Of a stretch of DNA of 64,000 bases, positions 1 to 64,000 are shown piece after piece. The notes under the pieces are model-generated. The model worked only from the letters and a program-made list of their open reading frames with translations, did no database searches and was not told the DNA's origin. The position numbers and the translations under genes are program-made. Numbering within the stretch: the stretch's first letter is position 1; every line of letters starts with the position of its first letter. The DNA comes from a virus. Lineage: Duplodnaviria; Caudoviricetes. The DNA lies in IMG/VR virus record IMGVR_UViG_3300042554_000362, positions 341 to 64,340 of that record; one strand, 5' to 3'.

Positions 1-280
1 CTGAATTAGGACTGGCAGCACCACCACCACCCACTTGAATATTATAAGCAGTCCCTGGATTTAATACCACACTACCAGTTCTGAATCCGCCACCACCTCC
101 ACCTCCAGCACTTGCTCCTCCACCGCCTGCTACTACCAAATACTGTGTGTTAAATGGTCCCAGTGTGGTGGTTGTGGTAGTTGTAGTCGTGGTTGTGGTA
201 GTAGTTGTGGTAGTAGTGGTTACTGGGTAGCGTTTTACCCTGGTAAATGTTTCATAAGCAAGACTGGCTAACTTGGGCAT
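1..280 (-). CDS. Glycine-rich adhesin-like protein with a 19-Thr linker; partial, runs off the window edge
   Basis: Not in the ORF track. Manual translation from ATG at 280 gives MPKLASLAYETFTRVKRYPV-T19[29 protein letters not shown]..., the same domain start as the neighbouring paralogues. Confidence 0.8.
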   Translation of the reverse strand, partial: MPKLASLAYETFTRVKRYPVTTTTTTTTTTTTTTTTTTTLGPFNTQYLVVAGGGGASAGGGGGGGFRTGSVVLNPGTAYNIQVGGGGAASPNS

Positions 281-283
281 GGT

Positions 284-1363
284 TTACCCAAATGAGCTTA
301 AACTGCCATGCACTGTCCATGCAGAATTTACTCTAACCAATGAAAATGAGTAAATTTCCTTTTTATTGGCTGTGTTGGTAGGAACCACACTGTCAAACCA
401 ATTAATGGTTTGACCTACGCCATCTATTTGTACTGCTGTAATACCATATGGTGTAGCACCTTGATAGAAAAACAGCACATAAGTAATCACTGCATTGTTA
501 TTGGTGCTGACATTGGTAAAGTTTGCTGTGACATTGCCTGATATGCTGCTAAAATGCCAAAGCGTGCCCACGTTATAACTGCATGCCACTGTGCCACTGC
601 TAAAAGTCAGTGTGCTGAATACTTCTGCATTGGCCACAATACCAGTGGCTCCTGTTAATCCAGTGGCTCCTGTGACACCAGTAGCACCAGTGGCTCCTTG
701 TGTGCCTGCTGTGCCAGTGGCTCCTGTAGCTCCTTGTGTTCCTATGCCGGTGGCACCAGTGGCACCCGTATTCCCAGTGATACCTGTTGATCCAGTGGCT
801 CCTTGTGTGCCTGCTGCGCCAGTTGCTCCTGTAGCTCCGGCTGCACCAATGTTACCAGTGATACCTGTAGCGCCCGGTGTTCCGGTAGCTCCAGTAGCAC
901 CATTGGTGCCTGCAGGACCAGTAGCTCCAGTGGCTCCTGCTGTGCCTGCACCTGCTTCTCCGGTGCTACTAGTACTGGCAATACCGATCCAGACATTGCT
1001 TAATAGTATTGCTAGATCGCCAGAGTCTGAATCCAGCCAAAGTGCACCATTGGTTTGATTAGATGGCGCTGTGTTACTGACTGTGACTGTGGCACCTGAT
1101 CCACCTGATCCACCACCAGCCGCTGTGATAAAATCTGCCCATTGCCCACCATAGTAAGCAGTCATTTCTGCTGTATCGCTGTTGAGCCATAAACTACCCA
1201 GGGTTGTGGTTGTTGGTGCTGTGTTACTTACTGTAACTGATGCGCCACCCGTGCCTGTGCCTGTTACCAAGCTGGTCCAGCCTGATCCATTGTAGGTCCA
1301 GGTACGGCCACCTGTGGTATGCTCTTGATTTACAGTAGGGTTTGATGGAAATAATAAGGGCAT
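284..1363 (-). CDS. Collagen-like fibre protein (N-terminal shared module, two TVSNTAP/LWL modules, GAT collagen, C-terminal beta domain)
   Basis: 359 aa. Contains the [10 protein letters not shown]...WTYNGSGW module and (GAT)n triplets. Confidence 0.75.
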
Positions 1364-1390
1364 AATCTAGTATTTACGCTAGGCTAAATG
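1359..1390. repeat. 32-nt exact repeat spanning a gene junction (second copy at 13752-13783)
   Basis: GGCATAATCTAGTATTTACGCTAGGCTAAATG occurs at both positions. Confidence 0.85.
1371..1376 (-). promoter_or_regulatory. TAAATA late-promoter motif (representative of a recurring element)
   Basis: The same hexamer lies on the minus strand upstream of starts at 4098, 7345, 10868, 13764, 16846, 20769, 30801, 41448, 44862, 45447, 49718, 50012, 51796 and 53923. Confidence 0.7.
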
Positions 1391-4091
1391 AGACAGTGCC
1401 TGTGCCGGCTGTGACTGAATATATCCGAGAACCAACTACAGCAGTGGTATTAGCTGTGGTAGTCAAGCCTGCTGAGAACGTGGCTGTATATGTGCTTGGA
1501 ATACGCAGTATAACTATGCCTGACCCTCCAGTGGCAGGAGTATTATTGGCTCTGGAACCACCGCCACCGCCACCGGTATTTGCTGTTCCTGCTGTAGCAG
1601 CTCCTGAATTATTTCCAGCGCCGCCGCCTCCAATACCTCCAGTGCCCGCAGGCCCTGAATTAGTAGATCCGCCTCCGCCTCCAGCGTAATTAACCGACGA
1701 GCCTGTTATTGAAGAACTTAACCCTGCGCCACCATTGCCTCCACTTGAATTAGTTCCATTGGTTCCTGCTGCCCCTGCACCACCACCGCCGCCGGTTCCA
1801 TAGCCTGGTGCACTATTTTGACCACTGCCTCCATTATTACCTTGACTAGGAGTAGTAGACGGAGTATTCCCAGCACCACCAGCGCCTCCATTGCCACCGC
1901 CACCACCAGATCCACCAGATGCCCCGTTTCCAGGATACGCTGCATATCCACCTGCTCCACCACCTGTTGAAGTTATAGTAGAAAAAATAGAATTGGTACC
2001 GCTGGTTCCAATTGATCCTCCAGATCCAACTGTAACATCGTAAGCGGTTCCAGTGTTTAAGGTGGTAAAAGTTCCTGTTCTAAACCCACCGCCACCACCG
2101 CCACCGCAATTTTCATTAGTAGTAGTGCCGCCTCCGCCTCCGCCGGCTACCACTAAATAATCCACTGTAAGTGCGGGTGGTGTGGTTTGTAGCGCAAAAG
2201 TACCAGTACCAGCTGTGAATCTGGTATGTCTAAATCCATTGCCTTGACTGACGGTTTCCGCAGTTAGGCCAGTACCAACATTGGCATAATAAGTGTCTGG
2301 ATAACGCACAATGACTACACCAGAACCACCTGCCGCCCCAACACTAGAGGGCCCTCCTTTGCCGCCCCCACCACCAGCCCCAGAATTAACCGGCCCCGGA
2401 AGTCCATTTAGCACTGAAGGACCTCCTGCGCCATTATTACCTAATCCAGATCCCCCCGTTCCACCGGTAGTACTTCCACCACCACCCCCACCACTGGCAT
2501 AAGTTACAGTGGTGCCAGATATTGATGAACTAGATCCGGCTCCCCCAGCACCGCCTGTAGGCCCAGAGCCATTTGATCCTGCTCCGCTTGCGCCACCGCC
2601 ACCGCCACCGCTATTACCTACACCGCCAGTAACACCTCCGTTTCCACCACTACTGCCTTGGCTTGGGGAAGTTGAAGGGGTATTACCAGCGCCACCAGTA
2701 CCAGTATCGCCACCACCTCCACCACCAGAGCCACCGCTTGCCCCTGCTTGGCTTGATCCAGCCCCGCCGTATCCACCACCAGTTGAAGTTATTGTGCTAA
2801 AAATACTATCAGAACCATTTGCACTAACAGCACCTCCAGAACCAACAGTAACAGTGTAACTAGCACCAGCGGTAATGGTAAATCCTGTTCCCGTTCTAAA
2901 TCCTCCAGCACCACCTCCACCTGCTCCTGATGGGCCCGAATTACCACCACCCCCACCAGCAACTACCAAATAATCCACCGAAATCGGAGGACTTGATGTA
3001 AACGCTACATTACCAGTACCAGCTGTGAATGTAGATACTTTATTCTGACCTATGGTAACTGTACTAGTAGTCAGGCCTGCATCTGCAATCATGTAGAAAA
3101 TTGAGGGATAGCGTAGGATAACAATGCCAGAACCACCGCTACCACCCACTGACACAGTTGTCGCTGGACCGCCGGTGGTTCCCCCGCCACCCCCGCCGCC
3201 GGTGTTGGTTGACCCTGCTGTGCCAGTGGTTATTGTACCTGTATCTCTGCCCCCTGTACCTCCTACTGCATAAGTGGTAAGAGTTCCTGTGATAGATGAA
3301 GTTCCTCCAGAGCCGCCTGTACCTCCGCTGGTGTTTGTTCCATTATTACCTGTGCCCCCGGCACCTCCACCACCACCTGCACCATAATTAGGGCCACTGT
3401 AATTTCCTGCTCCTCCGTTATTTCCTTGACTAGGTGTTGTAGATGGAGTATTACCTATACCTCCGGTACCACCTGCTCCATGAGCACCTCCCCCGCTTCC
3501 ACCAGAACCACCGTTTACATTACCACCACCACCTGCGCCAAATCCCCCACCGGTTGCTGTAATTGTTCCAAAAATACTGTTACTACCACCGGCACCCGGA
3601 CCACTTGTAGCACTGGAGGCTCCGCCTCCACCTACTGTTACAGTGTAGGTAGTTGTAAAATTTACAGACTGCGTTCCTGACCGAAATCCCCCTGCACCGC
3701 CACCGCCACCACCGGCACCTATGGTTGCTGCGTTAGATCCTGCGCCACCGCCACCAGCCACAACTAAGTAATCTAGACTCATTGTGGTGGCTGAACTGGT
3801 AACGCCCGACACTGTGATCCAACTGCTGAGCGTGACATCATAGTATTCTACACGATCTAGGTCGGTGTTGAATCGCATGTAACCGTCATTAACTGAAGTT
3901 GGACGTTGGGCTGTGGTACCGCGAGGTAGGCTGAAGAATCCTGTTGATGTATTAGCACGATCTGACACATCAGCTGGCCCGGTTATGCTGGTTCCAGATT
4001 TCACCCAGGAATTACCATCATAACGCCATACAGAATTATTGTAGGTATATGTTTGATTTGTGGTGGGATTGGCTGGGAAACTTATGGGCAT
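1374..4091 (-). CDS. Glycine-rich fibre/adhesin protein with three Gly-rich domains
   Basis: 905 aa. Three [10 protein letters not shown]...GGSGxVIxRxP repeats, the N-terminal MPISFPANPT module and an LPRGTTAQRP module. Confidence 0.75.
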   Translation of the reverse strand: MPISFPANPTTNQTYTYNNSVWRYDGNSWVKSGTSITGPADVSDRANTSTGFFSLPRGTTAQRPTSVNDGYMRFNTDLDRVEYYDVTLSSWITVSGVTSSATTMSLDYLVVAGGGGAGSNAATIGAGGGGGGAGGFRSGTQSVNFTTTYTVTVGGGGASSATSGPGAGGSNSIFGTITATGGGFGAGGGGNVNGGSGGSGGGAHGAGGTGGIGNTPSTTPSQGNNGGAGNYSGPNYGAGGGGGAGGTGNNGTNTSGGTGGSGGTSSITGTLTTYAVGGTGGRDTGTITTGTAGSTNTGGGGGGGTTGGPATTVSVGGSGGSGIVILRYPSIFYMIADAGLTTSTVTIGQNKVSTFTAGTGNVAFTSSPPISVDYLVVAGGGGGNSGPSGAGGGGAGGFRTGTGFTITAGASYTVTVGSGGAVSANGSDSIFSTITSTGGGYGGAGSSQAGASGGSGGGGGGDTGTGGAGNTPSTSPSQGSSGGNGGVTGGVGNSGGGGGGASGAGSNGSGPTGGAGGAGSSSSISGTTVTYASGGGGGGSTTGGTGGSGLGNNGAGGPSVLNGLPGPVNSGAGGGGGKGGPSSVGAAGGSGVVIVRYPDTYYANVGTGLTAETVSQGNGFRHTRFTAGTGTFALQTTPPALTVDYLVVAGGGGGGTTTNENCGGGGGGGFRTGTFTTLNTGTAYDVTVGSGGSIGTSGTNSIFSTITSTGGGAGGYAAYPGNGASGGSGGGGGNGGAGGAGNTPSTTPSQGNNGGSGQNSAPGYGTGGGGGAGAAGTNGTNSSGGNGGAGLSSSITGSSVNYAGGGGGSTNSGPAGTGGIGGGGAGNNSGAATAGTANTGGGGGGSRANNTPATGGSGIVILRIPSTYTATFSAGLTTTANTTAVVGSRIYSVTAGTGTVSFSLA

Positions 4092-4100
4092 AATTAGTAT

Positions 4101-7100
4101 TTACGTGAATGTTACAGTACCGGTTCCGGCTGTAACTGAATATACTCGATATCCAGTTACTGCGGTATTTGATGTAGTCACAGTAAGACCAGCTGAGAAT
4201 GTGGCTGTGTAGAGATTTGGTATGCGTAAGACGACTATGCCAGAACCACCTGCGCCGCCATTATTACTAGCAGTAGCACTTCCGCCACCACCACCGCCAC
4301 CACTATTTGAACTTCCTGCACCACCAGGATTTCCACCGTTGCCTGCTCCGCCTTTCTCACTTGTAGTAGATGTCCCGCCACCTGCTCCTCGTAAAGGGGA
4401 CGAAGTTAAATTGTCTCCACCTCCACCACCTCCTCCGGCGTAAAATACAATCGATCCTGTGATAGTTGAACTCTGTGCTGCTCCACCATTCGAGGTGGAT
4501 CCACCAGCCCCTACACCACCAGCCCCTCCACCTCCACCACCACCATAGTTAGGTGCTACTAATTCTCCTGCTCCACCGTTGTTTCCTTGGCTAGGAGCGG
4601 TTGAAGGAGTGTTTCCTGTACCTGCAGATCCGGCTGTAGTGGAAGGTGTATTAGTTGTAGCTCCGCCTCCCCCAGAACCGCCTGACGCACCCGAAAGAGT
4701 ACTACCTGTTGGATGATAACCGCCACGTCCTCCACCAGTTGATGTGATTGTAGCAAAAGTCGAATTACTACCATTATTCTGAGCGGCGCCACCTGCTCCT
4801 ACACTTAAGGAATAAGATATACCTGTAAGTATATTTGTTAATAGACCGGTAAGAAAACCGCCGGCTCCACCTCCTGCTGCATTAGAAACTCCAGAAGTTC
4901 CATGGCCGCCACCCCCACCACCAGCAACGACCAAATAATCCACTGTGAGTGGTGGTGTGGTAGTGAATGATATCGATCCTGTGCCAGCTGTGAATCTTGT
5001 GTATTTTTCTGATGAACTTATGGCAACTGTTTCTGCTGTGAGACCGGTACCAATATTGATATAGTAGTTAGTAGAATAGCGTAGTACAACTACACCAGAA
5101 CCACCTGCGCCGCCTGTGTTTACTGTATTAGGAGGCCATCCTGATCCACCGCCGCCGCCACCTAAATTTGTAGTTCCAGCAGTTCCGGGCGCAGCAGTAG
5201 CACCAGCACCGCCACCGCCCGTGCCTCCTGAGCCTCCTGTACCACCATTATAGGTTCCTCCACCGCCTCCACCTGCGTAAAATGTGCTTGAACCAGTGAT
5301 AGAATTACTTGTTCCAGCCCCACCGGTACCACCAACAGTACTAGATCCATTTCCACCTACTGCACCAGCTCCTCCTCCACCACCACAACCATAATTTGGT
5401 GCAGCAGCCCCGGTGCCGCCGTTATTACCTTGACTAGGTGTGGTACTCGGTGTATTACCTGACCCAATTGATCCCCCAGAGCCACCTCCACCTCCTGAAC
5501 CTCCGTTGCCGCCTGGTCCATTGCTAGAATGTCCGCCGCCGCCACCACCAGCAGTCTGAATAGTATCAAACAGTGAAAGGCTGCCTGCTGATCCTTGTAC
5601 AGCATTACCGCCACCTGCGCCACCACCCCCAACCGTGACCGTGTACAAAGTGTTTAGTCGTGCAGTGCTTTGAGTACCAGTTAAGAGTCCTCCTGCACCG
5701 CCTCCGGCGCCTGCTCCGGCAGCATTGCCAGCTCCGCACCCGCCACCGCCACCGGCTACCACTAGATATTGTACAGAGATAGGGGGTGAAGTTGAAAAAC
5801 TTATAGTACCAGTACCAGCCGTGAATGTGGTGATTTTGTAACCAGTTGTTGTCACTGTAGAATATGTAAGACCGGCTGATACAGTTTCATAATATAGAAT
5901 AGGGTATTTGATGATAACTATACCAGAGCCGCCATTACCACCTGCTGCGTTCAATCCGCCACCGCCACCACCACCACCACCGGTATTAGCAGTGGCGGCA
6001 GTTCCTGCCACACTGGGAGTATTAGAACCTGTACCGCCACCACCTACTCCACCTGCGCTGTTTGGCCCCGGCGGGAAACCACCACCACCTCCACCACCTG
6101 CATAAGCAACAGTTGTTCCAGAAATAGCCGAGTTGGCACCTGCGCCTCCGGATCCACCATTTTGCGGGGACGCACTCTGTCCATTTGACCCTACAGCACC
6201 AGCGCCACCACCACCTCCACCACCGCCACTTGCTGAACCACCATTATTTCCTTGACTTGGAGTTGTAGCAGGTGTATTTCCTGATCCACCAGCTGGGTTA
6301 CTGATTCCCCATCCTCCGCCTCCTCCTGAACCCCCGCTTCTACCTATACCCGAATTAGCACCATCTGCTCCACCGCCTCCGCCACCGCCCGTTGAAGTTA
6401 TAGATGAAATTACCGAATTACTACCATTGGAACCATCTCTATAGGTGCCGCTTGGCCCACCGCTACCAGTGCCCCCGGCACCAACAGTTACAGTATAGTC
6501 AGTTCCTGCCGAGACAGATAAATTAGTTGCTGCTCTGAATCCTCCTGCCCCGCCGCCACCGCCGTTGCTTCCACCACCACCACCACCAGCTACTACAAGA
6601 TATTCTAGGTCAAAAGTAGTAGCTACTGCACCGCCTGCGGTTTGTTGTAGCGCCATCCACGACTGATATGTACCGTTGTAGTATTCTATCTGTAGGGTAG
6701 TAGTATTGTATCTTGTATAACCTGATTGCGGGCTAGTTGGACGCTGTGCAGTAGTACCAGCTGGTATGCTAATAAAATCTGTTGCTGAATTAAATTGTCC
6801 ACTCACAGCCACAATATTGGCTGCGCCTGATCCACCGCTGACCACAGCCCAGGCATTACCAAAATATACATTGAGATCACCGGTTTCTGAATTCAACCAT
6901 AGGTTACCTTCTGTGGTGCCACTGGGCTTTGTGCCGCTTACTGTAACACTCGCTCCGCCGCCACCTCCTGATCCTGCTGGACCAGTTGCTCCTGTTAAGC
7001 CAGTAGCGCCTGCTGCGCCTGTTGCGCCAGTGGATCCGATACCAGTAGCACCTGTGGCTCCTATGCCAGTGGCACCCTGAACACCTGTTGCACCAGTCGC

Positions 7101-7337
7101 TCCGATACCAGTAGCACCAGTGGCACCCACATTACCTGTGATACCAGTAGAGCCAGTAGCGCCTACATTACCTGTGATACCAGTAGCGCCGGTAGCGCCT
7201 GCACCGGTAGCTCCAGTGGCACCAGTTAGCACTGTGCCTAAACCCACTTGCCAGCGCGAACCAGTCCAAAACCAGCTTACGCCTGCGTAGACATAAGTTT
7301 GATTTACTGTGGGATTTGATGGAAAATTTGCTGGCAT
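4101..7337 (-). CDS. Glycine-rich fibre/adhesin protein with GAT collagen and three Gly-rich domains
   Basis: 1078 aa. Same repeat framework as its neighbours. Confidence 0.75.
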
Positions 7338-7347
7338 AATCTAATAT

Positions 7348-10300
7348 TTAACTGAATGTAACTGTTCCGGTGCCAGCCGTAACCGTGTAGATTTTGAATC
7401 CTGCTACAGCCGTTGAAGCTGCACTTGCAGTTAGTCCACCAGAAAATATAGCTGTATATGTATTCGGTATTTTAAGTATGACTATACCCGAACCGCCGCT
7501 ACCAGATGGTTGATAAGTAGGGGATCCAACGCCTCCACCACCACCACCACCGCCGGTATTCGCCAATCCCGCAGCACCATAATTATTACCAGCTGGGCCA
7601 TAAGTACCATTTTGTAAACCCGGAGGTCCCCCTGGACCGCCCGGCCCTGCACCGCCCCCGCCGCCTCCACCAAAACCACCTCTGCCACCTTGACTGGCTT
7701 CATAACTATGTCCACCTGCGGCTCCACCCCCGCCACCATAATAAAGATTTGTTCCGGTAATAGTGCTTTGTGTTCCGTGACCGGCCCTTCTTAGTTCTAG
7801 GGTATTTCCAGAAACCGGATAGGTATTAAGACCACCAGAGCCGTTGGCAAATGATCCAGAAGCAGCATTTTCTGGTGGGGGACCGGTTCTACCATTTCCA
7901 GCGGCAGCAGTTAAACTATTAAATGATGATGCATTACCGGCATTATAAGTACCTGCGGTAGTTGCAGTTGAGCCACCAGCACCAATGGTAATTGAATAAG
8001 GCACCGAAGTTGATAATGTTGCTGTATCAATAATTACTTGGCCCCCAGCTCCACCATGTGAATGCCCAGCGTAACCACTACTACCACCACCAACTATAAG
8101 ATATTCTACATATAGTCCAGAAACTGCTGTATAGGTAAATGTTCCTGTACCTGCTGTAAACCTTGTATATCTAATGCCCGATGCACCACTTGCAGAAGTG
8201 AATGTAAGTCCATTGGTAGCACTTACAATATATGTATTAGGATAACTTATTATAACAACACCAGATCCTCCGCCTCCGCCATGCGTAGCAGATGGATTTC
8301 CAAATCCTCCACCGCCTCCGCCACCTGTATTAGCTATACCAGGACTTCCCGAAGGTCCAGTATGAGTTTCACCACCTAGTCCACCTCCGTGACCGCCCCC
8401 ACCGTCACCACCAAATCCCACATTCTGAGTGCCATTTGCACTTGAACCACCGCCACCGCCACCGCCGCCATAATAAACCTGGCCTCCAATTATACTAGAT
8501 ACGATACCAACACCGCCTGCGCCAGAGTTAGCTCCGGAGCCTGTTGATCCTACTGCTCCTGCTCCGCCACCACCACCGGCAGGATACGGACTAGATGTTG
8601 AATTTTGTCCACCAGCATAACCTTGTGCCGGTGTTACAGACGGTGTGTTACCAGATGCTGCTGCGGCAAGACTGCTGCCAGCACGACCATTTCCACCGCC
8701 AGAACCACCAGATGCACCACCCGAAGGATCATAATCGCCGTTGCCTCCTCCACCACCGCCCGCTGAAGTTATAACGTCAAATACAGAATTTGATCCCGAT
8801 AGTCCGGTTCCAGCAGCCGATGGAGACGCACTTCCAGTACCTACTGCACCGCCGGCACCGATAGTGACTGTATACGATGTTCCGAGAAATATCGAATACC
8901 CAGTTCCAGTTCGTACACCACCAGCACCGCCCCCGCCACCTCCTGATTTTCCTCCGGATCCGCCACCAGCAACAACGATATAATCTGTAGCGATTGGCGG
9001 TGGCCTTACTATAATACTGAACTGTCGAGTAGACTGATTTCCTGCATTATCTGTGGCAGTAATTGAAAAAGTACTTGTTGTTGCGGAAGCTACGTCAGTG
9101 GGATCTCCACTTATAACTCCTGTAGATGAATTTAGACTTGTTCCAGGAGGTAATGATCCTGATGTCACTGAATATGATATAGTAGCCCCATTATCTGGGT
9201 CGGTAGCGACTACCGTCGCTATATTTGAATAATTTTCTCCGGAATGATTTATTGTAGCTATTAGACCAGCCGCAGTCACCCAAGTTGGCGCACTTCCGCA
9301 ATCAATACAATCTAATTTCACAACTTGACCACTAATTTGAATAACTTTGATATCCAATGGTTCTTGTGCAACTGTGAAATCTTGCGGAGTTGAGGCGGTC
9401 AAGGTTCCACTATTTACAAACGTTGTAACTGCTGCTGTATACTCTATGTTATTGTTATCAACAAACTTTACCACAGCATCGGATGTAAAATTAGCGCCGT
9501 TGATAGTGAATATGGTACCTGCTTCACCATTATATGTAGCAGGAGTTACTGTAGATATACTAGGCGGTTGGGCTCCAAAGCTGCCCCAACCTGCTGATGT
9601 ATACACTTCTGCGAAACCAGTAGTAGTATTATATCTGATCGCGCCAGTAGGAGGTGATCCCGGTCTCTGCGCCGTAGTACCGCTTGGCAAATCAAAATAC
9701 CCAGTACTGGTGTTAATTTGATCACTAACTGTGGTAGCGTTAGCTGATGCATTTGAGCCAGCTGGCCCTGTAGCACCTGTAGCACCGTTTATGCCTGCCA
9801 CGCCAGTTGCACCTGTGGCACCTGTGGCACCTACGCCAGTTGCACCTGTGGCACCGTTTGCGCCAGCTGAGCCAGTCGCCCCAGTAGCACCAACAATACC
9901 ACCATCGCCGGCTGGTTCTATCCAAATGCCAGTGGATCCTAGATCAGCAAACACAAACTCTTTGAGTGTTTCTGTGTCTAACCAACGATCCCCCGCTGTG
10001 GGCAATGTAGGAGCCGCATTACTATAAGTAAACTTGCCACCGCCTGATATAGGCACTGCATTACCCGAACTACCAACTGTTTGTAGCCCTGAGGCTGATG
10101 CCTGCAAAGTTATTACATTACCACCTGAACTTAGCTGTATGCTGCTGACTGTGAGTGGTACTGTGGCGGCAGCATTGGCCGCCGATGTAAAACTTACACC
10201 ATTGGCCGTACTTTTAATAGCAGTACCACCTAGGTCAATGGTATTACCAGATAAAAATAAGTCCCGCCAACGAGCTGCTGCTGCACCTAGGTCATAGGCA

Positions 10301-10455
10301 ACATTGGCAGTGGGCACAATGGAACTTGAAACTGCCAACAAATTGGCCACTGCTCCACTGGCTGGAAACCATCCTTTACCAGTGAATGTCCAAGCTCGAC
10401 CGCCAAATGTATAGACCTGACCCTGTGTAGGGTTGGTCGGGAAACTTATGGGCAT
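7348..10455 (-). CDS. Glycine-rich fibre/adhesin protein with IPT/TIG-like and He_PIG/cadherin-like Ig domains plus two Gly-rich domains
   Basis: 1035 aa. PSISTVTP...TINGANF resembles IPT/TIG; SGSLPPGTSLNSSTGVISG resembles He_PIG. Confidence 0.7.
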   Translation of the reverse strand: MPISFPTNPTQGQVYTFGGRAWTFTGKGWFPASGAVANLLAVSSSIVPTANVAYDLGAAAARWRDLFLSGNTIDLGGTAIKSTANGVSFTSAANAAATVPLTVSSIQLSSGGNVITLQASASGLQTVGSSGNAVPISGGGKFTYSNAAPTLPTAGDRWLDTETLKEFVFADLGSTGIWIEPAGDGGIVGATGATGSAGANGATGATGVGATGATGATGVAGINGATGATGPAGSNASANATTVSDQINTSTGYFDLPSGTTAQRPGSPPTGAIRYNTTTGFAEVYTSAGWGSFGAQPPSISTVTPATYNGEAGTIFTINGANFTSDAVVKFVDNNNIEYTAAVTTFVNSGTLTASTPQDFTVAQEPLDIKVIQISGQVVKLDCIDCGSAPTWVTAAGLIATINHSGENYSNIATVVATDPDNGATISYSVTSGSLPPGTSLNSSTGVISGDPTDVASATTSTFSITATDNAGNQSTRQFSIIVRPPPIATDYIVVAGGGSGGKSGGGGGGAGGVRTGTGYSIFLGTSYTVTIGAGGAVGTGSASPSAAGTGLSGSNSVFDVITSAGGGGGGNGDYDPSGGASGGSGGGNGRAGSSLAAAASGNTPSVTPAQGYAGGQNSTSSPYPAGGGGGAGAVGSTGSGANSGAGGVGIVSSIIGGQVYYGGGGGGGGSSANGTQNVGFGGDGGGGHGGGLGGETHTGPSGSPGIANTGGGGGGGFGNPSATHGGGGGSGVVIISYPNTYIVSATNGLTFTSASGASGIRYTRFTAGTGTFTYTAVSGLYVEYLIVGGGSSGYAGHSHGGAGGQVIIDTATLSTSVPYSITIGAGGSTATTAGTYNAGNASSFNSLTAAAGNGRTGPPPENAASGSFANGSGGLNTYPVSGNTLELRRAGHGTQSTITGTNLYYGGGGGAAGGHSYEASQGGRGGFGGGGGGGAGPGGPGGPPGLQNGTYGPAGNNYGAAGLANTGGGGGGGGVGSPTYQPSGSGGSGIVILKIPNTYTAIFSGGLTASAASTAVAGFKIYTVTAGTGTVTFS

Positions 10456-10460
10456 TTAGT

Positions 10461-10832
10461 TTACTGCGGTGCAGGAATTTCAACCCAGCTGGTAGTGTCC
10501 TCATCCCAACGATACATTTTACCGTCTGTGGGCATGGGAGTTGGTGGATCCCACAAGCATGAAGTTTCATTGAGCACCCAGCTGGCAAACGGCTTGGGTG
10601 GAATAAAAGCATCGCGCTGTGGATCATAGCTGTATCCTATGCCAGCATAATTTTTACGGTATGGAGTACCGCCACCAGAATGTACACCACCATGTGTGTT
10701 GTAGCTGGTGCGTTTGCACAATTGCCCACGGAATTGCCCGTAGTGTGCTTCCCAATCATAATTTGACTCATCTTTACCTACAATAACTTCAGTAACGATG
10801 TAGTTTTCATCCAAAAATGCATAATGTGCCAT
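10461..10832 (-). CDS. Small Trp/Pro-rich protein, putative fibre assembly/partner protein
   Basis: 123 aa (MAHYAFLD...RKNYAGIGYSYD...DAFIPPKP...W). Has an AGGAG RBS and its own TAAATA. The function is inferred from context. Confidence 0.6.
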   Translation of the reverse strand: MAHYAFLDENYIVTEVIVGKDESNYDWEAHYGQFRGQLCKRTSYNTHGGVHSGGGTPYRKNYAGIGYSYDPQRDAFIPPKPFASWVLNETSCLWDPPTPMPTDGKMYRWDEDTTSWVEIPAPQ

Positions 10833-10876
10833 TTATTACTCCTTGTTTGAAATGAAATAGCGTATTGTATTTAAGC

Positions 10877-13756
10877 CTACGAGAAGGTAACTGTACCAGT
10901 TCCTGCTGTAACTGAATACACTCTGTAGCCGGTTACTGCGGTATTTGAGGTTGACACAGTTAAGCCAGCTGAGAATGTGGCTGTGTAGGGATTAGGTATG
11001 CGTAAGACGACTATGCCAGAACCACCCGAACCTGATGATCCTGCTGTATTTGCTGCTGATCCATTACCTGTTCCACTAGCACCACCACCGCCACCTCCGG
11101 TATTGGCTGTACCATCAGCTCCACTATTAGCCACACTACCGCTTACAGAATTTCCACCGGCTCCGCCGCCACCTAAACCACCTGAGGATCTTGTGTATGT
11201 TCCTGTACTATTTCCTATTCCACCTCCACCACCACCTGCATAGTAAGTTGCGGTTCCATTTATGGAACTTAAAAATCCTATTCCACCATTGGCGCCAGTG
11301 GTCCCGGAAACTGCATTAGACCCTGCTGCGCCTGCTCCACCACCGCCACCCCCACCACCGCTACTGTAGAGTAGACCTGTTCCGCCGGCAAACCCTTGTC
11401 CAATTGTTGCTGTTCCTCCTGCTACTGTTCCAGCCGTACTATTATAGGCACCGCCACCGCCACCAGAACCACCTGTTTTACCAACTGTGGGCGGTTCATT
11501 TCCTGTAGTACCTTCAGAACCCCACATACCACTTCCACCACCGCCAATTGCAATAAATGATGAGAATTGGCTATTCGATCCGTTGTTGCCTGACACGCAT
11601 GTCCCTAAACTGGCTGCTAGTCCTGCTCCACCGCTGCCTATAGTAATTGTATATGGGGTGGCAGAGGATATGTTAGTAGCGGTTCCAGTTAGTAAACCTC
11701 CTGCTCCGCCTCCACCACCGTATGGTCTTCCTCCACTACCCCCGCCAGCAACAACCAGGTAATCCACTGCAAGTGGTGGTGTGGTAGTGAATGCGATTGA
11801 TCCTGTGCCCGCAGTAAATCTTGTGTATTTTTCTGCTGCGTTTATTGCTACTGTTTCTGCGGTTAGTCCTGTACCAACATTGACATAGTAATTGGATGAG
11901 TAACGTAGTATAACTATGCCGGAACCACCTGCACCTGAAGTAAATCCATTACCTGTGCCGCCTCCGCCACCACCCAAATTAGATGACGCCGCGGTAGCAG
12001 ACGATCCAGTCGATCCTGCGGTACCTCCACCGTTACCTCCTGCGCCACCAGTTGAATTATTACTTCCGCCTACTCCATATCCTGCGCCACCGCCACCGCC
12101 AGCATAGGCTACCGACACACCAGTGATACTACTATTAGATCCTTGTCCACCAGCGCCATTGGTGTATGGAGTTCCTGATGTACCATTTGCTCCTACTGCC
12201 CCGGCGCCACCACCTCCACCGCCTGCTGCACCAGTACCCGACACACCAGTACCAGTTCCGCCTGAATTTCCTTGACTTGGTGAAGTTGAAGGTGTGTTAC
12301 CAGCCCCAGCCCCAGCTGTACCAGTACTACCTCCACCGCCACCACCACCTGACCCGCCACTGCTTCCAGAAGTTGGAACTTGCCCGCCACCACCTCCACC
12401 CCCTCCGGCTGCTGAAATTGATGAAAAACTTGAGCTGCTTCCAGAGCTACCAGACCCCGACGATGACACGGCAGCGCCGCCTGCTCCAACTGTGATCGAA
12501 TAAGTGGTGTTTAATGTAATATTGTTTAGTGTAGAGGTTATAAGCCCACCTGCACCGCCCCCGCCCCCGGCTGCTGCACCACCTGCACCGCCACCGGCTA
12601 CCACAAGATATTGCACAGAGATAGGGGTTGAAGTTGAAAAACTTATAGTACCAGTGCCAGCTGTGAATGTGGTGATTTTGAAACCACCTACTGTGACTGT
12701 TGAAGCAGTTAAACCTGCAGATACAGTTTCGTAATATAAGATAGGATATTTGATGATGACGATACCGGAACCACCTGCACCGCTTATGAAACTTGATGGT
12801 GCGGTGTAACCACCTCCGCCACCTCCGCCACCAGTGTTTGCAGTTCCTGCTGTACCGGCCGCACCAGTACCCCCTGCACCACCACCACCTAATCCGGCTG
12901 TTCCACCTGTTCCTGGAGGTCTACACCCACCACCACCACCACCTGCGTAAATAACAGAAGATCCGCTTATGCTGGAGGCTGTTCCGTTGCCACCTGCACC
13001 GCCTCCACCAGGGCCGCTAGCGTTACCACCTGCTGCGCTTGCACCGCCACCACCACCACCAGCATAGGATGGTGCTGAATTTCCAGATCCACCATTGTTT
13101 CCTTGGCTTGGAGATGTAGATGGAGTATTTCCAGATCCACCAGCGGGTGTCCCTGGATATCCGGCGCAACCGCCGCCACCACTACCGCCCGAGCCTGCTG
13201 TATTTTGAGAAGGTCCTGAATTAGCCCCACCACCTCCGCCTGCAGAAGTAATTGTAGAAAATACGGAATCCCCACCATTTCCTCCTTTAGTGGTAGCTCC
13301 TACTGTTCCACCAGCGCCAATAGTAACTGTGTAATCAGTCCCAGCAGTAACAGTTAATCCTGTTCCGGTTCTAAATCCACCCGCACCACCCCCGCCACCA
13401 TCACCAGGGCCACCCCCACCACCACCAGCCACTACAAGATATTCTATGTCAAAAGTAGTTGGTGTATTAGCACCCGCGGTTTGTTGTAAGGCCATCCAAG
13501 ACTGATAGGTGTTACTGTAATATTCTAATTGTAAAGTTGTAGTATTTTGTCTAATAGCACCATTGGGAGGTGAAGTAGGTCGTTCGGCTGTAGTCCCTGA
13601 AGGTAAGTCAAAGTATCCGGTACTGGTGGTTGCGGTGTCATAGGCTATGCCAGTAGATCCGGTTCTACGCCAATTTTGTCCAGTCCATGAGTAGACGATA
13701 CCATTGTAAGTATATGTTTGGCCTGAAGTGGGGTTTGAGGGAAATTGGATTGGCAT
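10877..13756 (-). CDS. Glycine-rich fibre/adhesin protein with three Gly-rich domains
   Basis: 959 aa. Its C-terminal body is closely similar to that of 4101..7337. Confidence 0.75.
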   Translation of the reverse strand: MPIQFPSNPTSGQTYTYNGIVYSWTGQNWRRTGSTGIAYDTATTSTGYFDLPSGTTAERPTSPPNGAIRQNTTTLQLEYYSNTYQSWMALQQTAGANTPTTFDIEYLVVAGGGGGGPGDGGGGGAGGFRTGTGLTVTAGTDYTVTIGAGGTVGATTKGGNGGDSVFSTITSAGGGGGANSGPSQNTAGSGGSGGGGCAGYPGTPAGGSGNTPSTSPSQGNNGGSGNSAPSYAGGGGGGASAAGGNASGPGGGGAGGNGTASSISGSSVIYAGGGGGGCRPPGTGGTAGLGGGGAGGTGAAGTAGTANTGGGGGGGGYTAPSSFISGAGGSGIVIIKYPILYYETVSAGLTASTVTVGGFKITTFTAGTGTISFSTSTPISVQYLVVAGGGAGGAAAGGGGGAGGLITSTLNNITLNTTYSITVGAGGAAVSSSGSGSSGSSSSFSSISAAGGGGGGGGQVPTSGSSGGSGGGGGGGSTGTAGAGAGNTPSTSPSQGNSGGTGTGVSGTGAAGGGGGGAGAVGANGTSGTPYTNGAGGQGSNSSITGVSVAYAGGGGGAGYGVGGSNNSTGGAGGNGGGTAGSTGSSATAASSNLGGGGGGTGNGFTSGAGGSGIVILRYSSNYYVNVGTGLTAETVAINAAEKYTRFTAGTGSIAFTTTPPLAVDYLVVAGGGSGGRPYGGGGGAGGLLTGTATNISSATPYTITIGSGGAGLAASLGTCVSGNNGSNSQFSSFIAIGGGGSGMWGSEGTTGNEPPTVGKTGGSGGGGGAYNSTAGTVAGGTATIGQGFAGGTGLLYSSGGGGGGGGAGAAGSNAVSGTTGANGGIGFLSSINGTATYYAGGGGGGIGNSTGTYTRSSGGLGGGGAGGNSVSGSVANSGADGTANTGGGGGGASGTGNGSAANTAGSSGSGGSGIVVLRIPNPYTATFSAGLTVSTSNTAVTGYRVYSVTAGTGTVTFS

Positions 13757-13766
13757 AATCTAGTAT

Positions 13767-16700
13767 TTACGCTAGGCTAAATGTCACAGTTCCGGTACCG
13801 GCTGTAACTGAGTACACTCTATATCCAGCTAATGCTGTATTAGCAGTAACAGTTAATCCAGCGGAGAAAGTAGCTTGGTAAACCGTTGTCGTTCTAACAA
13901 TTACAATACCTGAGCCGCCGGCACCTCCTGGGTATGATCCATGAGTGCTCACATTGCTACCAACACCACCCCCTCCACCACCGGTATTTGTTGAACCTGC
14001 CGGAGGTGTAGCACCAGCACTATTAATACCTGCTGCACCGCCACCTACACCACCTGAGCCTGCTGATCCGCCAGTATTACGCACACCACCACCTCCACCA
14101 CCAGCGTAAGCTACGTTGGCACCAGTGATTGTAGAATAAATACCGCTTCCACCAGGCGCACCAGGAGCAGTAGTAGCATTGCCTCCAGCTGCACCAGCTC
14201 CCCCGCCTCCGCCGGCGCCATAACCATCAGATACTCCATTTGAATAACCTCCAGAGTTACCTTGACCTACAGTACCCGACGCCTGAACTACGTTCCCGCC
14301 ACCTGATCCGCCACCTGACCCACCAATATTTCCTGCCCATGAGCCCGATGTTCCTAATCCCGCTACTCCTTGATACCCGCCACCTCCACCGCCGATAGCT
14401 GTGAGTGCGTTAAAAATACTGTTTGATCCAGATCCACCTACTAGATTGTTTACGCCGGCACCACCAGCACCGACTGTGATATTATAAGTAGTACCTAGTG
14501 TCAAACTAGAAATTGACCCAGTTAATACTCCACCGGCTCCACCACCTCCACCTAAAATACTACCACCACCTGCACCACCACCTGCAACTACCAAATAATC
14601 AACTACCAAGCCAGGAGGCGTTGTTTGTAACACAAAAGTACCAGTACCAGATGTGAATCTTGTATGTCTATATCCGTTGCCTTGGCCGACAGTCTCAGCA
14701 GTTAGGCCAGTGCCAACATTGGCGAAATAAGTGTCTGGATAGCGTATGATGACTACACCTGAACCACCTGAACCGGAGTTACTGCCATTATTTATACTAC
14801 CACCACCCCCGCCACCAGTATTGACAGTGCCGCTCAATGTAGCTGCTCCACCGCCACCAAGTCCTCCTGAGCCGGTAGTACCTCCATTAAAAGTTCCTCC
14901 ACCACCCCCACCTGCGTATGCAACCGAAGTTCCAGTAATAGTGCTGTTAGAGCCAATGCCCCCATTGCCCGCTACTGTACTTGTACCACTTCCACCAACT
15001 GCACCAGCTCCGCCTCCTCCACCACCACCAAAATTTGGCGTACCACCTGCACTGCCGCCGTTGTTGCCTTGACTCGGTGTAGTTGAGGGCGTATTTCCTG
15101 CACCTCCTCCCCCACTTGCACCGCCCCCGCCACCGGAACCACCAGCAAGCCCGTTATTATTATTAGTAGAACCGCCGCCGCCACCGGAGGAAGTTATAGC
15201 AGAAAAAACCGAATTTGAACCATTACTTCCATTGTTATTACTTGCGCCACCTGATCCGCCACTACCGATAGTGACAGCATAGGTTACATTAACAAGTGCT
15301 GTGATTGTACCAGTTCTAAGACCGCCGGCTCCACCACCACCCCCTGTTCCTCCGCCACCGCCGCCGCCTCCAGCCACCACCAAGTATTCTACTGAGACAG
15401 GGGGATTGTTACTAAAATATACATTACCAGTGCCAGCTGTGAATGTGGATACTTTGTTAGCGCCAATGGTCACTGTTGACGCAGTTAATCCTGCATCCGG
15501 AATCATATAGAAAATTGAGGGATAACGTAGGATCACTATGCCAGAACCACCTGCTGCACCCGATCCAGCCCCACCAGCACCACCCCCACCACCGCCACCA
15601 GTATTAGTAGTTCCAACTGTGCCAGCAGCAGCAGGTGCTGATCCTCCACCGCCACCACCTCCCAAGCCGCCTTGACCGGTGGCATAACTGAATGGAGAAT
15701 ATCCACCGCCTCCTCCGCCACCAGCATAATAAGTTAGCGTACCTGTAATTAAACTGGTACCACCTACGCCACCATTACCCGCGAAAGCCTTGGTTGTTGT
15801 TGTACTTCCTATCGCACCGCCACCGCCACCACCTCCTCCGCCTGTTCCATTGGGATTCGTTCCTTGACCGGATCCTCCACCATTATTACCTTGACTAGGA
15901 GTTATACTAGGGGTATTACCAGACCCACCAGAAAAAGGTCCTGTGCTATCTATATCACCACCAGCACCGCCACCGGATCCGCCGGATCCACCGATAGTTT
16001 TTAATTTTCCACCAAATCCTCCGCCAGTTGAAGTAATTGTAGCAAACACAGAGTTAGATCCATTAGTTCCATTCGCTCCTGGATTTCCTAATCCACCCCC
16101 GCCTCCTGCTCCAACTGTAACTGTGTAAGTATCAGTAAAATTAACTGTACTCGTGCCAGTTCTAAATCCACCGCCACCTCCGCCACCGGCTAAGTCACCA
16201 CCGCCACCTCCGCCACCAGCCACCACTAAGTATTCTACCGTCATTGTACTAGCTGTACTGGTGGCTGTGACGGCTGCCCACGCACTAGCTGTACCGTCAT
16301 AGTATTCAACTCGAGCAGTGTCTGTGTTATATCTAATTAAGCCAGCCACCGGTGCCCCAGGACGCTGTGCTGTGGTCCCTGTGGGTAAATCAAAAAATCC
16401 TGTTGATGATGTTAGTATATCGTATACTGCTGCTCCACCAGCTGCACCACCCACTGTGGCCCAGGCATTGGCAAAATATACATTAAGTTCGCCGGATTCG
16501 GTGTCTAACCACATGCTGCCTACATTGGCTGAGATTGGTGCCGAATTGCTTACAGTAACATTGGCACCGCCACCTGATCCACCTGAACCAGCTGGTCCGG
16601 TAGCTCCTGTAACGCCAGTGGCACCCTGTACACCTGTTGCCCCAGTGGCACCTAAGCCAGTTGCACCAGTCGCGCCAATGCCTGTAGCACCAGTGGCTCC

Positions 16701-16841
16701 TACATTGCCAGTGACGCCGGTTGCACCTGTAGCTCCGATAGCCACACCAGGTTCCCACCCTTCGCCGTCCCAACGCCAACTTAAACCGTTATAGGTATAA
16801 GTTTGATTTAAAGTTGGATTAGCAGGAAATTGTATAGGCAT
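13767..16841 (-). CDS. Glycine-rich fibre/adhesin protein with GAT collagen and three Gly-rich domains
   Basis: 1024 aa. Its C-terminal body is closely similar to that of 1374..4091. Confidence 0.75.
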   Translation of the reverse strand: MPIQFPANPTLNQTYTYNGLSWRWDGEGWEPGVAIGATGATGVTGNVGATGATGIGATGATGLGATGATGVQGATGVTGATGPAGSGGSGGGANVTVSNSAPISANVGSMWLDTESGELNVYFANAWATVGGAAGGAAVYDILTSSTGFFDLPTGTTAQRPGAPVAGLIRYNTDTARVEYYDGTASAWAAVTATSTASTMTVEYLVVAGGGGGGGDLAGGGGGGGFRTGTSTVNFTDTYTVTVGAGGGGGLGNPGANGTNGSNSVFATITSTGGGFGGKLKTIGGSGGSGGGAGGDIDSTGPFSGGSGNTPSITPSQGNNGGGSGQGTNPNGTGGGGGGGGGAIGSTTTTKAFAGNGGVGGTSLITGTLTYYAGGGGGGGYSPFSYATGQGGLGGGGGGGSAPAAAGTVGTTNTGGGGGGGAGGAGSGAAGGSGIVILRYPSIFYMIPDAGLTASTVTIGANKVSTFTAGTGNVYFSNNPPVSVEYLVVAGGGGGGGGTGGGGGAGGLRTGTITALVNVTYAVTIGSGGSGGASNNNGSNGSNSVFSAITSSGGGGGSTNNNNGLAGGSGGGGGASGGGGAGNTPSTTPSQGNNGGSAGGTPNFGGGGGGGAGAVGGSGTSTVAGNGGIGSNSTITGTSVAYAGGGGGGTFNGGTTGSGGLGGGGAATLSGTVNTGGGGGGSINNGSNSGSGGSGVVIIRYPDTYFANVGTGLTAETVGQGNGYRHTRFTSGTGTFVLQTTPPGLVVDYLVVAGGGAGGGSILGGGGGAGGVLTGSISSLTLGTTYNITVGAGGAGVNNLVGGSGSNSIFNALTAIGGGGGGYQGVAGLGTSGSWAGNIGGSGGGSGGGNVVQASGTVGQGNSGGYSNGVSDGYGAGGGGGAGAAGGNATTAPGAPGGSGIYSTITGANVAYAGGGGGGVRNTGGSAGSGGVGGGAAGINSAGATPPAGSTNTGGGGGGVGSNVSTHGSYPGGAGGSGIVIVRTTTVYQATFSAGLTVTANTALAGYRVYSVTAGTGTVTFSLA

Positions 16842-16848
16842 AATTTAT

Positions 16849-18594
16849 TTAATTACTTTGATATCTGATAATTACTACCCCCGAACCACCGCTACCGCCG
16901 GAATAGTTTGTTCCACCAACAAAGCCTCCAGCGCCTCCTCCACCACCTGTGTTGATAGTACCACTTGTACCTGCTGATGCGCCCATACCACCGGTACCAC
17001 CGCCCCCTATACCACCAGGACTTGTGCCGCTGCCACCACCACCACCGCCCCCGCCGCCGGCCAAGTAATACTGACTATTTGATAATTGGCCAACAGTTGA
17101 ACCCGAAATTGGATTTACGTTGCCTGCACCGCCATCACCTGAATTACCCGAAGCTCCAGCAGTTCCTACTGCCCCTGCACCACCGCCACCGCCACCTTGA
17201 TAGATTTCCTCAGAACCCACTGATCCGTTACCGGAACCACCATTGTTACCCTGCCCTGCTGTGCCAGTGCCCCCACCTTGTTGGTTTCCACCTCCACCAC
17301 CACTGCCGCCGGTGCTACCAGCTGCACCACCACTGCCACCTCCACCACCACCAACAGCAGTTAATCCAGAATTAACGCCACTGGCTGTTAAATAAAGCCT
17401 CGATGGACTTCCTGAAACACCTTGAACATTTACTCCCGAATTACTGCCGCCGGCACCTACTGATACTGTATATTCTCCTGTTTGAACAATATAAGCTGAG
17501 TTATATAACATACCCCCAGCTCCTCCGCCTCCAGCATGCCTTGTTGACCCACCACCGCCGCCAGCGACTAACAAAACTTGAATAGCAGAATTTGGTGGAG
17601 CAAATACTACATTAAAGGTTCCAGTTTCATAAAACGTATGAATTTTATATCCGCCAACTGTAGTAACAGTTCCACCTGTAGCTGCGAATCCACCAAAAGA
17701 TCCCATATTATACCAGGATCCTGAATAATAGACTTCAAAAAAGCCAGTGGTTGTGTTTAATCTGGCAGCACCGTTTACTGGACTTCCTGGACGTTCTGCT
17801 GTGGTTCCAAACGGTAAACCAAAATATCCGGTTGTGTTAGCAGATACATTATAAACATTAGCAACACCTCCGGCACCAGCCGGACCAGTGGCTCCTGTTA
17901 AACCAGTAGCTCCTGCTACTCCAGTAGCACCAGTGGCACCTAGGCCGGTTGCACCTGTGCTGCCTACATTACCTGCAATACCAGTGGCGCCAGTGGCACC
18001 TACATTACCTGCAATACCAGTGGCGCCAATTGGTCCAATGGCTACGCCAGCCCAGCTGCCACCATAATAAATTCTAAGTTTTCCAGTTTCATTGTCTAGC
18101 CATAAACTACCCACTGTGGGGTTACTTGGGGCATTATCAGCCACAGTTACAGTGGCGCCACCAACTGGCGCAGCATTACCAGTGTTACTTACTGTTTGTA
18201 GCCCAGATGTACCTGCAACCAAGGTCACTATATTTCCGCCAGTGGTGATTTGCAAACTGCTGACCTGCAAAGCCACTGCTACATTGGCGTTAGCTGCCGA
18301 AGTAAAACTCACACCGTTAGCCGAACTCTTGATAGCAGTACCACCCAAGTCAATGGTATTACCACTCAAGTACAAATCACGCCAACGCAGACTAGCTGCC
18401 CCCAGATCATAGGTAACGTTAGCACCAGGTATGATACTGCTGCTAACCGACGATAAATTGGCGCCAGCTCCAGTGGCTCCAGTGGCACCAATGGCAGTGC
18501 CCGGTGCCCACCCTTTGCCATCGTAGGTCCAGGTACGGCCATTAGCAGTATAAGTTTGTCCTTGTGAGGGATTATCTGGAAAATATATTGGCAT
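16849..18594 (-). CDS. Fibre/adhesin protein with one Gly-rich domain
   Basis: 581 aa. The N-terminal part (YDLGA..RWRDLYLSGNTIDLGGTAIKS) is shared with 7348..10455. Confidence 0.72.
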   Translation of the reverse strand: MPIYFPDNPSQGQTYTANGRTWTYDGKGWAPGTAIGATGATGAGANLSSVSSSIIPGANVTYDLGAASLRWRDLYLSGNTIDLGGTAIKSSANGVSFTSAANANVAVALQVSSLQITTGGNIVTLVAGTSGLQTVSNTGNAAPVGGATVTVADNAPSNPTVGSLWLDNETGKLRIYYGGSWAGVAIGPIGATGIAGNVGATGATGIAGNVGSTGATGLGATGATGVAGATGLTGATGPAGAGGVANVYNVSANTTGYFGLPFGTTAERPGSPVNGAARLNTTTGFFEVYYSGSWYNMGSFGGFAATGGTVTTVGGYKIHTFYETGTFNVVFAPPNSAIQVLLVAGGGGGSTRHAGGGGAGGMLYNSAYIVQTGEYTVSVGAGGSNSGVNVQGVSGSPSRLYLTASGVNSGLTAVGGGGGGSGGAAGSTGGSGGGGGNQQGGGTGTAGQGNNGGSGNGSVGSEEIYQGGGGGGAGAVGTAGASGNSGDGGAGNVNPISGSTVGQLSNSQYYLAGGGGGGGGGSGTSPGGIGGGGTGGMGASAGTSGTINTGGGGGAGGFVGGTNYSGGSGGSGVVIIRYQSN

Positions 18595-18595
18595 A

Positions 18596-20047
18596 CTATG
18601 TCGGTAACAAATATCTTATAATAACTACACCGGAACCGCCAGTTCCACCAGGAACTCCACCACCGCCACCACCGCCGGTATTGGCAGTTCCCGCCGCAGC
18701 AGCATTGCTAGTATTACCGCCGCGTCCCCCGCCGCCGTTACCACCATTGGCAAATGATCCAGAATATGAACTGCCTCCACCACCACCGCTGTAAAATACA
18801 TTACTGCCACTGATAGCAGTGTTTGCACCTATTCCACCAATGCCGCCACCATTAGTAGTGCCATTACTACCTACTGCTCCTGCACCACCTCCGCCTCCGC
18901 CTCCATCTGCTGTATTTTGCAACCAACCTAGGCCACCATTGTTACCTTGGCTAGGTGTTGTAGCAGGTGTATTACCCAGACCTATTGTACCTGCTCCAGT
19001 GAGTGATCCGCTGCCCCCGCCCCCGCCTGCTCCACCTCCGGAACCGCCGTCATTGCCTTTGGATCCCACACTTTGTGTTTGACCCCCGCCACCACCTGCA
19101 CTAAAAATACTAAATACTGACGAATCACTGCCATTAGCGGCTGCGCTTCCTCCTGCACCAATGGTTACCAAATACGTTGTATTGATTATCACATTGCTGG
19201 AAGTTCCAGTTCTATAACCACCAGCACCTCCACCAGCGCCACCATTTCCATTACCGCCGCCCCCACCACCGCCTACAATGAGATATTCATACCCGCCGGA
19301 CGGAACAAAAGAACTAGTGACAAAATTACCAGTAGCATTGAATGTATGTATTCTGTATGAGGATGCCACAGTAATATTACCACCAGTGGGCAAACTTGCC
19401 ACAGTAGTTACATAAGAATTAGAGACTTGCCCGGCTCCAGTTATAACATTTATGGTAACACTGGTTCCTGCGGCTAGATTATATATAGTAGCAGGCACCA
19501 CTATAGATATAGTAGATCCATTCCCAGTTGGAGTAGTTGAACTATCAACAATCGTAGCTCCTGAGGTAAATCTAACTATCACTGCGCTGGTTCCAAAATT
19601 AACACCATAAATTGTGAGGGTAGACGCATAGCCGGGTATGATTATACCATTAAGTATATTAATTTGAGCAGCACTACCAATGGTACTAGTTTTCAAACTA
19701 CCACCTGTGTCGTAGCTACCATCCGGAGTCCAGGTTTCTCCTGCTCCCAATGTTATTCTCTGCACAATTCTCTGAGTACTACCGTTATCATACTTGATAT
19801 TTACTGTAACTGAAGCCGAATCACGATTATGCACACGAGCAAATTTAACATATCGTTGGTTACCACTGGATGGGGCTGCTGCTAATGTTACGTCGGTGGT
19901 TCCATTAAATGCACCGTCTGTACCACCACCTACAAATGTTGTTCCATTACTATCGGCCCAGGCAGTTACAAAATCGGGATTTACAGTGGCCGCAGCAGCA
20001 GACAAATTTGCCTTAAGTGATTTTGAAGTCGAATCTAATATAAACAT
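18596..20047 (-). CDS. Beta-sandwich + IPT-like + Gly-rich domain adhesin
   Basis: 483 aa. Contains TLTIYGVNFG (IPT-like) and a C-terminal Gly-rich domain. Confidence 0.65.
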   Translation of the reverse strand: MFILDSTSKSLKANLSAAAATVNPDFVTAWADSNGTTFVGGGTDGAFNGTTDVTLAAAPSSGNQRYVKFARVHNRDSASVTVNIKYDNGSTQRIVQRITLGAGETWTPDGSYDTGGSLKTSTIGSAAQINILNGIIIPGYASTLTIYGVNFGTSAVIVRFTSGATIVDSSTTPTGNGSTISIVVPATIYNLAAGTSVTINVITGAGQVSNSYVTTVASLPTGGNITVASSYRIHTFNATGNFVTSSFVPSGGYEYLIVGGGGGGGNGNGGAGGGAGGYRTGTSSNVIINTTYLVTIGAGGSAAANGSDSSVFSIFSAGGGGGQTQSVGSKGNDGGSGGGAGGGGGSGSLTGAGTIGLGNTPATTPSQGNNGGLGWLQNTADGGGGGGGAGAVGSNGTTNGGGIGGIGANTAISGSNVFYSGGGGGSSYSGSFANGGNGGGGRGGNTSNAAAAGTANTGGGGGGGVPGGTGGSGVVIIRYLLPT

Positions 20048-20056
20048 CTTTAATCC

Positions 20057-20761
20057 TTAACTCATATACCAAGAAAATATGCTGCTTCCACCACCAGCTG
20101 CGGCATTACCAGCTGGACCGGCCGGTCCAGTTGCACCAGTTAATCCAGTGGCACCTGTAGCTCCTAACCCAGTTGCACCAGTAGCACCCGATCCTGTGGC
20201 ACCTGTACTGCCTATAGTTCCTTGCGGCCCAGTGGCGCCTGTGGGACCAAAGCCTACACCGGCCCAGTCGCCGCCAAAATATACACGAAAGTCACCGGTA
20301 TCTGAATCTAACCATAAGCTACCTTCTGTAGTTCCTGCCGGTATAACATTACTTACCGTAACAGTAGCACCACCTGATCCTATAGTGACATTACCGATCT
20401 GACTGCCTTCAGGCAATACCACCGAATTATTACTAGCAGTGATTACAGCACCACCTAGATTAATACTATTGCCACTCAAGTATAAATCACGCCAACGCAG
20501 GCTAGACGATCCTAGGTCATAAGTGACATTGGCACTGGGTATAATACTGCTGCTTACTGACGATAAATTAGCACCAGCTCCTGTAGCTCCTGTGGCACCT
20601 GGGTTGCCTGTGGCTCCAGATAATCCAGTGGCGCCAGTGGCTCCTGACGCACCACTGCTAGCAGTGGCTAACCACTTTTGGCCATCCCAAATATAGGTAA
20701 ACACACCGGTCACAAAGACTTGGTTTACACTGGGATTAGCTGGAAAATTGATAGCTGCCAT
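20057..20761 (-). CDS. Short collagen-like adaptor fibre
   Basis: 234 aa. Has the shared N-terminal module, GAT repeats and a short C-terminal SIFSWYMS peptide. Confidence 0.65.
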   Translation of the reverse strand: MAAINFPANPSVNQVFVTGVFTYIWDGQKWLATASSGASGATGATGLSGATGNPGATGATGAGANLSSVSSSIIPSANVTYDLGSSSLRWRDLYLSGNSINLGGAVITASNNSVVLPEGSQIGNVTIGSGGATVTVSNVIPAGTTEGSLWLDSDTGDFRVYFGGDWAGVGFGPTGATGPQGTIGSTGATGSGATGATGLGATGATGLTGATGPAGPAGNAAAGGGSSIFSWYMS

Positions 20762-20778
20762 AACTTAGTATTTATTGG

Positions 20779-22404
20779 TCAAGTTCTACGTATTCGAGGT
20801 CTAGGCCAGGCCGCTCCTGCACTGGGTCTAACGAAAAAGTTCTGTTTAGGCCAAGTATTACCAGTACTAGCACGCTCTTCCTTGTAGTACAAGTATCTGT
20901 TGGTAGCACCTTGTAAACTGGTTAAATCTGTGTAGCTGCCACCAGTGTCGGTCATTTGTGCTAATTTAGCGTAGGCCGACAAATATGTACGTGCCGCTGC
21001 TTGATTCATAGCAGGATATATTTCTAGAGCACAGGCCAATGCTCCACATACCTGCGGACTAGCCATACTGGTTCCTGATATTTTACCAATAATATAACTG
21101 GCATTTCTGGGATCTGTGGTTCCACCATAACTGGCACTAGTATTAAAACTGCTCATGATGTTGCTGCCTGGAGCAAACACATCTATTCTAGGACCGCACA
21201 TGCTGTAGGTTGCCTTGGTTTCGTTTGCAGTAGTACCCACTGCACCTACACAAATAAAGTTTGGAGCAGAAGCAGGCGAACCACCTTGATGATAGTATAC
21301 TCCATAGTTTACACCGCCTGATGTCCAAATGAAAAAGTTATTGTAGTCGTTGCCAGTAGGTAGATCAATTTTAGCTGAGTAATTACTGGCGGCTCCTACC
21401 ATAATTACACCGTCTGTGATGGCGTCAGCGATATCAGCTTCCATTGCAGTACTACGAGCCATAATATAGGCATATCCACCGGTGCTGTATATTCCATAAT
21501 TTAATAGCTGTGCTTCTGTATAAGGTGCGCCACCTACATAAGCACCACGATAATAGATGTTGGTAATTAAGGTAATATCTAACTGATATAGTGATCCCCA
21601 GCTGTTGTTGGCAATGGTTGGATTACGTCGACCAGTCGCTGGATTTACTGATTTGGAATTGTGAAACGCTCTAACATAATCAAACACTGTTTGACCATTG
21701 TAGTTGTTTGGGTTGGTACCATAGGGGTTGATATTGTAAATATTAGCCTTGCGTGCCCATCCTTGTGTGTTTCCACAGGCTGTACCAGCCACATGTGCGC
21801 CATGATTATTGTCAGCTTCACCTGTGCCAGTCAGAGGAGTATATACATAAGTTCCTGTACCTGCTCCTAGATTATGCTGAAACCAATTGTATTGTATCAC
21901 ACGACTGCCACCTGTGCCATCTGAATTAGCAGCATACTCGGGATGTGCAGGGTTAATATGCCCATCCACGATTACTACATCTACATTACGTGCTTCAGCG
22001 TTTACTGCAATGGTTCCTGACTGATTAGCAGTACTGTCACTACCCCAATTAGATCTTTGTGCGCCTTCTACACAGCGTAACAAACCCCAGTTTTTATGTG
22101 TATTAGTGTTAGTACTGCTTTTATTCCAGGTAGTTTCTGTTTGGGTGTACATGGGCATGATTTTAATGCCTAATTCTTCAAACGTTAAACTAACATCTAA
22201 CACTCTGGGATCTTGTTTAAGCAGTTCGGCTTCCTCGGCAGTAAGCATGTAGTGTGTGTTTCTACTGTTGCTTCTGCGTAGGTATACACCTACCACACGA
22301 TCAGGTATATACAAATCTCCACCGGGCGTTTCCATGTCATCGTAGAAAGCATCCAGGTCTTCATAATTTTTCAGTGTGACTATGTACTCTTTGAGTTCTG
22401 CCAT
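20779..22404 (-). CDS. Subtilisin-family (S8) serine protease with N-terminal propeptide
   Basis: Catalytic triad motifs VDVVIVDG (Asp), NHGAHVAG (His) and GTSMASP (Ser), plus IDVFAPG. The N-terminal EYIVTLK resembles an I9 propeptide. Confidence 0.93.
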   Translation of the reverse strand: MAELKEYIVTLKNYEDLDAFYDDMETPGGDLYIPDRVVGVYLRRSNSRNTHYMLTAEEAELLKQDPRVLDVSLTFEELGIKIMPMYTQTETTWNKSSTNTNTHKNWGLLRCVEGAQRSNWGSDSTANQSGTIAVNAEARNVDVVIVDGHINPAHPEYAANSDGTGGSRVIQYNWFQHNLGAGTGTYVYTPLTGTGEADNNHGAHVAGTACGNTQGWARKANIYNINPYGTNPNNYNGQTVFDYVRAFHNSKSVNPATGRRNPTIANNSWGSLYQLDITLITNIYYRGAYVGGAPYTEAQLLNYGIYSTGGYAYIMARSTAMEADIADAITDGVIMVGAASNYSAKIDLPTGNDYNNFFIWTSGGVNYGVYYHQGGSPASAPNFICVGAVGTTANETKATYSMCGPRIDVFAPGSNIMSSFNTSASYGGTTDPRNASYIIGKISGTSMASPQVCGALACALEIYPAMNQAAARTYLSAYAKLAQMTDTGGSYTDLTSLQGATNRYLYYKEERASTGNTWPKQNFFVRPSAGAAWPRPRIRRT

Positions 22405-23561
22405 TATTCAACCTGTACCACAGTTAGTGTTACTGTAACAGTGCCGGTGCTGCCACTCTTATTAGTTACTGCCATAGGTATATTAGTAGTTGGTGTGGCT
22501 TCATTGTTGAACCCAATTGCAGCCGGTGCAATCACAATGGTATTAGCACCTGTGGTAATAACTTCGGCAATTACACCGCTGTTGGTGCCAGGATCTGTGT
22601 TTTCGGCACGTGCACTATCAGCACTACGACTGGCTTGATCTGTGTAAATTCTAACCCAGCTAGCTGCGCTGGTTTGTATTTTGTACAGTGCATATCCTTT
22701 AAATCCAGTGACATCAAGATTGCCTGTGGCAGCATTGGCCAAACTAGCAGTGGTTCCTGCTATAGTATTTCGTTGATATCCTGGTCCTGTTGCTCCTGTA
22801 GCACCTATGTTACCCGAAATGCCTGTGGCACCAGTTGCACCAGTTGCTCCTATGCCAGTGGCACCAGTAGATCCTTGTGCGCCTGTTGCGCCTGTTGCTC
22901 CATTTACACCAGCAACTCCTGTAGCGCCAGTGGCTCCATTTACACCAGCCACTCCTGTAGCGCCTGTCGCTCCATTTGTTCCAGATACGCCTGTTGCACC
23001 AGTCGCTCCTGTAGCACCAGAGCCGCCACCGCCAACATTGCCAGTTATGGTCAAGTTACCACCGTAGCCTGCACCAACAGCAGACACCCATTGGCTACTG
23101 TCTATGTCTTCATAGTAGAAAAACAGTGTTCCTACATTGCTGCTCCACCATAATGATCCTACATTGGGGTTAGTCGGAGGATTTTCACCAACGCTGATAG
23201 TGTATTCTGGACCAGCTGGACCACGTGATCCCACTGGACTAACCCATTGGCTGCTGTCGCCATCGTTGTAGTAAACGAAAAATTCACCGGTGTCACTGTT
23301 GAACCACATGGCTCCTGAACTAGCCGACACTGGTGCAAGATTACTAACTGTGATACTGGCGCCACCGCTTTGAAATGGTGAGCCATTGGCAAAGTAATAA
23401 CTGCCTGCATATACATTGGCAGCATGTACATTGCCAGCGATACCAGCACCACCAGCTACTCGTAGTGCACCAGTGCTGGTACTGGTAGACACAGAGGTAT
23501 TGCTGACAAAGAATGCCGCATTAGAATCTAAACCTCTAGTATCAAACCTACGAATTGCCAT
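22404..23561 (-). CDS. Collagen-like fibre protein, translationally coupled to the S8 protease
   Basis: 385 aa with GAT repeats and a C-terminal beta domain. Its TAA overlaps the protease ATG at 22404. Confidence 0.7.
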
Positions 23562-23564
23562 GTA

Positions 23565-26500
23565 TTAAACCTTTACATAAGTCTTTTGTAACTTCACTGT
23601 ATTACCTGAACTGACACCTGTTCCCCACAGAGTCACTGTATTACTTACTATATTTGCATCAAAAGTCATTAGCACATTGGCACCTGTGTATACAGTGGCA
23701 TAGGTTACCAATTGTGCTGTGGTTCCATTGTGTACCAACATGGCTTCAGTGGCCTGATAACTGGTATTACCTGTTACACTGATCACATATTTGGCTGTTC
23801 TATACACATTGGCACCAAAACTGTCTATGGCCACTGGTGCTGTGTTAACCGAAGTTGGAGTAACAGCATCAGCTACTATACTGGCCACTGTAACATTGTC
23901 ACGCAGTGTGTTATTGAAACTTTGAATTACAATGTCAGCATTGGCATCTGGTACAGCATTAGCACCAATAAATGTCAGTGTGGTGCCAGAAATTGAGAAA
24001 TCTACATCAGGAATTTGATAAATGCCATCAACAAACACTACCATGCTGGTACTGCTTACAGTAGCACCCGACATAGTGTAAGCAGTTTGTACTCCGTTGC
24101 CGGTAAATCTATCTACAAATCCAGCTGAACTGCTGTAATTACCAAATGTGCGTACACCAATTACCGAACTAGCCACAGGTGCTGCTAGGAAAGTTAGTAT
24201 GTTACCAGACAGTGTATAGTTTGTACCTGGCCTTTGTAGCACTGTGTCTACAGTAACCAACAAATCTGTAGCAGCATTTACATTGGCACTAAGTGTAAAC
24301 TGTGTTTGACTGCCATTGGCTGTAAATGTATCATTGATAACTGGCGTTCCAAATCCAACACTGGCATTTGATATATTGTATATGGTGTTATAAGTATTGC
24401 CACTGCCTGAACCAGTGGCAGTTACAGTAACAGTGATATTGCTGCCAACATTGCTAGCAGTGATTCCTGCACCAACAAAATTAATACTGGTTACTGCTGT
24501 GGTTAATACATTGCCTTCATCGGATATAATAATATTAGCTGCACCACCACCAGCTGGTCCAGTTGCACCTTGAGGCCCGGTAGCCCCTGTTGCGCCAATA
24601 CCAGTGGCTCCAGTAGCTCCAATATTACCCGAAATTCCTGTGGAACCCGTGGCTCCAACATTACCAGTTAGTCCAGTGGCTCCTAATCCTGTAGCTCCGG
24701 TAGCTCCTGCTGGTCCTGTGGGTCCAGTGGCACCTTGTGGACCGATTTGACCACCAATTCCGGCCCAAGCCGTGCTATAATACACCAATAAGTCGCCGGT
24801 ATCTGTGTCAAACCAAAGTGAACCATCAGAAGGTGTACTTGGTGCTGTATTACTGGTAACAATACTGGCTCCACCTGAACCGATTACAGTATTACCAACT
24901 TGACTACCGGGTGGTAGTACAATGGTATTTCCAGTACTGGTGATTGTGGCACCACCTAAGTAGATACTGTTACCACTTAGGTAAATGTCGCGCCAACGAA
25001 GTGAGTTGGTTCCTAGATCGTATGTTACATTTGCACTGGGTATAATACTTTGAGCAACTGCTGCTAAATTACTACTAGCGCCAGTAGCTCCTTGCGGTCC
25101 AGTGGCACCTGTTGAGCCTATATTACCTGCTATACCAGTGGCACCAGTTGCACCTAATCCTGTGGCTCCTGTTGCTCCTTGTGTTCCTGCTGTACCTGCC
25201 GGGCCAGTAGCTCCCGTTGCCCCATCAGCACCGGCTACACCTGTAGCACCTGTAGCTCCATTTATGCCTGCTACGCCTGTAGCACCAGTAGACCCAACTA
25301 AGCCTGTGGCACCAGTGGATCCTGCTGCTCCAGCAACTCCAGTGGCTCCTGTGCTACCTTGCGGACCAGTAGCTCCTGTTGCGCCTGCTGGCCCTGTGTT
25401 AGCAAATGGCGCACCATTGGCAAAATAATAATTGTTACTGTAAATTCCAGAATTGGCAATAAAGTTAGCTGCTCTGACATTACCAACCGAATCAATGCCA
25501 GCTACTGTGATAAAATCGTTACCGCTAAGAGTAGTACTAGCACCACCAACTTCAACCCAGGAATTACTAAACAGCACAGCCAATTTGGCATTATCAGAGT
25601 CTAACCATAAATCACCAGGATTGGCTCCTGCTGGTGCAGTGGCACTGATTGTAACACTAGCACCACCCGCTGCGGTATTACTGCTGGTAATGGCATGTTG
25701 TACTACAATTTCTGTATTGGCTTCTAGTACTTCGCTGAAACTGATCCAGCTAGTATTAGCTGTAAAGTTAACTTCTGGAACTTGGTAAATGCCGTTAACG
25801 TGTACTATCAGCTGATTAGCGGTGAATATGTTGCCTTGGAAATCAAAACTGGTATTAACACCATCAGCTAGGATAACTCTACTAAAACTGAATAAATTGC
25901 CTGGTGTTCCGCTTCCGGTTCCTGTGGCATTTACAATAACTGTGATATTACCGTCTGAACCCGATGCAGAGATACCTGGTCCTACAAAATTAATACTGCT
26001 TAGTGACCCGGTGACTTGTGCGCCTTCATCGTAGACAATGATATTAGCTGATCCACCACTACCCGCAGGACCAGCTGGTCCTGTAGCACCTTGTGGGCCA
26101 GTAGCACCTGTTGAACCCGAACCTGTGGCTCCTGTGGGACCTGTTGATCCTGTAGCGCCTGCTACACCTGTAGCACCCGTTGAACCTGAACCAGTAGCTC
26201 CCACTGGTCCTGTAAATCCTGTACTACCGCGAACACCAGTGGCGCCCGCCGGTCCAGTTGCTCCGGTAGCGCCTGTTAAACCTTGTACACCAGTGGCACC
26301 TGTGCCACCGTTAGCTCCAGCCTGACCTGTGGCTCCTGTAGCACCACCTGGGTCGCCTTGTGGACCGGTAGCGCCTGTACTTCCTGGAACTCCAGTAAAA
26401 CCAGTGGCACCACGTGGTCCAGTTGCTCCTGTTGATCCTAAACCACCAGTTGCTCCTGTAGCACCGCCTGGATCACCTTGTGGTCCTTGTGACCCTGCAG

Positions 26501-29500
26501 GCCCAGTTGCGCCAGTTGCTCCCGGAGGTCCGTTTAATCCCAATGGTCCTGTAGCACCAGTGTCGCCTTGTGGTCCTGTAGCACCAGTAGCACCCCCAGG
26601 ATCACCAGCTGGTCCAGGTATACCAGTGGCACCTGTGCTACCACGGAATCCTCGTTCACCAGTGGCACCAACGGGTCCGCTTGCCCCTAATGGGCCTGTG
26701 GCTCCTGTGGCTCCACCCGGATCCCCAGTTTCGCCCTGTGGGCCTGTGGCACCAGTCGCTCCGAATCCTGTGGCACCAGTGGCACCTATAACACCAGTAG
26801 CTCCTGCAGGACCTGATAAGCCTGTGGCTCCCGTTGCACCTGTGGCACCACCAGGATCTCCTGTGTCACCTTTGGGACCTGCTACACCAGTAGCACCAGT
26901 GGCACCACCCGGAGAACCTGCTGGACCACTGGGTCCAGTAGCACCTGTGGCTCCATCTGGTCCCGGTGTTCCTGGGGGACCTTCTGCTCCTGTGGCACCT
27001 GTGGCGCCTGATCCTGTGGCACCCGTAGCTCCCGCTTGACCTGTTTCACCGTCACTGCCTGGTTCACCAGCTGGACCTTGAATACCAGTAGCACCTGTAG
27101 CACCTAGTCCTGTAGCACCTGTAGCACCTACAGCGGCTACCGCGCCTTCTAAGTTAACTTCCCATACATCATAAGTGCCTGACCCAAATACTGTGTAAAC
27201 ATTGGCCTGCATGGCACCAGTCACTGGACTGTAACTGATGGTGCGACCAATCATGTATTGTGTTATGCTGTTGGCAACTACAATTTCTTGAGCAGTGGTA
27301 TAGCTTAGATTAGCTCCAACTGTAAATGTTTTAACACCAGTACCAATGGTTAACGAATTAGATGTGGTAGTTTGATAAGTATCGCCCTTGGGACCAGTAC
27401 TACCTGTACTACCTTGCAATCCTACATTACCTTGTGCCCCAGTGGCACCCATTGGTCCTGTGCTACCAGTGGCACCCGAAGCACCTATACCAGTAGCACC
27501 AGTTGATCCAGTAGCACCTAAGCTACCAGTGGCACCTGTTGCGCCCGATGCTCCAATACCAGTAGCACCTGTACTGCCCAATGGTCCAGTAGCACCTGTT
27601 GCGCCTGTGGCTCCCGATGCTCCAGTGGCTCCTGAAGCACCTTGTTCACCCGTGAGTCCAATTTGTCCTGTAGCACCTGTGGCACCTAAACTACCCGTGG
27701 CTCCTGTTAAACCAATGGGCCCTGTGGCTCCTACTGGTCCAGCTACTTCTGTAGTGATATCTAACCAAAACTGATCTGTGCCACTGTTGATATAAATGTA
27801 TAATATGTCAGTGCTAGTATCATACCACTGATCACCAGCACTAGGCGATACTGGTGCTGTATTGCTCTGCGTAAATCCGCCACCGCCGCTGACAAATGGC
27901 GTGCCGTTGGAGAAAAAGTAAGCATTGGCATAGACATTGGCAAAAGTTGGATTGGAGTTAACGCTGAATGTTATGCTTTGATATGGTGTAGCATTGGCAT
28001 TACTGGTAATAGTAATGTTATTGCCTGACAGTATGCTAACATGATCTAGCCCAGTGGCGACCAGCGTATCGCTGCCGTCAACTTCCCAGTACTTAAATGT
28101 ACTGTTCATGGCAATCTTTACATTGCCGTTACCTTGATTAATTACGTCAAAGCCAGATTCTTCATCAAAATTAATGGTAGTAACATTGGCTACTGTGACA
28201 TTAGGTGCTGCATTGCCAATGTACAAACTCTGAATAGTAACTGCTGACGGCCCAGCTGGCCCAGTGGCACCTTGCTCACCTTTGTCACCAGTTCTAGCAA
28301 ATGTTACTATAACATTTTCATCATTGGTAAATGACGTTACTGAACCACTTACATAAGCGCAGTTTACAGTAAAATAACCAGATTGTTCAACAGCATCACT
28401 AATAGTATAAAGCGCAAATCTGCTGTTGTCTTGATAAGCACTGATTTTAAAATGACCCTTGATGGTGCTGGTACTGTCATCAATGGTACGCAAATATGCC
28501 TGTATGTCAAAGGGACCGGATTGTTCATCGTCAACATACAGTGTGGTAGCAGTGGTAATGTTATTAGCGTTAAACTTGACATAACCACTGGTTGGATCAA
28601 AATCTTGTGTGTCAGTAGAGAACTTGTACTGGAAGGTAGCTCCACCAAATCCACCTGATGGTCCGCTTGCACCAGTGGCACCTACGCCGCCGGTAGCACC
28701 TGTACTACCTTGTATGCCTCGTAGGCCTGTAGCTCCAGTGGCTCCAATTACACCGGTCGCACCCGTAGCTCCTGCATCACCGGTGTCCCCAGTGGCACCC
28801 TGACTCCCAGTAGCACCTTGTGGTCCACTGGCGCCTGTAGCTCCTGCTCCAGTGGCGCCTTGTGGTCCTGTTGAACCAGTAGCACCTTGAGTTCCGCCCG
28901 CACCAACAGGGCCTTGTGGTCCTGTTGATCCAGTAGAACCTTGTTCACCTCGAGGACCAGTGGATCCACGTGGTCCTGTAGCACCTTGTTGCCCTATACC
29001 AGCAGGACCCGTGGCACCTGTTGCACCACCTGGTGATCCTGCAGGTCCAGTAGCACCTGTAGCACCTGCTCCAGTAGCACCTGTAGCGCCTAAATCACCT
29101 TGTATACCCTGAGGTCCTTGTGGGCCTGTAGCACCAATACCTGTTGCACCAGTGGCACCAATACCACCTTGAGGACCAACTGGTCCTATACCACCGGTCG
29201 CTCCTGTACTACCTGCAGGCCCTGCAGGACCTAATGGTCCTGTAGCACCGCTAGCGCCTGTGGAACCTGTGGGGCCACCAATACCAGTGGCACCTGTAGC
29301 ACCAGTGGTTCCTAACGGACCTTGTGGACCAACCGGTCCTATACCACCTGTGGCTCCTGTACTACCTAACGGACCTTGTGGTCCCACTGAACCAGTTGCG
29401 CCACTAGCACCAGTTGCGCCAGTAGGCCCTATTTGTCCTGTGGCACCTGTGGCACCTGTGGTACCAATGGGTCCTTGGGGACCAACTAAACCTGTTAAAC

Positions 29501-30413
29501 CAGTGGCACCTGTGCTACCTTGTACCCCGGCAAGACCTTGTACACCTGTGGCACCAGTTCCACCTGCAGCTCCTACTGGTCCAGTTAAACCAATTGGGCC
29601 TGTGGCTCCTGACGCTCCTACTGGACCACTGGCACCTTGTTGGCCAGTGGCACCTTGTATACCAGTTGCACCAGTTAGGCCAATTGGACCAGTAGCCCCC
29701 GAACTAGACCATGGAGCACCATTGGCAAAATAATAATTATCTGAATAAACTCTAGCTACATGTACATTACCACTGACTCCTACACCGCCGGTGATTCTAA
29801 ACGCACCCGAACTGGTATTTGTGCTGTCCTGTCCCGAAGTAATCAGTACATTGCCAATCTCCAGTGTGCCCGGAGTACCTGTTACTTGTCCAGCATTAAC
29901 CGTGGCATTGGTTAAAAATACCAGTCTACCAGTTTGGTTATCCCAACCAATAAAGGCAGCACTGGCTGCGCCGGATTTATAATAGTATAAGCGAATACCA
30001 AGATCTTGGCCATCATCTACTGTGGGTGCACCACCACCAGCAGCGGTGTGTAGATCAAACAGTGCATTGGTAAGATAGGTATTACTGGTAGATACTGTAG
30101 TGGTGTTACCCAACAGTGCTAGATTGCCAGTAACAGTGAGATTTACAGCAGTTAGGTTCTGTTGTACGCCAATTTGTGTGATTAAGGGTTGGCTAGCAGT
30201 GCCGATAGTACCAAATACAGTAGTGGCCGCTATGTTGCCTGCATTGATGTTTCCAGTTACTCCTAGTCCACCACGTACTTGTAGTTGACCGGTAGTGGTG
30301 CTAACACTGGCTGCATTGCCAGTTATGGTAAGTGGAGTACCTAGTACTGTGTTGGTAAGATTGCTAGCACTGAAGCTAGACAGTACAGCAGGCTGGCGTA
30401 GATACCTAAGCAT
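23565..30413 (-). CDS. Giant collagen-like fibre protein
   Basis: 2282 aa. Several hundred G-X-Y triplets in multiple tracts, separated by globular modules ([21 protein letters not shown] repeats). Ends in a ...SAKY-type beta domain ([10 protein letters not shown]). Confidence 0.8.
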
Positions 30414-30419
30414 GTTGGA

Positions 30420-30776
30420 TTAGCTCATTACCTCATAACTGAGTAGGTATTGTAATATACCTGCTTGGCTAGCTGATATTCTTAGGCTGTCCCCTTCTTC
30501 TAAATAGATTCCGGTGTCTTTACCAATAGCCACTGTGCTGGCACCAATGGGCACAGGCAAGTTATATAATATCTTATAACTAACGCCACCACGATATAGA
30601 TCTATGGTAGCTGTGGCATCAGCAGCACCTAAATTGGTAATAAACAAGGTGTTAATACGATATACTTCAGAACTGTTCAGCGCATTAGATGCAATGGCCA
30701 GTGGGGTAGCTGTTATCCACTCTCCTACAGATTTGCCAGTGATTGATGATGCGCTAATTAAATTCGGTGCGGCCAT
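30420..30776 (-). CDS. Small beta-sandwich virion protein
   Basis: 118 aa (MAAPNL...YLEEGDSLRISAS), similar in pattern to 43853..44176. Confidence 0.6.
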   Translation of the reverse strand: MAAPNLISASSITGKSVGEWITATPLAIASNALNSSEVYRINTLFITNLGAADATATIDLYRGGVSYKILYNLPVPIGASTVAIGKDTGIYLEEGDSLRISASQAGILQYLLSYEVMS

Positions 30777-30813
30777 ACCAGATCCAGTACAATAATATTG
30801 TATTTATGGTATG

Positions 30814-32208
30814 TTATTCACACAATGGTATAGTCAAAGTGTTACTGGCTTGAGTTACGTAGGAACCTTTATAGCCTGCTGCTTGCGGTATTCTCAGAGT
30901 ATATGTTGGCTTGATTGTGCCCAATCTACGGCATCTTATCCTATAAGTAGTAGGGCCAGTCTGCGTCGGTGTTCCAAATATGCTGATTCCGGTGTAATAT
31001 GGCTCAAAAGGAGCAGGATTAAACGAATCCAGGACCTGATTTGCCTGCACATCTATGTAGAAATCTGTTGTACCATCCAATGGTATACAAGTACCACCAT
31101 AGCTAATTCGCAAGGTCAAGATGTTAGGTGATGCTGTGGTAGTAGATGTTGTAGTGCTGGGTGTAGGCGCTCGACTGGTATCTATAATACGCACATTGGC
31201 AGTGATAGTAGGATAGCCATCCAAAGTCAAGCGCATGATTTCATTGGCTTCAGTTTTGAGATCTTCTGTGGCCACATAGGTAACTATGCTTTCATTGTTT
31301 ACAGTGGTAAAAACGCCTGTTAGGGCAACATTACCAATGTCTGCGCTTTGTATACCTGTGCCCGAAAGCGTAAACGGAAAATCTAATCCATCTGGCACTG
31401 GACGTCGTGCGAAAAATCTAAATGTTATGGTTTCGCCTTCATTGACCACATTAGGTAATGCTTCTACACCATACAGAGGAGTATCTTCAACCACGGTAAT
31501 AGAAATGTATTTGGGTTGACCAATTTGTCCATGCTGTGTGATCAAGGTATAAACAAACCCATCATTGCCTTTAAAATTACGATTAGGTACATATAGAAAG
31601 TTTCTACGATCTTCAGTTAAACGCACATATCCATTCATGGGCTGTGTTATAGCTATGGGATCAGACCAAAGTGCATCACCTACTCTATAAGTAAGATGTG
31701 TATTGTATAATCCCAATGTACTTACTGTATTACCTAGTATGGTATTGTTAGCATAGCCAGATGCTTTGCGGTCTGAAGTAAATCTCTGTTTATAAATGTC
31801 GTAGTTTTGCACGTTGACCATGGGAATAACCAGGCCACGCTTTTTCTCATCAGTGCTGTATTCAGCCTCGGGTTTGATTATTTCATCACAGATCACTCTA
31901 ACTGTGCCCGTGACACTGTTGGCGAATATAATGGTATTACCGGCTATGTTGTATTCTTCAAAAGGAATACCGCTGGTTTTCTTGGTAACATATCTGGGAT
32001 TAATTACTCGATAACCATTTAAATAAACTTCTACCCAGTGTGAGCTAACAGGAGTAAAGGATAATTCTAGTTCATTTTGATTGCTCATCACAGTGGTTTG
32101 TTGCTGAGCATATCTGGCCACATTAGTAGACGTCACTGTGTTAACCATGTAAAACGCTAGGTCTTCAGTCTTGGGCACAATCACATGATGATTAGGTACT
32201 ACTAACAA
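30814..32208 (-). CDS. Virion protein with Ig/cadherin-like and Calx-beta-like domains
   Basis: 464 aa with a TTG start. YVPNRNFKGNDGFVYT resembles Big_9; VNEGETITF...TEANEIMRLTL resembles Calx-beta; a Thr-rich linker is present. Confidence 0.55.
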   Translation of the reverse strand: MLVVPNHHVIVPKTEDLAFYMVNTVTSTNVARYAQQQTTVMSNQNELELSFTPVSSHWVEVYLNGYRVINPRYVTKKTSGIPFEEYNIAGNTIIFANSVTGTVRVICDEIIKPEAEYSTDEKKRGLVIPMVNVQNYDIYKQRFTSDRKASGYANNTILGNTVSTLGLYNTHLTYRVGDALWSDPIAITQPMNGYVRLTEDRRNFLYVPNRNFKGNDGFVYTLITQHGQIGQPKYISITVVEDTPLYGVEALPNVVNEGETITFRFFARRPVPDGLDFPFTLSGTGIQSADIGNVALTGVFTTVNNESIVTYVATEDLKTEANEIMRLTLDGYPTITANVRIIDTSRAPTPSTTTSTTTASPNILTLRISYGGTCIPLDGTTDFYIDVQANQVLDSFNPAPFEPYYTGISIFGTPTQTGPTTYRIRCRRLGTIKPTYTLRIPQAAGYKGSYVTQASNTLTIPLCE

Positions 32209-32209
32209 G

Positions 32210-35200
32210 TTAGCCTCCTCTGATCAGCCATTCGCTGGGCCATAGATAACCTGTTCTAGCTGTTAACATGGTAGTGGTGTTAAAGTGAATTCTATAGTTC
32301 CAGTAGGCTGTGCCAGTGATTTGGAAAGCAGTGGCACTAACATACTTACCTGCGAAAAATGCCGCAATATACTGTTGACTGTAACTGCCCTTATTATACA
32401 AATAAGTACGCTCATAAAACACAAATGGTAGTTTGCTAGGCGGATTACCTCGACCAGTAATAGAATCTCTGGCACGACCATAAGGTGCAAATGCTCCTAT
32501 ATAAGTATAGGTAGCACCCACTTGTGTAAATTGATCCATTTCCCATAACACATCTTGATAGTGCACAGGTTGATTAAAGATTGTTAAATGATTAGCTCTA
32601 GGCATAATCAAAGCTGGAAATTGTAAAGTTACAGGCTCATTTAGATAAAATACAGGATCCAGGTTCCTAAGTATTGGATCAACTTGAGGTTGCATTAAGG
32701 GTTCAAAGTCTTTCAGCAGCTGAGGTATTACTTCAGGCATTAAAGGATCAAATTGTTTCTCAATTGACGGCACCGGAGAAATTATTTCTGCAGCCATTTG
32801 TACTTCCAATGGATCTGTTGTCATGGTGAATTCATAGACCGGAGTATCTAGCATACTAGTAAAAATAAAGTCAGGCGCGGGTGCTATGTTACCTTCTACG
32901 ACATCATAGTTAAAATCTTGACTGGACATTGAGCTCACAAAACTGGTGTCAATGTTTTGATAAATGAATCCGTTGTCCTGAGTAAAATTAGTAGCGGCTT
33001 GTAATAGATCAACTTCATCATTAAATCTATAAAATTCAGTTCCAGGCAGTGTTCCGCCTGATGCAATGAGCCCTTGAAATTCTGTATGAGTTATTTGATT
33101 TGCAGCAGTTCTAGTAGGTGATATGATATCACCGTGAGGTCTGGTTAGTAAATTACCAACAAGTTGATCACTTTCTGGGTCAAATTTGCCAGGTAACACA
33201 TTACCACGAGCTGCTTGATTTACTATATATGTGGTATTTGTTGCCTGCCCTTGGCCAACAAGACTATTGCTAAAAAATACTGTAAATTTCGGTATGGTGT
33301 TAGACACACTAACTAATCCACTAACCAAACTATATTCGTTAACCAAATTGGCCTGAATATCGTCGCTGCTAATAAAGGTTGGCGATTTAACTGCTTCAAA
33401 ACTTACATTAGAACGTAATTTATTGAATTGTTCTACAAACAATGAACTAATACTGCTATAGACATTGGTAGCTGCATGCCCTCGTTCTGCAGTCATTGAC
33501 TTGGTAATAACAGTTACATTTGTAAAAGCTGTACCAAGTTGTTTATACAACCAGGTTGGATTTGATCTCAACACCGGCCCTGAAATACTGCGATTATTAA
33601 TGCTCCAACGTCCCACTGGTATACGCACATTGCCGCCATCAACATCAGTTTTGATTTGATACAGTATGGCATCTTGCTGGTAATAATTAGGCACCAACCA
33701 TTCTAGGGCAATCTTAGCGCCGGTGCTGACACTGCTGACATACGGTCCAACTGTGGTACCATTAACCACAAGATTAACACCTATTCTGTCCACTAGCAGC
33801 GCACTAGTCAATGTAGGCACAGTGGCAGTTAGTGTGAGATTGGCAGATCTATAAGCAGGCTCTTCAAAAATTTGCGTGCCTGTTTGATTCATGTTGCGTA
33901 ATCTAACAAATGGATTAACCAAGGGCAAGTAATTCATAGCATTGAATTTTGGCCCCGGAGCTGTTAACAGTGTATTCAGATACCAATGCGGTCCAATTAT
34001 GGCCACTTCTCTAGCATCGTAGATACGTCTGCTGGTAAATTGATTGGTGATCATAATACGATCACCTACTACAAAGTTATGATATTGACCACTTAGCACT
34101 GTGCTGATACCACCAGAAACTCTAGTAAAAGTTTGGCTAATACCGGTTTCTATGTCAGTGCTTCTATAATAATCAGGAATATAGTATAGACCACTGGTAG
34201 TAATTACCACATTGCTGTTAGCGTAGGTGATAGGTGGTTGATCAACATAGACATTAGCAGTGGTACTATAGGTACTAGCCAGGCTGTCTTTTACTGTAGG
34301 GATCACCTGTTGATAATCACCGATGCTAAACATAGGCGCAATAGGACGCTGAGTAGTACCCAATGGTATTTGCAATTTTACTCTATCCCCAGAAGCTACG
34401 TCATCTAGTCCTGTGTACACACGATCATTTAGGTATAATCTACCATAGTCGGCAGCTAGTTTGATATTAACCAAAGGTGGTATGCGTTGATCTACCACAA
34501 ACTCATAGGCAGTTTCAGTGTCAGATTCGGCCAGACTTTTAATAACATCAACATATCTAGCAGTGAATCCTTGTGTGTCTTTGGTAAAGCTACCAGATCC
34601 TAGTGCTACCCAACGCCCATCAATGATTTCACTGCCAAACAAATAACTGGTTCCTGCTGCTATACCTGAAATATTGGCACTGTCATAGATCACATCAGCG
34701 CCGCTGATTCCTACATTGGCTGTGGAATTGTGTCTGGTATTGTCATACCAAAATTCAATGTACTGGAATCTACCTCCAGTGTAAACCCCCACTTCATAGG
34801 TATAAGCAGGAGCTAAAACATTGCTTTTAAACAGCACCGCAGTATTAGCTGTTAGTGTTTGATTATTGGTAACTGTGGCATAATTGCCCATGAACTTTAC
34901 AGTAGTGGGTGCTGTGATTGTGGCACCAGTGCCATTATACAAATTGGCTCTGTTATATTGGTAACTGATTGTAGTACTCACTGGTGGCGGATTTGTGCCA
35001 AAATCTATCACAGTCTTTTCTACTGTGAGCGGTACACCAGCAGTGGCACTAATACTAGCATTGCTGTTAAAGTAATAGTTTCTAAATAAAGCACTAGCGG
35101 CCGAAACTGAAGTAGGTGTGTTAGTAGGTATTCCTTCGTCGATGACCGCAATAGTTCTTGCTAAACTTACCCCAGATTCTGCTTGTACACTAACTGTGAT

Positions 35201-38032
35201 AGTTTCAGTACCTTCATAGGCTACGTTAGGTTCTGTGGTCAACGTTAGCACAGCAGCACCATTGGCGGCTGTAATAGAACCAGTCATGCCAGTGCCTGCC
35301 ACAAAGTCTGAGCTGTCTACAGTGCCTGTGATAGCATAATTAAATGTTTCGCCGTCGCTGAGTGGAACTTCAGTAGCAGTCAAAGTAAATTGCACTGTGT
35401 TACCTTCAACTATGACTATGCTGTTAGCGGTCCATACATACTGTCTTGGCAAGGTATACAAACTGGCAACAGCAGCTCCTGAAGGAACACCACTACCTGA
35501 CACAGTTTGTTTAACCCAGATTGCTGCATAATCGGCACTGCTAATTCGCACAGTGATACCACCACTGTTGGCTAATGGAGTAACACTATAAGGAGTTCGA
35601 ACAATGCTGGAAGCTCCACCAACTCCGGCGCTGGTATAAAATGCCCAGGTAGTATCTACTGAATTACTGGTAATGCCATCAATGGTAAACACATTACCAG
35701 TAACTGCAAGTATGGCATTACCGCTGACAGTGGTACTGGTTACTGTGTCTACAAATCCAACCTGTACATTGTTAACCAAGACATTTGCATATTTCTTTAT
35801 AGCAGTATTGGTTAATAAAAGCATGTAATTGGGCACAGTTTCAGCCATATACACAGTGGCGTTGACATTGAAAAATTCTGTAGCAGTTACATAGCTGCTT
35901 ACTGTAATATTGTTGCCGCTGATATAATCGCCTACTTTGACATTAGCTAGATTAGGTAATACCACTTCAGGCCAATTAGTAGTGGTAATCACTGTGTTTA
36001 CTGTGTTACCCAATGGATAGCTGTCCCAGCTGGTTCCGACCCAGCGTATACGCTTGCCTACAAATTCACCCAGGCTTTGATCTTGGAAATAAACACCAGG
36101 AGTTTCATAGGTTTCTAAATTACCATCAACGATGTTCAGCGGGTTCACATTGATAATGGGTTTGCCTTGATACAAATTCTTTGGCTCTACATACACAGCA
36201 TCAGTCTGCAGACTTCCGAATGTGGGATTCATTTGAACAGGTGTATTTTCAAAGGTTATAGTTCCGTTGGTATGCACATAAAGGTTACCAAATATGTTAC
36301 CATAACTTTTAAGATTAAATGGCAATGGGACTAGTGTAAAACCTTCATCGATGTCTCCGGAATCTGGTAGACTATAAAAGCCCACTGGTGGAGCAACACG
36401 ATTCAGAGCAACTGTACTAGGCAATAAATAATCGCGTAAAAAGGTCGAACTTATAACGGTTACTGTATAATCTATAGCAGTTTCGCCCAAAATTACAGGA
36501 CTTCTAAACACACCGTTGTTGGTTGCTTTGTAGCTTACAGTAAAGTAGTCATTGGAGTTTACAGGAGCATCACTGATACCATTGGCCCAGTATCTCAGAC
36601 CTGTGCCTAATTTAGGATAAATTCCTTCCTGTCCTAGCATTACAATTTGTCTTAGTTCAGTGCCAATGTGTGTAACTGGTCCAGTTCTAGGTTCTAAACT
36701 GAATGGCACAATCTTTTGTATGCCAGTGAGATTCAGTGTTACTGCTGGTCCTAGGTAGTGTGTGGCCAACATATTACCATTTACTGAACTAACCAGTGTG
36801 ACTTTGTTAGAAAAACTGACTGCGTTGTACACACTATCTGCATAGTACTGTAAAACCAAGTTGGTATTATGTCCGGTAACATGCAAATAACCATTAAACA
36901 ACTTACAGTAAGCCGGAATAAAATCCGGTGTGTTCCAGATAGCATAAGCAGGATTATTACCGGTAAACACCAATAATCTTTGATTATTAGAATCCGGTAC
37001 TGCTACTCTGGCACCATCTGCCAGCGTGGCCGGCGACCCAACAGCAGAGCCAGTATATAAAACATTGGTTGCGCCACTGAGACTTACATAGATAACTTTC
37101 TGAGTACGTGTGACTACTATGGCGTCGTTATTTACACAGGCAATGTCTAGTATTTCTTCATCGGCTAGTGTTATGGTAGTTTGTAGTGCAAAATTTATAC
37201 CTAGCACATATATTTGACTAGCGCCAGCTATCCAAATTTTATTTGCCCTGACATCCATGGCAGTCACTGCCGGGAATAGTGCACTTAGAAATTTCTTTCT
37301 GGCAGCGTCTAAAAATGATCCACTGCCAGGAATATCTTCTTGAAATGGTAAATCATCTAAGATAATAGTAGGAGTTACTGTGGGTTCAAACTTGTCGCTT
37401 TCATAAAAACGTGTACTAAATACCACACGATAAATTTTACCGTCGTTGCCTAACAGTAATAAATCTTGCTTGTAACCTCCTGAAGGTGTAACACTGGTAA
37501 TTTTTCTATAGTCGATGGGACCTGCTGGCAACATCAATCTATTAATTGCTTGCCCAGTGGTAGAGTACAGCACTGCTGAGTTCTTCAATGGGTCCATGAC
37601 CACATGCATGTTTTCTACATCAATAAATCCTTTGCCGAACCCTATAGGACTATTTTGTAGAAATTCAGGTAACTCTGAAAAACTAATTGTGGGACTAAAT
37701 TGAATATAATTATACCAGCGTCGGCGAGCATCTGCTGATTTGACAGTGGCGTTGTAATTGTTGCGATTAACTACGGCAAAGTTCTGTAGTTTATCGTCTA
37801 GATAGTAAGGATAAAATTGATATCCTAGATATCCTGCAGGTGTGGTAACTGTGGCAGTGACAATATCATTGTTACTCAATACAATAGGACGAGCAGTTAC
37901 ACCGATACCGTTAACTTGAATTGATACATTAGACCATATATCAAACTTTTGACGACGGGTTGATGTAAACGCTAAGGTAACTACACTATTGGGAACGCAT
38001 GACGATACACTGGTGAACATCGTGCTTCCCAA
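32210..38032 (-). CDS. Large beta-rich virion/tail protein (possible beta-propeller, nidogen-like and Calx-beta-like segments)
   Basis: 1940 aa. The start is uncertain (TTG 38032 or ATG 38020). Contains DEGFTLVPLPFNLKSYG...VHTNGTITF and EGNTVQFTL...EGTETITVSV motifs. Confidence 0.55.
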   Translation of the reverse strand: MGSTMFTSVSSCVPNSVVTLAFTSTRRQKFDIWSNVSIQVNGIGVTARPIVLSNNDIVTATVTTPAGYLGYQFYPYYLDDKLQNFAVVNRNNYNATVKSADARRRWYNYIQFSPTISFSELPEFLQNSPIGFGKGFIDVENMHVVMDPLKNSAVLYSTTGQAINRLMLPAGPIDYRKITSVTPSGGYKQDLLLLGNDGKIYRVVFSTRFYESDKFEPTVTPTIILDDLPFQEDIPGSGSFLDAARKKFLSALFPAVTAMDVRANKIWIAGASQIYVLGINFALQTTITLADEEILDIACVNNDAIVVTRTQKVIYVSLSGATNVLYTGSAVGSPATLADGARVAVPDSNNQRLLVFTGNNPAYAIWNTPDFIPAYCKLFNGYLHVTGHNTNLVLQYYADSVYNAVSFSNKVTLVSSVNGNMLATHYLGPAVTLNLTGIQKIVPFSLEPRTGPVTHIGTELRQIVMLGQEGIYPKLGTGLRYWANGISDAPVNSNDYFTVSYKATNNGVFRSPVILGETAIDYTVTVISSTFLRDYLLPSTVALNRVAPPVGFYSLPDSGDIDEGFTLVPLPFNLKSYGNIFGNLYVHTNGTITFENTPVQMNPTFGSLQTDAVYVEPKNLYQGKPIINVNPLNIVDGNLETYETPGVYFQDQSLGEFVGKRIRWVGTSWDSYPLGNTVNTVITTTNWPEVVLPNLANVKVGDYISGNNITVSSYVTATEFFNVNATVYMAETVPNYMLLLTNTAIKKYANVLVNNVQVGFVDTVTSTTVSGNAILAVTGNVFTIDGITSNSVDTTWAFYTSAGVGGASSIVRTPYSVTPLANSGGITVRISSADYAAIWVKQTVSGSGVPSGAAVASLYTLPRQYVWTANSIVIVEGNTVQFTLTATEVPLSDGETFNYAITGTVDSSDFVAGTGMTGSITAANGAAVLTLTTEPNVAYEGTETITVSVQAESGVSLARTIAVIDEGIPTNTPTSVSAASALFRNYYFNSNASISATAGVPLTVEKTVIDFGTNPPPVSTTISYQYNRANLYNGTGATITAPTTVKFMGNYATVTNNQTLTANTAVLFKSNVLAPAYTYEVGVYTGGRFQYIEFWYDNTRHNSTANVGISGADVIYDSANISGIAAGTSYLFGSEIIDGRWVALGSGSFTKDTQGFTARYVDVIKSLAESDTETAYEFVVDQRIPPLVNIKLAADYGRLYLNDRVYTGLDDVASGDRVKLQIPLGTTQRPIAPMFSIGDYQQVIPTVKDSLASTYSTTANVYVDQPPITYANSNVVITTSGLYYIPDYYRSTDIETGISQTFTRVSGGISTVLSGQYHNFVVGDRIMITNQFTSRRIYDAREVAIIGPHWYLNTLLTAPGPKFNAMNYLPLVNPFVRLRNMNQTGTQIFEEPAYRSANLTLTATVPTLTSALLVDRIGVNLVVNGTTVGPYVSSVSTGAKIALEWLVPNYYQQDAILYQIKTDVDGGNVRIPVGRWSINNRSISGPVLRSNPTWLYKQLGTAFTNVTVITKSMTAERGHAATNVYSSISSLFVEQFNKLRSNVSFEAVKSPTFISSDDIQANLVNEYSLVSGLVSVSNTIPKFTVFFSNSLVGQGQATNTTYIVNQAARGNVLPGKFDPESDQLVGNLLTRPHGDIISPTRTAANQITHTEFQGLIASGGTLPGTEFYRFNDEVDLLQAATNFTQDNGFIYQNIDTSFVSSMSSQDFNYDVVEGNIAPAPDFIFTSMLDTPVYEFTMTTDPLEVQMAAEIISPVPSIEKQFDPLMPEVIPQLLKDFEPLMQPQVDPILRNLDPVFYLNEPVTLQFPALIMPRANHLTIFNQPVHYQDVLWEMDQFTQVGATYTYIGAFAPYGRARDSITGRGNPPSKLPFVFYERTYLYNKGSYSQQYIAAFFAGKYVSATAFQITGTAYWNYRIHFNTTTMLTARTGYLWPSEWLIRGG

Positions 38033-38058
38033 TCAAGATAATAAGTCTACTAGACATA

Positions 38059-39243
38059 TCACACTGTGGTAGTGCTGGTTGTGGTTGTAGTTGGTACTAC
38101 ACCGCCCACGTATATATGACTGTCTTCCACTGCTGTATTGGCCTGTGTTAACACCATTAGTCTAACACCCACACCATAGGCTTCGGTAGCATATAGTGCA
38201 GTATATCTGCGTGTAGCTGCTTCATTGTACACTGTAACATCAATGCTGGTACCAGGTCCAACAACCTCAGCACTAACTGTGCCAATCATGTCTAGCTCAT
38301 CACCATAACGATAACGCGGAGTACTCAGGTTATTGAAAAATGTAACAACGAATTCCCCAGTTTCAGTTAGGCTTTGCTGCTGGAAAGGGTTCATTAGAGC
38401 AGCACTGTCTGTGCTGTCAACTACTGCGTATTTCTTACGACTAGGACTTAGCACATCATTTTCACGTACAATAAATTTATAAAATTGGTCATATAGTATT
38501 ACTGCTGCGGATACCGTAGTGGGAGTGCTGGTTCCGCCTACAGCGTATACAGGACACTTACTGGTTTCTGTGGTTGGATCATTGCTACCCCTAAATGCTC
38601 CGCCGCCGCGAACATGCCCTGTTAAACGATCAACAGGACGTTGTACTAAAAACCAACGAAATGGACTATTACCATGACCTGTAGTAGCACTAACCGAGCT
38701 AGGAATTTCTTCTTGACTGTCTTCCCATACTGCTAAAAATATACCACGATTAGTCAACGTTAGCGTGTAACTCATTGGGTAAGCACCTTCGCTGCCCACG
38801 CTCACAGTTCTGTTGATCCAAACCTGTGTCACTGACCCGGTGCCGCTATCAGCTGGAGCACCGCTGTTGTTCCACGTAGCACTAAAGTTTCCTGGTGGCT
38901 CAACTGGCTCAGTGGAAGTGGCGCTTCTATTATTTAAAAATGCTATAGTACCAGAATCTGGAAACTGTAGCGCAGTTCCTGCATGCACTGCCAATCTGTT
39001 ACTGTCTATTAGATTGAATACCAATCGCCAAGCAGCAGTAATTGTAGTACCCGGCGGAGTATAGCTGGCCAGTGGATCTACGTCGGTGGTTCCTTCATAG
39101 ATAACCTTACCAGTGCCCGCAGTGCCAAACTTTTTAATAAAATAGGTTTTCCCACTGTGCGCCGTAGTAAGTTCGGTATTGATATCTATCAGCATGGCTG
39201 ATAGTGTGGTATATCCATGTTTTGTTACTGAGTAAACGGCCAT
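38059..39243 (-). CDS. Virion structural protein, paralogue of 39261..41405 (resembles a phiKZ-type tail protein family)
   Basis: Shares YPxxYxLTxTNRG, WFLxQRPVDRxTG, FIVRExDVLxPS and NLxTPRxRYxxELDMxG with the adjacent gene. Confidence 0.55.
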   Translation of the reverse strand: MAVYSVTKHGYTTLSAMLIDINTELTTAHSGKTYFIKKFGTAGTGKVIYEGTTDVDPLASYTPPGTTITAAWRLVFNLIDSNRLAVHAGTALQFPDSGTIAFLNNRSATSTEPVEPPGNFSATWNNSGAPADSGTGSVTQVWINRTVSVGSEGAYPMSYTLTLTNRGIFLAVWEDSQEEIPSSVSATTGHGNSPFRWFLVQRPVDRLTGHVRGGGAFRGSNDPTTETSKCPVYAVGGTSTPTTVSAAVILYDQFYKFIVRENDVLSPSRKKYAVVDSTDSAALMNPFQQQSLTETGEFVVTFFNNLSTPRYRYGDELDMIGTVSAEVVGPGTSIDVTVYNEAATRRYTALYATEAYGVGVRLMVLTQANTAVEDSHIYVGGVVPTTTTTSTTTV

Positions 39244-39260
39244 TTTATTCTATACTCCAA

Positions 39261-41405
39261 TTATATAATTTGCTTCAGCACCGCTATTCTTAACCCCGAG
39301 TTATAAGTGCCATTGGCTGGCAATGCCTTATAAACTCGTTGTGTTGACTCTTGGTATGCTGTTACAGAAATTTCATTGCTGGCCATACAAACATCAGCAC
39401 TGGTTTGACCTAACATGTCTAATTCTTCACTGTATCTAAATCGTGGTGTGGTTAGGTTGTGCAGGAAGCTGACTAGATATTTGCTGTCCTCAGTAAGTGA
39501 AATTTGATTGCTACTGTTAATAACAGCAAAACTATCTTTCCAATGAGCATCCGCTGGCACTCGATATGGACAGGTTTCACTGGTAACAATAACTCCAGTA
39601 TCTGGATTAGCATATAAACGTCTTGCGTCTGCATCACCTTGGCTAGGATGTAGTACATCGGTTTCACGTACTATAAACTGCCAATACCTATATCCTACAC
39701 TGTTAATACAAAATACCGGACTCTTACCAGTGGTAAGTGTTTTGCCAGTTACACGATCCACTGGACGCTGAATCAGGAACCAATTGAAATAGTTGTCTGT
39801 GGTCAATCTGCTGGTTCTTTGCAGCACACTAAAGCTACCCTCCCAACATCCGAAAAATACACCGCGATTAGTTATAGTTAAACTATAATTCAATGGATAA
39901 GCATTACCGTCAGTGCCTACTCTGGTTTTTCTATTTAAAAATCCTTGAGTTGGCTCACCTGCATCGGGTGTACCCGATGCACCAGTGGGCGCTTTACCAA
40001 ACGCACCCGACCGATCAATAATAGCTCCGGATGCATCACGCACATAGCTGATATTAGCCTTATCATCAATCTGTATTGGAGTGGCTGCATAAAAACTTAC
40101 CACTTGTTTGTCAGTGACATCTATGCCGATTCGCCATGGTTCAGTTTCTTCAAACTTAAATTGCAGTGTTTCACCACCAGTTAAACTTTGATTGCTGCTT
40201 AGTACCACAGTGGCTTCTGTATTGGTACTGTTGATGTTAGCAGATACCACTGTGACATAGCCAGATACCGATCCTGGTAATACTGCACTGGTCACACGCT
40301 GTCCTGCATAGATAATAGGTTTCCAGCTTTGGCCAGGTGTAGTCATTCCGTTGACCTGAACAATGGTGTTGCTGGTAGTACTAGATACCACGTTAGCATA
40401 AACACCAACTTGATCATTCTTAGGATCAACCATGCCAGTGGCTTCTAGTGCCACAGCAAATTTACTAGGTACCGTTGTGGTATTGCTGGTAAATGCAGCG
40501 CCGTTACCTCTGGTTAACAAAGTAGTATTACCACTAATGGTTACGTTTGCACTGAGTTCTACCCATGTAGCTGAAGCTGTTGTTTCACTATAGGTATACC
40601 ATGGAGGCCCATTATAAACTACTCCAACTGGAATATTAAATGTACCCGTATTAACAATGGTAGTTCCAGCTGGAATAGTTGATAGTCCCGAAGGATCAAA
40701 AATTTCTTGACCCTTTTTAACAGTGCCAATTGGGCCTTGTCTGTCGCCTGAGGTAGTCGTCCAATACCAAATTTTATCAGTGGGCCATCTAGTGCCCTTT
40801 GTTCCGCCGGAGCCGTTAACTCCCCAAGCTGCATCCCAATTAGTTTGTGTTCTTTCATCGCTAGGAACACTATTTCCACTTCTAGCCAAAAGATTAGCAG
40901 TAGCAGCACCACCTTTGGTGCTGGTTACAGAGGTAGTAAGGAAAAAGCTACCGGCACGATAATCTACATTAGCCTGTCCATCTAGTGTTCCGTGAACTAG
41001 GTATGCCGGCTGCGGAATACCTGCAATACTATTATAAGTAGCAGGCACGTTGTACTGATAGCTAGTAATTTCTCCTACGGCTGTGCCAACAGCAGTAACA
41101 TTAATCATAAATGGAGTATCGTAGGAACCACCTAATAGAACTAGTCTGTCACCGACCCTATAACCACTGCCTTTATTAACCATGTTAAACACTCTGATAG
41201 ATGGCGGCCAAGTACTAGTATAATCAGTGATGTCAGGATCCACAGTATCATTGATGAATCTGGTGTTAACTACCCTAAACCCATGATTCTGCATGTCAGC
41301 AACCATTCTAAATACCATGTCGCTGACTGTAACAAATCCTGCACGTTCTACCGAGTAGAACCCTTTGTCTGCATTAGTATATTCATAAACTGTACGAATA
41401 GACAT
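39261..41405 (-). CDS. Virion structural protein, long paralogue with an inserted central region
   Basis: 714 aa. Same N- and C-terminal motifs as 38059..39243. GGAGA RBS and an upstream TAAATA. Confidence 0.55.
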   Translation of the reverse strand: MSIRTVYEYTNADKGFYSVERAGFVTVSDMVFRMVADMQNHGFRVVNTRFINDTVDPDITDYTSTWPPSIRVFNMVNKGSGYRVGDRLVLLGGSYDTPFMINVTAVGTAVGEITSYQYNVPATYNSIAGIPQPAYLVHGTLDGQANVDYRAGSFFLTTSVTSTKGGAATANLLARSGNSVPSDERTQTNWDAAWGVNGSGGTKGTRWPTDKIWYWTTTSGDRQGPIGTVKKGQEIFDPSGLSTIPAGTTIVNTGTFNIPVGVVYNGPPWYTYSETTASATWVELSANVTISGNTTLLTRGNGAAFTSNTTTVPSKFAVALEATGMVDPKNDQVGVYANVVSSTTSNTIVQVNGMTTPGQSWKPIIYAGQRVTSAVLPGSVSGYVTVVSANINSTNTEATVVLSSNQSLTGGETLQFKFEETEPWRIGIDVTDKQVVSFYAATPIQIDDKANISYVRDASGAIIDRSGAFGKAPTGASGTPDAGEPTQGFLNRKTRVGTDGNAYPLNYSLTITNRGVFFGCWEGSFSVLQRTSRLTTDNYFNWFLIQRPVDRVTGKTLTTGKSPVFCINSVGYRYWQFIVRETDVLHPSQGDADARRLYANPDTGVIVTSETCPYRVPADAHWKDSFAVINSSNQISLTEDSKYLVSFLHNLTTPRFRYSEELDMLGQTSADVCMASNEISVTAYQESTQRVYKALPANGTYNSGLRIAVLKQII

Positions 41406-41473
41406 TAAAAATTCTCCATTCCTAGGATAGATCCATAGATATACAGTTATTTATCAAATGCACAGTTTTGAAT

Positions 41474-42202
41474 TTAAGGAGTAACCATACCAGAGTCAGT
41501 AACAGCCGGGTAATAAAATATACTCAGTGTCACTGGACCACCGGCATTATAAGGGTCAATACTGGATATGGTACAGTAAACATTAGGTACTGGTGGCTCT
41601 TCAAAATTAGCAAATATGCTAAACTGTCTGCTTTGAAAACTGCTGCCATCGTTGAAAAACACTGTGCCGTCATCGGTGAGATGGTCTGGTGTTGCAATAA
41701 AAGTATAAGGATTGGGTTCTGCCTTAAGCGGCGTAGAAAACACTTCAACCTTGCAGGCACGACTCACTGTAAGACCATACACAATACTGCTAACTCCAAG
41801 TGGTAATACCACTTCAGCACTGCCATAACCAGGCACTGACACTGTGGTGGTGTACCGTCTGCGCCTAATAGCAGCTTCGGGTGGTGCTGGAGCCCAAAAC
41901 ATGTTGAGGCTACCACCGCCTTCTGCAACCATCATCTGATTAGTACCAGCTGGAGTATAATTAGGTAAAGTATAAGCTGCTACACCCACATTACCTACTG
42001 TTACCAGATTGCCTACAAACAAGTTACCAGTGATGCTGGTATCACCAATAACATCTAAACTGACATTTGGATTCCAATTGTTGATACCAACACGACGATT
42101 AGTAACATCAAAATAAATTAAGTTGCCGTCGATGGCTAAATCTAGACCCTGGCGTTCTAGATTACGCAACAACATTGGACCTGAAATTCTACCGATAGCC
42201 AT
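41474..42202 (-). CDS. Short fibre/connector protein
   Basis: 242 aa. The N-terminus MAIGRISGPML...FDVTNRRVGIN is typical of fibre proteins. Confidence 0.5.
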   Translation of the reverse strand: MAIGRISGPMLLRNLERQGLDLAIDGNLIYFDVTNRRVGINNWNPNVSLDVIGDTSITGNLFVGNLVTVGNVGVAAYTLPNYTPAGTNQMMVAEGGGSLNMFWAPAPPEAAIRRRRYTTTVSVPGYGSAEVVLPLGVSSIVYGLTVSRACKVEVFSTPLKAEPNPYTFIATPDHLTDDGTVFFNDGSSFQSRQFSIFANFEEPPVPNVYCTISSIDPYNAGGPVTLSIFYYPAVTDSGMVTP

Positions 42203-42204
42203 GA

Positions 42205-43851
42205 TTATGTCACTGTAATTTCTAATCTAACAAATGGGAACGTATTACCATAGTAAGTCATAATAGTTCCTGAGAATCCTGTAAAGGTATAATCAACTTG
42301 ATATACCCCAGCTGCTGAGTATTGGATAGTACCTACACTGGCTGTGCCACCACTGGCGATTGTACCACCACCCGATCCTACATACAATCTATTAGGCCCA
42401 GTAACACCACTTATTGCCCATGTAGCCCCCGGAGGTGCATCTTGCAAATCTAAATAAATCGACTGGCCAACTGTGGCCACATAGTTATAGACCTTAAATG
42501 GTGCTGTAGTAAAGGTATTGTAAGGATTAGCCACCACTGAATAGTTAGCTGGAGCGAGAGTAGTTGTAGTGGTAGTGATTGGCAGGCCGGTTACGTTAAT
42601 GCTAATCACCCTGGTATTGTTAGTACCATCAAACACACAGATAAATCTATAAGATCCGCCTACACTGAGCGCAGCTGGAGTACTAATAAACGTACCTCCA
42701 CCGTTGAGTGTTCTTAGACCTTGAAATTCAACCACTGGATCAGCATCAGCTATTATGGTAACGTTGCTGTTTGGAGCACCACCACTGATAACCATTGTTG
42801 TAGGTAATGCTCCTGCTGCAACGGTATAAAATACTTCATTGCCCACTGTGCTAGTTAAAGTTCCTGGACTAATGCTGACTACTTCATTGTAGGAAATAGT
42901 GGTTGTGGTTGTGGTTGCTAGTGTGGTTGTGGTTGTAGTTGTACCTTTCTGATACCAAATAGCATTCATCCAGCTGGTGTCATTGACTTCGATATCGTAA
43001 TAGCCAATTTGGCTGGTCATAGCGGAATCAATAAACGCAGCTACTCTAAAGTCTTCGCTGACCTCGGGATTAGCATCATTGGCTATGTCCAACAAATAAC
43101 TGTGTACAGTGGTATTACCTCTAAAATCAAGATTAGCAGTGAGTTGGTTTGAACTCACTGTGTAATTCACAGTGTCCCCATACATGTCCTTGAAATTGCC
43201 AAAATCTGCAGACTCGATGTTGCCGCGATTTGGTGTAATTTTCAAATAAACATTTTGTGGGAAACTCAAGCCTGCGCTTAATCCTGCTGTGGTTAAGCCG
43301 AGTTCGACACCAATGTACTTGCCTTCTCGAGCAGGATATGGACTAAAGTTGCTGATAGTCCAGTGTGTGGTACTGGCTGCTGGAGGCGTCAGTGCAGGAG
43401 GTGTAAAGATAAATGGCGCCAATGGTTCTGCGTAGTCGAAGAACGGTATTCCATATAAAATCACAATAGGATGATACATGGGCGGAGGGCTGGTGAAATT
43501 AATTTCATAGCCGTCTACAATGTAGGCCAAGCCAGGCACCTGATAAACGTTGTGTATGAATACCAATATCAGTATTTCATTGCCAGTTGGGTAACTGTAT
43601 TTCATTGGGCCAAACACAGTTTGTTTGGCATCACCGTAGAATATGTCTTTGTCAGGATAAGGAATTTCACCAGTGATAGCAAATGGTCTCCAACGTCCTT
43701 TCATATAAATCTCAGGACGCTTTTTCTCGTCGTTAAATCGAATCAAACCATCCACTGGACAATTTGGACCCACACTGGTACTACAAGTCACTGGCATTCT
43801 AATGCTGTAACTGGCAGACTCTAATTCGCGATTCTTAAGATAACGACCCAA
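42205..43851 (-). CDS. Virion structural protein with Thr-rich linkers
   Basis: 548 aa with a TTG start. Contains GLIRFN and VFIHNVYQVP modules like those in the fibre proteins. Confidence 0.5.
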   Translation of the reverse strand: MGRYLKNRELESASYSIRMPVTCSTSVGPNCPVDGLIRFNDEKKRPEIYMKGRWRPFAITGEIPYPDKDIFYGDAKQTVFGPMKYSYPTGNEILILVFIHNVYQVPGLAYIVDGYEINFTSPPPMYHPIVILYGIPFFDYAEPLAPFIFTPPALTPPAASTTHWTISNFSPYPAREGKYIGVELGLTTAGLSAGLSFPQNVYLKITPNRGNIESADFGNFKDMYGDTVNYTVSSNQLTANLDFRGNTTVHSYLLDIANDANPEVSEDFRVAAFIDSAMTSQIGYYDIEVNDTSWMNAIWYQKGTTTTTTTLATTTTTTISYNEVVSISPGTLTSTVGNEVFYTVAAGALPTTMVISGGAPNSNVTIIADADPVVEFQGLRTLNGGGTFISTPAALSVGGSYRFICVFDGTNNTRVISINVTGLPITTTTTTLAPANYSVVANPYNTFTTAPFKVYNYVATVGQSIYLDLQDAPPGATWAISGVTGPNRLYVGSGGGTIASGGTASVGTIQYSAAGVYQVDYTFTGFSGTIMTYYGNTFPFVRLEITVT

Positions 43852-43852
43852 G

Positions 43853-44176
43853 CTATACTCCGTAACTGCTTACAGTGGCCACAACTCGCACATTAGCATC
43901 AATGGTAGGACTGGTAATATTGGCGCATATAGCATCACCATTGTCTAGTGCTAGTTTTTCATGCTCTACTACATAGGTATCGTGATGACAAATAGGAATA
44001 GTATAATAGATAGCATTATTGGCACTGGCTGTATTACCTGCTGGCACTGCATAAACACTGATGTAAGCAGTGACATTACCCGAGTTACAAAAGTACATGG
44101 TAGTAACAATATTTTCACCATTGCTGACAAAAATATTACTAACAGTGTTATCTAATACAGTGCTATAAAGTGACAT
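43853..44176 (-). CDS. Small beta-sandwich virion protein
   Basis: 107 aa (TTMYFCN...KLALDNGDAI). Confidence 0.5.
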   Translation of the reverse strand: MSLYSTVLDNTVSNIFVSNGENIVTTMYFCNSGNVTAYISVYAVPAGNTASANNAIYYTIPICHHDTYVVEHEKLALDNGDAICANITSPTIDANVRVVATVSSYGV

Positions 44177-44184
44177 GCTAAATC

Positions 44185-44844
44185 CTATAATAACAACGAA
44201 TAGGCAATGGCCTTTCGCTTGGTAATTAGTTCATCGTCTCGCTTGGGCGGAGGTGCAGCTACATACACGCCGCTTTCTCCTTCACCGGGTGCAGCAAAAT
44301 AAAGCACAGTAGCACTAGTAACAGGTTTAGGAACATTAGCAGTGGGTGGATTGTGATTAATTTGAAAAGCTGTGGTAGCTGTGTTACCATCCCAACCTGG
44401 ACTAAAAATTATATTGTGTGGTGCAAGTGAACGTATTTCCCAATTGGTATTGCTATGATATACACCAGTGGTGTACAAATTACCACCTAGGTGAGGATCG
44501 TAGTCGTCCTCAACACGAATCATAATGTTGGCCCAATGATAACAATCGTCAGTTAGCTGCCAACGATCTACAGCTTCAGTCCAACGTAGTCCTACTGTAC
44601 AATAATCTCCACGTATGACATTAAATCCAGAGTTCAATACCGGAACGCCAGTGGTATTAGAACTAAGTGTAATTATGTTATCATCTACTATGGTCTCTAC
44701 ACTTTTGACTTCACTGAAGCTGCCAATCACCCATAAATTACCGTAGAGAAATATATCACCTTTGCCAGCATCGCTGGTAATGGTAACATCTCCATTGTAG
44801 GTGTCTAGGCTGTAACCGCCAGTGATACGATCAAAAGATGACAT
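44185..44844 (-). CDS. Fibre-base/virion protein
   Basis: 219 aa with VDDNIITL, DPHLGGNL and a C-terminal KAIAYSLLL. Confidence 0.5.
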   Translation of the reverse strand: MSSFDRITGGYSLDTYNGDVTITSDAGKGDIFLYGNLWVIGSFSEVKSVETIVDDNIITLSSNTTGVPVLNSGFNVIRGDYCTVGLRWTEAVDRWQLTDDCYHWANIMIRVEDDYDPHLGGNLYTTGVYHSNTNWEIRSLAPHNIIFSPGWDGNTATTAFQINHNPPTANVPKPVTSATVLYFAAPGEGESGVYVAAPPPKRDDELITKRKAIAYSLLL

Positions 44845-44883
44845 AGTTTGCGAGTTTTAGATATTTATGATTAAACTAGGTAC

Positions 44884-44909
44884 AAAAAAATAGCACCCGA
44901 GGGTGCTAT
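44884..44909 (-). terminator. Rho-independent terminator
   Basis: Minus strand reads TAGCACC-CTCG-GGTGCTA followed by T7, just downstream of the ORF ending at 44929. Confidence 0.85.
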
Positions 44910-44928
44910 CTTGTTAGTTGAAGCTAGA

Positions 44929-45375
44929 TTAAGATACGTTACCAGCAAAATCAGTGTTGCCAGTAGTAACAGCAACGTTACCACGTTCTGCACCAGCTGC
45001 CATACCACCAGATTCTTCAAGTTGAATAAATCCGTCTGTGGTACTAACACCAAAGTTCCATGGACCTGTGCCAACTACTGTGCCTGCTAGATTGACCAGA
45101 GTACATTTACGACTGCTGATTTTAATAACAAAACCGTTGGTTCCAGCATCTAGTTTACCGCGAATGGTCATATCTCCATTGGCTAAACCGCCGTTGTTCT
45201 TGTTGGTTAAAATGCAAGTAGCTGTAACTGTGCCATCAGTTACTGTGAATTTTCTATCACCACGTTGTCTTACAACATATCCATCGTATTCTGTGCCACC
45301 AGTTTTGAATCTGCAACGTAAATCACCTTGAGTTGCACCGGTTCCGAAAAATCTCTTTGCTATAGGACGACCCAT
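44929..45375 (-). CDS. Hypothetical virion protein downstream of the major capsid gene (possibly head-associated)
   Basis: Start re-called to ATG 45375 (MGRPIAKRFFG) because of an AGGAGA RBS at 45381-45386 and TAAATA at 45447-45452. Has its own terminator. Confidence 0.6.
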   Translation of the reverse strand: MGRPIAKRFFGTGATQGDLRCRFKTGGTEYDGYVVRQRGDRKFTVTDGTVTATCILTNKNNGGLANGDMTIRGKLDAGTNGFVIKISSRKCTLVNLAGTVVGTGPWNFGVSTTDGFIQLEESGGMAAGAERGNVAVTTGNTDFAGNVS

Positions 45376-45529
45376 TTGTTTCTCCTTATAAGGTGTTCTA
45401 GACCTACGCGGTGGGTGCCGCATAAACTCTGTTGAGCGAACAAATATATTTATCAAAATCGTTGACAACTACTCACGGCCATGCTAGCATTACTGTGGAT
45501 AAATATAAGATAACCCAAGAGGTATCATT

Positions 45530-45790
45530 ATGAGATCAATTATTATATTAGCGGCCTCGACACTATTACTTACTGGTTGCCTTACTACCAAAGAGCAACT
45601 TTATTATGAAACTGCTAAATCAATCAGCAGAGACAACACCGTAAGCCAGACAGCTTGCTGGTCAGCTATTTCAGACATTGCCAAAGGTGGAGCCGAAGGC
45701 AGCAAAGTGGGCGCCATTGCCTTAGCTGAAAAATGTAAAAATGAAACTGTAAAAATCGAGCCACCCAAGCGTAACTGGATGGGCCTATAA
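45530..45790 (+). CDS. Small lipoprotein
   Basis: 86 aa. Signal peptide MRSIIILAASTLLLTG-C with an LLTGC lipobox, a GAGG RBS and TAAATA at 45500-45505. Confidence 0.75.
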   Translation: MRSIIILAASTLLLTGCLTTKEQLYYETAKSISRDNTVSQTACWSAISDIAKGGAEGSKVGAIALAEKCKNETVKIEPPKRNWMGL

Positions 45791-45810
45791 TCCGATATTT
45801 TTCAACTCAA

Positions 45811-45837
45811 CAAAAAAGGGCCTTGCGGCCCTTTTTG
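45811..45837. terminator. Bidirectional rho-independent terminator between the convergent gp23 and lipoprotein genes
   Basis: AAAAAAGGGCC-TTGC-GGCCCTTTTT; the loop reads GCAA on the minus strand. Confidence 0.9.
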
Positions 45838-45864
45838 TTTACTTCCCATCCCGATTGAAGTAAA

Positions 45865-47064
45865 TTAGCTAAAGCTGAGTGTATTCTGTGGAATATCAAC
45901 TTCGCCAAGGTAGTCACCAGCATTACCAAGCGAGCTGGCAGTATTTGTTAGCTCAACATAACCATATCTGGTCATGAAGCCAACTACTGGCTCGAATGTT
46001 GCTGGATCTAGTACAACACCACTGCTCATCAATGGTACATATGGGCAATAGAAAGCGGCTGCATCAGCTTCGCTTGTACCCTTATATCCAACTAGAACAG
46101 GTGTAGCATCACCAGCGTAGCTGTCAACATAGATCTTCATAGCGCCGTTTAGTGTACCAACAAACTTGGTGTTGGTTGGAGCTTCGAAGGTACCTTCTGT
46201 TGTACGAGCAAATGCTGAAGTTGTTGCGCTTTGTAGCACTGTTAGAGCTGCTGGACTTACAACTGCCCAGTTGCCTGCGCCACGACGTGTACGCTGAGCG
46301 ATCTTGTTAGCAACACGGTTGATTAGAACAGCAAGAGCTGCGTGCTCGTCACCAACGAATGTAGCTGTACCGCTAACTAGAGTCTGGTTGTAGGTCTCTT
46401 CGATAGCAGCCAATGAACGCAAGCTAGCTAGGATTTCCTGGTCGATTTCAACTGTGATTTCCTGTGCTAGAGCTGCCATGATTTCGGCCTCAACATCTAG
46501 ACCATGCATGGCTTGTGCGTCTTGAGCAGCTTCGAATGTCCAACGTGCGCTTAGTTTACGAGTTTTAGCTTCGACAACTTGCTTCAAAATTTGAACATTG
46601 ATTCTGTTACCTGCAACACCTTCTAGTGTAGCTGTGCTGTTAGCACGGCTTGCTGCACCGCTGGCTTGTTGGAATGTAGCACCAGAGTATGCTGTTGCAA
46701 TGCGGAATGGGCTAAGAGCCTCATCACCAGCTGTTGCACCATCATTGGCCACTGTTGCACCAACTGTGTCAGCATAGCGAACACGTAGTGTGTGAATTTG
46801 AGCAACAGGACCTGTCATTGGCTGAACACCAACGATCTCGTTAGCGATAACTGTAGGCATAACACGACGGATCACTGGCAGAATCACACGGTTTAGAGTA
46901 GCGATTTGACCAGCTTGTGTTGAGCCACCTGTAGCAGCTTCTGAAAGGTTTTTACGAGTGTTCTCGAGGATAACACTCATGGTTGTGCGGCGTGAACCGC
47001 TAAGGCCTTCTAACAGGGCTTCTTTAGTTTCGCCCCAACGGCTTTCTAATAGTTCTTGTGTCAT
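45865..47064 (-). CDS. gp23: Major capsid protein, T4 gp23-like
   Basis: Motifs GVQPMTGP, EAKTRKLSARWTFEAAQD, AFYCPYVPL and GFMTRYG; AAGGAAGG RBS. Confidence 0.97.
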   Translation of the reverse strand: MTQELLESRWGETKEALLEGLSGSRRTTMSVILENTRKNLSEAATGGSTQAGQIATLNRVILPVIRRVMPTVIANEIVGVQPMTGPVAQIHTLRVRYADTVGATVANDGATAGDEALSPFRIATAYSGATFQQASGAASRANSTATLEGVAGNRINVQILKQVVEAKTRKLSARWTFEAAQDAQAMHGLDVEAEIMAALAQEITVEIDQEILASLRSLAAIEETYNQTLVSGTATFVGDEHAALAVLINRVANKIAQRTRRGAGNWAVVSPAALTVLQSATTSAFARTTEGTFEAPTNTKFVGTLNGAMKIYVDSYAGDATPVLVGYKGTSEADAAAFYCPYVPLMSSGVVLDPATFEPVVGFMTRYGYVELTNTASSLGNAGDYLGEVDIPQNTLSFS

Positions 47065-47090
47065 TATTTCCTTCCTTTAAGGTTTAACTA

Positions 47091-48197
47091 TTACTTCAAC
47101 CCTGCTAGACGCTTAAGCTCAACAACATTGGTATCCTTGGACACCTCTTGAGCTTGGGCAGATTTAGCAGTTTTATCTCCTGTGACTTCTGCACGGCTTT
47201 CAGCTAAAACAGATTTTTCTTCTTTCTTAACTGAACCTGCGTTGAGTACGGCAGGAAGATACTTTTCGAATGCAGTCTTCAATTTTGGAGTCTGCACACT
47301 TTCTAGAAGTTCGCGCATGACCGCTTGCTTCTCTTTAACTAGAGTACCTAGCAGCTCGTCCATTACAGACTTGCGATCTTGGCTCTCCTTGATCACGCGG
47401 ATCTCGCGTTCCTTGCTTTCAACAATACGTTGAGCACTAACTTTGGCTTCAGCAGCTTCAGCTAATTGCTGTTCTTGTTGTTCCACAATTTTCTTTAGCT
47501 TAACAATTTCTCTGTTCTCATTGAGATGAGTTAACGAGAATTCGCTAGCAAAGGCTTCGAATATACGACGGCCAAACATGTTCTCACGAGCAAGTTGGAT
47601 GTCTTCTTTTAGTTGAGTTAATTCAGCACCTAATTTATTGGCAACCGACTCTTTAACTAAACGAGCACTTTGTTCGATAAAACGACGCTGAATGCTTTCC
47701 AATTTGGTTCTGGCTTCTGCAACCAGACGTACCTTGGTTTCAACAACGGCTTTTTTATCTTGACTAAATTCACGGATTTCTTCTGCTAGCGCACGGACAA
47801 TGAACTTCTCCAGGCGAGCATAGTTTTCCTTTTGAATTTTGCGATCTTGGTGCAGTTCGCGAACTTCCTCGGCTAATTTCTTAACCATGAAGTCATTAAA
47901 GCGACCGGCAGATTCCATCATGTGGTTTTTCATACGCACACGATCTTCTACCATGGCCTGTTTCTCGCCTACGAATTCTTCAATTTCTTTGGCGAGGCTT
48001 TCGGTAACCATCTTGTCTAGTGCTTCAACCATTACCTGCTTGTCATGCTCATAGCGGACAGACATCTCTTCGCGCAGTTCTGCACGAATTTGATCACGAG
48101 CTTCATTTAACTTGGCTTCCCAAGCTTCATTGATAGCTTGCTTAGTGTCTTCATTGATAATACCGCTATCTAGCAATGGTTTTAGAGCGTCAAACAT
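47091..48197 (-). CDS. gp22: Prohead core/scaffold protein, T4 gp22-like
   Basis: 368-aa coiled-coil, E/K-rich protein lying between gp21 and gp23. Confidence 0.85.
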   Translation of the reverse strand: MFDALKPLLDSGIINEDTKQAINEAWEAKLNEARDQIRAELREEMSVRYEHDKQVMVEALDKMVTESLAKEIEEFVGEKQAMVEDRVRMKNHMMESAGRFNDFMVKKLAEEVRELHQDRKIQKENYARLEKFIVRALAEEIREFSQDKKAVVETKVRLVAEARTKLESIQRRFIEQSARLVKESVANKLGAELTQLKEDIQLARENMFGRRIFEAFASEFSLTHLNENREIVKLKKIVEQQEQQLAEAAEAKVSAQRIVESKEREIRVIKESQDRKSVMDELLGTLVKEKQAVMRELLESVQTPKLKTAFEKYLPAVLNAGSVKKEEKSVLAESRAEVTGDKTAKSAQAQEVSKDTNVVELKRLAGLK

Positions 48198-48209
48198 TTG
48201 CGGTTTCTC

Positions 48210-48845
48210 CTATATTTTCAAGTCTCTAATCAAACGAACCACTTCGTCTTTTAGAAACTTTTGCACTTTTTGATTTTCCTTGACTTCACCTGCCATTTCT
48301 AGCACTCTATGGCCATGACGCATGTTTAATAAACCTTCGTATATGGCTTTAGGATAGGCATGTGGAGCACTAGGTTGCGCTACAATGTCTACGGTGACTA
48401 TTTCAAACTCACTGACGTGCCCAGTGGATTCTGATACATTGCCGCTTCCACGGCTGGATACACCCAGTTTCACACCACTTTCTAACATGGTCTTAACTAG
48501 CTGTCCCATTGGGGTAGGGAGGATCTTCAACTTTCCGTGTCCTGCAGGACCATCCATCCACATTTGTTCAATCATGTGGCTTACACGATCTAGGTTAATC
48601 TTTAGATCGTCGGGATGGTCTACTTCACCTAACACTGAATATCCACCTTTAATTTGTTCATTGATTGAAGTCACTGCACGAGCAATTTCCTGAACAGGGT
48701 AAACACGCTGGTTAGCATTCTTTACCCCGCCTTCAATGAATATACCTTTCATGTACAGGTTCTTACCGGAGCCGTCACTGTTGTCCTCATGCAAGACCTG
48801 CATCTTGGCATGATCAAAAGTTAGCTGTTCTCTTAGGTAAGTCAT
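48210..48845 (-). CDS. gp21: Prohead protease, T4 gp21-like
   Basis: Motifs NANQRVYP, LGEVDHP, GVSSRGSG and DIVAQPSAPHA. Confidence 0.95.
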   Translation of the reverse strand: MTYLREQLTFDHAKMQVLHEDNSDGSGKNLYMKGIFIEGGVKNANQRVYPVQEIARAVTSINEQIKGGYSVLGEVDHPDDLKINLDRVSHMIEQMWMDGPAGHGKLKILPTPMGQLVKTMLESGVKLGVSSRGSGNVSESTGHVSEFEIVTVDIVAQPSAPHAYPKAIYEGLLNMRHGHRVLEMAGEVKENQKVQKFLKDEVVRLIRDLKI

Positions 48846-48855
48846 CGCTGTCTAC

Positions 48856-49677
48856 TTACTTGGCAACTGGACTATGCTTAACTACAGGCACGCTACCATC
48901 TGTGGTGCTGCCTTCATTGTGCTTGGCACCGGCCTTGGCTGTGTAGCCTTTGGTCTTAGCACCAGGAACATTCTCATATTGTCCAGCATGTGGCATATTG
49001 CCCTTGCCTTTAGCGTACTGATTGTTTGGCTGTGGTGTTGGCTTGCCATCAGCAGCTTGTTCTGCACCACCTTTAGCGATGTTAGCCGAACTACCGCCCA
49101 TGTCGTTCTTACCGGCTACAATGCTTTTGGCATTGGTGCCTGGCTTGTCGCTGGCGCCTGTACCTACAGTGTGACCTTCAGCATTGGCAGGAGCAGCAAC
49201 TTTGTCTACATACTCACGTACCATGGCAGGATCCATGCCTTCTTCTTTAGGCATTTCCATGTCTGCATGCTCTGGCTCATTCATTTCGTCGCTCATGAGT
49301 GCATCGAATTCAGCTTTGAGTTCGTCAAGAGCAGCTTCGAGATCCATTACGCGATCTTCTAGCTCGCCTTCACCTTCTTCGCCGCCCATGTCACCCATGT
49401 CATCGCCTGGCTCGCCCATGTCGTCACCGGGCATCTCAGCATCCATTTCCATGTCGCTGTCCATCTCGTCATCAGCTTCAACCATGCCTTCTTGGTCAGC
49501 TTCGATTTCATCAACTAAGCCATTTACTTCGCCTAGCTCTTCATCAACACCCTCTTCGTCAATGAGATTCTCATAGATTTCACGTGACTTTTCCACGACG
49601 ATTTGGTGGAACAGTTCGCGAGCCCGATCATCCTGCTCATTGATAATATATTCAATTAGCTTTTCATATTGGTTCAT
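48856..49677 (-). CDS. Acidic prohead core/internal protein (gp67/68 position)
   Basis: 273 aa, highly acidic, between portal and protease. GGAG RBS and TAAATA at 49718-49723. Confidence 0.55.
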   Translation of the reverse strand: MNQYEKLIEYIINEQDDRARELFHQIVVEKSREIYENLIDEEGVDEELGEVNGLVDEIEADQEGMVEADDEMDSDMEMDAEMPGDDMGEPGDDMGDMGGEEGEGELEDRVMDLEAALDELKAEFDALMSDEMNEPEHADMEMPKEEGMDPAMVREYVDKVAAPANAEGHTVGTGASDKPGTNAKSIVAGKNDMGGSSANIAKGGAEQAADGKPTPQPNNQYAKGKGNMPHAGQYENVPGAKTKGYTAKAGAKHNEGSTTDGSVPVVKHSPVAK

Positions 49678-49774
49678 TATTAGGGACTCCTATAAAATAA
49701 TATGATCCGTTATTAGGTATTTACATAATATTGTAATATTATGTGTTATATGGCGGTTTTTTGAAGGATTTTGA

Positions 49775-50005
49775 TTATAAACCAGGTACTTCGCCGGCTG
49801 CTGCCGCAGGTTTATACTGTTTTGATATCTCTTGAACCTTTTTCTGGTTCTCGTATTTCTTCACGTCATTCATTTGTCTGAGACGCTTGATCTGTGCCAA
49901 CGTAAGACGGCTCTTACGTAACTCGCCCATCTTTTTCACAGAGTTATCCTGCTTTTCATCACGATAACCCGGTAATTCTGCTTCAAATAAGTCAACGATA
50001 AACAT
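49775..50005 (-). CDS. Small head-assembly hypothetical protein
   Basis: 76 aa directly after the portal gene, with TAAATA 6 nt before the ATG. Confidence 0.6.
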   Translation of the reverse strand: MFIVDLFEAELPGYRDEKQDNSVKKMGELRKSRLTLAQIKRLRQMNDVKKYENQKKVQEISKQYKPAAAAGEVPGL

Positions 50006-50032
50006 ATTAGTTATTTACCAAACTGATCTTAT

Positions 50033-51772
50033 TTAGGCCGCTGGTGCCGCTACTGGAGCTGCTGCTGCTCCGCCTAATGGACTAGCTGCTCCTGTGGCTG
50101 CTGCGCCGGCTTCTGCTCCAGGTAGGCCTTCGGCACCCGGTAGGCCTTCTGCGCCAGGTACAGCGTCAGTGGCTTCTATGTCACCAGCAATGGCGCCTGG
50201 AGTAATACCTACACTGCGTAGTCCAACGTCGGCTGCGCCTTGTTCACCAGTTTCACCTTGCTCTTCTAACCAGAGCTTTTCATTTTCCTGCATTTCTTGT
50301 TCGTCAAGTCCTAGATAACGCTTCATTAGAAAACGTTTACTAAAATAAGGAAATGCTTCTAAGCTGGTATAAGTTTGAATACGGCTAGCATCGATTTCTA
50401 CCTGACGATACTGTGCAAAGTTCTGTGGCTCATTGAGTTTGAGTTCAAACAGTTGTCCGTCAATGTTGATACCACGCCAGCGCATGAACATCTTAAACTC
50501 TTGATCTAGATGACTGGATATCATGTTTTGTAGTCTTACACAATATCTATTAAAACGCCATTCTTGAATCAAGGCTGTGCCTACACGCCCGTCGGTATAG
50601 CTTTGACTGCCGTCATCTAGTCCAGTGGGCAAGTAGCTGCTAGGAATACGTAGACCGCGGAATAACTTGTTGGTGAAAAAGCGTAGGTCTGTGATTTCAC
50701 CTAGGTTTTGTCCACCTGCCAGTGTTTCTACACTGCTACCACGACCATCTGCGGTTTGTGGGAAAAAGTAATCTTCATTGGTGCTTAATGGATTATAAGT
50801 AGCATCCATCATGTTGTAGCCGCCACCGGTCTGCGTGGGAATTCTACGCTGTGCGATTTCGTTCTTGATGCGTTCCACAAAAGCCATGGCCATGTGGTTA
50901 GGCATATTACCTACGTCAATTTTAAATATTCTACGCTCTGGTGCTCGTTGCACACGATAGATAATGATAGCATCTTCTAAGAGTTCCTTTTGCTTGAATA
51001 CTTTGAAAATGTTTTCTAGCACACTGTTACCAAAGGGCCAAAATATGTCTAGGCCTTCGGTTAAGCTCAGGTGCACCACATGTTCAGCAGCAATAGCAAC
51101 TTCATTTTGTGCATGAGTAAATCTTGAACCACCTTGAAATGGCGCATTAGGCATGATATAAGTGCCTTGTGGTCCGCCAACCTGTGGATGGTTAATATAA
51201 GTATCCGAAGTGCTGACAGCGGTCACTGTGAGATTTTGTAAGTTAGGAGCAACTTCCTTAAGCACATACTGCTCAGGCTCTTTGCCTTCTGCTTCATTTA
51301 CAATAATCTTAACTACCTTGCTCATTTCAACCCAGTAGAGTTTAAATGTTTCTGGGTCACGTACAAATACTTGATCACCGTATTTTAAGGTATTACGCAC
51401 CACTTTGAATATGCGTCTATTGAATTCGTTAAGAGTTACCCACTGTTGCAGCTGAGTTTTGATGATTTCTACTTCGGTATCTGTAGGATCATCTTTGTAA
51501 TAGATGTTAAAAGGCATGCCAGTGGTTTGATCAGGCTGACTGCTGAATTCAGCTAATATATCCAATGCAGCGTTTACTTCTGAGTCCATGTCCATTTGTT
51601 CGTATTGGTTATAGCGTTCAATACGATTAGGATGTCCTGTGTAAATTTCAGGTAAATTGCTTTGATAATTTCTGTAGGCAGGAGTACCAGGAGCAGGGCT
51701 ACCGGGCAAGCCATTGCCCATTGGGCTCATTAACTGAGCATTAGGTGCCTTAAAATATTTGCGCCAAGTCAT
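50033..51772 (-). CDS. gp20: Portal vertex protein, T4 gp20-like
   Basis: Motifs LLEDAIIIYRVQRAPERRIFKIDVGNMP, EDYFFP, TLAGGQNLGEITD and LRIPSSYL. Confidence 0.96.
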   Translation of the reverse strand: MTWRKYFKAPNAQLMSPMGNGLPGSPAPGTPAYRNYQSNLPEIYTGHPNRIERYNQYEQMDMDSEVNAALDILAEFSSQPDQTTGMPFNIYYKDDPTDTEVEIIKTQLQQWVTLNEFNRRIFKVVRNTLKYGDQVFVRDPETFKLYWVEMSKVVKIIVNEAEGKEPEQYVLKEVAPNLQNLTVTAVSTSDTYINHPQVGGPQGTYIMPNAPFQGGSRFTHAQNEVAIAAEHVVHLSLTEGLDIFWPFGNSVLENIFKVFKQKELLEDAIIIYRVQRAPERRIFKIDVGNMPNHMAMAFVERIKNEIAQRRIPTQTGGGYNMMDATYNPLSTNEDYFFPQTADGRGSSVETLAGGQNLGEITDLRFFTNKLFRGLRIPSSYLPTGLDDGSQSYTDGRVGTALIQEWRFNRYCVRLQNMISSHLDQEFKMFMRWRGINIDGQLFELKLNEPQNFAQYRQVEIDASRIQTYTSLEAFPYFSKRFLMKRYLGLDEQEMQENEKLWLEEQGETGEQGAADVGLRSVGITPGAIAGDIEATDAVPGAEGLPGAEGLPGAEAGAAATGAASPLGGAAAAPVAAPAA

Positions 51773-51805
51773 GTATGGATTCTCTTAGGATTAAGTATTT
51801 ATAGA

Positions 51806-53902
51806 TTAATAACTGTTATTCAAAAGTTGTTGCTGAATACTGCGTATATCAGCCATGGCAGCAGTGGTTTCGTCAGATTTTGCAACCAGTTGTCTAAGCT
51901 GTTCTAGTTGTTCACGCATGACATTAACTAGCTCACCCGAAATAGGTCCTGCTGCTGACAACTGATTATTAGGCACAATATTACCTGGGCTATTAGGCTG
52001 AAAAAGTTCCGGACCACGCTCGCCTACTAGGTAAGTGGTTGCAGGATTTACTGGTCCACCTGATGCTCTGCCCGGTGCCAACCAGTTACCAATGGCTCCA
52101 CCTGCGGCGGCCCCAGCAGCGCCGCCTAGTGCAGCAAGTAAAGGGGACACAATAGGAGCGAAAGGTCCTGTAAAGAGTCCGGCTATTGCACCGATTAAAG
52201 TACCAACCAAAGCACCTATTAGGCTGCCGATTGCCATGTATAGATACTTTTCAATATTTCTAGGAATGTCTGCCAAAATGTTTAAAAATTTTTCCATCCC
52301 TGATGCCATACTCGCTAGAACTCCACTGAATTTAGGTAAAGCCTCATCCGTCAAGAATTTTTCAAGAGTCAACCTCATATTTTGCATACTAATACTTAAA
52401 TTATTCATGTTGGTAGTTAATGCATCATTGGTGTTTTTTTGATCTTGGGCGGCTTTTTGTGCATTACGTGCTGCTTCTTCTGTAAACTTGTCTGATTCGA
52501 GTAGCTTTTGATTGGCTAATCGTACTGTGTCCCCCAACACTCCGCTTGCGCCTGCTATTCCTGCCTGCCCTAAGGCTTCTAGTCCACTGAGATTTTCTCT
52601 AAATCGATCGTTGGCTCTTCCTTGTAAAACTTGATAATCTTGTACATTAGTATTACCAGAGCGCAAGAGGTCAACAAATCCTTCAATGCCTTGCCGTACA
52701 CCTTGATTGTTAGACATTAAAATATTCATAGTGGTATCAGTAACTGTGCCCAATGTAAACATTTGATTTATAGCTTTTTGTTCTGCTTGGCTTCGCGTAG
52801 CTATAGCAGCCTCATAGGCTGCTGTAATGCCTGGAGCACGTTTTTCTAATTCCTGTAGTCTAATTCGAACTGCAATTTGAGAACTAGCAGCCTTGGCCTC
52901 CTCCATTTTCTTGCGTGCATCTTCTCCAGTAATAGCTGCAATAGTACGTAAATTTACTGCGTAGTCAGACACTGCCCGAGCTACAGCATTAGGGTCTTGC
53001 ATATAAGAACTGTTAGCTCTACGCATGGTTGATAACACATCTGCGGTAAGTGCTGCTTGCTCTTCAAAGCTGAAACCTAAATTCATTAACTGCGTTTGAA
53101 TCCCGCTGGTTCGAATCACTCTACCTACATTACCGATGGCCCTTGCTGCGTCACCTACACTTAATCCAGATTCCGCTAAAACCTGTCTGTTAGCACTGAT
53201 TACTGCACCGAACTGTTGTACGGTCAACCCTGCTGCATTAGCACTATTACGCAGTCCAGTCATACCATCGGCAAATAAAGCCCCGGCGCTGCTAGATTTA
53301 GCAAATGCTTCTTGTGTTTTCTTTAATTCGGTTAGTAAAACGCCTACCCCAAATTGGGCTAGATCACCAAATGCACCGGCTAATACGCCAGCTACACCAG
53401 GAAGTTGTCGGCCTATGTTTGTTAATGCGCCGATCCCTCCTTGTAATACACCACCAATAGCATCAACATCATTGGTACCGTTTTGCAAAGCAGTAACAAA
53501 ATTTTTGCCTAATTCGTAGCTAGATTTTACTGCGGTATTGGTAAAATTAACCAGTGCAGCATTGGTATTAGCGTGTATTACTTGTCTTTGAAGTTCTCGT
53601 CGTTTTTCGTTAAGTTGCTTTCGTTCTTCGAAAGTACCAGAATCTTTATATTTGTGATATAACTTGTTAACTTCTTGATTTAGTGTGGAATATTCACGAT
53701 TTTGGCCTTGTAACAGATCATTGGTCACAGACCACATGCTGTTGGTTTGCTTTATGGTTTTGCTGATAGCGCCAAAGTTTTTAACAACATCAGCAATACT
53801 ATTACCCTCGATTCGTTGCCCTGCACCTGACCCGCTTTTAAGTAAACGTTCAAATGTTTCAGCAAACTTTTCGTAATCAAAATCAGCCACTATTTTATCC
53901 AA
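51806..53902 (-). CDS. Tape measure protein
   Basis: 698-aa helical Ala/Gly-rich protein with a hydrophobic segment and a C-terminal RASGGPV...YLVGERGPELF motif. The start may instead be GTG at 53890. Confidence 0.75.
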   Translation of the reverse strand: MDKIVADFDYEKFAETFERLLKSGSGAGQRIEGNSIADVVKNFGAISKTIKQTNSMWSVTNDLLQGQNREYSTLNQEVNKLYHKYKDSGTFEERKQLNEKRRELQRQVIHANTNAALVNFTNTAVKSSYELGKNFVTALQNGTNDVDAIGGVLQGGIGALTNIGRQLPGVAGVLAGAFGDLAQFGVGVLLTELKKTQEAFAKSSSAGALFADGMTGLRNSANAAGLTVQQFGAVISANRQVLAESGLSVGDAARAIGNVGRVIRTSGIQTQLMNLGFSFEEQAALTADVLSTMRRANSSYMQDPNAVARAVSDYAVNLRTIAAITGEDARKKMEEAKAASSQIAVRIRLQELEKRAPGITAAYEAAIATRSQAEQKAINQMFTLGTVTDTTMNILMSNNQGVRQGIEGFVDLLRSGNTNVQDYQVLQGRANDRFRENLSGLEALGQAGIAGASGVLGDTVRLANQKLLESDKFTEEAARNAQKAAQDQKNTNDALTTNMNNLSISMQNMRLTLEKFLTDEALPKFSGVLASMASGMEKFLNILADIPRNIEKYLYMAIGSLIGALVGTLIGAIAGLFTGPFAPIVSPLLAALGGAAGAAAGGAIGNWLAPGRASGGPVNPATTYLVGERGPELFQPNSPGNIVPNNQLSAAGPISGELVNVMREQLEQLRQLVAKSDETTAAMADIRSIQQQLLNNSY

Positions 53903-53928
53903 TAAATATAGTTATATCAATATATTTA
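53903..53928. promoter_or_regulatory. Overlapping divergent late promoters (TAAATA on both strands)
   Basis: TAAATA on + at 53903-53908 and on - at 53923-53928, between the tape measure and gp26-like genes. Confidence 0.6.
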
Positions 53929-53940
53929 TGGGATCAATTT

Positions 53941-54789
53941 ATGCAAACATCAGCCCGTAACCCACTCAGTGGTTACTTCAGACAACCTGCTATATTTCTA
54001 ACATTGCCCAGTAAAGGGCGTTGGTGGGAGCCAGATTCTCTAGAACTGTCAGAAAATGGTGATATCGCTGTATACCCAATGAGTGCTAAAGATGAAATTA
54101 CCATACGCACCCCTGATGCATTACTTAACGGACAAGGTGTGGTTAACGTAATACAAAGCTGCTGCCCAAACATAAAGAATGCCTGGAAAATGCCTAGTGT
54201 CGATATTGATGCTGTTTTAATTTCTATTAGAATCGCCACCTACGGCAGTAACATGTCTTTCGACAGTACCTGTCCACATTGCAAAGCAGCCAACACCCAT
54301 GAAATTGATTTGGGTGCGCCATTAACCAGTATCAAATGCCCAAATTTTGATCAAACCGTAAAATACAGAGATTTGGTAATCAAACTTAGACCGCAACATT
54401 ATTTTGAAGCTAATAGAATAAACATGATTGGCTATGAAGAACAGAAGATACTAGCCACCTTAAGCAATGAATCTCTAGATGATGAAACTAGAATAGCACA
54501 AGTTACTATTATTATGCAAAAGATCGTAGAGATAGGTATAGAGGGTTGCGTAAACAGTACCGAATACATACAGCTTCCTAACGGGGATAGAATCATAAAC
54601 AAGGACCATCTCAATGAATTTTATCATAACGCCGAAAAGACTGTGGTAGCGTCAGTTCAAGAGGCGGTGGGTGCTATAGCAGCTGAATCTAAAATCCCAG
54701 AAATACAACTATCTTGCGATGAATGTTCGTCAACCTATTCAGCAGAACTTACTTTTGATTATTCAAATTTTTTCGCAAAAGGCTCTTAA
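53941..54789 (+). CDS. gp26: Baseplate hub assembly/tail chaperone protein, T4 gp26-like
   Basis: Start re-called to ATG 53941. Motifs LTLPSKG, PMSAKDE, DIDAVLISIRIATYG, two CxxC pairs (CPHC, CDEC) and a C-terminal NFF. Confidence 0.75.
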   Translation: MQTSARNPLSGYFRQPAIFLTLPSKGRWWEPDSLELSENGDIAVYPMSAKDEITIRTPDALLNGQGVVNVIQSCCPNIKNAWKMPSVDIDAVLISIRIATYGSNMSFDSTCPHCKAANTHEIDLGAPLTSIKCPNFDQTVKYRDLVIKLRPQHYFEANRINMIGYEEQKILATLSNESLDDETRIAQVTIIMQKIVEIGIEGCVNSTEYIQLPNGDRIINKDHLNEFYHNAEKTVVASVQEAVGAIAAESKIPEIQLSCDECSSTYSAELTFDYSNFFAKGS

Positions 54790-55004
54790 CCTTAGATGAC
54801 GCAGCGATCGTTAATCTAATAGATGCCTACGATCGTGAGGTTAAAGCCTTAAAAAATGAATTACTGCGGATGTGCTGGTTTATGCGTGGTAGTATTAGCT
54901 ATTCTGAAGCTGTAATGTTGAGTCCCAGCGATCGTGCTATTATTGCTGATATTATCAAAGAGAATTTAGAAACTGCCAAAGAGTCTAAAATGCCTTTCTG
55001 GTAA
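54765..55004 (+). CDS. gp51-like frame, probably expressed as a -1 frameshift extension of the gp26-like gene
   Basis: Not in the ORF track. The -1 frame is open from 54759 to TAA 55002-55004 and reads ...LTLDDAAIVNLIDAYDREVKALKNELLRMCWFMRGSISYSEAVMLSPSDRAIIADIIKENLETAKESKMPFW. Its first ATG is only at 54870. Confidence 0.65.
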   Translation, partial: KFFRKRLLTLDDAAIVNLIDAYDREVKALKNELLRMCWFMRGSISYSEAVMLSPSDRAIIADIIKENLETAKESKMPFW

Positions 55005-55007
55005 TCA

Positions 55008-55052
55008 AGATTTGCTTTCGCAAATCTATTTCTTTCGCTTGCGCTCAGAAAT
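55008..55052. other. Two hairpins with GC-GAAA-GC / GC-GCAA-GC cores (terminator and/or origin-like)
   Basis: AGATTTGC-TTTC-GCAAATCT at 55008-55027, and ATTTCT...AGAAAT enclosing GCTTGCGC at 55028-55052. Confidence 0.5.
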
Positions 55053-55080
55053 CTTTTTCTTCTTTAAGATACTTTTAAAA

Positions 55081-55417
55081 GGGCATTCATCCAGATAATT
55101 CAGTCATAATTCGCCCGTTGCCGGGCGAAAAATAGACGACGCCTTCATCCGAGTGCATCAGCCACTGATCTGGTAGAGTTGTTTTGCAACAGGAGGCGGT
55201 TGACCTGTACCCCCATGCTCTAGCCTTCGCGCATGTCAACGGAACCCTAGTCGCACTAATCAGCAGCACGATTGGAGCCTACGGTTGTATCTTTTTCACA
55301 GAGCCGTAACCATTTGAGACCTAAAGTTAGTTCTATCCTCGCAATGCCCAAGATCCGACGGTAAATGAATACAGCCTCAATGGGAGTCGAGCAGCCCCGA
55401 CCAAACGCTATTGCATG
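55081..55417 (-). ncRNA. Candidate large structured non-coding RNA (family unassigned)
   Basis: GC-richer gap without a credible ORF, containing many complementary segments, a GCAA-capped 8-bp hairpin and G-U pairs that favour the minus strand. Confidence 0.6.
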
Positions 55418-55927
55418 TTAACGGCACAAGGCCGCGATTGATTGTTGGTTAAGTTTAAGGAATTGTTCTAGATCGAATATTTGCCAGACTTGGTGTCGTT
55501 GAGATCTATATGTGAATGAGCTAAGGGTTTGGTCCCAAGATTGATTATATGGTACTGCTACGTATGTGCCTTTGCGATTGAACTTCATGAACAGAATGTT
55601 AAAATCACCCTTGTCAGCTACCTCTAACATCTGTTCAATCCATCCGTCTAACTGTTTACATGAGCCTGTGAATAATTGATGAAATGGAAAATCTGCGTAA
55701 CTTTTTGCTTCAGCGTTCATACGACCAAAACTGGGTCCTGGTACTATGTCGCCTTTGCTGTGCCTAATTTGAGCTTCTGATAATGTGTCTTTTCTTGCAG
55801 TATTCTTGCCACCTATGTAAGCACCAGAGTTGGTAACTCGAATGAAACTTTCGCCAAATGTATCTGACAACAACTTGGCTATGTCACGTTCGAAGCTGCT
55901 TCCTTTGTTCTTACTTTTTGATGGCAT
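55418..55927 (-). CDS. Holliday junction resolvase-like PD-(D/E)XK nuclease
   Basis: Motifs SKNKGSSFER, SGAYIGG, GDIV...EAK and FMKFNR, typical of phage Hjc-like resolvases. Confidence 0.8.
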   Translation of the reverse strand: MPSKSKNKGSSFERDIAKLLSDTFGESFIRVTNSGAYIGGKNTARKDTLSEAQIRHSKGDIVPGPSFGRMNAEAKSYADFPFHQLFTGSCKQLDGWIEQMLEVADKGDFNILFMKFNRKGTYVAVPYNQSWDQTLSSFTYRSQRHQVWQIFDLEQFLKLNQQSIAALCR

Positions 55928-56009
55928 TTAGTTTATTACTTATACTTTTGTTGAGTTTTGAGGTGGTTTTACTTTATTTTATTAACGTTTATTGTTTAAT
56001 GTTTCGTCC

Positions 56010-57779
56010 TCAAACCTCTACATCACTGCTATACGTTGTGAACCCATTTTGTTTGGTTACACGCAGTATATTACTGACCCTACTAACTAGCTCGTCTCTG
56101 TGACTTACCAGCCATACACTTTTTCGGGCATCCCTACTGATTTTCTTAAGTATGGCTAAACTACTTTCCATACCTGAAGCATCCAAGCCCGAATCTACTA
56201 ATTCATCGACAAATAGTAAATTCATCCTGTGATATAAACTTTCGTAAACATCACGGAATGCCCAGCTTAGACTCAGTATTAGTCTGTTTCGTTCCCCACG
56301 GGATAGATTGTCGAAATCTAAGTCTCTACCTAACTCAGTTATTTCTACACTTAAATCATTTTGAAATACCACTTGATGCGGCAAACCAATCTTTTCCAAG
56401 TAATAACTAAGTCTTGTATTTAAGTAATTCAAGTTCTGATCAATGATTTTCTTGCGAATAAAGCTGTCTTTGTTGGTTAACAGCTTTAATAAAAATTCTT
56501 CGTGGTCACGTTTCTGCGTAAGTTGATTGATCTGATCATAGGTAATTTCCACCAGTGCAGTGCTACGCATGTCTACAATCTGTTCTAGATATGGATCTTG
56601 CTCTGTTTGTTTGGCGGTGATTTGTTGCTGTAATCCAGCTAGAGTAGCACGATGTTCAATGGCATCACTTTCTCTGTCATAAAACACAGTGGGTCTAGTG
56701 CCTAGTTCGCCTAACTCGGTGAGTTGAACTTGTAGTTTCATTAACTCAGCTTCAGCTGAGCCAATTAAGCGTTCACTTTCTACACGATCCTGTCGACGTT
56801 CTGCCAGTGTTTGGGCTTGTTTATGATCATGGAAATCTTGTCCACAAGCATGACATTTATGGTTTTCCAGTGCTAGAATTTCACGATCCAGCCTAGTTAA
56901 AGTTTTATGTTCTCGAGAGATTTCAGTTTCGGCTCTGCGAATATCTGCTGTGATTTGAGCAATCTTCTGTTGACGCTGACTGTACTCAGTTAATGCTCTA
57001 TGTGCTAGAATTTCAGTATCAATGTCAATTTGGTTCAGCTGATCATAGGCCAAGCGTAGTTCTTCTATGTCTTGATCATGCTTTTGTAGCCATAGTGTTT
57101 GTCTACGCTCCAATGCAGCAATCTGCTCTTGGATGCGTTTGTTAGCATCAATTTGAGCTCGAATATCTGCTTCAGCCTGTGTGATAGCCTCTTTGCTGTT
57201 TCGAATACGCTCTTTAAGTGTATCAGCTTTTTCTGACAGCAAGGTAATTCCCAGTAATTGTTCAATGATTTCACGCTGTTCATTGGCACGTAAGCTGAGA
57301 AACGGCAAGGTATAGGTGTTCAAGGCCACTATGTGCTGGAACATGGTGTGACTCATGCTCAACAACTTTTCAATAGCTGCTTGCGTTTCTCTGCTGTCAC
57401 CTTGACTTTCATCAGTGGCTTGCTGCTCTTGCCCGCCCACATAGAATTTAAGTATGTTAGGCTTTCGACCACGCTCGATGCGATAATCTTGGCCATCCTT
57501 TTCAAATTCCACAGTGACCAACATATTTTTATCGTTGGTTCTGTTGATCAAGTTGTCTTTCTTGATATTGGTCAGCGCAGAACCATACAGTGCATAGCTG
57601 ACTATGTTCAACAGTGCGCTTTTGCCAGTGCCATTGCGAGCACCGGCATCGTCGCCGCCTAGGTCTAAGTTTTCGCCCAGAATTAGTGTAAGGTCAGCGC
57701 GATCTAGGTTAACACTTTGTGTAACATTGCCCACACTGAGAAAGTTTCGAGCAGTAACGGATTTTATTCTAATCATCAA
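56010..57779 (-). CDS. gp46: Recombination endonuclease ATPase subunit (Rad50/SbcC-like), T4 gp46
   Basis: Walker A NGTGKS, CHAC zinc hook within a coiled coil, LSRGE signature, LFVDE Walker B and VSH switch. Confidence 0.95.
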   Translation of the reverse strand: MMIRIKSVTARNFLSVGNVTQSVNLDRADLTLILGENLDLGGDDAGARNGTGKSALLNIVSYALYGSALTNIKKDNLINRTNDKNMLVTVEFEKDGQDYRIERGRKPNILKFYVGGQEQQATDESQGDSRETQAAIEKLLSMSHTMFQHIVALNTYTLPFLSLRANEQREIIEQLLGITLLSEKADTLKERIRNSKEAITQAEADIRAQIDANKRIQEQIAALERRQTLWLQKHDQDIEELRLAYDQLNQIDIDTEILAHRALTEYSQRQQKIAQITADIRRAETEISREHKTLTRLDREILALENHKCHACGQDFHDHKQAQTLAERRQDRVESERLIGSAEAELMKLQVQLTELGELGTRPTVFYDRESDAIEHRATLAGLQQQITAKQTEQDPYLEQIVDMRSTALVEITYDQINQLTQKRDHEEFLLKLLTNKDSFIRKKIIDQNLNYLNTRLSYYLEKIGLPHQVVFQNDLSVEITELGRDLDFDNLSRGERNRLILSLSWAFRDVYESLYHRMNLLFVDELVDSGLDASGMESSLAILKKISRDARKSVWLVSHRDELVSRVSNILRVTKQNGFTTYSSDVEV

Positions 57780-58792
57780 AGACTTTGGTAAATTTCTAAC
57801 AGCAGTTTGTTATTATACTGATTGCTTTCTATAGCAGTCAACGATGAATTCACAATTTGATCTACGCTTTGAAAAGTAATATTGCCTAACTGTACCTGTG
57901 CTTCTAGATCAGCTTGTGTGTTTGGGATCAACTTGATTTCTCTACAATGATAGTCTGACATAAAAGTATCGCGTAGAAAGTTAGCTTCTTCGTAGCTGAT
58001 TTCAATGTTCAAGTTGATCCTAGCATGAGTATTGGGTTTAAGTAATGCAGCAGGATCATCTAACACTGCGCTGAGATCATACACACGATACACAGGTTGG
58101 TCAGGCCAAGCATGATATTTGGATTCCTGACCCCATTCCAGGATCATTAGTCCACGAGCATCATCACCAGCATCAGCATAGTTATGTGGAAAACAATTGC
58201 CAATGTAGGTAATGTTTCGCTGGGTTTGTCGTTTGTGGAAGTGTCCGGTGAACACATGTTCAAAACCTCCAAAATGTTCACGCTTGACTTCACCGTGATC
58301 TGGCATGGCTACCATGGCATTCATTAAATAACCAGGCAGTTCAAAATGTCCAAAACAGTACTTGGCCTGCAACTTAGGAATACGCCGATAGTCGTCGGCT
58401 ATCAGCCAAGGCGCAATAACTACATCGTCTTGCTCAAACCAATCATTTATTATTTTAACACGCGGAAGATGTCTCGCCCATTCAACGGACTGGATATCTC
58501 TACGATCGCGATAATAAAGATCATGATTTCCAGGAATAAAATACACTTGGTCAAAATGGTCATTGAGATGTTCCAGTGCTCGTAGGCTGTAGTTCAGCGT
58601 TACGATATTTATACTGGCTCTATTGTTATGCCAATCACCAAGGAACATGGCTGTTTCACAACCATGTTCCCGAGCAGTGTCAGTGGCCCATTTGATAAAG
58701 TTTAAACAGTCTTCATTGTGTTGTTGACTGTTGCTTTTGAGACCAAAGTGGATGTCTGTGAAAATAGCAGCGCGGCGAAATAAGTTAGTCAT
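57776..58792 (-). CDS. gp47: Recombination endonuclease nuclease subunit (Mre11/SbcD-like), T4 gp47
   Basis: Metallophosphoesterase motifs TDIHFG, LGDW, GNHD, GHFE and GHFH. Start re-called to ATG 58792. Confidence 0.95.
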   Translation of the reverse strand: MTNLFRRAAIFTDIHFGLKSNSQQHNEDCLNFIKWATDTAREHGCETAMFLGDWHNNRASINIVTLNYSLRALEHLNDHFDQVYFIPGNHDLYYRDRRDIQSVEWARHLPRVKIINDWFEQDDVVIAPWLIADDYRRIPKLQAKYCFGHFELPGYLMNAMVAMPDHGEVKREHFGGFEHVFTGHFHKRQTQRNITYIGNCFPHNYADAGDDARGLMILEWGQESKYHAWPDQPVYRVYDLSAVLDDPAALLKPNTHARINLNIEISYEEANFLRDTFMSDYHCREIKLIPNTQADLEAQVQLGNITFQSVDQIVNSSLTAIESNQYNNKLLLEIYQSL

Positions 58793-58840
58793 AGACCACA
58801 GTATAACAGGCATGCACAGCAAAAGCAACCTTGTAGATGT

Positions 58841-59713
58841 TCATTCATCCCCATCGTGATGATGGCCAACATTCATACCTTGTCTGGTATAACTTGGATT
58901 AAAACCATTCATCTCAAGTATGTCGTCGCGCAGATTCTGGTTGCGCTTTTCAATGTTGAGTACACGAGTAAATGAATTGGTTATGGCTGCTGTAAAATAA
59001 GCAAATGGATTCTGCGATTTGCTTTCGTCAAACTGTAGACCAATTTGGCTAAGTTGTAGCAGTGCTTGACTACGCATTTCATCGTTGTAGGTGTATCCAC
59101 GCCAATTACTACGGGTAGCATAGCGTTCGCAAAGTTTTATAAACATAAAAGCCAAGGTACGAGTCATGTTGCCATGGTCTCTACTCCAATGTCCGGTTTC
59201 CAAGTCTCCGCGCCAATGACTCTTTCCAACACAAAACGGTGTACCCTCAGTGTCCACTTTATAGTGTTGAAATGGAGGAAAGTTACATTTTACATACTTG
59301 ACTGGCACAGATCGTGCTTCGTCGTCGTCATACTCGGTGTGTACGATTTCATCATCATCTTCGATTTCTACTGTGAGCACTGGTTTTTTAGGTGCAGCAT
59401 TGTTGACAGGAACATGTGCCCAGGTCATGACTCGGATTACCACATCTGTGCTTTTGATGCTGTCCACTGGAATAGCAAACTCATCTAGTTTGCGCTTTTC
59501 ACCACGGGCAGCAGCTTCATCTAGGGCTAATTTAGCCAAACGTTCTGCTCGATTACTGCGAGCAGCGTCTACCACAGCTGGAGTAATCATGTTAAGATCA
59601 TGCACAATAATGTCGTAGTCGGCTACATCTGGTGTTACAAAACTACAGTAAGTGGTTTTACTGCGGTGTATCTCCTTGAGTATGTCTTTGTTGTTAAGAT
59701 AATTGGATTTCAA
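58841..59713 (-). CDS. gp55: Late-transcription sigma factor, T4 gp55-like
   Basis: Motifs YLNNKDIL, NWRGYTYNDEM and FDESKSQNPFAYFT...IEKR; adjacent to gp47 as in T4-like phages. Confidence 0.9.
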   Translation of the reverse strand: MKSNYLNNKDILKEIHRSKTTYCSFVTPDVADYDIIVHDLNMITPAVVDAARSNRAERLAKLALDEAAARGEKRKLDEFAIPVDSIKSTDVVIRVMTWAHVPVNNAAPKKPVLTVEIEDDDEIVHTEYDDDEARSVPVKYVKCNFPPFQHYKVDTEGTPFCVGKSHWRGDLETGHWSRDHGNMTRTLAFMFIKLCERYATRSNWRGYTYNDEMRSQALLQLSQIGLQFDESKSQNPFAYFTAAITNSFTRVLNIEKRNQNLRDDILEMNGFNPSYTRQGMNVGHHHDGDE

Positions 59714-59794
59714 TGTGATTCCTTTGTTTAGCAGTACTGCTCATGCCATGAGCATAGCAGAACTTGTAATGGTTTGCAACCGGTTTTTTATCTC

Positions 59795-59802
59795 TATAAA
59801 TA
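59795..59802 (+). promoter_or_regulatory. T4-type late promoter TATAAATA
   Basis: Exact T4 late consensus 21 nt upstream of ATG 59824. Confidence 0.8.
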
Positions 59803-59823
59803 TGTAATAAATCGGGATAAAGC

Positions 59824-60627
59824 ATGAGTTCAACCTTTATACAAGATGTTGTTAGCACTGTAGCAGCGCCTATTTCGGCTGGTGCTAAAGTATTGAGTCC
59901 GCTGTTAGATCCTATTACCAACCGTTTACAGCAAAGTGGGCTACTAGGAGGCGGAAGATCTCGAAAAACAGCGTCAGCTGGCACTGAAGTGGTGTTTAGG
60001 GACGCTCAAGGCCAGGTTGATCGTGATTGGAAAGTTAGAATCAGCGTTGGCGAAAGTTCTGGTATATTTTATCAAGAGCGTGACAGCGGCATTTTGGCTC
60101 CTTTGGCACACAGTCGTGGCGTAATTTTTCCTTATACTCCTGAAATCACTGTGACCTATCAAAGCAACTATAATCCTCAAAAGTTTACACACAGCAACTA
60201 TGCTCAATATAGTTATGACCAAAGTGAAGTGCAAGCTATACAAATTTCAGGCGATTTCACTGCCCAAAACAAATTAGAAGCCAATTATGTGCTAGCCTGT
60301 ATTTATTTCTTCAGATCAGCAACCAAGATGTTCTTCGGTGCAGGCAAGAATATCGGTAACCCACCACCATTGGTTTTCCTTAATGGCTACGGACGTCATT
60401 ACTTTCCCAATGTTCCTTGTGTGATTACCAACTTTAGCCACAGCATGCCTGGAGAAGTTGACTATATCGAAACTGGATTAACTGGCGGTGTTACTGAAAG
60501 TACCAAAATACCCACTGCTAGTAAGATATCAGTGAACCTACAGCCAGTGTACAGCAAAGGCAGAATTGCTGAATTTAATCTACAGGATTTCAGCCAAGGA
60601 CGCCTGGTTGACAGAGGATTCCTATAA
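59824..60627 (+). CDS. Baseplate/tail-tube initiator-like protein (gp48/gp54 class)
   Basis: Motifs IFPYTP, THSNY and GNPPPLVFLNGYG...NVPCVITNF; precedes the gp53-like gene. Confidence 0.6.
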   Translation: MSSTFIQDVVSTVAAPISAGAKVLSPLLDPITNRLQQSGLLGGGRSRKTASAGTEVVFRDAQGQVDRDWKVRISVGESSGIFYQERDSGILAPLAHSRGVIFPYTPEITVTYQSNYNPQKFTHSNYAQYSYDQSEVQAIQISGDFTAQNKLEANYVLACIYFFRSATKMFFGAGKNIGNPPPLVFLNGYGRHYFPNVPCVITNFSHSMPGEVDYIETGLTGGVTESTKIPTASKISVNLQPVYSKGRIAEFNLQDFSQGRLVDRGFL

Positions 60628-60929
60628 TGCCAGCAGAATATAGTAAATTTAGTCCATATTCTACCACTGAACGCTTTGGTAGGTTTTTAGACATTTTAAA
60701 CTATAGATCTATAGCTCGTAATCCATTGGATGTACAGTTTACCATAAACGGTATCTATCAGCATAGACCAGATCTGCTGGCCAACGATCTTTATGGCACA
60801 CCTGGACTATGGTGGGTATTCGCAGCCAGAAACCCTAATATAATCAATGATCCTGTGTTTGATTTTTACGCAGGACAAGTTATATATATTCCTAATAAGA
60901 CTGAACTCATGGCTGCTCTAGGAGTTTAA
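60627..60929 (+). CDS. gp53: Baseplate wedge subunit, gp53/LysM-like
   Basis: Motif RPDLLANDLYGTPGLWWVFAARNP...IYIP. Confidence 0.8.
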   Translation: MPAEYSKFSPYSTTERFGRFLDILNYRSIARNPLDVQFTINGIYQHRPDLLANDLYGTPGLWWVFAARNPNIINDPVFDFYAGQVIYIPNKTELMAALGV

Positions 60930-60934
60930 TTCTC

Positions 60935-63448
60935 ATGGCAGACTATAGGTATACAAGTTTATTTAGAGGGACCAACAATCAAGGGCAGGTAGACTATAAG
61001 TATACCAACGTATTTAAACCAGCCAATGATCCCGGTAGACAAGCAGTAGATGCATCAGCTGTGGGAGCAGGTATTCCCTCTGGTAATAGTGCACCTTTAT
61101 CTAATCCTGGGATTTTAGGTTCTACTCAAGCTGAAAGATTACGTAATCAAAAGCGAAGAGAAGATAATGTACTCAGGCCAACCACTGGCACTGGGCGCAC
61201 TGAACCTAGTGAGCCAGCTGGACCACGTACACCTAGAGATAAAACTGTATACGACAGTCATTCGCAGCGACCCGAAGGTCCGAGACCCAATCCTTTGGAC
61301 AATTATGTAAATGTAACCTATGGACTTAGTTTACATGCCATTAAACCTAACAGATACAACGACATTGTAGGCGGTTCACCATACACTACAGACAGCGCAG
61401 GTATTGGTACAGTGTTGATTGCCAGTGGTGGTCGCAGGTCAGATCGTTTTGTTCGCAACAAGCATTTTCAAACTGACATGTACTTTGAAAGTCTTAAAAT
61501 GACTTCGGTAATTGGTATGAACAGCAGAACCCGGGGTAGTAATGTGGTTGAAGTCAGTTTTACCATACTTGAACCATTTAGTGTAAGTTTTGTTGAGAGA
61601 CTGCTGGCAGTGGCCAATGACCTTGATGTACCAAGTTGGGATCAAATGTTTCTTATGCTGCAAATTGATTTTTTCGGTAATACCGACGACGGCGAAATAA
61701 TTAACCCATTGCCAGATCATACCAAATATATACCTGTTAAAATTATAGATGTCAACATCCGGGTTGATACCAAGGGTGCTGAATACAAGTGTACAGCTAT
61801 TCCAGCCAGTCATACCAGCATGATGGAATCCAGTGCTAGTACACCGGTTATATTTGAAGTGCTGTCAAAGAATCTAGGGGATTTTTTCAGCAGCACTGGT
61901 GCCGATGTTAATTTGAAACCCGAAAACAATCAACGTGAAGACACCGGGGGCACCAATGCTAATTCTGCTGCAAATTCTGTAAAAATTTATAGCTTTGTTG
62001 ATGCCATGAACAAGCATCAGCGAAATTTAAAAGATGACAAACTACAAGACACAGCTGATGAATATAAATTTGTAGTGCCTAAAAGCATTGCTAGTGCTAC
62101 TGTACTACACAAACCTAAAATTAATGCTGCTGGCAATTTGCCATCGCAAATCAACAATAACCAAACTAAAACCAGTAGCAAGCCAGATTCTGAGCGTGAA
62201 GTTACTAGAATCAATGCAGGAACCAGTGTGCTAGATGTTGCTAACCAAATGATCCGAAACAGCTCTTATTTTATTGATCAAATAGACACTGAGAACGACG
62301 GTGAAGTTAGCACAGATACACCTATTAAAGCATTTAAGTTTCTCACTGAGATAAAGTTAGGGGAATGGGACAAGAAGAGAAAGAAGTACCAAAAGTTTAT
62401 AACCTATCATATCAAAGAATATAGTTATTATAACACTAAATTTCTTAAAACTAGACGCAGCATACCCAGTAAATGGGTCAAAGAGTACTACTACATGTAC
62501 ACTGGGAAAAATCAACAAATCATTGATTTTACCATTGACTTCAATACCATGTTTATTACCAACGTCAGTGCTTTTGCAGATCGTAAAGATCGAAACCAAG
62601 TCAATAATGCAGATAGCAGTCCTAGTCAACCCATTGCTGAAAGCGATTCTGGTAAAATTCAAACCAATAGACCCAACTATGTGGTCAGTCAAACCAGTGT
62701 GCATGCTACCGGAACTGCTAATCTGAGCAAAGAGGCTGTGGCAGCTGGAGACTTGTACAAAAGCATGATGAGCAGCTCGCGTGGTGACATGATCAATGTG
62801 CGTTTGAAAATTGCTGGTGATCCAGAATTGATCAAGCAAGATGACATTTTTATTTCTCCAAATCGCATGGGCACAGAAGTAATGGTAGGCAACAGCGTCA
62901 ACATGGATGCTGGTGAAGTGCATGCTTATCTTACTTTTAAAACTCCCGAAGACATAAACATGAACACAGGCTTGTACGATGGGTTAGACAGCGGACGCAA
63001 TGCATTTTCGGGCATATACAAAATTGTAACCGTAGACAATGAGTTTAGTCGTGGACAATTTACACAAACACTAGAAATGATTAGATTGTTTGATCAAGAA
63101 GATCAAACCAGTCCCAGTCGCAGAATTGATCCTAGAAACATACCAGCCAGTCAAGGTGATCTAATCGCAAGGGAACAATTTGCCATGGCCAATGAGGCAC
63201 CAGCAGTACCACCACCGCCTATAGAACAAGGTGATGCTCGTGTGGCAGAAACCATGGCCACTAGAACTACCAGTCAAACACAAACTACGCCTACACCCAG
63301 TGGATCCACACAGCAATCTAACCCCAGTGGTCGACGTGTGCTGCCTTCGTTTGTACCTGATATTAGACCCAATCTAAATCAAAGATTACAAACAGTGCGT
63401 GATCAACCTGTGACTCCGGTAACTGGGTTTATACCAAACAGTGAATAA
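60935..63448 (+). CDS. Baseplate hub protein (gp27/gpD-like) with disordered termini
   Basis: 837 aa with FTILEPF, LKIAGDP and FSGIYKIVTVDNEFSRGQFTQTL; lies between gp53 and gp5. Confidence 0.65.
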   Translation: MADYRYTSLFRGTNNQGQVDYKYTNVFKPANDPGRQAVDASAVGAGIPSGNSAPLSNPGILGSTQAERLRNQKRREDNVLRPTTGTGRTEPSEPAGPRTPRDKTVYDSHSQRPEGPRPNPLDNYVNVTYGLSLHAIKPNRYNDIVGGSPYTTDSAGIGTVLIASGGRRSDRFVRNKHFQTDMYFESLKMTSVIGMNSRTRGSNVVEVSFTILEPFSVSFVERLLAVANDLDVPSWDQMFLMLQIDFFGNTDDGEIINPLPDHTKYIPVKIIDVNIRVDTKGAEYKCTAIPASHTSMMESSASTPVIFEVLSKNLGDFFSSTGADVNLKPENNQREDTGGTNANSAANSVKIYSFVDAMNKHQRNLKDDKLQDTADEYKFVVPKSIASATVLHKPKINAAGNLPSQINNNQTKTSSKPDSEREVTRINAGTSVLDVANQMIRNSSYFIDQIDTENDGEVSTDTPIKAFKFLTEIKLGEWDKKRKKYQKFITYHIKEYSYYNTKFLKTRRSIPSKWVKEYYYMYTGKNQQIIDFTIDFNTMFITNVSAFADRKDRNQVNNADSSPSQPIAESDSGKIQTNRPNYVVSQTSVHATGTANLSKEAVAAGDLYKSMMSSSRGDMINVRLKIAGDPELIKQDDIFISPNRMGTEVMVGNSVNMDAGEVHAYLTFKTPEDINMNTGLYDGLDSGRNAFSGIYKIVTVDNEFSRGQFTQTLEMIRLFDQEDQTSPSRRIDPRNIPASQGDLIAREQFAMANEAPAVPPPPIEQGDARVAETMATRTTSQTQTTPTPSGSTQQSNPSGRRVLPSFVPDIRPNLNQRLQTVRDQPVTPVTGFIPNSE

Positions 63449-63450
63449 TT

Positions 63451-64000
63451 ATGTCAATCAACAGCGATAAACGTATTGGTCGTCGAGTACCAGAACATAT
63501 TAGACGCGAGGACGCCGAAGGTGTTCGTTATGATTCTGGTCCATATATCGGCAAAGTCAAGAATAACAGCGATCCTACACGCAGCGGAAGGCTGCAAGTA
63601 TGGATTCCTGACCTAGGTGGCGGCGATGAAAGTGATCCTGCTAACTGGCGCACAGTAAGCTATGCCAGCCCATTTCTGGGCAGTACCGTACAAGAGCCGC
63701 CTGATCCTAAAAGAAATAACAGTAAAAATAAAGAAAACAGTTTTACTCAGGTACGTCATACCTATGGAATGTGGTTTAATGTACCAGACTTAGACAATTT
63801 AGTACTTTGTACATTTGTGGCCGGCGATGCCATGCGCGGATTCTGGTTTGCCTGTATACCTAACCAATTTGGACATCACATGATTCCAAATTTGGGTAGC
63901 TCAGACAAAGTTGATTCCAGTCACATCAAAGATCCCGGGGTGCGTGCGATCTATAAACCAGGACTAGCTTATCCAGTGGTGGAAAGCAACGAGTACAGCG
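63451..64000 (+). CDS. gp5: Baseplate central spike gp5/VgrG-like protein, N-terminal OB-fold; partial
   Basis: Not in the ORF track. Manual translation gives GPYIGKVKNNSDPTRSGRLQVWIP...YGMWFNVPDLDNLVLCTFVAGD. Confidence 0.8.
   Translation, partial: MSINSDKRIGRRVPEHIRREDAEGVRYDSGPYIGKVKNNSDPTRSGRLQVWIPDLGGGDESDPANWRTVSYASPFLGSTVQEPPDPKRNNSKNKENSFTQVRHTYGMWFNVPDLDNLVLCTFVAGDAMRGFWFACIPNQFGHHMIPNLGSSDKVDSSHIKDPGVRAIYKPGLAYPVVESNEYS

What the first reader, a model, noticed from the sequence alone, without database searches (positions are those of the whole stretch)
55081..55417. Candidate ~340-nt ornate structured RNA directly downstream of the resolvase gene
Seen in sequence: this is the largest non-coding gap in an otherwise gene-dense window, and it is GC-richer than its flanks. 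On the minus strand it folds densely: UUCGCCCG-GCAA-CGGGCGAA (55110-55129, GNRA loop on the minus strand only) extended by GUCGU/AUGAC; GUCGGG/CUCGAC; long-range CCAUU-GAGGC/GUCUC-A-AAUGG; UACGG/CCGUA; UCGUGCUG/UAGUGCGA; GUUGAC/GUCAAC enclosing AUGC/GCAU; UAGAG/CUCUA; CCAGAU/AUCUGG; and GGGCAUU (55349-55343) with AAUGCCC (55087-55081). Several of these cross, implying pseudoknots or alternative folds. I do not recognise it as tRNA, tmRNA, RNase P or a group I/II intron. Inference: it is a large phage ncRNA co-transcribed with gp55-gp47-gp46-resolvase. It could be a replication primer/R-loop RNA, a nuclease partner, or an ornate RNA of the ROOL/GOLLD/ARRPOF kind.
Basis: partly seen in the sequence, partly recalled or inferred. 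Interest (0 to 1): 0.85.

Follow-up and report, generated by a model that had tools for sequence, protein, structure and literature searches.

The report
Twin-box knotted RNA of lake phages
The gene-free gap behind the nuclease gene of this uncultured T4-like lake phage encodes a real, roughly 400-base, triply knotted non-coding RNA found in well over a hundred related phage contigs and in no RNA catalogue; it carries one short word twice, the two copies always change together, and its job is still unknown.

Summary
Window 55005-55417 is the only large ORF-free gap. Read on the minus strand it is a conserved non-coding RNA.

- Spread: homologues lie in 149 of 199 IMG/VR loci. One more sits in a 148-kb contig binned as a Haliscomenobacter MAG. 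None was found in cultured phages.
- Structure: on 45 sequences under 85% identical, my 88-pair model with three pseudoknots is 92.8% paired. Shuffles give 78.4%, slid controls 36-44%. 64 of 88 pairs show double changes, and 0 of 500 shuffles reach that.
- Strand: G.U outnumbers A.C 388 to 32 in the core, which fixes the minus strand.
- The window copy folded alone is not significant (z -1.33).
- Catalogues: no Rfam family matches. Polynucleobacter-1 (RF01718), named in earlier scan notes, does not match here.
- Twin boxes: two 7-nt boxes about 57 nt apart are identical in 83 of 83 members across 19 variants, through many independent changes. No complement occurs in the RNA or its flanks.
- Upstream nuclease: it is swappable, SegE-type GIY-YIG in 41 and PDDEXK in 15 of 66.

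Function is unknown. My best guess, about 35%, is an origin or R-loop RNA that grips its own template DNA. This scan has already met the same family on other genomes.

The parts
55005..55417 (-). Whole conserved non-coding element, about 413 nt. The knotted core plus boxes is about 55086-55415. The true 5' and 3' ends are not mapped.
   Evidence: nhmmer profile hits over model positions 1-406 in relatives. No consistent ORF. Covariation.
55340..55415 (-). 5' three-way junction. H1 (RNA positions 6-8 with 73-75) encloses hairpin H2 (55386-55401) and the extended hairpin H3/H4 (55347-55384).
   Evidence: H1 3 of 3, H3 3 of 4 and H4 7 of 8 pairs have double changes, with 96-100% of cells paired. 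H2 is a hairpin of variable sequence: 81 of 82 members form at least 4 bp, mean MFE -9.2 against -2.9 shuffled.
55317..55333 (-). Hairpin H5 with the conserved loop UAACUUnAG.
   Evidence: 4 of 5 pairs with double changes, 90.9% paired.
55279..55309 (-). Hairpin H6a/H6b (UACGG/CCGUA plus an inner UGU/ACA helix) with the conserved GAAAAAGAU loop.
   Evidence: 5 of 8 pairs with double changes, 95-99% paired.
55245..55277 (-). Hairpin H7. Its loop (about 55258-55267) forms pseudoknot PK3 with 55161-55170.
   Evidence: H7: 8 of 9 pairs with double changes. PK3 per sequence: mean helix 8.06 bp against 5.69 +/- 0.14 in 200 permutations, with 44 different strand sequences.
55192..55240 (-). Nearly invariant core. 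H8 is GUUGAC (55235-55240) with GUCAAC (55199-55204). It is crossed by H11, GGGGGU (55209-55214) with GCCUCC (55192-55197). This is pseudoknot PK1.
   Evidence: H8 99.6% paired, 2 pairs with double changes. H11 100% paired but almost invariant, so it is consistent and not proven. The motif GGTACNGNNCAACCNCCTCC retrieved 119 IMG/VR loci.
55175..55221 (-). H10 is AGAG (55218-55221) with CUCU (55175-55178) and forms pseudoknot PK2 across H8. It encloses the variable hairpin H12 (55178-55190).
   Evidence: H10: 4 of 4 pairs with double changes, 96.1% paired. H12: 72 of 83 members form at least 4 bp, -4.5 against -0.7 shuffled.
55144..55150 (-). Box 1 (GGAUGAA on the RNA). In most members it lies in or at the loop of a small hairpin of variable sequence.
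   Evidence: Identical to box 2 in 83 of 83 members. In a hairpin loop by MFE in 43 of 83.
55110..55129 (-). Hairpin H13 (UUCGCCCG-GCAA-CGGGCGAA), between the two boxes.
   Evidence: 4 of 8 pairs with double changes, 90.8% paired.
55086..55092 (-). Box 2 (GGAUGAA), 58 nt downstream of box 1.
55053..55083 (-). A-rich, A+T-rich linker of variable length.
   Evidence: Median 23 nt (range 11-67), A 0.56, A+T 0.76 over 106 sequences.
55028..55052 (-). Hairpin H14: a stem, the internal motif UGA / GAAA, and an inner 2-bp stem capped by a GNRA-type loop.
   Evidence: 7 of 7 pairs with double changes, 91.5-98.9% paired.
55008..55027 (.). Hairpin H15. On the plus strand it is an intrinsic-terminator-like hairpin with a T-rich tail for the convergent baseplate genes. 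It may serve both strands.
   Evidence: It is the only terminator-like site in 54800-56100 and lies on the plus strand. 7 of 8 pairs with double changes. G.U 13 against A.C 18, so no strand preference.
55418..55927 (-). Upstream neighbour: a 169-aa PD-(D/E)XK nuclease gene whose stop codon abuts the RNA. It is not an obligate part of the element.
   Evidence: Pfam PDDEXK_15, E 1.1e-26. PHROG 244, labelled RusA-like resolvase. Replaced by SegE-type GIY-YIG in 41 of 66 relatives.

Best explanation
Shown, near certain: the gap encodes a member of a large, uncatalogued family of phage non-coding RNAs of about 330-410 nt, read from the minus strand. It sits at the 3' end of the gp47-gp46(-nuclease) gene block of uncultured aquatic T4-like phages. 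The RNA has a 5' three-way junction, a core locked by three pseudoknots, and a 3' part that carries two identical 7-nt boxes about 57 nt apart.

Inferred, about 35%: the boxes work by base pairing. Box 1, displayed on the folded RNA, pairs with the complement of box 2. That complement exists in the template DNA strand of the RNA's own gene. The transcript would thereby clamp onto its DNA as the polymerase passes box 2, and a persistent RNA-DNA hybrid (R-loop) would form in the A+T-rich stretch just downstream. The likely use is to prime or open a replication origin. This is how ColE1 RNA II works and how T4 oriF/oriG work. The knotted core would hold box 1 in place and make the event depend on correct folding. 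The upstream nuclease genes are free-standing homing-type endonucleases that have settled next to a highly conserved target. They are not partners of the RNA.

The confidence given (0.35) is for the inferred mechanism. That this is a real structured RNA of this family I hold at about 0.95.
For: A real RNA:
- Homologues in 149 of 199 IMG/VR loci, with no conserved ORF.
- 92.8% of cells paired against 78.4% in shuffles and 36-44% in slid controls. 64 of 88 pairs have double changes and 0 of 500 shuffles reach that.
- PK3 helices average 8.06 bp against 5.69 in permuted controls.
- G.U 388 against A.C 32 in the core.
- GC stays near 0.45 even in loci with 0.33 GC.

Boxes read by pairing:
- Identical in 83 of 83 members, with 19 variants.
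- On a tree built without the box columns, position 1 changes at least 16 and 14 times. 6-7 of 7 independent pairs go the same way and none the other way. At position 5 it is 5 of 5.
- The 5' flanks stay different (ACUC against AUCU, 82 of 82), so gene conversion does not explain the identity.
- At offsets 8 and 9 the non-identical cases are almost all (G,A) and (U,C): 63 such cases against 2 of the reverse type. This is the wobble pattern expected if box 1 pairs with the complement of box 2.

No complement in the RNA or enriched in up to 14 kb of flanks (35 hits seen against 45 expected). A two-site system needs only two coordinated changes, which fits the fast turnover.

Setting:
- An A+T-rich variable linker follows box 2.
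- The locus lies where transcription switches strand.
- The T4 review says oriF/oriG consist of a promoter plus an A+T-rich unwinding element with a persistent R-loop, and that active origins lie near strand-switch regions (PMC3016281, passages read).
- ColE1 RNA II forms a persistent hybrid that depends on its fold (PMC5043065, passages read).
Against: - No experiment or read data show an R-loop, a primer or even the ends of the RNA.
- The RNA-library contigs cover only 55185-55774.
- Cumulative GC skew shows no turn at the locus.
- T4 R-loops need no specific sequence (PMC3016281), and no known origin RNA needs three pseudoknots.
- A 7-9-bp RNA-DNA contact is short.
- The wobble polarity rests on two columns. 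One of them (offset 8, G in box 1) may be fixed for a local stem instead.
- An unseen trans partner complementary to box 2 fits the same counts.
- The ColE1 detail of an upstream G stretch pairing with a template C stretch is recalled from memory and was not seen in any call.
Confidence: 0.35

Rival explanations
1. A trans-acting RNA, either a decoy, scaffold or bivalent guide. The knotted core is a stable platform, and the two identical boxes each bind the same outside nucleic acid, a phage or host RNA or DNA site, in two copies.
For: The boxes are identical with no complement inside the RNA. Box 1 often sits in a hairpin loop, a usual way to present a pairing site (43 of 83). The wobble pattern at offsets 8-9 also fits a partner exactly complementary to box 2. 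Earlier scan notes reach the same open reading.
Against: This needs three coordinated changes each time, yet the boxes changed many times. No complement is enriched in up to 14 kb of flanking DNA. Whole genomes of relatives could not be scanned at scale here.
Confidence: 0.3
2. A self-processing or catalytic RNA. The two boxes would be equivalent recognition or cleavage sites that release the 57-nt segment between them.
For: Dense pseudoknotting and a nearly invariant core are typical of ribozymes. Two identical sites could be read by one active site.
Against: No match to any ribozyme family in Rfam. No internal guide complementary to the boxes. The one contig joint seen (55305 to 55673, one run) does not involve the boxes.
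Confidence: 0.08
3. A cis-acting 3' element of the gp47-gp46-nuclease transcript. It would act as an exonuclease block or as an insulator/terminator between two convergent operons.
For: It always lies at the 3' end of that gene block and faces convergent genes. It starts within about 0-25 nt of the upstream stop codon and has no conserved promoter. H15 is terminator-like.
Against: About 400 nt with three pseudoknots and covarying twin boxes is far more than such roles need. The element keeps its sequence while the genes on both sides of it are swapped.
Confidence: 0.1
4. A guide or partner RNA of the adjacent nuclease, an OMEGA/TnpB-like nuclease-RNA system.
For: A small nuclease gene ends directly before the RNA in 56 of 66 relatives.
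Against: The nucleases belong to two unrelated families. Other genes take that place in 10 of 66. In many loci there are 1-6 kb between gp46 and the RNA, with no PDDEXK match. SegE-type enzymes are protein-guided homing endonucleases by their Pfam family name. No guide-like variable 3' or 5' end was seen.
Confidence: 0.03
5. Not an RNA at all, but a DNA-level element such as direct-repeat iterons for an initiator protein, or a missed protein-coding gene.
For: The boxes lie in two similar segments of about 24 nt (AUGAC...box), which resembles iterons.
Against: Compensatory base-pair changes throughout. Strong G.U over A.C bias. No conserved ORF. Wobble-type exceptions in the boxes.
Confidence: 0.04

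Closest known systems
The scan's own 'twin-box knotted RNA' of T4-like phages (earlier notes e1-6072294, e1-6072282, e1-5895179 and others). Unpublished as far as my searches show.
   Same: Sits behind a small nuclease gene. About 300-500 nt, with several pseudoknots. One 7-nt word occurs twice and the copies change together. Found in well over a hundred phage contigs. I tested all of these independently here.
   Different: This window's copy follows a PDDEXK rather than a GIY-YIG nuclease. Its 5' third gives no RF01718 match.
Polynucleobacter-1 RNA motif (Rfam RF01718; Weinberg et al. 2010, PMC2864571, where I saw only the table row)
   Same: A freshwater orphan motif. A true copy (92.4 bits) lies in the same Haliscomenobacter MAG that holds one twin-box RNA, but on another contig. 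That copy also shows two GGAUG words and a hairpin with an AGCnnnAGC-type loop. This is a loose resemblance by eye.
   Different: No RF01718 hit at E<=10 in this genome or in the records of 4 divergent members. No hit at E<=1 in 17 member loci. The family profile finds nothing in the true RF01718 locus. The helix layout differs.
GOLLD, ROOL, OLE, HEARO, raiA: large 'ornate' orphan RNAs, several of them phage-borne (bioRxiv 10.1101/2024.12.08.627333, abstract seen in a listing)
   Same: Large, highly structured, of unknown function and often on phages.
   Different: No Rfam match to any of them. This RNA is smaller. The twin boxes are not described for them, which I state from memory.
ColE1 RNA II and the T4 oriF/oriG origin transcripts
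   Same: A works-like comparison only. In those systems a folded transcript stays hybridised to its template and primes DNA synthesis, and in T4 an A+T-rich unwinding element lies downstream (PMC5043065, PMC3016281, passages read). Here the twin boxes, the A+T-rich linker and the strand-switch position fit that picture.
   Different: No sequence or structural relation. No promoter of its own was seen. No R-loop has been shown. The known origin RNAs are not knotted.

Membership tests
Any Rfam 15 family (tRNA, tmRNA, RNase P, group I/II introns, ROOL, GOLLD, OLE, HEARO and the rest) | Covariance-model score at or above the family's gathering threshold | tested here: not met
   0 matches in the whole window. 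At E<=10 in 54900-55550 there were 4 sub-threshold chance hits to eukaryotic snoRNA/lncRNA models. In 17 member loci at E<=1 the only hit was a chance miRNA match outside the element.
Polynucleobacter-1 (RF01718) | Match to the 141-position model (gathering score 37 bits) | tested here: not met
   No match at E<=10 in the own genome or in the records holding L117, L139, L085 and L095. The search does find a true copy elsewhere at 92.4 bits, so it works.
Twin-box knotted phage RNA (this scan's working family) | Two 7-nt boxes about 50-60 nt apart, identical within each genome and variable between genomes | tested here: met
   83 of 83 members, 19 variants. The co-changes are independent events.
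Twin-box knotted phage RNA (this scan's working family) | Conserved multi-pseudoknot fold supported by covariation | tested here: met
Twin-box knotted phage RNA (this scan's working family) | Position downstream of gp46/gp47 and usually of a small nuclease gene in T4-like phage contigs | tested here: met
R-loop origin RNA (ColE1 RNA II / T4 oriF type) | Persistent RNA-DNA hybrid whose processed 3' end primes DNA synthesis | not testable with these tools
   Only indirect signs: box behaviour, the A+T-rich linker and the strand-switch position.
R-loop origin RNA (ColE1 RNA II / T4 oriF type) | A dedicated promoter upstream of the unwinding element | tested here: inconclusive
   No conserved sigma-70-like or TATAAATA motif in the 100 nt upstream of 78 members. 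The RNA may instead be read through from the upstream genes.
RNA-guided nuclease system (OMEGA/TnpB-like) | Obligate co-occurrence of one nuclease family with the RNA | tested here: not met
   GIY-YIG 41, PDDEXK 15 and others 10 of 66.
Group I intron with an intron-borne homing endonuclease | Insertion within a host gene with flanking exons, and a match to the intron core | tested here: not met
   The element lies between complete convergent genes. No Intron_gpI hit.

The most novel reading that the evidence does not exclude
The twin boxes are an RNA-to-own-template-DNA clamp. A folded phage RNA presents box 1, which pairs with the template strand at box 2. This seeds a programmed R-loop that starts genome replication in a very large group of aquatic T4-like phages. 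It would be the first sequence rule for R-loop origin formation in T4-type phages.
Probability: 0.3. Interest if true: 0.88.

Novelty: new variant of a known kind. Interest (0 to 1): 0.78.

Why it matters
Large, conserved, multiply knotted RNAs are rare, and nearly all that have been solved turned out to do something fundamental. This one is widespread in abundant freshwater and estuarine T4-like phages, is absent from Rfam, and did not turn up in any of the six literature searches that ran.

Its twin boxes show identity covariation with wobble polarity and no complement in the RNA. That signal is unusual and testable, and it points to pairing with something outside the RNA, possibly the RNA's own gene. 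The T4 review lists the rules for R-loop formation at origins as an open question (PMC3016281). If the boxes seed an R-loop, that question becomes directly testable with box mutants.

Even if the function proves different, the alignment and fold are ready for Rfam, for cryo-EM and for probing.

Tried and rejected
- Single-sequence folding as evidence: not significant.
- Coding potential: no ORF conserved in frame or length across relatives.
- Rfam: no hits at gathering or at permissive thresholds.
- RF01718 membership, a lead from earlier notes: not met.
- Cultured phages: blastn in 'distant' mode with the window stretch gave one hit, a Salicola phage, and only in the nuclease part. The L083 copy gave nothing.
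- Genome contigs pattern scan: 119 of 120 loci were chance matches and 1 was real.
- Partner for the boxes inside the RNA: no 7-mer complement, and 5- and 6-mer complements do no better than boxes borrowed from other members. The small excess in the H4 loop is confined to the window's own clade.
- Partner in flanking DNA: 35 reverse-complement hits against 45 expected.
- Box as a promoter-like word: 4 extra copies in 64 kb on that strand, which is the chance level.
- Own promoter: none conserved.
- GC skew: no turn at the locus.
- RNA-seq: only Logan contigs were available. They cover 55185-55774 in X15 and 55231-55774 in X16. They do not cover 55005-55184, and I draw no conclusion from that missing cover. 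The single joint 55305>55673 comes from one run with a 21-letter side, and I treat it as noise.
- Mismatch asymmetry inside the 7-nt core: only 3 independent cases, too few to use.
- Structures of box 2: no consistent hairpin.
- The helix GUCGU/AUGAC around H13 was left out of the model because support is weak.
- Fremin et al. 2023 (PMC10690425, passages read) list over ten thousand candidate viral RNAs in supplementary tables that I could not open. This family may be among them, unnamed.
- Rows dropped: L081 (the window's own genome) was left out of the family counts. Sequences at least 93% identical or at least 85% identical were filtered out before the covariation counts. L117 was left out because its boxes sit in a shifted register.

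Full report
What is there. The window is a 64-kb fragment of an uncultured virus record that CheckV rates 18% complete. Around the finding, the minus strand carries gp47-like (Metallophos), gp46-like (SMC_N/AAA_23) and a 169-aa PD-(D/E)XK nuclease gene. The plus strand carries a baseplate-hub (gp26-like) gene and a conserved 70-codon frame that converge on them. Between the two stop codons lie 413 nt (55005-55417). This is the only large ORF-free gap in the window, and it is locally GC-rich.

Is it more than chance? Taken alone, no. The minus strand folds to -126.1 kcal/mol against -118.3 +/- 5.8 for dinucleotide shuffles (z -1.33). The plus strand gives z -0.20. Rfam gives nothing.

Comparison with relatives settles the matter. 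Loci fetched with the nuclease protein carry the same gap sequence at 67-99% identity. A profile finds the element in 149 of 199 IMG/VR loci. Of these, 120 are near full length and 105 are unique, and 83 remain after removing sequences at least 93% identical. No ORF is conserved. GC stays near 0.45 even where the surrounding phage DNA has 0.33.

In 596 Gb of prokaryote genomes the same motif gave 120 loci. One is real, on a 148-kb contig binned as a Haliscomenobacter MAG. No cultured phage matched by blastn.

Structure. I derived helices from mutual information, from RNAalifold and by eye. I then wrote an 88-pair model with three pseudoknots onto a MAFFT alignment of 45 sequences under 85% identical.
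- The tool's count gives 92.8% of 3756 cells paired, against 78.4 +/- 0.4% in shuffles. 64 of 88 pairs have changes on both sides (shuffled mean 43.6), and 0 of 500 shuffles reach that.
- The covariation score is 0.386, against 0.04-0.08 when partners are slid by 1-3 columns. Those slid versions are 36-44% paired.
- The model was derived from these same sequences, which favours it against the slid controls. The per-pair tables nevertheless show many different pair types.
- The third pseudoknot joins the loop of hairpin H7 to RNA positions 246-256. It is badly aligned by MAFFT, so I tested it per sequence. The mean helix is 8.06 bp, against 5.69 +/- 0.14 (maximum 6.04) when loops and partners are permuted among members. 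There are 44 different strand sequences.
- The variable hairpins H2 and H12 fold in 81 of 82 and 72 of 83 members, far better than shuffles.
- H11 (GGGGGU/GCCUCC) is almost invariant. It is consistent with pairing but not proven.

Strand. In the 5' domain and core, G.U cells outnumber A.C cells 388 to 32. H13, H14 and H15 show no bias. H15 is also the only terminator-like site in the area, and it lies on the plus strand. It probably ends the convergent baseplate transcript and may serve both strands.

Six of the listed helices hold in relatives. The proposed closing helix GGGCAUU/AAUGCCC does not, and neither do CCAGAU/AUCUGG, AUGC/GCAU or the long CCAUUGAGGC/GUCUCAAAUGG. The element extends beyond the stated start to about 55005-55028.

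Twin boxes. Mutual information showed column pairs that covary by identity, not by complementarity.
- The RNA carries GGAUGAA twice, at window 55144-55150 and 55086-55092. In all 83 members a core of 6-9 nt is the same in both places, in 19 variants.
- On a tree built without the box columns, position 1 changes at least 16 and 14 times in the two boxes. 6-7 of 7 independent pairs on supported branches change the same way and none the opposite way (sign test p 0.016-0.031). Position 5 goes the same way in 5 of 5, and position 7 in 3-4 of 5 with none opposite.
- The three bases before the boxes stay different in 82 of 82 members (CUC against UCU), so copy-correction of a repeat does not explain it.
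- Just after the boxes the exceptions follow wobble rules with a polarity. At offset 8 there are 17 identical and 48 (G,A) cases. At offset 9 there are 63 identical and 15 (U,C). The reverse types occur once each.
- So box 1 behaves like a strand that pairs with the complement of box 2 over about 9 positions.
- That complement is not in the RNA and is not enriched in up to 14 kb of flanks.

Context. In loci found by the RNA motif alone, the element always lies downstream of gp47-gp46 on the same strand and faces the small ORF plus the baseplate gene. There are 0.4-6 kb of variable genes on either side. An ORF of at least 60 aa ends within 60 nt upstream in 66 of 83 members. It is a 156-aa SegE-type GIY-YIG nuclease in 41 (Pfam E 8.5e-33), the PDDEXK in 15 and unrelated proteins in 10. 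Two unrelated nuclease families in one slot beside a highly conserved sequence is the pattern of free-standing homing endonucleases. That link is an inference from the Pfam family name and from recalled T4 Seg biology.

No promoter motif is conserved upstream. Metatranscriptome contigs from two studies run across the nuclease/RNA border (X15 55275-55774, X16 55374-55774 and 55231-55403). This fits read-through transcription, but contigs show neither strand nor ends, and DNA carry-over cannot be excluded.

Comparison with what is known.
- No Rfam family matches.
- Earlier notes of this scan describe the same family on other genomes and name Polynucleobacter-1 as the closest known.
- I tested that lead. 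RF01718 gives nothing at E<=10 here or in the records of four divergent members. It does find a true copy elsewhere in the Haliscomenobacter MAG, so the search itself works. My family profile finds nothing in that true copy. Here, membership is not met.
- The six literature searches that ran found no description of this RNA.
- The catalogue of Fremin et al. 2023 may hold it unnamed in supplements that I could not open.

Mechanism. The shown facts are the fold, the strand, the spread, the swappable neighbours and the behaviour of the boxes. The rest is inferred.
- The simplest system that keeps two same-strand words identical by base-pairing rules is one in which the RNA copy of one word pairs with the opposite DNA strand at the other word. 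This needs only two coordinated changes and explains why no complement is found.
- Two earlier notes of the scan proposed the same idea, and it changed my reading. The wobble-polarity count is my own test of it, and that test is suggestive, not decisive.
- Three things support an origin or R-loop RNA: the A+T-rich linker after box 2, the strand-switch position, and the T4 and ColE1 precedents. I put that reading at about 35%.
- A trans partner for both boxes is about 30%. The smaller rivals are a ribozyme, a cis 3' element, a nuclease guide and a DNA-only element.

Verdict. This is a genuine, widespread, uncatalogued knotted phage RNA with an unusual twin-box signature. Its function is not known. 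The scan has found the same family before on other DNA. This window adds a PDDEXK-flanked member, an independent structure test and the wobble-polarity observation.

Noticed in passing
window 54756-55004 (+): The conserved 70-codon frame after the gp26-like baseplate gene has no ATG/GTG/TTG start until 54870, yet relatives match it over its full length by tblastn (27-77% identity). An earlier first-reader note (e1-6214711) proposes a -1 frameshift from the baseplate gene. I did not test the slippery site.
   Followed up: partly
L174:5612-6079 and 40 other loci; window 55418-55927: The slot directly upstream of the RNA holds a SegE-type GIY-YIG nuclease in 41 relatives, a PDDEXK nuclease in 15 and unrelated ORFs in 10 of 66. 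This looks like repeated settlement of homing-type endonuclease genes beside a conserved RNA gene.
   Followed up: partly
L298:494-872 (contig NZ_JBBAKG010000003.1, 148 kb): The only real copy among 120 motif hits in prokaryote genomes lies on a 148-kb contig binned as a Haliscomenobacter MAG. It is either a mis-binned T4-like phage genome or a hint at a Bacteroidota host.
   Followed up: no
L321:1501-1635 (-): A true Polynucleobacter-1 RNA (RF01718, 92.4 bits) sits on another contig of the same MAG. It contains two GGAUG words and a hairpin with an AGCGGUAGC loop, loosely like the box and H14 region of the twin-box RNA.
   Followed up: partly
window 1-30000 versus 30001-64000: The first 30 kb have GC 0.46-0.55 and strongly negative GC skew (down to -0.30). 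The rest has GC about 0.40-0.46 and skew near zero. This is a marked compositional break inside one phage contig.
   Followed up: no
window 55008-55027: Hairpin H15 covaries like an RNA helix but shows no G.U over A.C bias, and it is followed by a T-rich tail on the plus strand. It is probably a terminator shared by the two convergent transcription units.
   Followed up: partly
L100, L109, L126, L130, L139, L117 (family members): Some members carry extra hairpins or long inserts of 20-90 nt at fixed points: after H4, inside H12, and in the linker after box 2. These mark places where the fold tolerates expansion.
   Followed up: no
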